Assembly (NCBI GenBank): GCA_002269645.1
Contig: NIVC01001530.1
Location: 124,001 to 188,000 of the forward strand
DNA length: 64,000 nucleotides
Origin: Macrostomum lignano
Taxonomy: Eukaryota
Direction of reading: 5' to 3'
The notes under the pieces are model-generated. The model was not told the DNA's origin, ran no database searches, and saw only the letters and a list, made by a program, of their open reading frames with translations. Shown here piece after piece: positions 1-64,000 of the stretch (position 1 is its first letter; each line of letters starts with the position of its first letter). Position numbers and translations under genes: made by a program.

Positions 1-4074
<4,074 letters not shown>

Positions 4075-5077
4075 GACTTGAAATTCCATGCAGGAGAGAG
4101 AGAGACAAAGTTAAAGGGAATGATAAAAAAATGATTGTTTTGAAACTTTTTTAGCATTGTCGTGTTTTGAATATACTGTATAATTTTTAGTTTATAACAT
4201 CAGAAGTTAGTGACCTAATATTATTGAGTGCTTTATATTCACTTTGATTGAGATCTGTAGTAATAGCAAGCAAAAATCAAGACCGCTTAAAATGTTTGTT
4301 ACGTCAATAAACGTCAATTAATCTTTTAAAGATAGAAAACGACTGCTTTATTTTGATTTTTAAACTTCCTTTGATCTTTGAAAAGACAGTTATGGACCAA
4401 TAATACAATGTGCATGGTGTCTAATGTAATTGCCGATTATGTTTGCTTACATTCTGTGAATTAAACATTTAAGTGTTCACAAATATAACAAACGTTAATA
4501 ACTATTATATTCTTGTGTCATTATTTAACAGGTCTATAGATTACTTTCTTATGAGATTATCAAGAGCAAATTACTGCCCAGTATAGTGGGAATAGTATGG
4601 AGGAAAAAAGCATAGGACATATGTACTTTCAAGACATTACGAGTTTTCCGGGATACTTCATTTCGTAATACTAAATCGTCCGCAAAAGGTTGAAGAACTT
4701 ATCAACACGCTACAAAAATTCCCACGAGTCCTAAATGGCCGAAATTTCGTATTGGTCAGCAATTACTCGTAAATCTTCTGCTCAGTAAAATGACACTGAG
4801 TAGTTTTATTGTTAAAAAAACACTGCAAACCCTGTGGACGGCTATGCCAAATAGTCTATGCCCAAAACCGCCACAACGCACATAAAAGTGTAATCATTAA
4901 ACCGTCTGAACCAGACATCTTCAACGCTCACGACACATTTATAGCGCGCCTACGTGTAAGCTAAATTTTCGATTTAAGCCCACAAATACGAATACGAAAT
5001 TACGTCGCGTTGATGGGCTAGAGACATAATTCAATCAGACTTTTCTGCCTTCAGACGTGCGGATTTACCGACTAAAA

Positions 5078-8000
5078 ATGGTAAGTTGTTTTCACTAATA
5101 AAGAGTCTTTAATGCTTTAATTAATGGCTGATTGGAGCCAAAGAGTAGAGAACTCTGCAAAATTTAACCTATCAAATGGCACTACCAAGCCGAAAATGAA
5201 ATTTTAGCCAAATTCATCAAGGACACGACACAAGCCGAGGGCGTAGTTGACAAATATTTTTATTCGCTAGCTTTATCTATTTTTTCGACTATTTTCTAAC
5301 ATGAATTAGTTCACCTCAAATATGTAACAATCAGAATTAATGAATAATGATTTGCATGCACAACCGCGACTGCCACAACAGGCGATCGGCACTAAGGAGC
5401 AGACAAACCAGCTGCTGATGCTGATGCTGCATATGAAACGTTGGAAGTTCATCTGGTTCATCATTGTGTTCCTATCCGCAATCTCTAATCACATGCTGTT
5501 CCCAATCATCGACGGCTGGATGGGCACCCTTGGCCAAGTTTACACGTCGATTGACACAAAACGCTTCGTGGAATCAAATCTTATACTGGCTGAAACTTAT
5601 AAGTATGAACGACAGCTGGAAAGCTTAAAAAGCATTCTCGATTCGGAAAATGTTAGGGACAGCGGTTCTTTGATTGAGACCTGCGCCAGTCCGAAGGCCT
5701 GCAAAGCCAGGATGTTCAGCGTTATGTTTGGCCGTGTGGACACCAGTAAGTTCTCCAACTTTGTCACTTACAATTACAGCAATCGGCCGCGCGTCGAATG
5801 CCAGATGTCGTACGGTGGTGACCTTAATTGTCCCTACCTGGGAAACCTGGCCGTGATGTCCAGCTACCCAAACAAGTGGAAGAACTATATGTACAAGGAG
5901 ATCCACTTCTTTAGCCTGACAAGCCGGAAAGAGGGCAAGAAAACTGACTCGGTGCGGGGCAATACGACAAAATGCGCTAAGCACGAAAACTTTGAGACAG
6001 TATTCTCGCGCACCGTTATGATGCAATGCGTCATAATTATTGGCTCAATGTCGTTCTACTTTCTGGTGTCAACGCAGTCGTGCATCGCTCAACTAAAGCG
6101 GGACGGCTTTCTGCAGCTCATGATGCAGAAGGGTTTGTCAGTTTCAGCCTATTGGCTAGTTATAAGCGCAATGACCGCAATCGAAATCGTTTCATTCTCA
6201 ATAATATTCGTCACTTCATTAGCCGTCCAATGTCCGGGCTTTTTCAATCCCGTTCACATGCTGCTAGTGTTTTTGATGTCTTTGTTCTACATGGTGGCGC
6301 TCACCTCCGTTGGCCTACTGCTCACAGTCACATTCGGCAACTACTACTACGTGGGACTGATGACTGTGCTGATTGCTATTATCTCGATGGTGCTAGTACT
6401 AGTCAACCGAATGGCAATCAGTACTATCGTAGTATTGAAGATCATATTACTATTCATATTTCCTCTGGGTCACTTCGCAGAATTCGTGCAAGGCATTCTG
6501 CTATCCGAGATTCGAATGGAATCAATCAGCATTTACAATATTAGCATTCTGGTTGTCACCCTGCTATCAGCGGTGGTCCTAGTACTAAGCACGCTGGTGT
6601 TGGACTACGTGAGCGGATCCGGGAACGGGTTCCGTCTACCTGCTCAATTCTTCATCCGAAGAGAGTTTTGGACGGCCCAGCCAGCTAGTAAAGAGCTCGG
6701 ACCGGAGAAGGACGATCCACTGTACGGCGAGGAGCCTCCGGAGTACGCAAATATCGAACCAGTTACTGATGGGCTGCGACCGTTAGTACGAATGAGCCAC
6801 CTTAGCAAAGCGTTTCAAGCCAGAAAGGCGTGCGGCAAGTCGGAGACTTTCTACGCTGTCAAGGATATGTCAGGTGAGGCGCAGCAATCTTTATTTTGAT
6901 TGACTCGCGACAAAAAACGTAATCAAGGACGAGCATTTTAACAACTGAAATTTTCTGTATCAAGTAACAAACCAACATAAAACCTCCACCTGCAGCTCTG
7001 GTTTATGAGAACCACATCACCGCCATCATTGGTCACAACGGCGCCGGCAAGACTACACTGCTCAATCTGCTGACGGGAGCCGACACGCCGACCACTGGTC
7101 ACGCGTCAATCTGCGGCATCGTTGGAACGAATCCGTTAAAACGCCTTCGACTCAGAGGCCATCTAGGCATCTGTCCGCAGATCATGAACTTTGCATCGAG
7201 CATCACGGTTGAACAGACGTTACAGCTGTTAGTTATCAGTTGCGGCCTGCAATGGAACGAGTGCCAGGAGGAGCTCACCAGGATGTTAAAAGTGGCCCGG
7301 CTAGATAATAAGCGGCACTATCGGACTGTCCGGTTGAGTGCCGGGCAGCAGCGCAAACTAGCCGTCATCATGGCGCTGATGGGCAACCCGCGTGTCCTGT
7401 TCTTGGACGAGCCAACTAGCGGACTCGATCCGGAGTCGCGTCGACGAATGTGGCGCCTATTGCAAGAGTACAGACACGGCCGAGCCATACTGATCAGCAC
7501 GCAGTTCATGGACGAGGCGGACACGTTGGCGGATAGGAAGATTTTCATATCTAGCGGTGCACTGCTCTGTGCAGGTTCGTCCTTGTTTTTAAAGAGCGCA
7601 TTCGACTGCGGCTTCGTGTTTGAAGTGACGCTGAAGAATGAAAAGCACTCGAAATTAGTTAAAAAGCAAATCCTGGAAGAGTTCAAAATGGTCAAGGTTA
7701 AGAAAAGTTTTGGCGTAAATCTGAACTTTCAACTGCCAGCCAGGGATATCAACTTTTTGCCGGCCCTGGCCCAAGCATTCGAAAAACGAATGACGCTTGT
7801 CTCAGCGTTTGGGCTGTTGCAGGCCTCTCTCTATGATATTTTTATGAAATTAAAAGATCTCGACCCTGAAGCTGTCCAAGAGATGTTCAGCGAAGACAAA
7901 GAAAACGCCGAAGGACTTGAGGACGAACAGGAAGAGACCTTTTCAGAAGCCAGTACGGATAGAAACACAAAGCTGAGTTGCATTGTCACCAGAGAGCACG

Positions 8001-11000
8001 CACCGCTGGCTCCATCGCTGCTGCGCCAGCTAAAGGCAATGATAATTGTCAATGTGATGCGACTGGTAAGAACTCGGATGCGCCTAGCCTGCCGGGTGAT
8101 TGTGCCTGCCATACTACTGATAGTGCTGATAATCACAGCCGCAATCGAACGGTCTAACAATAATCATCGCATCCATCTGCGCAATAACATGACTAATGAA
8201 GGCGAAATAATCAAGCACGGCGTCTGCGTCTTTGAAAAGGTAGAAGGCAAGCCGCGTATGCTATGGGAGGTTGATAAGAGGCGTTGCAGTTGGTTGTACG
8301 CTGGTAAGACTGCGCCCATGGAGATAGCTAAAAACTACCTGGCTTTACAGAAGCCGAAAGAAGTTGAGCTGCAAAATTTTCTGCGAGAGAAATCCAATAT
8401 TGAGAAAATCCAAAAGGTGTGCAAATCCCGCAAGCCGGATGCGGAACCGTGTCCGATAACTTACACCATAGATTGGGGTGACAACACGCCCAATTCCGAG
8501 CGAGTTATCTATTATGGGACGTATGATATTTATGAAAATTTTAACTCGTCAAAATCGGCGTCCTTAACGATTGGAACATATATGAGGGCCACGTCTTACT
8601 TTACAACAGTAGCGCGTTCCGATGAACCTCCTGACGATAAAAAGTTTTTATTTTCTGCTGAGAGCGTCTACGACTTTCGCACCACCTTTGTACCGGCATT
8701 TGGAGCCTTCTTCCAGATACTGATCATGTCGCTGATACCAGCCACTTTCCTCGACGACATCATTGAAGACAAGGAGACTCAAGTTCGCTATCAGCTTTCT
8801 ACAATAGGCATGAGCAACTTCAGCTACTGGCTCACTAACTTTATCATTCATTGGGTTCAGTACGCCACTGTGTACTCTTTGAGCACACTATTGCTGCTAT
8901 CCATCGTGCAAACTGGCTATTCTAGTTCATTCTTCATGACTGGCGTATTCTTGCCTATACTGCTGCTAGGCTTGCCAAGCAATCAGCTCATGACTTACGT
9001 GCTTAGCACTATTCTAGACAGGGCCAATCATCTTGTGACCATAATGTATTTATTCACCTCAATATTACTGGCATTTATTGTGCTACTCGTGCAACTCAAC
9101 AATGTGGCATCAATAATACTCATTTCTGTTCTGCCGCCATTCGCTCCAATAGCCCTGACTTTCTACGGCGTGAAGACAATATTCTATTCTCTGTCATACT
9201 ACAATAAAGACAGCATCTCAGACATCACCGAACTAAAGGGCAGCTTGTTTTTCTCGCAGCCACACGTGGTAGCAGCGTTCATAGCAATTATCATTCACTT
9301 TGCTGTGCTGCTGACAGCGCTGGCTATCATTGAGAACAAGATAATTCTGCTTCAACTGTTGGAGACTCGGTTGCAGGTAAGAGTTATGTGGAGGAAAACC
9401 ACTTAGTAATGCTTATTGTTGAATCTACAGAATTTTAAAAAATATAGCAGAAGTATAAATTACAACTAATAACAAGTCTAACTTCTGTCTAATCTATTCG
9501 AACCATTAATCAGCCACATCTAACGATATAAAAATGGAAGATTCCAAAAGTGACATTTGATTTCGCGATAGGCCAGGGCCTAGGACATGTTTCTGAGTTC
9601 TTCACTAATGTCAACTGACCTTAACAGCCTCACCTGTGGAGACACAGTAGACAGTTCTATTTACATGTAACTATCATTGGACATGCAACCATTTTGTTCG
9701 CAAAAGAGATTCACTTTATGTTATTTAATTCAGTAGGCCTTCTACTAATCCACCAACAGATTAAATGCACCTCTGAACTGCCAGTCGGGACATTCGACAA
9801 CCTTACTGAGGATCCCGGAGTCAAAGAGGAAACAGAACGAATCGACGCGAATCCAAACAGCGAGATGAACCTCCTGGAGGTGAGCCACCTGGCCAAGACT
9901 TATCCAAACGGTACCAAAGTGGTTCGCGATATCAGCTTCGCCACCGGACCGGCGGAAATCTTTGGCATTTTGGGACCAAACGGTGCCGGCAAGACAACGG
10001 CACTGAGTACCATTGTTGGTCGGTTAAATGCAACCAGAGGTCGGTGCGAAGTGCGCCGGCAGGACGAATGGCTGCCGAGCGGATTGGCCACTAGTCGAGG
10101 CGCAATCGGCTACTGTCCGCAATCCGATCCCTTGTACGGCTGCATCACGGCGATGGAGCATATGAAATTCTACGCCAACATCATCGGCGTGCCAGATAGC
10201 AAATTGGATTCTCTCATTGAAGAACTAGCCGACAGTCTGGACCTGAATCTCGACAGAGAGAGTTTAGCCGAGCATCTGTCTGTCGGCGTTCGTCGACGCT
10301 TGTCGTTGGCTATCTCGCTACTCAGCGAGCCCTCTGTGCTAGTCATTGACGAAGCCACGACAGGCGTCGATCCCGAGGGTAAACGATTTCTTTGGCAGGC
10401 GATTCGGGCTGCGGCGACCCTCACCTGCACAGTGCTTGTCACTACGCACAGCATGGAAGAGGTCGAAGCGATCTGCAACCGGGTTACTATCATCAATCGA
10501 GGCTTGCTGGTTGGTTTGGGCACCGTGCAACAGCTAAAGAGTTTGTAAGTATTCGCTTCTACCAGTTATATAAGCTTTTAGCCTAGCGCGGATTGTAGCC
10601 TAGTGTTTAAGAGTGTCGGACTCACGACTGAAAGGTCGGGGGTTCGAGTGTCGACCCACTCAGAACAATTGTCCTTGAGCAAGACTTAACTCTGCAATTC
10701 TTCAGTTCACCCAGCTGTAAAATGGGTGCCAGCATTAGCTGGGGTAACTGAGGGTGTGTGTGGCGACCCCCCAGTCATTGGACTGAACAGCCCTACGCAG
10801 CCTACAGATGCACCGAGCATTAGCTGCGGCTGAGCTGTCGGTTGCACATCTGGCCCAATCTGGGCAGGTGTAATCAATTATTACTTCTTATTATATTATC
10901 ATTATAAGCTTTTAAAAATACCAGTAAATGATACTTAGTGTTGTCTGGGGAAGAGAAGAAGTTGCTCGCCTTGGAATCGTTGCGCAAATCGCGCCCATGA

Positions 11001-11513
11001 AGAAAGTCCGAGCCGCTGTACCGGTACACCCTGTGTGAGCGTACCTACGATATAAGACTATAATACCAGATCTAAAACACAAAATGCACCTCACCGTCGT
11101 GGAAACAACACCCCCCCCCGATTTGCTGCCAAACACGCAGGTACGGCCGGAGCTACAGCCTAGAAATTCTGCTCAATACCTCCGTAGATGAGGCGGAGGA
11201 CAGTGTCGAAGCGAAAATGGCCACCCTAATTGAGGCGGTCAGCAAGAAGTTCAAAGACACTAAAGTCGTTGAAGAGTTCCACGATCGGGTGCACTTAGCC
11301 ATCCCTGTCGGCAGCGTCAGCCGGTTGTCCGTGGCACTCAGCTGGTTATTGGAGAATCGCAAGAGCCTGAATATCTACTATTTCTCGCTGCACCAGATGT
11401 CCATGGACCAGGTGTTCGAGCGTATGGTCAAGCACCACGACGCCACTATTCGTCAGCGAACGTCGATCTTTTCCAACGTGTCGCACACGTCCGACAATCA
11501 GTCGCTTGTATAG
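5078..11513 (+). CDS. ABC transporter subfamily A, full-length (TMD-NBD-TMD-NBD), about 1677 aa; exons 5078-5080 (ATG only), 5382-6873, 6996-9376, 9760-10544, 11141-11513
   Basis: NBD1: GHNGAGKTT, CPQ, LSAGQ, LDEPTSGLD. NBD2: GPNGAGKTT, CPQ, LSVGV, IDEATTGVD, TTHSMEEVE. Two multi-pass hydrophobic blocks with extracellular loops. The exons sum to 5034 nt in frame with GT-AG junctions. The ATG-only first exon is inferred from ATG|GTAAGT at 5078-5086. Confidence 0.9.
10581..10902 (+). mobile_element. tRNA-derived CORE-type (MIR-like) SINE with 12-bp target site duplication
   Basis: A-box-like TAGCCTAGTGTT and B-box GGTTCGAGT (10641). The segment TGTCCTTGAGCAAGACTTAACTCTGC...CAGCTGTAAAATGGG resembles the MIR/CORE domain. 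There is a (TTA)-like tail, and TATAAGCTTTTA is repeated at 10569-10580 and 10903-10914. Confidence 0.85.
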
Positions 11514-12058
11514 GACACAGAAGATCTGCTTTTACAACAAAAATGAAGCAGTTCAACTCAATAAACATCATTATATACGTTTTTTGGACAACATTTTTCA
11601 TTCAATTTATTCATTCAATACTTTCAAGTGTGTCGAAAATGTCACCCTTTTAATTTTTTATATTGGGAAGTAAAACAAACGCCAAGCTGATGGTTTGACA
11701 CAAACTTTTTATTTGATTTTTTTGATAAATAACGGTGATCCTTGCGATAAATTTGACACTAACATTAATTTTCGATCAGCAGATCCTATTGGAGCTACTG
11801 AACAAAATTTATCAACTATTTGTTGACGACGTTGGTTGCATACTACTAACTGCCTCATCCTAAAAGTCGAGGAACACCAGTAGTACTGTTTGGATTTCCC
11901 AATTAAAATTTGAGGAAAGTATACAAGAAACAAGTTTCTTTTAAGACCGTACATTGCAGTTTATATTTATTAATAAGGCAAGCAAATGCTACAAAATCGC
12001 ACAATTCTCCATTAAAAATTAATTTCTACAAGTCGCTAAGTGAAAAAAACTTTACATA

Positions 12059-12576
12059 ACGGGTGTCCCAAAAAAGGGTAACACTTTGTCCGCTCACTGT
12101 GAGCGAGCAGTTAGGCCTATAGCACAGTAATTTAACAGGTCCACAGCAAACATTTGTAAGTTTTTCCCACAAACATTTGGTTGCGAAAAATTGCTCCAGA
12201 GGCGAGTTATTGAGCACAGAAGTGTACGCTAGCTTTTCTGCCAAGCTTTGCCATACACAGCTGCCATAGACAATCTTAACGTTTAAGAAATTTAAGAAAT
12301 TTTAACGTTAGATCAGTCTCAGAGTCTATGCATGCTCTGTCATTTTTCTTACGCAAAAGATTGTCTATGGCCTCCGTCTATGGCAAAGCTTAGCAGAGAA
12401 GCTAGCGTACACTTCTGTGCTCAATAACTCGCCTCTGGAGCAATTTTTCGCAACCAAATGTTTGTGGGAAAAACTTACAAATGTTTAGTGTGGACCTGTT
12501 AAATTACTGTGCTATAGGCCTAACTGCTCACTCACGGTGAGCGCACAAAGTGTTACCCTTTTTTTGGGACACCCGT
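12059..12576. mobile_element. Fold-back MITE (about 518 bp) with about 219-bp inverted arms and TA flanks (Tc1/mariner-like)
   Basis: TA|ACGGGTGTCCCAAAAAAGGGTAAC... pairs with ...GTTACCCTTTTTTTGGGACACCCGT|TA. The arms align through ...CCATAGACAATCTT / AAGATTGTCTATGG, with a spacer of about 80 bp. Confidence 0.85.
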
Positions 12577-14868
12577 TATAATACTAAATAATATAGATTT
12601 TGGTTTAAAACTAATCAAAGGCTGATCCCGCGAGCACTCAATTAAAAATGCATTATAGGCGCAATCTGCATTTCGCCACTTTGCAAAATGGCAAATGGTT
12701 TGCTGGATAAATGTTAGTCTATGGAATCAGTCTTATAGTCTATGGTAGAGGTTCTGATTCATTTACAGTTAAGCTGAGAGAAGCATCGTCTTCACAGGAT
12801 GGTGTTTCAATATTTCTCTGCGAGCTGTATTGTTCGACGCAAATAGGCATTCTTCTGCTCGACATGAAATCCATGTTTTGTTGTATCAGCGGCTGGCTTC
12901 GCAAAGACCAGTTATTTCTTCGCTGGCAAAGGCAGACTAGTGGACCAATGGACGGGATTACCGGTTCCTGCTGGCGTTGGATGCAGCAGCTACGCTTTGG
13001 ATCCGGAATTGGGACGTCAACAATTTGCTTGAAGATCTTACAGGCTGAACAGGAGCAACCGTCTCAGACATAGGACAGACCTAGACAGTCAGAGGCTGTC
13101 TATTGCGATGTCTATTGCTATGTCTATGTTTGTCTATGTCTACTTCTGGACTTTCTCTATGTCTATGTCTATGTCTGTCTATGTCTATGTCAGTGTCTAT
13201 GTATGTGGCTATGTATGTGTCTGTGTCTGTGTCTGTGTCTGTGTCTATGTCTGTGTCTATGTCTGTGTCTGTGTCTGTGTCTATGTCTGTTTCTATGTCT
13301 ATGTCTGTGTCTGTGTCTGTGTCTGTTTCTATGTCTATGTCTGTGTCTGTGTCTATGTCTGTGTCTGTGTCTGTGTCTGTGTCTGTGTCTATGTCTGTTT
13401 CTATGTCTGTGTCTATGTCTGTGTCTGTGTCTGTGTCTATGTCTGTTTCTATGTCTATGTCTGTGTCTGTGTCTGTGTCTGTGTCTATGTCTGTGTCTAT
13501 GTCTGTGTCTGTGTCTGTGTCTATTTCTATGTCTATGTCTGTGTCTGTGTCTGTGTCTGTGTCTATGTCTGTGTCTGTGTCTGTGTCTATGTCTGTTTCT
13601 ATGTCTGTGTCTATGTCTGTGTCTGTGTCTGTGTCTATGTCTGTTTCTATGTCTATGTCTGTGTCTGTCTGTGTCTGTTTCTGTGTCTGCATCCAGCAGA
13701 TAGCTGAGTCTCAACTAGCTGGAGCAAATTCTCATTTTTAGCATGTCAAAAGCTGTACTAACGAGTGTTGAAGATGTCTGTGACATTTCTGCCCGGTAAA
13801 TCGGGTGGGAATAAATTCGTGCTCGCAGGAGCAACCACAGAATTTGCAAAAAACTATATTTAGTATTGCTTTTGTCAGCCAGCTTGATAGTTCAGCCAAC
13901 AAAGTTGAGAATTAACTGAGATTTGGTCTTGACCATAGACATAGATATATAACAAAAATGGCAAGCAAGTTGATAATTGCTTATCTTTAATTGCAATGAG
14001 CCGATGTTAAAGCCTGATTTCTATTAGAGAGGTTGCTGCTGGAATCCTTCCTTGTGCTGATGTCTATGGCCGAACTTGGTTGCCTTTTCATCAACTAGGC
14101 TGACTATGGCCATTAACGGGCACGATTGTCATGTCATTGATTGCAAAGCCGGACAACAGAATACTCTAGTCTGTATAGTCGTAGACCATGAAATAGGGTG
14201 CTGGTCTTTGGCAAAGTTAATGCTATAGGCGCATATTAGATAAATTGACATTTGCAATTTTTTCCCCAAGAGAAATGGAGAATGGGGTTTGAGGAGGCGT
14301 TTTCATTGATGGCGCGCATGGCATAGCCAGTGGTCAAAAGAGTAGTTCATCTCTTAGCAGAATATATGGTCTGTACATGTCTGCAACCAACTGCAGCGGT
14401 ATGCACGTACGCTCGTTGCTCTTAGCAACAGAAAAAAACTGGGCAGACACATTAGCTAACTGCCGCTTGCATGTAGATGACAATTGGCCTACCCACGCAT
14501 ACTTGCTTATGGTTTAAGGGGTGGCTGAACGTATAAAAATGCGCTAATAAAATTTATGACTCAAATCTACTCCATAGATTAGCAACGTTTGGGAATTAAA
14601 ACAAAGAAAGCTGCTCAAACACAAGTATTCAAAATGACTGCTGTCTCAACTAAGACAGTAGTAACTTTTCTTTGCTCAATTCTTGGTAAGTCCATCCGAC
14701 ATTGCGTCGCTTCTGTTGCCTCGTTTTTTAAATGTTTTTCTGACATCATCCACTGAAACAGCAGTTTATCCGACGAGTTTGTATTGCCAGAAAACTGTTC
14801 ATTGCAGCTTTTGCGATCCCAATCAGCTGTCAGATTAATTACGAGGTTGCGAGCTCCATCAACATCAC
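12244..14868. repeat. Tandem segmental duplication, copy 1 (about 2.6 kb)
   Basis: Near-identical to 14871-17676. Differences seen: microsatellite length, one T-run indel, and C14150/T16958. Confidence 0.95.
13103..13690. repeat. Compound hexamer microsatellite (GTCTGT/GTCTAT/GTTTCTAT)n
   Basis: Directly visible; source of the spurious VCVY, RHRH and TDTD ORFs. Confidence 0.96.
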
Positions 14869-14896
14869 ACAGCTTTGCCATACACAGCTGCCATAG
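14634..14896 (+). pseudogene. Truncated duplicate of the secreted PAN/Gly-rich gene (exon 1 14634-14685, exon 2 fragment 14808-14868 fused to MITE sequence)
   Basis: Identical to 17442-17676. The frame runs into MITE sequence and stops at TAG 14894-14896, giving a 46-aa product. Confidence 0.75.
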
Positions 14897-17676
14897 ACAA
14901 TCTTAACGTTTAAGAAATTTAAGAAATTTTAACGTTAGATCAGTCTCAGAGTCTATGCATGCTCTGTCATTTTTCTTACGCAAAAGATTGTCTATGGCCT
15001 CCGTCTATGGCAAAGCTTAGCAGAGAAGCTAGCGTACACTTCTGTGCTCAATAACTCGCCTCTGGAGCAATTTTTCGCAACCAAATGTTTGTGGGAAAAA
15101 CTTACAAATGTTTAGTGTGGACCTGTTAAATTACTGTGCTATAGGCCTAACTGCTCACTCACGGTGAGCGCACAAAGTGTTACCCTTTTTTGGGACACCC
15201 GTTATAATACTAAATAATATAGATTTTGGTTTAAAACTAATCAAAGGCTGATCCCGCGAGCACTCAATTAAAAATGCATTATAGGCGCAATCTGCATTTC
15301 GCCACTTTGCAAAATGGCAAATGGTTTGCTGGATAAATGTTAGTCTATGGAATCAGTCTTATAGTCTATGGTAGAGGTTCTGATTCATTTACAGTTAAGC
15401 TGAGAGAAGCATCGTCTTCACAGGATGGTGTTTCAATATTTCTCTGCGAGCTGTATTGTTCGACGCAAATAGGCATTCTTCTGCTCGACATGAAATCCAT
15501 GTTTTGTTGTATCAGCGGCTGGCTTCGCAAAGACCAGTTATTTCTTCGCTGGCAAAGGCAGACTAGTGGACCAATGGACGGGATTACCGGTTCCTGCTGG
15601 CGTTGGATGCAGCAGCTACGCTTTGGATCCGGAATTGGGACGTCAACAATTTGCTTGAAGATCTTACAGGCTGAACAGGAGCAACCGTCTCAGACATAGG
15701 ACAGACCTAGACAGTCAGAGGCTGTCTATTGCGATGTCTATTGCTATGTCTATGTTTGTCTATGTCTACTTCTGGACTTTCTCTATGTCTATGTCTATGT
15801 CTGTCTATGTCTATGTCAGTGTCTATGTATGTGGCTATGTATGTGTCTGTGTCTATGTCTGTCTATGTCTATGTCTATGTCTATGTCTGTGTCTGTGTCT
15901 GTGTCTGTGTCTGTGTCTGTGTCTATGTCTGTTTCTATGTCTGTGTCTATGTCTGTGTTTGTGTCTGTGTCTGTGTCTATGTATGTGTCTGTGTCTGTGT
16001 CTGTGTCTGTCTGTGTCTGTGTCTGTGTCTGTGTCTGTGTCTGTGTCTATGTCTGTGTCTATGTCTGTGTCTGTGTCTGTGTCTATGTCTGTTTCTATGT
16101 CTATGTCTGTGTCTGTGTCTGTGTCTGTTTCTATGTCTATGTCTGTGTCTGTGTCTATGTCTGTGTCTGTGTCTGTGTCTGTGTCTGTGTCTGTGTCTAT
16201 GTCTGTTTCTATGTCTGTGTCTATGTCTGTGTCTGTGTCTGTGTCTATGTCTGTTTCTATGTCTATGTCTGTGTCTGTGTCTGTGTCTGTGTCTATGTCT
16301 GTGTCTATGTCTGTGTCTGTGTCTGTGTCTGTGTCTGTGTCTATGTCTGTGTCTGTGTCTGTGTCTGTGTCTATGTCTGTGTCTGTGTCTGTGTCTATGT
16401 CTGTTTCTATGTCTGTGTCTATGTCTGTGTCTGTGTCTGTGTCTATGTCTGTTTCTATGTCTATGTCTGTGTCTGTCTGTGTCTGTTTCTGTGTCTGCAT
16501 CCAGCAGATAGCTGAGTCTCAACTAGCTGGAGCAAATTCTCATTTTTAGCATGTCAAAAGCTGTACTAACGAGTGTTGAAGATGTCTGTGACATTTCTGC
16601 CCGGTAAATCGGGTGGGAATAAATTCGTGCTCGCAGGAGCAACCACAGAATTTGCAAAAAACTATATTTAGTATTGCTTTTGTCAGCCAGCTTGATAGTT
16701 CAGCCAACAAAGTTGAGAATTAACTGAGATTTGGTCTTGACCATAGACATAGATATATAACAAAAATGGCAAGCAAGTTGATAATTGCTTATCTTTAATT
16801 GCAATGAGCCGATGTTAAAGCCTGATTTCTATTAGAGAGGTTGCTGCTGGAATCCTTCCTTGTGCTGATGTCTATGGCCGAACTTGGTTGCCTTTTCATC
16901 AACTAGGCTGACTATGGCCATTAACGGGCACGATTGTCATGTCATTGATTGCAAAGCTGGACAACAGAATACTCTAGTCTGTATAGTCGTAGACCATGAA
17001 ATAGGGTGCTGGTCTTTGGCAAAGTTAATGCTATAGGCGCATATTAGATAAATTGACATTTGCAATTTTTTCCCCAAGAGAAATGGAGAATGGGGTTTGA
17101 GGAGGCGTTTTCATTGATGGCGCGCATGGCATAGCCAGTGGTCAAAAGAGTAGTTCATCTCTTAGCAGAATATATGGTCTGTACATGTCTGCAACCAACT
17201 GCAGCGGTATGCACGTACGCTCGTTGCTCTTAGCAACAGAAAAAAACTGGGCAGACACATTAGCTAACTGCCGCTTGCATGTAGATGACAATTGGCCTAC
17301 CCACGCATACTTGCTTATGGTTTAAGGGGTGGCTGAACGTATAAAAATGCGCTAATAAAATTTATGACTCAAATCTACTCCATAGATTAGCAACGTTTGG
17401 GAATTAAAACAAAGAAAGCTGCTCAAACACAAGTATTCAAAATGACTGCTGTCTCAACTAAGACAGTAGTAACTTTTCTTTGCTCAATTCTTGGTAAGTC
17501 CATCCGACATTGCGTCGCTTCTGTTGCCTCGTTTTTTAAATGTTTTTCTGACATCATCCACTGAAACAGCAGTTTATCCGACGAGTTTGTATTGCCAGAA
17601 AACTGTTCATTGCAGCTTTTGCGATCCCAATCAGCTGTCAGATTAATTACGAGGTTGCGAGCTCCATCAACATCAC
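14871..17676. repeat. Tandem segmental duplication, copy 2 (about 2.8 kb); continues into the intact gene
   Basis: Starts with AGCTTTGCCATACACAG as at 12244. It carries only the centre and right arm of the MITE (14871-15202). Confidence 0.95.
15729..16498. repeat. Compound hexamer microsatellite, expanded copy (about 182 bp longer than in copy 1)
   Basis: The offset between the copies changes from 2626 to 2808 across this tract. Confidence 0.96.
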
Positions 17677-19681
17677 GGAAGCTCACAGCACACGGATGCT
17701 GATTGATGCCGATGCTCGCAGCGACATCCACTGCGCTGTAAAATGCCAAGAGAAACAATGCGACGCAGTGGTTGCTAAGAGTAAAAGCGACAGTCAATTT
17801 ACCTGCGATTTTATCTTCGTTGATGACGAATCAAATGGTCAGCTGCAGCCGACCGAGAGGCACCAGCGCAGGGAGTTTCAAAGCGGTAATGGAGTCAAAA
17901 TCTGGACTCTGCCAGACTTTTCCAGGTTGCTGCAAGAGAGAAAGATGAGAGTCACATTTACCGGTAAGTTTTTAGTGTTGGCATGTATCAGGGACTACTA
18001 GATTCCCAATTAAGGGACCGTGTGCGTGAGATCGTGACTGCGTACAGTATTGGCGCGCTTTTTATATGCTCAGACAGAAGTCAGCGGAATGGGCACAACT
18101 GCCTCAGCGCTGGTTGTGGGCCGATGTCTATGTACAGTCCTCCTGCGAATAATAATGTACACTTTTAAATACAGCCACGGGCTCCGGAAAGGACGGCTCC
18201 ATCCAAGCTCTTAGCATCAGGGGAACCGGCTGCTACCGCATCGAAGTCTTGGGAGCCAGAGGCGGCTGGGACTACAGCGCAACAAAGAATCCCGGCAAAG
18301 GCGCCTCCATCGCTGGCACCTTCAGCCTGACTGCCGAAACCGATCTGGCCATCGTTGTTGGCCAGGCGGGCCAACAGTCGGCTGCAACGTTCGCCGGCTC
18401 GGGCGGCGGCGGTGGCAGCTTCGTGTACAAGAGCAGCGACAACCAGCTGCTCATCGCTGCTGGCGGAGGCGGCGGAGCTTCGTACCATGCAATCGGTAAG
18501 ATTTGCAGGTGATGCAGTAGTTCATGCATGCCCTGTGGGTTTGATGCAGTGCGATTCAAAACCCACAAGGGCCAACCCTAACAATGAGAGAGTCTTTTTT
18601 GACTCAGCTGCAAGGGGCTCCGGGCATCCGGATACAGCGGGGAGGCATCGCTAACCCCTGGCGACCACGGGCAGCTGGTGCTGCGGTGTCGCGCAGGGAG
18701 ATCCGGAGATCCGGTGGTCCCCCCCGGAGAGTCCAGGAGGTGGATGGTCGCTCGCCCTGCAGCGAACGAGCTGGCAGAAATTCTCGGGCCTGACAACGTT
18801 GTAAAGGTTCGGGTTTGGGCCGGTCGACTGTCGCCTTGAATCTGCGGCAGTGGCTTCCTAATTTATTCTGGTGACATGCAAAAGATCAACACTAAATTTT
18901 CGTATAAATACAGAACCGACGTACCTTTGTACCTCGCAGTACGGGAGTCTGTATTTATCGTCACTTCTAAAGGTTCAACTCACACTGCCATCAAGTGAAC
19001 CATCAAAGTCTACGAAGGTATCAAAATTTGATCACTCAAAATTTGGTCCTACTTGGTTGTGTGAACGAGCTGGAAACTTCTATGAGTCAACATTAATTCT
19101 GTGCAATTGTCTTTATTCAATTGGCTCAACAATATTTAAAAATTCCCTAAAACCTGTCAGGTGTGAACGGCAATTCTGTGGGCTATGGATTCGACTCTTC
19201 ATATTACCTATCAAATGACTACAAGGGACTTGGAGGCAACGGGGGCGAGCCGGGCAGGGTGGCCCCGTCGCGTTACCATGGCAACCCGGACAATCGGCAC
19301 AGCCCGGGCGGCCCCGGCGCCGGCTGGAACGGCAGCGCGGTCTCCAACACCGGCGTCTACCCCACCGACGGCACCGGAGGCTTCAGCCGCGTCGGCGGGT
19401 GGCTGGGCGGCGTCCGCGGTGACACGATGGCTACCGGCGACGGCGGCTTCGGTGGAGGCGGCGGCGGCGCCAGGGGCTCAATGATCAATTATGGAGCTGA
19501 CGCCTACTTCGGCGGCAGCGGCGGTGGCGGCGGCTACAGCGGCGGCGGCGCCGGTGCCCTCTCGGAATGCGCCGGTGGAGGCGGCGGCTCTGCTTGCTTC
19601 GGCACCGACTGCAACGGCGTGGCCGGAGGAAACTCGATGATGAATGGGGAGGTCCGAGTCTCATCTGTTGACTGCAGCTAG
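17442..19681 (+). CDS. Secreted protein: signal peptide + PAN/apple-like domain + ALK/LTK-type glycine-rich domain, 413 aa; exons 17442-17493, 17616-17963, 18175-18495, 19161-19681
   Basis: The N-terminus MTAVSTKTVVTFLCSILAFAIPISC is signal-like. SDIHCAVKCQEKQCDAV...FTCDF fits a PAN-like Cys pattern. SIQ...GTGCYRIEVLGARGG, LAIVVGQ, GSGGGGGSFV, LLIAAGGGGGA and GGFGGGGGG are motifs of the ALK/LTK Gly-rich domain. Three phase-1 GT-AG introns give 1242 nt in frame. No transmembrane or kinase domain is present. Confidence 0.8.
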
Positions 19682-21071
19682 ACAGAGCTGTTCCTGGTTG
19701 CCATGCAGCTTTCCATGGCAAACTATACAGTGCGAGATAGTTCTTTGTTCTTTTGTTCATGTACGTATATGGTTTTGTCTAGTCTATGTCTTATGACTCA
19801 GCGGCCCCGACCGCCCCCTTGACCCCGCAATTCAGGGCCACGGACAAATGTGTCACATGCCGTAACTGTTAAAATGGACGTTAATTATAGAAGGCTGCTC
19901 ACGCAAGGTGTGATTTATTCTTAGCTATTTCTTGCTTCTGAATTCTGAATTTTCCTGTTTCAAATGAATCAAAAGCATGACGCTTTTGTCAGATAATTGA
20001 AAAAAATCTTCCAATCTAACTATTTGATTTTGCAGCAGAAACCGGTTTTAATAACGTCCTTTTAATTTTACTTGTGTCCATTGGTGACGAACGATTAATA
20101 TTGCAATAGGAGCAAAATTAAGAAACACTTTGACAAGGTTGTGTTTAGTCTTGCAAATGTACTTTCTGTGAATTCGTTTCAATAATTATGATTCTTGATG
20201 CCTTGGAACATTGTTTTGGGATGACTTATTGCAATTGCCTCTTAATTTGTTATAATATGCATAATTGCCTAGTAAAAAAAGACTTGTACGTTGTTAGCTC
20301 GTATAGCCAAAGCTCTTGCGAAAAAGATTTTCGTTTGTGAATTCACTTCTACTCTCGTGAAGTGACATACGACCTTCCATGTATTTTTATAGTCGCATTG
20401 ATATACCATACTTAATGTAACTTACCCCTTATTCTACCAATATATATTTTATTAGATCTGTGTATTTAATATCCTTATTCTAAGGTATTTCGTGCACACA
20501 TTTTCAGATGGTTAAATTTTCAATCTTTCCAAAATGGAAAGCCGCTTGTAGTCGTAACTATAGGATCAGCTTTCTTTGACTTTTGTACAATATGCCTTTT
20601 CCTTGAGCCGTACTCATACTGATTAATTTAGCAATCAATAGTAAAACGAACAACTTTGTCTACACTGCCGCTTATACTAACTCAATAAAAAACTTGAAGC
20701 TCACAGTTTTTCTAACAAAAAGCTACCATTATCAATAAAAAACGTCTTGCTGCATGGAGGAGGAGGACTATGAAACATTCTTTTGAAAGCATATTTATAG
20801 GATGATACGGGAGACGAAGTGAGTTTTGGGATTGCGTTTTGCCCACCCCCGTCAATCAATTATCTTTTAGCCTTATCGTGTGAAGGGTAACAGTTTAATT
20901 GGATAGAGAATGAAATTGATGAAATTTGCATTCTTAAAGCTAGCAACTGCCACCCTACCTATAGCAGAGATGCTAACCCTTATTATAACGTTTGCGTTGA
21001 GTCCTAAAAGCCTCTTCCTAATAGCTATCCCTCAATATGTTTCTAGCTGTACTGCTGTGCGTGAGTCTATC

Positions 21072-21262
21072 AGAAGCCAGTTGGTCTGGCGCGGCGCTCT
21101 GATGTACCAGCGACCCAGGCTCGATTCCAAGTGCAGTCACACTCATTTGATGTTAATTTGAATTTCGGCTTGGCTCTGCTCGTGCAATTAACGTCTTTGA
21201 GGACCAACCTCCAATGCACAGTGGAGTGTACATGCCTAACGATAAATAAACTTGGGTGCACC
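21072..21262 (+). mobile_element. tRNA-derived SINE family 2, 3'-truncated copy A
   Basis: A-box-like AGCCAGTTGG (21075) and B-box GGCTCGATTCC (21118). Homologous to 21971-22250 and 50455-50662. Confidence 0.7.
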
Positions 21263-21307
21263 CTGGCGCACTTTAAGCGACATTATCGCACAACCGGCAA
21301 GAGGCAT

Positions 21308-21965
21308 TAGGGGTGTTCGGGGTTCGGGTCGGGGTTCGGAGTTCGGGGTAGGGGTACCGGTTTCGGGGTTCCGGTCGGGTTTGGCCCGCGGTTTTTTCGG
21401 GGTTTTCGAGTTTTGCCCAATTTTTTTTCCTTTTGACTGTTACTGATTTATTTCTCTGGAAAGTGTATGAGTGCATCGCATTGAATAGGAAAAGCAGATT
21501 AAGTTAAATGTGTTTTCTTCATTGGTTTGCAGTGCATTTTTTGTCTGCCCGCCAAGGTATGGCTTAAATTGACTAAAAATTAAAAAAAATTCATTAAATG
21601 TGAGATAAGGAAAGGAGCTCGTACCTAAGGCCAACATATTTTTTCCCATTTAAACTTCCTGAAGGGCCATTGTGCCATTATTTGCACTTATAAACAATTT
21701 TTCAATTATTTTTGAGCTTACGTCCGCGCCAAAAATGTTTGCAATTAGAGTAAAATATATATAAATCACTGTATTTTCACTCAGCAGCGTACTTGTTCAT
21801 TAAAATGATGGACCAATTCAGTGTCAAAAGGTTCGGGTCGGGTTTTGGTACCGCGGCTTTCGGGGTTTGAAAAAATTTTCGGTTCGGGGTTCGGGGTTCG
21901 GAGTAGGGGCACCGGGCTCAGGGTTAACCCCAAACCCCGAAAAATTGCCATCTGGAACACCCCTA
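21308..21965. mobile_element. hAT-like MITE (about 658 bp) with TIR TAGGGGTGTTC and GGGGTTC-rich subterminal repeats
   Basis: TAGGGGTGTTC (21308-21318) pairs with GAACACCCCTA (21955-21965). Flanking direct repeat GGCAT (5 bp), or AGGCATT (7 bp) if the ends are shifted by 1 bp. Confidence 0.75.
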
Positions 21966-21970
21966 GGCAT

Positions 21971-22250
21971 TGCTCCGCCGACTCCCCTGAGCAGGCACAC
22001 AAGCGCGCGGATACGTACTATGCAGTCATACGCACAGGCACCACTCACACAGGAGTGCACAGGAGTGCCCTAACTTTATTTATCGTACATAAATAAATGT
22101 ACACTTCACTGTGCTTTGGGGGTTGGCCCTCAAGGCCGTTAATTGCACGAGCAGAGCCAAGCCGAGATTCCAATTTAGCCCACACTTAATGTGACTGCAC
22201 TTGGAATCGAGCCTGGGCCGCTGGCACATCAGAGCGCCACGCAAAACCGC
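21971..22250 (-). mobile_element. tRNA-derived SINE family 2, copy B
   Basis: Reverse-complement B-box GGAATCGAGCC at 22203-22213; the body aligns with copies A and C. Confidence 0.7.
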
Positions 22251-25200
22251 TGCACTCCCGGACTAAATCCCGGATCCGAGAAGAGCGGCGCGGTTGCAGC
22301 TTCCGCACTGTTCTAAAACCCCCCTTTCTCTTTTGAGTCGGGAGGGAATGACCTTTACAACGGTACGCACTAAATTAACTGATTGCTATGGAGATCTGCT
22401 TTGGCCACGCAGGGGTGGCGGTGTGAGGATTTCAACGCACCGGTTGTGTTATAGTTGCCGCTCTCGCCCTTCCTAGGTCGCTGTCCCTCACCGCACTTTC
22501 AGTCCCTTCAACCCCGTCAAATTCGTCTCCCGGCCAGCTCAATTTCGTCCCGTTGCCAGGGGGGCCATCGATCGGTTTTGCGATCCGGTTCTGTCCGACT
22601 GAAATGATGGGATGGGCTCAGGTCGTGTGTCCCATCACTCATGCTAGCGTCTGTTGCTACTCTTCTCTTCGCTTGCTATTTTTTATCAGCCGAGGTTGCT
22701 GTATATATAGATTTCTAACTCATGTATCATCCTTATTTTGCAGAAATCCTTGACTGATCAAGGGAAATTATTTCAATTGTTTTATTTTTTACTTTTTTAT
22801 CACCTTGTCTGCCTACTTCTAGTAAAATATTAGTATGCATCTAAGATTTGAAATCTGAAAGGTTGAGTCGGATTTTGTTTTATTGTTTTGAGCACATGTT
22901 AAACTAGTAGTATTCGTGAGAAGAAGCTGAAGGGATAATTGTTTGCCCTCTTTTAGAGTTCGGAGAGACAGCTAGAGTCTCAGCTCTTCATCGTCATGGT
23001 GGATTTAACGGCGGTGCCATGCGGCTCCTGGACCGCCGGGCAAGAGTGGATCGGGGCGGGAGTTGGCCGGCCCGATGGAAACGCGGTGCCCAGGCCAAGA
23101 AGCGACCCAGAGTCACTTGTGTCACCCCCAAGTCGAATTGCAGGTACTGTACATGTATTTTTCGCAGGTAAAATAGGAAAGAACTGTACTTACTCTAGAC
23201 GACTCTAAAACGACGATTAGTTACGGTATAAGTCGTCTAAAAGTCAATTTGAGGCGTTTTATTGTCTGCTACTCTGCAGCAACTCGGCGGCCCTAGAGTC
23301 GCTGTAGAATCACTGATTTGCGTCTAAAGCGCGTCTAGCTGTGTCACTTTATGATTTAGAATCGAATTTCGCACTTCTACATGTACGTTATATATATTTG
23401 GCAGTAAATCACGCCCTGAGATGGCGGCTTCTGGCATCGACAGTTAACTGAAGAATGATCAATATTCAGAAACCTGCCACAGTGCTTTGTCCGTGTGTTG
23501 TATGGCTGCCTAAAATATAGGCACAGAGTCAGGACTGGCTCTATTTCATTTTGTTTTTCATCCAAAGTGGGCCAATGGCTCCTTACCAGGGAATTCAAAC
23601 CCTTAGTTTTACCAATCATGTGGTCCCGTCATTGTACTCGTATTCATTAGTTTAGGGTCGGGAAACTTTTTTAGCTTATGGGCCAGATAAGGAATCTAGA
23701 TCATTGCTGCGGGTTAGATAGAGAGGAAAGGAGAATAGAGAAGAAAGATCATGTAGGTGAGAGACGAGATAAAATCGATACGCTCGTATAAGGAAAGGAG
23801 AGCAGAGTAGAGCGGAAAAAGAGAGCTGAGAAGAGACAAACCTTGAGCGGGCCGGATTGCCATTGTGAAGTTTCAAAGGACCCGAGGGCTGGCGGGGTTT
23901 GCGGACCCCTGCCCTCGTCATAAACTACATGCACGCTCGTATAAAGAGTTCGTATAATAATAAGCGGCCCTCCGAATAAAAAGTCCTGGCTACACACGCC
24001 CCCCCCCCGACCCTCATCAAGCAGCCTATTCAATTCAGTTGCAGACTAACCGCGACCAGCATTGCTTAACTAAAAAAAATTGCTTTTTAGAACTTTTAAA
24101 ACAGGTTTTGTGAAAAGTATACTACCGAGATGAGAACTATTGTATTATTCGATAGTTTTAGCTAGAACCAGATCGAATGGTTATCTTTGTAAATACGAGT
24201 ATCTTCTTTACAATTTACAATAGTGATTATGCAATGAACGGAATCTTTCATATTTCGTCAGACAGCGTGAACCCATTTTATTAGCTTGTAGTTTTACTTT
24301 TAAGTAAAAAAACATCAAACACTTATAGGTTTATATTCTATTTATTTCCGACCATTAAACACTTTTACTACTAATAATTTAAGTAGAATGATAAGAAAAA
24401 CAACAAATAGATACGTTTATTGCATTAGCATAAATACTGTGGGATAAAGACTAGCACACAAGTGAAATGTTAGATTCGGTTTACAATCATAAATCTAACT
24501 AGGGATTTCTATATAGCGTGCAATTACTCGTACATTAATAAACAGCTGATATAAAAATTAGTAAGCTAAAAATGACAGACAACATGTATATTTTATATAT
24601 TGTATTTTCACTATCTAATTTAGTATATAACAAAAATGTAACATTTGCTTTAAGTCAGACCTGCTTAAATAGACCCAATGAACATTGAGTGTTTACGTTT
24701 CATTTTCAAATATAAAACGGCTCATTTAAGGGCAACCTGCGTTCAGTGATGATAAAAAATGACGTATTGCTAATCGTACCATATCTCATAACTGCTGCTC
24801 AGAGATTCTAACAGAGTCACGTGCAGTTTAAAAATCTCAGATCAGTAAATGGATAAGCATAAATAAACTTTTGCAAATTACTGTATTCAGTAGAGCTGCA
24901 AAAACTTCACTCCCGTTAGTTGGAATTTTAACGGGCAATAGTTAAATATCGCAATGAAATTAGGGGTAGCTTGCAAAACATCCAAAAAATCGGTGCACAA
25001 TTGTGTAAGTTTTATTTGAGGCTTCGAGATTTCGTGAGTCAGTTATTATCTTTAGTACTTTTAGTGTGACTTTAGTACCTTTAGTGCCGAAGTAGTAAAT
25101 GCCGTTATGCCCCCCTAAGTTTCTGTGTACTGCTGAATAATTTAGCCAATTCAAACCCATTTCTTGCTGAAATTCTTGCTATCCGTCCAGACTACGAGCG

Positions 25201-25311
25201 TACCCCCCAAGGGGGGCCAAGTGAGCTAGTCCACTATACTAAAAATGACAGATAATGCTATTTTTAGAATTGCCAAAATGCCAAGCTGTCAAACTGCGCA
25301 ATCTGCAAAAA

Positions 25312-26073
25312 TCAATACGGACTGCCATGATTAGAACGCTGATGCCGGTACAGATGACCCGACTGAGAGAAAGCCTTACCGCACACAATACACTTAAACG
25401 GCTTGTCGCCATTGTGTATTCTCTGGTGACTAGCCAGCGAAAATGCTCTACTGAATCTAGCTCCGCAGATTTCGCAGGCAAAAGGCCTATCGCCCGTGTG
25501 CATCCGTTGATGATCAGTGAGGCTGCCAGATTGGGTGAATCGCATGCCGCACAGGCGGCACTCAAAAGGTCGTTCACCTGTGTGAGTGCGCAGGTGCCTG
25601 CCAAGGCTGGACGTCTCCGGGAAGGCTTTGCCGCAGAATCTGCACAGATGTCGCCGCTCATTGTCGTGCACAGCTCGACTGTGTACGCGGAGGTAGCCGG
25701 GCCGGGAGAAGGTTTTGTTGCACTGGGTGCATTGGAACGGCTTCTCCCCGGTGTGAATGCTTAGGTGAGCCATCAGGTGACTTCGCTGGGACAAACGCTT
25801 GCCGCAGAAGTCGCATTGAAAGCACTTGCCAGATACTCTGGAACTGTCTGGCTGGTCTGAGTCACCAGCTGCAGCTGGGGCCTGCTCAAGACAGTCCCCA
25901 GCCGCATCCTGGTGGTCCGGTTTAATTTGTTGATCCTCATTTAGCAGCAATTGCTGTTCAGTTTCAAGCTTAACAATCGTTGGTTTTTGATCTCCGATCT
26001 GTGCGGGCTTAACGTCGTCAGGTGAAGAGGAGTCGGGGATTGTGGAAGTCAGATTTATTTGAGGAAGCTCCAT
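25312..26073 (-). CDS. Intronless C2H2 zinc-finger protein, 253 aa, six tandem fingers
   Basis: Six CxxC-x12-HxxxH/HxxxxH units with TGEKPF/TGERPF/TGDRPF linkers and an acidic N-terminus. Confidence 0.92.
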
Positions 26074-26419
26074 TTAAGTGCTGAAGCATTTTGGGAGGAA
26101 AATTAAGATTTATTTTTAGGCAAATAACATACTACTTACTGGCTCATAATATACCTACCATAGCAACTGGAGCATCATAGCAACCAGGTTAGCTAACTAC
26201 TATAGCAATCAGGATGCCAACTGTTATGCTAAAGTTTCATGGAATTATTTTCCTGAAATTTCAATTAATAAATATTTAGACGCCTGCAGACAGAGAAAGT
26301 CTTTATAAGTGCCCATCGGTCATCATGGCAAAAATATATATTTCAAAAAACTCTGTTCCACAAGAATAAATTCACTAAATATAATGCTAACGTGTCACTT
26401 TAGAAGTTATTATTACAAT

Positions 26420-26625
26420 GGGAGACAGGGAGTCCTAGACACACTAGCATCTGGAGTGAGGAGACAGGGAGTCCTAGACACTAATATCTGGAGTGAGGAG
26501 ACAGGAAGTCCTAGACACACTAGCATCTGGAGTGAGGAGACAGGGAGTCCTATACACTAATATATGGAGTGAGAAGACAGGAGTCCAGGACACACTGATA
26601 ACTGGAGTGGAAGACAGGGGTCCTT
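26420..26625. repeat. Short array (about 5 units) of the 37-40 bp CTGGAGTGAGGAGACAGGGAGTCC minisatellite
   Basis: Same unit as the long array at 29548-31030. Confidence 0.9.
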
Positions 26626-27141
26626 GACCTTGATATAGTAAAACAGAACTTTGACAAGCTACAGTTTCAAAAAAGTACTGACAGTCAGTAGACTGCCTTT
26701 GTATATTTGTTTATAAATCTTTAAAGTTGCACATGCAGAGGAATAAAATAATAAATTAGCTTCATAGTAAAAGCAAAATACGCTCGTAATTCGAAGCATG
26801 AAGACTACACAATTATTTGTATTACATAATAATACAGATTACTAAAGGAACTACTATTTATACGAAAGCTTACAAAAAGTATCAGAACTTATATGTAAAT
26901 ACTGTTACATCGCAGTATTACCTACTAAAATGTGATAGCAAATGATGTACTTTAGAAAAGACGAGCTCGCACGTAGAAACTACAGAGGCGTAGCATTAGT
27001 CAGACATTGATCTCGTATCAAGTTAAGAATCTTTCAAGAACTACTCAAAGCACACTATGCTTTGACCAAGCCCTTTTCGCCTTTGTGTACGCTCAATTGA
27101 TTTGATAAGTTACCATTGTAGTGAACTTCTCGCTGCACACC

Positions 27142-27636
27142 TTAACATTGGTAAGGCATTTTATCTGTGTGCCGTTTTACATGATAAGAGAGACTATCTG
27201 AACGATGGAACTTTTTGCCGCACACCTGGCATTCGTAAGGCCTTTCACCTGTGTGCAGGCGTATATGAAGGGTGAGAGAATTTAAATCAATGAACTTCTT
27301 GCCGCACACCTGACATGGGTAAGGTTTTTCACCTGTGTGCACTCTTGCATGACGAGAGAGAATATCTGCACGACTGAACGTCTTGCTGCACACCTGGCAC
27401 TGAAAAGGCTCTTTACCTGTGTGCAGCCTTAAATGACGGGGTACAGAAGTTGGATCCTTGAACTTCTTGCCGCACAACTGGCACTCGTAAGACTTCCGTC
27501 CGGTAGGTCGAACTGACTCAGACTCCGAGTCGCAGTCCACGGAGTGAGACTGCACGTGACGCAGGTACAGCGCTGCAGATGCACGCGATTGGGAGAAGCT
27601 CTTCGAACAGAACAGACAGGAATGCAGACAGCTCAT
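27142..27636 (-). CDS. C2H2 zinc-finger protein, 164 aa (one atypical + four canonical fingers)
   Basis: CLFC...HVQSH followed by four fingers with TGKEPF/TGEKPY/TGERPY linkers; ends in MPYQC*. Confidence 0.88.
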   Translation of the reverse strand: MSCLHSCLFCSKSFSQSRASAALYLRHVQSHSVDCDSESESVRPTGRKSYECQLCGKKFKDPTSVPRHLRLHTGKEPFQCQVCSKTFSRADILSRHARVHTGEKPYPCQVCGKKFIDLNSLTLHIRLHTGERPYECQVCGKKFHRSDSLSYHVKRHTDKMPYQC

Positions 27637-28897
27637 GTTTGTCGTGCCTCTTCGATTGTGAATTGTTTGCTACTGAAATCGGTGAAGGGAAACAGAGTTA
27701 ATTAAAACGACGAGTGCTAATTTCAGGATGCGCAAACGACTTGAATTTTAAAGAAGGAAGAAAGGCACTAACTATATCAACGGGAGTATCGTAGCAACCA
27801 GCTACCTACCATAGCAACGGGAGTATCATAGCAACCAGGTTAGCTACGCTCGTACCTACCGTAGCAACTGGAGTGACCATAAAAAGCGTAGGGAAACTAC
27901 CAAAACAATTAATTTTTTGTAGCGATAACTATAAATCGCCGATAATACTTGTAAATGAAATCACTACTGTCAATAGACAATGCAAGAAAATCGTTGCACT
28001 ATAGAAAACCGCAGAAAACTGTGTATTTATAATTAGGAACACAATCGCCACATCAATCAAACCACATGAATGTGAAGATTTACGAGTAAAAGTATTTTTA
28101 ACACAAGTCAAGAAAATTTACAGTCACAGTCGTATCTACATTGAACATAAGTTAGTTCAGTGGAAATTTTAAACACAAAATTACAAGCTGACTAAAAAAT
28201 AAAAAACATGCACACAAATGATTTTATTTTTTGTTTGATATTTAAAAGTTATGCCACTGATGTCAACTACAATGCTAAGGTTTCATGGAATCATTATTCT
28301 GAAATTTCTATTCATATATATATATATGATTCATAAAAGATACATTTTTTTAAAAGACTCAAATGTTTCCAAAGAATATTTTCACTCAATATTACATAAA
28401 AGAGTTACTTTTGAACTGGACAAGCGTGGTACCTCGCGGGTAGGCTACTGGTTTCTATTGCTAAGGATTTTACTAGTGAATTTACTTCCTACTGGTTTGA
28501 GATTTTTTTAGTTCGCTGCCACCAGGTTCCTGCTATTCCCTAATTCTGGCTTTAGATTTAAAGAATTGAGTCAGGACACCAATGAAGTAATTTCAACAGT
28601 TTTAATTAAAGTTTAAAAAGGAATAAAACGTTAACGTACAAAAGGTTGCTTTACATTATTTCCCTATTCCTATTCCCGCTATAGTGCTATTGGGCAAGAC
28701 TCCCAGTTATAGATTTTAGAGGCAAGACTCCTCTTGTGCAAGCCTAAATTATATTCCTTCTTTTACCTCCCCTTCTTACCACTTTGCGTTGCCTTTGATT
28801 TGCGTTGCCAAGAACCAAAGCTTTTTTCCTGCAGCGCATTAATAATAAAAAAGTCAATTTCAAAGAAAATATAGCGAGCTCACAAATACGAGCTACA

Positions 28898-29488
28898 TCA
28901 ATAATAAGGCATCCAGCTGCTTTCGTCAGCTGGCCTCAGACTACCAGTGCACAGTAGAATGATGTCCACAATCCACCAGATGCCGAAGCCGCCAAGGCAC
29001 AGCATCTTGCCAATAGCGGCGCCAGTGTGTCCCAGACAGAATCTGTCTATGGCTAGGAAGCCTAGGAACACCGAGTACAACAGAGTGGTGAGGAAATAGT
29101 GCCCGCTGTACTTTAAACAGGGCGCCCGGCCGCGCAGGAAGGTCCTATTGCCGTAGCATTCGATGTCTTGCAAAGCGAAGCACTGCAGTTTAGTGTGCTC
29201 AACTTTGTGATAACTTTGACCGCCCCATTTAGTGCAGCCGTGACCTAGAGAGTCTTTCAGGCTGACATTGCCTTTTAGGTCTAGCGGCGGGTTGCACTTT
29301 ACTAGATCTGGCGGCAGCAAACGACAGGGCAGCAGGGGACCCTCGGGATAGTAGACATCGCCAGTAGATTCGTTATACACCTGCGATTGATAATTCAATC
29401 CAGCTCGATCAACAATTGGCAGCTCTTCAGCCTCACAATGCCTGCTGCTTAATAGCAGCGATAGAGTCAGTAGTGCGACTGGACAATG
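28898..29488 (-). CDS. TM2D2: TM2 domain-containing protein 2; single coding exon lacking a genomic start codon
   Basis: GCTKWGGQSY...EHTKLQCFAL..IEC...RTFLR...PCLKYSGHYFLTTLLYSVFLGFLAIDRFCLGHTGAAIGKMLCLGGFGIWWIVDIILL is the TM2D2-type C-terminus. The frame is open upstream through a signal-like HCPVALLTLSLLLSSRHCEA to the acceptor TCCCGCAG at 29489. Confidence 0.88.
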   Translation of the reverse strand, partial: HCPVALLTLSLLLSSRHCEAEELPIVDRAGLNYQSQVYNESTGDVYYPEGPLLPCRLLPPDLVKCNPPLDLKGNVSLKDSLGHGCTKWGGQSYHKVEHTKLQCFALQDIECYGNRTFLRGRAPCLKYSGHYFLTTLLYSVFLGFLAIDRFCLGHTGAAIGKMLCLGGFGIWWIVDIILLCTGSLRPADESSWMPYY

Positions 29489-29547
29489 CTGCGGGATTCA
29501 ATATGGGTTCAGTTACCTCAATTCACCAAATAGTCAAAAGAGTACAG

Positions 29548-31030
29548 CTGGAGTGAGAAGACAGGGAGTCCTACTATACACTAATATCTGGAGTGAGAAG
29601 ACAGGGAGTCCTACTATACACTAATATCTGGAGTGAGAAGACAGGGAGTCCTACTATACACTAATATCTGGAGTGAGAAGACAGGGAGTCCTACTATACA
29701 CTAATATCTGGAGTGAGAAGACAGGGAGTCCTACTATACACTAATATCTGGAGTGAGAAGACAGGGAGTCCTACTATACACTAATATCTGGAGTGAGAAG
29801 ACAGGGAGTCCTACTATACACTAATATCTGGAGTGAGAAGACAGGGAGTCCTACTATACACTAATATCTGGAGTGAGAAGACAGGGAGTCCTACTATACA
29901 CTAATATCTGGAGTGAGAAGACAGGGAGTCCTACTATACACTAATATCTGGAGTGAGAAGACAGGGAGTCCTACTCGACACTAATATCTGGAGTGAGAAG
30001 ACAGGGAGTCCTACTAGACACTAATATCTGGAGTGAGAAGACAGGGAGTCCTACTCGACACTAATATCTGGAGTGAGAAGACAGGGAGTCCTACTAGACA
30101 CTAATATCTGGAGTGAGAAGACAGGGAGTCCTACTAGACACTAATATCTGGAGTGAGAAGACAGGGAGTCCTACTCGATACTAATATCTGGAGTGAGAAG
30201 ACAGGGAGTCCTACTAGACACTAATATCTGGAGTGAGAAGACAGGGAGTCCTATTCGACACTAATATCTGGAGTGAGAAGACAGGGAGTCCTACTCGACA
30301 CTAATATCTGGAGTGAGAAGACAGGGAGTCCTACTCGACACTAATATCTGGAGTGAGAAGACAGGGAGTCCTATTCGACACTAATATCTGGAGTGAGAAG
30401 ACAGGGAGTCCTATTCGACACTAATATCTGGAGTGAGAAGACAGGGAGTCCTAGACACACTAACATCTGGAGTGAGGAGACAGGGAGTCATAGACACTAA
30501 CATCTGGAGTGAGGAGACAGGGAGTCATAGACACTAATATCTGGAGTGAGGAGACAGGGAGTCCTAGACACACTAGCATCTGGACTGAGGAGACAGGGAG
30601 TCCTAGACACACTAGCATCTGGAGTGAGGAGACAGGGAGTCATAGACACTAACATCTGGAGTGAGGAGACAGGGAGTCATAGACACTAATATCTGGAGTG
30701 AGGAGACAGGGAGTCCTAGACACACTAGCATCTGGACTGAGGAGACAGGGAGTCCTAGACACACTAGCATCTGGAGTGAGGAGACAGGGAGTCCTAGACA
30801 CACTAGCATCTGGAGTGAGGAGACAGGGAGTCCTAAACACACTAGCATCTGGAGTGAGGAGACAGGGAGTCCTAGACACACTAGCATCTGGAGTGAGGAG
30901 ACAGGGAGTCCTAAAAACACTAGCATCTGGAGTGAGGAGACAGGGAGTCCTAGACACACTAACATCTGGAGTGAGGAGACAGGGAGTCCTAGACACACTA
31001 AAATCTGGAGTGAGGAGACAGGGAGTCCTA
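29548..31030. repeat. Bipartite minisatellite: about 22 x 40-bp units then about 15 x 37/39-bp units
   Basis: CTGGAGTGAGAAGACAGGGAGTCCTACTATACACTAATAT, switching near 30440 to CTGGAGTGAGGAGACAGGGAGTCCTAGACACACTAGCAT. Confidence 0.96.
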
Positions 31031-31698
31031 GACCCTGACAATGGAAAACAGAACTTCATAATCTACGGTTTCGTAAACAGTACTGACAGTCAGTGAAATG
31101 CCTTAGTATTGTATATTAGTTTAATTTTTTAAAGATTTTACATGCACAAGAAAAAACTGGTTCGTATTAAAAGCAAAAAAATTAAAAGTAGTAAGACAGC
31201 GCCATATTTCAAAACAACGAATGTGACAGTCGATTTACAAGGATTGAGAAGACAGGGAGTCCTAGATCCTTCTCACTCCAAAGATTATTTGAACGTGATT
31301 CCCCGAACCTAAATTAAAAAAAATAATCGAACTAATTTTGAAATAATGAATCATAAATCGATAGAAAAACAGATAACAAAAATAACGTTTCATGCAAAAA
31401 GCTTGCAAAAGCATCATGCGCATACTGTTACATTGTAGTGTTACCTATTGTAAATGTAATACTAAATGATGTAAATTAGAATAAACGAGCTTGCACAGAT
31501 AAAATAGGAAGCCAGAGAAATATTCAGACAAAAAGAAATTAAACATGAAATGCACACAAACTTGAGAATCTTTTTAAACTTCTGCATTGCACACTGCAAG
31601 CACACTGCAAAGCGCACTGCATAGGCCAAGCCTTTTCGCCTTTATGCACGCTCGATTGTTTCGATAAGTTACCGATCGTGGTGACCTTGCTGCAAGCC

Positions 31699-32028
31699 TT
31701 AACATTGGTAAGGCATGCCACCTGTGTGCCGTCTTACATGGTAAGAGAGACTATTTGAATGACTGAACGTCTTGCCGCACACCTGGCACTGAAAAGACTC
31801 TTTACCTGTGTGCAGCCTTAAATGACGGGGTACAGAAGTTGGATCCTTGAACTTCTTGCCGCACACCTGGCACTCGTAAGACTTCCGTCCGGCAGGAGTT
31901 CGAACTGACTCAGGCTCAGAGTCGCAGTCCACGGAGTGAGACTGCACGTGACGCAGGTACAGCGCCTGAGATGCACGCGATTGGGAGAAGCTCTTCGAAC
32001 AGACCGGACAGGAATGCAGACAGCTCAT
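31699..32028 (-). CDS. C2H2 zinc-finger protein, 109 aa; paralog of 27142-27636 with two fewer fingers
   Basis: Near-identical N-terminus (MSCLHSC...HVQSH) and C-terminus (MPYQC*). Could also be a decaying duplicate. Confidence 0.8.
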   Translation of the reverse strand: MSCLHSCPVCSKSFSQSRASQALYLRHVQSHSVDCDSEPESVRTPAGRKSYECQVCGKKFKDPTSVPRHLRLHTGKESFQCQVCGKTFSHSNSLSYHVRRHTGGMPYQC

Positions 32029-32554
32029 GTTGATGTGCCTTTTCGATTGTGAATTGTTTGTTACTAAAATCGGTGAGGGGAAACTTAACGGTGAATGTTC
32101 ATTTCACGAGGCACAAACGAATTGTATTTTAATGCAAATGAGTTTTATAAATTATCAAAGAAAAAACGGAAGTATTGTTTATGTAAACGCGAAATGCATA
32201 AGCCGCTCTCGGGAATCAGTTTATTTGAAGAAAAAAAAGATTTCAGCGCAACAAACTGACAAATATGCAACAACCCGGATGCACTGTACTTTTACAATTT
32301 GAGAGTTAGCGCACTAAATTGACATGACCTTAATTGTTCTGGTCTGAATTTGAAATATGCTATTAGAGTGGGTAAAAAATTAAGCTTAACGAGTTTAAAC
32401 TTTATATTAAGGATAGGCAAATAGATTAATAAATGTGATCACACTTCTGATCCGTAATGTGAGGGCGGGCTAATATGTACTATAGCACTATGTTCTACTG
32501 TTAAACGACACAGTAAAATAAGAAAGTACAAAAGTTACAGCACAATTTTTGAAC

Positions 32555-34267
32555 TCATAGTTCGCCGCAATCCTCAACAACCACTGGTTGACTAGGCTTC
32601 CCAGATTTGGACCCCATGGATTCCATTTTTCTTACAACTGGCATGCCTTCAACCACCCGGCCAAACACTACGTGCTTATTATCCAGCCAGACCGTGGCTT
32701 CAGTGCAGATGAAGAACTGCGAGCCGTTAGTGTTTGGGCCGCTATTGGCCATAGACAGCACGCCAGGGCCGGTGTGTCTGAGCGTGAAATTCTCGTCTGG
32801 AAACTTCTCCCCGTAGATGGACTTGCCGCCAGTGCCGTTGCCTTTAGTGAAGTCGCCGCCCTGGCACATGAAGCCGGGTATGATTCGATGAAACTTCGAG
32901 CCCCTGAACCCGAATCCGCGCTCGTGGCTGCACAGACAGCGGAAATTCTCGGCGGTCTTTGGCACAACGTCGTTGCGCAATTCGGCAACGATTCTACCTG
33001 CCGATCGGCCGCCAATGCTGATGTCCAGGTAAACCCGAGGATTTCCACCGCCTGTCTTTGAACGCTTAGCGGCTGGCTGGCTGTCTGTAGAAGCGGCGGC
33101 TGCTTCTGCTGGCTTTTCTGAAGATACTTCTGCTGCCGCTGCGGAGCCGCCCCCGTTGCCATCGGCAGCCTCGCCGTCTGGCCGATTCTGCAGAGTGGCG
33201 CCGCCGAATTTCTTCAACCAGTTGTCGTCTGACCAGACTGGCCGGCCCCAGCCTTCGCGAATGCGCACCGGCCTGCGAGGGGTGAGGGGTTTGGTGATGA
33301 TGGCCTCACCCTGTTAATCCTTATTAGTCTAGAAAGGTCGCCACTAAGCATCTCGAAGGCTGGCCTAGCAACTGACGATTTGGGATGCTGGCCCAGCAAC
33401 TGAGGATCTGGGAGGCTGGCCCAGCAACTGACGATTTGGGATGCTGGCCCAGCAACTGACGATTTGGGATGCTGGCTCAGCAACTGACGATTTGGGATGC
33501 TGGCTCAGCAACTGACGATTTGGGATGCTGGCTCAGCAACTGACGATTTGGGATGCTGGCTCAGCAACTGACGATTTGGGATGCTGGCCCAGCAGCTGAG
33601 AATCTGGGAGGCTGGCCCAGCAACTGACGATTTGGGATGCTGGCTCAGCAACTGACGATTTGGGATGCTGGCTCAGCAACTGACGATTTGGGATGCTGGC
33701 CCTGCAACTGAGAATCTGGGGGGCTGGCCCAGCAACTGAGAATCTGGGGGGCTGGCCCAGCAACTGAGGATCTGGGGGGCTGGCCCAGCAACTGAGAATC
33801 TGGGGGGCTGGCCCAGCAACTGAGGATCTGTGAAGCTGGCCCAGCAACTGAGGATCTGGGAGGCTGGCCCAGCAACTGAGGAACTGGGAGGCTGGCCCAG
33901 CAACTGACACTCTGGGAAGCTGGCCCACCAACTGAGGAACTGGGAGGCTGTGCACCTGTCTAATCCCACAGACGCACCTGGCAATATTGACGCGCAGAGT
34001 GCGGCCGTAGAGCTCTCCCTCGTTCATATTATCGATAGCGGCGGCGGCATCCTCGGCAGATTCGAATTCAACGAAAGCGAAGCCGCGGTGCTTGCTAGAC
34101 TGGTAGTCCAGCGGGATAGAAATGTCCACAATGTCACCAAACGGAATGAAGGCGGCGTGTAAAACTTTCTGATCAACTTCGTCGGCTAAGCCGCCAATGT
34201 AAACAATGCGCTTATTGAGCGGATTGTAGGAGCCCTTGGGCATCTGGAATTCCGGCATGCTGGCCAT
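32555..34267 (-). CDS. PPIE: Peptidyl-prolyl cis-trans isomerase E (cyclophilin-33; RRM + cyclophilin), 335 aa; exons 34267-33978, 33272-32555
   Basis: RRM ([14 protein letters not shown]), linker PVWSDDNWL, and cyclophilin domain ([40 protein letters not shown]). The phase-2 GT-AG intron gives 1008 nt. Confidence 0.96.
33357..33950. repeat. 28/29-bp minisatellite (GCTGGCCCAGCAACTGA[CG/GG]AT[T/C]TGGGA[T/G]) in the PPIE intron
   Basis: About 21 tandem units; same family as 40825-41015. Confidence 0.95.
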
Positions 34268-34409
34268 AGCTGCCGCTCTGCAGGTTTGCTTGCACTTTTA
34301 ATTTGTTTGTTTTAATGCGGACCAAAGCAGAGTTTTGCTGGCTGAAACATGGTGAGATATAAGTGAAAATTAATGCGAATAGAATTTCATTTTTATAGAG
34401 ACACATTTA

Positions 34410-34760
34410 AATAACGGCTGCTCCAAAGACACACCCGAAGATGACTCTAGAGACACATCAAAAGACTACTCTAGAGACACTTCTAAATAAAGGCGACTCT
34501 AGAGAAACATCTAAAGGCGGATCTAGAGACATATCTAAATAAAGGCGATTCTAGAAACATCAAAAGGCGGATCTAGAGACACATCTAAATCAAAGCGATT
34601 TTAGACACATCTAAAGACTATTCTAGAGACATCTAAATCCGGTTCTAGAGAGACACCTAAAAACAATCCTAGAGACAAATCTAGAGGTGGCTGTAAAAAA
34701 TATTTAAATGACGGCTGCTCTAGAGACACATCTAACGACGATATCAGACACATTTTCTAG
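34410..34760. repeat. Degenerate repeat rich in TCTAGAGACACATCTAAA, upstream of PPIE
   Basis: About 12 diverged copies. Confidence 0.75.
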
Positions 34761-36048
34761 AAAAATCATTTGGTGAACAGACAAAGCTGAGAAACATTTT
34801 GTAGGGCTGAAATCAGGAGAAAAAGGCAAATAATTTTTAACAATATATAACTGAAAATAAAAGTCACAAACAGTTATGAAACGCTAGCTATAACTGAGCG
34901 TTTCATAATCTAAATGTATAATATATTCAATAATATATATTTATTTTTACGCATATACGACCGTACTTAAGCGCAAATTTTGAGTGCAGTGCATTTACTA
35001 AATAATCATTTTCTTTCAATTTGAAATAATTGATCTGGATTGGAGTGAAAGTTCTTCCCGAAAAACATTGCACAGAAATAAATTATTGAACAAGAAAAAC
35101 CGGACTATAGTACTACTAGTAGCAACGCAAGTAGAGCAGGATAAAATTACTTATTTCATAGTATAAGAGGTGGAATATTATGGAATAAACAACATCCTCT
35201 ATAAAACTACCTATGAACAAAGTAGAGAATGATCTAACTATTTAAATATTAAAATACATTGAATGTGCATTTATACTACTAACTGATGCGTCATTGACAG
35301 TAATAAAATACACGGCATGAGAAAAACATTAGTGCAAACTGAGAGAGTTCATAAATTATTAATTATTATCTAATACTGCGTCATAATTACACAACAGGAA
35401 AGCGACAACAATTAACTAATTATCGTATTTTATTAGATAATTCAACTCAATACAAAGTTGCTTACGCAACATATCGGCAAGTTGAAACGGGCGCTTCCAC
35501 ATTAGTAAATTAAATAAGCAGCTTTAATTATATACGTTGTTTATACTCGTACTATAATATAGCAGTAGCTAGTAAAGTAATAATTAAATTATAATCGAAA
35601 TAATTTATTATGCTTGTGAGGTGGATTTAGTGGGAAGAAAAATTAATTTATTCACATTATTTGTTATTGTTATAGTAATAATTGCAGATATAAATTACCC
35701 ATATGAGGCATATTTGTTATAATCAAATAATATGTACTGTCAATGAGATTTCTCTGTTGATTGTTGCACAGAAAAAAATGTTTAAGAGAACAACATCAAG
35801 ACAACACTCTACATATAGCAATACGATTGTGATATATTACAGTGATATTACAGACTGATAATCTACAATGACAACAATTTTTTTTCAAAAAGCAGAGAAT
35901 AATTTAGCGAATAATTTTTTTCTTTTAATAAAGGAATTCAAAACAGGAAAAAATACGAATTAGAAATATTAGTGAATGCCCACAATTTAATAATTGAATT
36001 GTTAATAACAATATCCAAATCACAGTATTGGTTACAGATGTGATACCA

Positions 36049-37200
36049 AATGATCGGGATCAATAATCTATTCACTCAGGGACTAATGATCAGGATCAAT
36101 AATCTATTCACTCAGGGACTAATGATCGGGATCAATAATCTATTCACTCAGGGACCAATGATCGGATCAATAATCTATTCACTCAGGGACCAATGATCGG
36201 GATCAATAATCTATTCACTCAGGGACCAATGATCGGGATCAATAATCTATTCACCCAGGGACCAATGATCCGGATCAATAATCTATTCACTCAGGGACTA
36301 ATGATCGGGATCAATAATCTATTCACTCAGGGACTAATGATCGGGATCAATAATCTATTCACTCAGGGACTAATGATCGGGATCAATAATCTATTCACTC
36401 AGGGACTAATGATCGGGATCAATAATCTATTCACTCAGGGACTAATGATCGGGATCAATAATCTATTCACTCAGGGACCAATGATCGGGATCAATAATCT
36501 ATTCACTCAGGGACCAATGATCGGGATCAATAATCTATTCACTCAGGGACCAATGATCGGGATCAATAATCTATTCACCCAGGGACCAATGATCCGGATC
36601 AATAATCTATTCACTCAGGGACTAATGATCGGGATCAATAATCTATTCACTCAGGGACTAATGATCGGGATCAATAATCTATTCACTCAGGGACTAATGA
36701 TCGGGATCAATAATCTATTCACTCAGGGACTAATGATCGGGATCAATAATCTATTCACTCAGGGACTAATGATCGGGATCAATAATCTATTCACTCAGGG
36801 ACCAATGATCGGGATCAATAATCTATTCACTCAGGGACCAATGATCGGGATCAATAATCTATTCACTCAAGGACCAATGATCGGGATCAATAATCTATTC
36901 ACTCAGGGACCAATGATCGGGATCAATAATCTATTCACTCAGGGACCAATGATCCGGATCAATAATCTATTCACTCAGGGACTAATGATCGGGATCATGA
37001 TTAATTCACTCAGGGACCAATGATCGGGATCATGATTAATTCACTCAGGGACCAATGATCGGGATCAATAATCTATTCACTCAGGGACCAATGATCGGGA
37101 TCAATAATCTATTCACTCAAGGACCAATGATCGGGATCAATAATCTATTCACTCAAGGACCAATGATCGGGATCAATAATCTATTCACTCAGTGACCAAT
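36049..37200. repeat. 36-bp minisatellite (AATGATCGGGATCAATAATCTATTCACTCAGGGAC[C/T]), about 32 copies, between WDFY3 and PPIE
   Basis: Tandem units without spacers; the 12-aa-repeat ORF 36193-37023 is a by-product. Confidence 0.96.
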
Positions 37201-37356
37201 GAATGACTCATACAGCAAACAATTGAAATACTTTATATTCTGAACAAAAACTGTTTGCACAAAGATAAAATTCGTAACCATTCATTGATCAGTAGTGGAT
37301 ATCGGACATGCATGTGCAAATGAATCAAATTGGTAGGAAAATATTTTGCCAAACGG

Positions 37357-63732
<26,376 letters not shown>

Positions 63733-64000
63733 TGAACTAGTTAATTTAGATTGCTAATTAGTTAGCAAGTAAGCGCACTAAACTTTCGCTAGTGAGCTAT
63801 TATTAATTAATAACTCCAGCTTTTCTAGCGTGTTGAGCGTTCTTTTGTAACCAATAATTGGAATGCTTTTGCAGAAATAAATAAAAACAAATTTTATAGA
63901 GAAAAAGCACACGGTAAGAAAAGCGGCTATGGGGAAGAAAGCGAATGAGGGAGAGTCTGGGAAAATGGAATGAAAGAGAGATGGGGCATAAAGGATGAGA

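What the first reader, a model, noticed from the sequence alone, without database searches (positions are those of the whole stretch)
28898..29500. TM2D2 has no genomic start codon: candidate gene initiated by the AUG of a trans-spliced leader
Seen: the TM2D2 frame is open up to a TGA at 29498-29500, and the first ATG inside it lies deep in the TM2 domain (GKM). A signal-peptide-like stretch, HCPVALLTLSLLLSSRHCEA, begins exactly at the acceptor GAATCCCGCAG|CAT (29489/29488), in phase 0. Upstream lie a 1.5-kb minisatellite and the 3' flank of another gene, with no obvious coding exon. Established: flatworm spliced leaders end in AUG, which can act as the initiator Met. Inference: SL addition would give M-HCPVALLTL..., a complete 197-aa TM2D2 whose translation and ER targeting depend on trans-splicing.
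Basis: partly seen in the sequence, partly recalled or inferred. Interest (0 to 1): 0.75.

Follow-up and report, generated by a model that had tools for sequence, protein, structure and literature searches.

The report
Flatworm TM2D2 gene borrowing its start codon
This Macrostomum lignano gene for a small membrane protein (TM2D2) has no start codon of its own and almost certainly gets it from the AUG at the end of the spliced leader RNA, a mechanism already known in flatworms, so it is a clean new example and not a new kind of thing.

Summary
On the minus strand an intronless TM2D2 ORF runs from 29488 to 28898. An in-frame TGA lies at 29500-29498, and the first in-frame genomic ATG comes 160 codons in, inside the TM2 domain. 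The window is Macrostomum lignano (assembly Mlig_3_7). Its single 35-nt spliced leader (SL) ends in ATG.

Two near-identical paralog copies are annotated in GenBank as "partial" 196-aa proteins. That annotation cuts transcripts at peaks of SL-containing reads. Adding the SL at this site gives a 197-aa ORF that starts at mRNA nucleotide 33 with a normal signal peptide.

The three copies differ at 7 synonymous sites and 1 conservative site, so the gene is under selection and is neither a pseudogene nor an assembly error. Orthologs show that only the Met is missing.

One complication: the window's own copy is annotated from a second acceptor 10 nt downstream (CAG|TC, exon start 29478). There the SL AUG is out of frame and reads MSHY-stop. 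I saw no RNA reads directly.

SL-AUG initiation has been established in flatworms since Cheng et al. 2006. This is therefore a new member of a known kind. Its practical value is for annotation: such "partial" M. lignano proteins are really complete.

The parts
28898..29488 (-). Single-exon TM2D2 coding region: 196 genomic codons (HCPV...MPYY) plus the TGA stop. It lacks an initiator ATG.
   Evidence: Translation. Pfam TM2 match. TM2D2 orthologs. The annotated CDS of the paralogs starts at the equivalent base.
29489..29495 (-). Acceptor A, CCCGCAG|. It is the SL trans-splice acceptor in phase 0 with the ORF. Adding the SL gives ...UUGCAUG|CAU UGU... = M-H-C-P-V...
   Evidence: Identical in all three copies. 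It is the boundary of the annotated partial CDS in L002 and L003. It ends in the CAG of the M. lignano trans-acceptor motif [T/C]TNCAG.
29479..29485 (-). Acceptor B, TGTCCAG|TC, 10 nt downstream and in phase 1. It is the 5' boundary implied by the window copy's own 192-aa annotation. Here SL addition gives AUG UCG CAC UAC UGA (MSHY-stop).
   Evidence: P0001 starts at ALLTL. The gene is at locus 10001-10579, which is window 29476-28898. The upstream context is CATTGTCCAGTC. The SL+B ORF was computed.
29498..29500 (-). In-frame TGA that closes the frame 3 codons upstream of acceptor A. It lies in the outron and is removed by trans-splicing.
   Evidence: Conserved in all three copies.
29429..29488 (-). 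Signal-peptide coding stretch HCPVALLTLSLLLSSRHCEA. The h-region is VALLTLSLL, with small residues at -3 and -1 (C-E-A) before EELP.
   Evidence: Best 9-residue Kyte-Doolittle mean is 2.61, against 2.28-2.86 for ortholog signal peptides. It aligns with the N-terminal hydrophobic stretch of orthologs. Codons 4 and 14 vary only synonymously among the copies.
28958..29104 (-). TM2 domain: two transmembrane helices with the DRF motif.
   Evidence: Pfam PF05154, residues 129-177, E = 1.2e-13. Invariant D148 R149 and G/W columns.
29003..29005 (-). First genomic in-frame ATG (GKM). It falls inside the TM2 domain and is Leu in all 11 aligned orthologs, so it is not a plausible start.
29548..31030 (-). 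40-bp minisatellite (about 37 units) in the presumed outron or intergenic region. On the gene's strand each unit reads CTCCCTGTCTTCTCACTCCAG, a pyrimidine tract followed by a match to [T/C]TNCAG.
   Evidence: Motif from PMC8629364. Present in all three copies with 26-35 strict-pattern matches.
31539..32061 (-). Upstream same-strand C2H2 zinc-finger gene. After subtracting repeats, the gap to TM2D2 is about 570 nt, below the 1-kb operon threshold used for M. lignano.
   Evidence: Operon criterion in PMC8629364.

Best explanation
The locus is the Macrostomum lignano ortholog of TM2D2 (amaretto/CG11103), an intronless gene that has lost, or never had, a genomic initiator codon. Its pre-mRNA is transcribed from upstream, possibly as a polycistron with the zinc-finger gene and through the minisatellite. 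It is then trans-spliced to the 35-nt spliced leader at CCCGCAG|CAT, so the exon starts at 29488. The SL's 3'-terminal AUG joins in frame. The mature mRNA has a 32-nt leader and a 197-aa ORF, M-HCPVALLTLSLLLSSRHCEA|EELP..., whose first 21 residues form the ER signal peptide. Translation and membrane targeting therefore depend on trans-splicing at this site. A second acceptor 10 nt downstream (CAG|TC, exon start 29478) is probably also used. It gives an mRNA in which the SL AUG opens only a 4-codon ORF, so that mRNA is probably unproductive. Shown here: the anatomy, the organism, the annotated 5' ends, selection on the ORF, and completeness against orthologs. Inferred: that SL reads define those 5' ends. 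Not shown: use of the SL AUG by ribosomes, and the ratio of the two acceptors.
For: The organism is M. lignano, and its SL ends in ATG (PMC8629364). GenBank proteins PAA53593.1 and PAA64155.1 ('partial', 196 aa) start with the codon right after CCCGCAG in two paralog loci. The annotation pipeline sets 5' ends from SL-containing reads (PMC5730564). In L001-L003, 6 of 8 annotated non-ATG CDS starts lie 0 or 2 nt after a YAG. These 8 starts come from only 3 gene families, so they are not independent. Adding the SL to exon A gives a 197-aa ORF from mRNA nt 33, and the next AUG is 130 nt further on and out of frame. Across the three copies, 8 variable codons split into 7 synonymous and 1 M/V change, with synonymous changes at signal-peptide codons 4 and 14. 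TGA, acceptor and the absence of an ATG are identical in all three copies. The N-terminal length before the conserved ESTG..Y.P motif is 40 residues, against 38-50 in orthologs, so only the Met is missing. SL AUG use as initiator Met is established in flatworms: Cheng et al. 2006 J Biol Chem 281:733, as cited in PMC9851317, PMC12582326, PMC3510090 and PMC5832876. The M. cliftonense/M. hystrix annotators deliberately left the SL's ATG untrimmed, describing it as the translation start codon (PMC10468722).
Against: I saw no RNA read, cDNA or ribosome footprint. The trans-splice site is inferred from how the GenBank CDS boundaries were made. The window's own copy is annotated from 29476, implying a 5' end at 29478 after CAG|TC, where the SL AUG is out of frame. 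Its local sequence is identical to L002, which is annotated at site A, so I cannot say which site dominates. Acceptor A (CCGCAG) matches the [T/C]TNCAG motif only partly and has a weak pyrimidine tract. No SL-bearing TM2D2 product such as MHCPV... exists in the protein collection, including its Logan assemblies.
Confidence: 0.8

Rival explanations
1. Translation starts at a near-cognate codon, not the SL AUG. This would happen on mRNA trans-spliced at acceptor B (29478) or on unspliced RNA. In the B-spliced mRNA the TM2D2 frame stays open back through the SL (...UUG CAU GUC GCA CUA CUG...). The SL's UUG, or the in-frame CUG codons at 29470 and 29458, could then initiate.
For: The window copy's own annotation implies acceptor B. 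In-frame CTG codons lie at 29470 and 29458, and an ATC lies at 29497. SL+B has no in-frame AUG for the long ORF. Non-AUG initiation from SL sequences has been reported in nematodes and other taxa (PMC9851317).
Against: In the B-spliced mRNA a perfect AUG lies 4 nt after the UUG and would capture most ribosomes for MSHY-stop. A CUG start at 29470 leaves a weak h-region (best 9-mer hydropathy 1.56, against 2.61 with the SL AUG), and a start at 29458 leaves none. Two of the three copies are annotated at the in-frame acceptor A. Codon 4 (GTC/GTG), which lies upstream of the CUGs, varies only synonymously (a single site).
Confidence: 0.08
2. Position 29488 is an ordinary cis-splice acceptor, and an unannotated upstream exon supplies the ATG. 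The exon would lie in the minisatellite (ATG CTA|GTGTGT units) or at 31423-31277 (donor GTGAGA).
For: A mechanical scan finds 155 ATG-to-GT phase-0 combinations in the 2.6 kb upstream. One of them is a 49-codon ORF ending at a GT[GA]AG-type donor at 31276.
Against: No such exon is annotated in any of the three copies, since CDS span equals CDS length. The best candidate carries a 1-nt insertion in L002, and its donor segment is missing in L003, while the TM2D2 CDS stays under selection. Minisatellite length differs among the copies: 26-35 strict-pattern unit matches, spanning about 1.4-2.0 kb. Orthologs have no N-terminal extension, and the signal peptide must be N-terminal. The GenBank CDS is flagged partial.
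Confidence: 0.05
3. The gene is a dead or dying copy (a pseudogene that lost its ATG), or the missing ATG is an assembly error.
For: There is no start codon, no intron, and repeats surround the gene.
Against: Three independently assembled copies share the same start region. The intact 196-codon ORF shows 7 synonymous and 1 conservative differences; at roughly 25% synonymous sites under neutrality, the chance of 7 or more synonymous out of 8 is about 4e-4 (my calculation). All family-invariant residues are present. No other TM2D2 copy from this species appears in the protein search, where the next hit is 59% identical and comes from a nemertean.
Confidence: 0.03

Closest known systems
Flatworm mRNAs that use the spliced leader's 3'-terminal AUG as initiator methionine (Cheng, Cohen, Ndegwa & Davis 2006, J Biol Chem 281:733, for Schistosoma mansoni; also reported for Echinococcus granulosus, Taenia and planarians). 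These are called 'slORFs' in PMC9851317.
   Same: The SL ends in AUG. The acceptor is in phase 0 with a conserved ORF that has no usable genomic AUG. The N-terminus matches orthologs only if the SL Met is counted. This is the criterion used for E. granulosus, where 4 of 8 listed cDNAs need the SL AUG (PMC3510090), and for S. mansoni, where more than 40 cDNAs do (PMC9851317).
   Different: The species is a free-living macrostomorph, and I found no published list of SL-AUG-dependent genes for it. The SL Met here also starts a signal peptide, so ER targeting depends on trans-splicing too. A second, out-of-frame acceptor lies 10 nt away. Use of the AUG is not shown experimentally here.
TM2D2 (TM2 domain-containing protein 2; Drosophila amaretto/CG11103; BBP-like protein 1).
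   Same: 51-54% identity to the 11 orthologs aligned from several animal phyla (the search list reports up to 64% local identity). It has the Pfam TM2 domain, the DRF motif, conserved extracellular cysteines, an N-terminal signal peptide, and the C-terminal PAD.S.W.PY motif.
   Different: The gene is intronless with no genomic ATG. In S. mansoni the ortholog has its own ATG behind a 40-50-nt non-SL 5' UTR, and it is the first cistron of a bicistronic RNA. The missing ATG is therefore not a general flatworm trait.
Ordinary SL trans-spliced M. lignano genes with their own ATG, such as the neighbouring zinc-finger gene at 32061-31539.
   Same: Same strand and same cluster. The annotated 5'-partial CDS starts 2 nt after a TTTTAG acceptor.
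   Different: There the SL AUG is followed at once by UAA, and the real ATG lies 11 codons downstream at 32028. In TM2D2 there is no downstream ATG to fall back on.

Membership tests
SL-AUG-initiated flatworm mRNAs (Cheng et al. 2006 type) | The organism has an SL RNA whose leader exon ends in AUG. | tested here: met
   The window is M. lignano Mlig_3_7. The published 35-nt SL ends ...TTGCATG (PMC8629364). The SL gene itself is not in the window.
SL-AUG-initiated flatworm mRNAs (Cheng et al. 2006 type) | The mRNA is SL trans-spliced at an acceptor just upstream of the ORF. | tested here: inconclusive
   The evidence is indirect. Annotated 5'-partial CDSs begin right after CAG in all three copies, and the pipeline sets such ends from SL reads. 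No reads were available to me.
SL-AUG-initiated flatworm mRNAs (Cheng et al. 2006 type) | The acceptor is in phase, so the SL AUG reads straight into the conserved ORF. | tested here: met
   Acceptor A (exon start 29488) is in phase 0 and gives a 197-aa ORF, and L002 and L003 are annotated there. Caveat: the window copy is annotated at acceptor B, in phase 1, which gives MSHY-stop.
SL-AUG-initiated flatworm mRNAs (Cheng et al. 2006 type) | No genomic in-frame AUG can give an N-terminus matching orthologs. | tested here: met
   The first in-frame ATG is codon 161, inside the TM2 domain, and is Leu in all aligned orthologs. An in-frame TGA lies 3 codons upstream of the acceptor.
SL-AUG-initiated flatworm mRNAs (Cheng et al. 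2006 type) | Ribosomes actually initiate at the SL AUG. | not testable with these tools
   This needs ribosome profiling, a reporter, or in vitro translation.
TM2D2 orthologs | TM2 domain with two transmembrane helices and the DRF motif. | tested here: met
   PF05154, E = 1.2e-13, residues 129-177. D148, R149 and F are in invariant or near-invariant columns.
TM2D2 orthologs | Best matches are TM2D2 rather than TM2D1 or TM2D3, over the full length including the Cys-rich ectodomain. | tested here: met
   Named hits are TM2D2, amaretto or CG11103, with E down to 3e-69 and 76-98% query coverage for most listed hits. Conserved cysteines are C55, C65, C85, C103, C111 and C124. I ran no explicit comparison with TM2D1 or TM2D3.
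M. lignano operon genes (Ustyantsev & Berezikov 2021 criterion) | Same-strand neighbour, both genes trans-spliced, and a repeat-adjusted intergenic distance under 1 kb. | tested here: inconclusive
   The zinc-finger CDS ends at 31539 and the acceptor is at 29488, a gap of 2050 nt. Subtracting the 1483-nt minisatellite leaves about 570 nt. The neighbour's poly(A) site and co-transcription are unknown.

The most novel reading that the evidence does not exclude
The two CAG acceptors 10 nt apart act as a translational switch. Trans-splicing at 29488 gives a translatable, ER-targeted TM2D2 mRNA. Trans-splicing at 29478 gives an mRNA whose only leader AUG opens MSHY-stop. TM2D2 output would then be set by acceptor choice, not by transcription. 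The roughly 37 tandem copies of a pyrimidine tract plus CTCCAG acceptor-like motif in the outron might add decoy or enhancer sites that tune this choice.
Probability: 0.1. Interest if true: 0.55.

Novelty: new member of a known kind. Interest (0 to 1): 0.3.

Why it matters
It gives a clean, conserved-gene example in a free-living, genetically tractable flatworm where the initiator Met and the start of a signal peptide come from the spliced leader. That makes M. lignano, which has transgenesis, a convenient system for testing SL-AUG initiation in vivo.

There is also a practical point. GenBank labels these proteins "partial" because the SL was trimmed before ORF calling. Many "partial" M. lignano proteins that start right after an AG are probably complete once the SL Met is added. 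This affects signal-peptide and secretome predictions and ortholog tables. It does not change what is known about trans-splicing.

Tried and rejected
- **SL in the window.** I searched for the SL 3' half with up to 2 mismatches and found no SL gene or retroposed SL. Rfam at gathering thresholds found nothing in the window.
- **Transcript-derived proteins carrying the SL Met.** The protein collection holds only the two genomic annotations, P0001 and P0121. Nothing else exceeds 64% identity, so no assembled SL-bearing cDNA was available.
- **Literature on this gene.** I searched the supplements of PMC5816591, PMC5730564 and PMC5173321 for Mlig007310 or TM2D2 and found nothing relevant. PMC8629364 has no held supplement. 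No paper mentions Mlig007310. Cheng et al. 2006 and Wasik et al. 2015 are not held, so I cite them through other papers.
- **More gene calls in the window.** Look-ups with two long window ORFs returned nothing on record.
- **Conservation in other flatworms.** I tested whether the missing ATG is shared. It is not: S. mansoni TM2D2 has its own ATG and a non-SL 5' UTR.
- **Synteny.** I tested whether the downstream 253-aa gene is the PAXIP1_C gene that follows TM2D2 in trematodes. It is not; it is another C2H2 zinc-finger gene.
- **Bacterial promoter and terminator scan.** Run once. It is irrelevant for this eukaryote and I ignored it.
- **Retrogene origin from an SL-bearing mRNA.** Considered and rejected, because the genomic sequence upstream of 29488 does not resemble the SL.

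Full report
**1. What is in the sequence**

On the minus strand, window 29500-28898 translates as *IPQHCPVALLTLSLLLSSRHCEAEELPIVDRAGLNYQSQVYNESTGDVYYPEG...GKMLCLGGFGIWWIVDIILLCTGSLRPADESSWMPYY*.
- The frame is closed by TGA at 29500-29498.
- The only in-frame ATGs are at 29005 and 28912.
- No ATG occurs in any frame between 29488 and 29358.
- Residues 129-177 match Pfam TM2 (PF05154, E = 1.2e-13).
- The whole protein matches TM2D2/amaretto/CG11103 orthologs from many animal phyla, with E values down to 3e-69.
- Two AG dinucleotides follow the TGA before the hydrophobic stretch. CCCGCAG|CAT gives an exon start at 29488 in phase 0. TGTCCAG|TC gives an exon start at 29478 in phase 1.
- Upstream lies a 40-bp minisatellite at 29548-31030 with 37.7 copies. 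Beyond it is a same-strand C2H2 zinc-finger gene.

**2. Where the window comes from**

The exact-sequence look-up places the ORF on NIVC01001530.1 of GCA_002269645.1, the Macrostomum lignano Mlig_3_7 assembly. Window base 1 corresponds to contig base 124001. The 90%-identity cluster holds one other sequence: PAA53593.1/PAA64155.1, [quoted passage not shown], 196 aa, starting HCPVALLTL. It is encoded on two other contigs, fetched as L002 and L003.

M. lignano has one SL, CGGTCTCTTACTGCGAAGACTCAATTTATTGCATG. About 30% of its genes are trans-spliced to it, and the top acceptor motif is [T/C]TNCAG (PMC8629364).

**3. Evidence that 29488 is an mRNA 5' end created by trans-splicing**

The Mlig_3_7 annotation was built as follows. 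SL-containing reads were extracted, trimmed of the SL and mapped. Transcriptional units were then cut at the resulting peaks with the TBONE pipeline, and ORFs were called with TransDecoder on the SL-less transcripts (PMC5730564).

On such a transcript, an ORF that is open to the first base is reported as 5'-partial and starts within 0-2 nt of the transcript's end.
- In L002 and L003 the annotated CDS starts at the CAT immediately after TGAATCCCGCAG. A transcript that reached even 3 nt further upstream would have added a Gln codon. One that reached the TGA would not have been called partial. So the annotated mRNA begins at the base equivalent to 29488.
- The rule holds for neighbours. Of 8 annotated non-ATG CDS starts in L001-L003, 6 lie 0 or 2 nt after a YAG. 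These 8 come from only 3 gene families, so they are not independent.
- I did not see the reads themselves. This step is an inference from the method plus the coordinates.

**4. What trans-splicing at that site produces**

Joining the SL to exon A gives an mRNA whose first AUG, at nt 33-35, opens a 197-aa ORF, MHCPVALLTLSLLLSSRHCEAEELP... The next AUG is 130 nt further on, out of frame, and opens 18 codons.

The N-terminus has a short n-region, a hydrophobic core VALLTLSLL, and C-E-A before EELP. The core's best 9-mer Kyte-Doolittle mean is 2.61, against 2.28-2.86 for the four orthologs scored.

In the alignment with 11 orthologs, the M. lignano protein lines up from its first residue with the orthologs' initiator Met. 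It has 40 residues before the conserved ESTG..Y.P motif, against 38-50 in the orthologs scored. Only the Met is missing from the genome. The lone internal Met (GKM) is Leu in all aligned orthologs.

**5. The gene is functional**

The three copies are identical from 18 nt upstream of the acceptor to 10 nt (L003) or 46 nt (L002) downstream of it. All keep the TGA, the CAG|CAT and the absence of an ATG, so the missing ATG is not an assembly error.

Across the 196 codons there are 8 variable codons. Seven are synonymous, including codon 4 (GTC/GTG) and codon 14 (AGC/AGT) in the signal peptide. One is M/V. With roughly a quarter of random changes synonymous, 7 or more of 8 has a probability of about 4e-4 (my calculation). 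The numbers are small, but they point clearly to purifying selection.

**6. Rival explanations**

- **Cis-spliced upstream ATG exon.** A mechanical scan finds many chance ATG...|GT phase-0 combinations. None is annotated, since CDS span equals CDS length. The best candidate (ATG at 31423, donor GTGAGA at 31276) has a 1-nt insertion in L002 and has lost its donor segment in L003. The minisatellite differs in length among the copies. An N-terminal extension would also bury the signal peptide and has no counterpart in orthologs.
- **Near-cognate initiation.** In-frame CUG codons lie at 29470 and 29458. They leave a weak or absent hydrophobic core.
- **Pseudogene.** Contradicted by section 5.

**7.

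The window's own copy is annotated as a 192-aa partial protein starting ALLTL, with its CDS from 29476. The 12 nt upstream read CATTGTCCAGTC. That implies a transcript 5' end at 29478, right after a second CAG.
- With that acceptor the SL AUG reads AUG UCG CAC UAC UGA, and no in-frame AUG serves the long ORF.
- The window and L002 are identical from 18 nt upstream to 46 nt downstream of acceptor A, yet they are annotated at different acceptors.
- The simplest reading is that both acceptors are used and peak-calling picked one per copy. I cannot measure the ratio.
- In the B-spliced mRNA the TM2D2 frame stays open back through the SL (...UUG CAU GUC GCA...). A low level of UUG initiation cannot be excluded, but this is my inference only.

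**8. Comparison with what is known**

That the flatworm SL's 3'-terminal AUG can serve as initiator Met was shown by Cheng et al. 2006 (J Biol Chem 281:733). That paper is not held here, so I cite it through others.
- In S. mansoni the SL AUG is in frame in 28% of trans-spliced transcripts, and more than 40 cDNAs need it (PMC9851317).
- In E. granulosus, 143 of 187 SL-bearing clusters are full length when the SL ATG is used, and 4 of 8 listed cDNAs need it (PMC3510090).
- All reported parasitic-flatworm SLs end in ATG (PMC12582326).
- The annotators of M. cliftonense and M. hystrix left the SL's ATG untrimmed and labelled it the translation start codon (PMC10468722).

The mechanism is therefore established. 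What is new is the gene, the species-level example, and the fact that the SL Met also begins a signal peptide. I found no M. lignano paper that lists SL-AUG-dependent genes or names this gene.

The trait is not shared by S. mansoni. Its TM2D2 RNA contigs carry a 40-50-nt non-SL 5' UTR and their own ATG.

**9. Verdict**

The main open points are direct read evidence and the relative use of the two acceptors. Novelty is "new member of a known kind". Interest is modest at 0.3, mainly as an annotation lesson and as a handy test case in a transgenesis-capable flatworm.

Noticed in passing
window 29476-29485 (minus strand): The window copy's own GenBank CDS (192 aa, ALLTL...) starts 12 nt downstream of the paralogs' CDS. 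That implies a second trans-splice acceptor, CAG|TC, with the exon starting at 29478. There the SL AUG is out of frame and reads MSHY-stop.
   Followed up: partly
window 29548-31030, 26421-26628 and 31245-31262 (all minus-strand sense): The 40-bp minisatellite unit reads CTCCCTGTCTTCTCACTCCAG on the gene strand, a pyrimidine tract plus a perfect [T/C]TNCAG trans-acceptor motif. A 5.5-copy array of the same unit follows the second zinc-finger gene, and a solo unit follows the first. The unit therefore seems to belong to a tandemly duplicated module of zinc-finger gene, 3' flank and repeat. Whether any unit is used as an acceptor is unknown.
   Followed up: partly
window 32028-32065 (minus strand): The upstream zinc-finger gene is annotated as 5'-partial, starting 2 nt after TTTTAG. 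SL addition there would give AUG immediately followed by UAA, a start-stop. The real ATG is at 32028, 11 codons downstream. It makes a useful contrast to TM2D2.
   Followed up: partly
L002 5491-12043: One paralog locus has a gene model (176 aa) that joins the upstream zinc-finger gene's 5' part to the downstream zinc-finger gene's 3' part across the whole TM2D2 gene. This is either read-through or cis-splicing over TM2D2, or an artefact of multi-mapped reads between zinc-finger paralogs.
   Followed up: no
L004-L009 (Schistosoma mansoni RNA contigs) and L010 (a second RNA-seq sample, organism not given; the protein looks trematode-like): TM2D2 is followed on the same RNA contig, about 100-150 nt downstream, by a PAXIP1_C-domain (PAGR1-like) gene. 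That suggests a conserved bicistronic unit in trematodes. The arrangement is not kept in M. lignano, where the downstream genes are C2H2 zinc fingers.
   Followed up: partly
window 32555-34267 (minus strand); L003 5955-7286: An RRM plus cyclophilin gene (335 aa) spans 1713 nt here but 1332 nt in paralog L003. A 28-bp x 21 minisatellite (33359-33950) lies inside the gene span. The paralogs probably differ in copy number of an intronic repeat.
   Followed up: no
whole window, e.g. 1256-1941, 3065-3748, 36049-37202, 38775-40140, 46500-48053, 49167-50432, 54638-55535: The window is packed with more than 20 micro- and minisatellite arrays with periods of 4-53 bp, up to 1.5 kb each. These account for the strong local GC and AT skews (38-40 kb, 46-48 kb) and for the long ORFs on both strands at 13.1-13.7 kb and 15.7-16.5 kb, which are (TCTGTG)n.
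   Followed up: partly
window 25312-39476 (minus strand): All annotated genes in this stretch lie on the same strand: a BEACH/WD40 giant gene, the RRM-cyclophilin gene, a zinc-finger gene, TM2D2, and two more zinc-finger genes. This is compatible with long polycistronic transcription resolved by trans-splicing.
   Followed up: no
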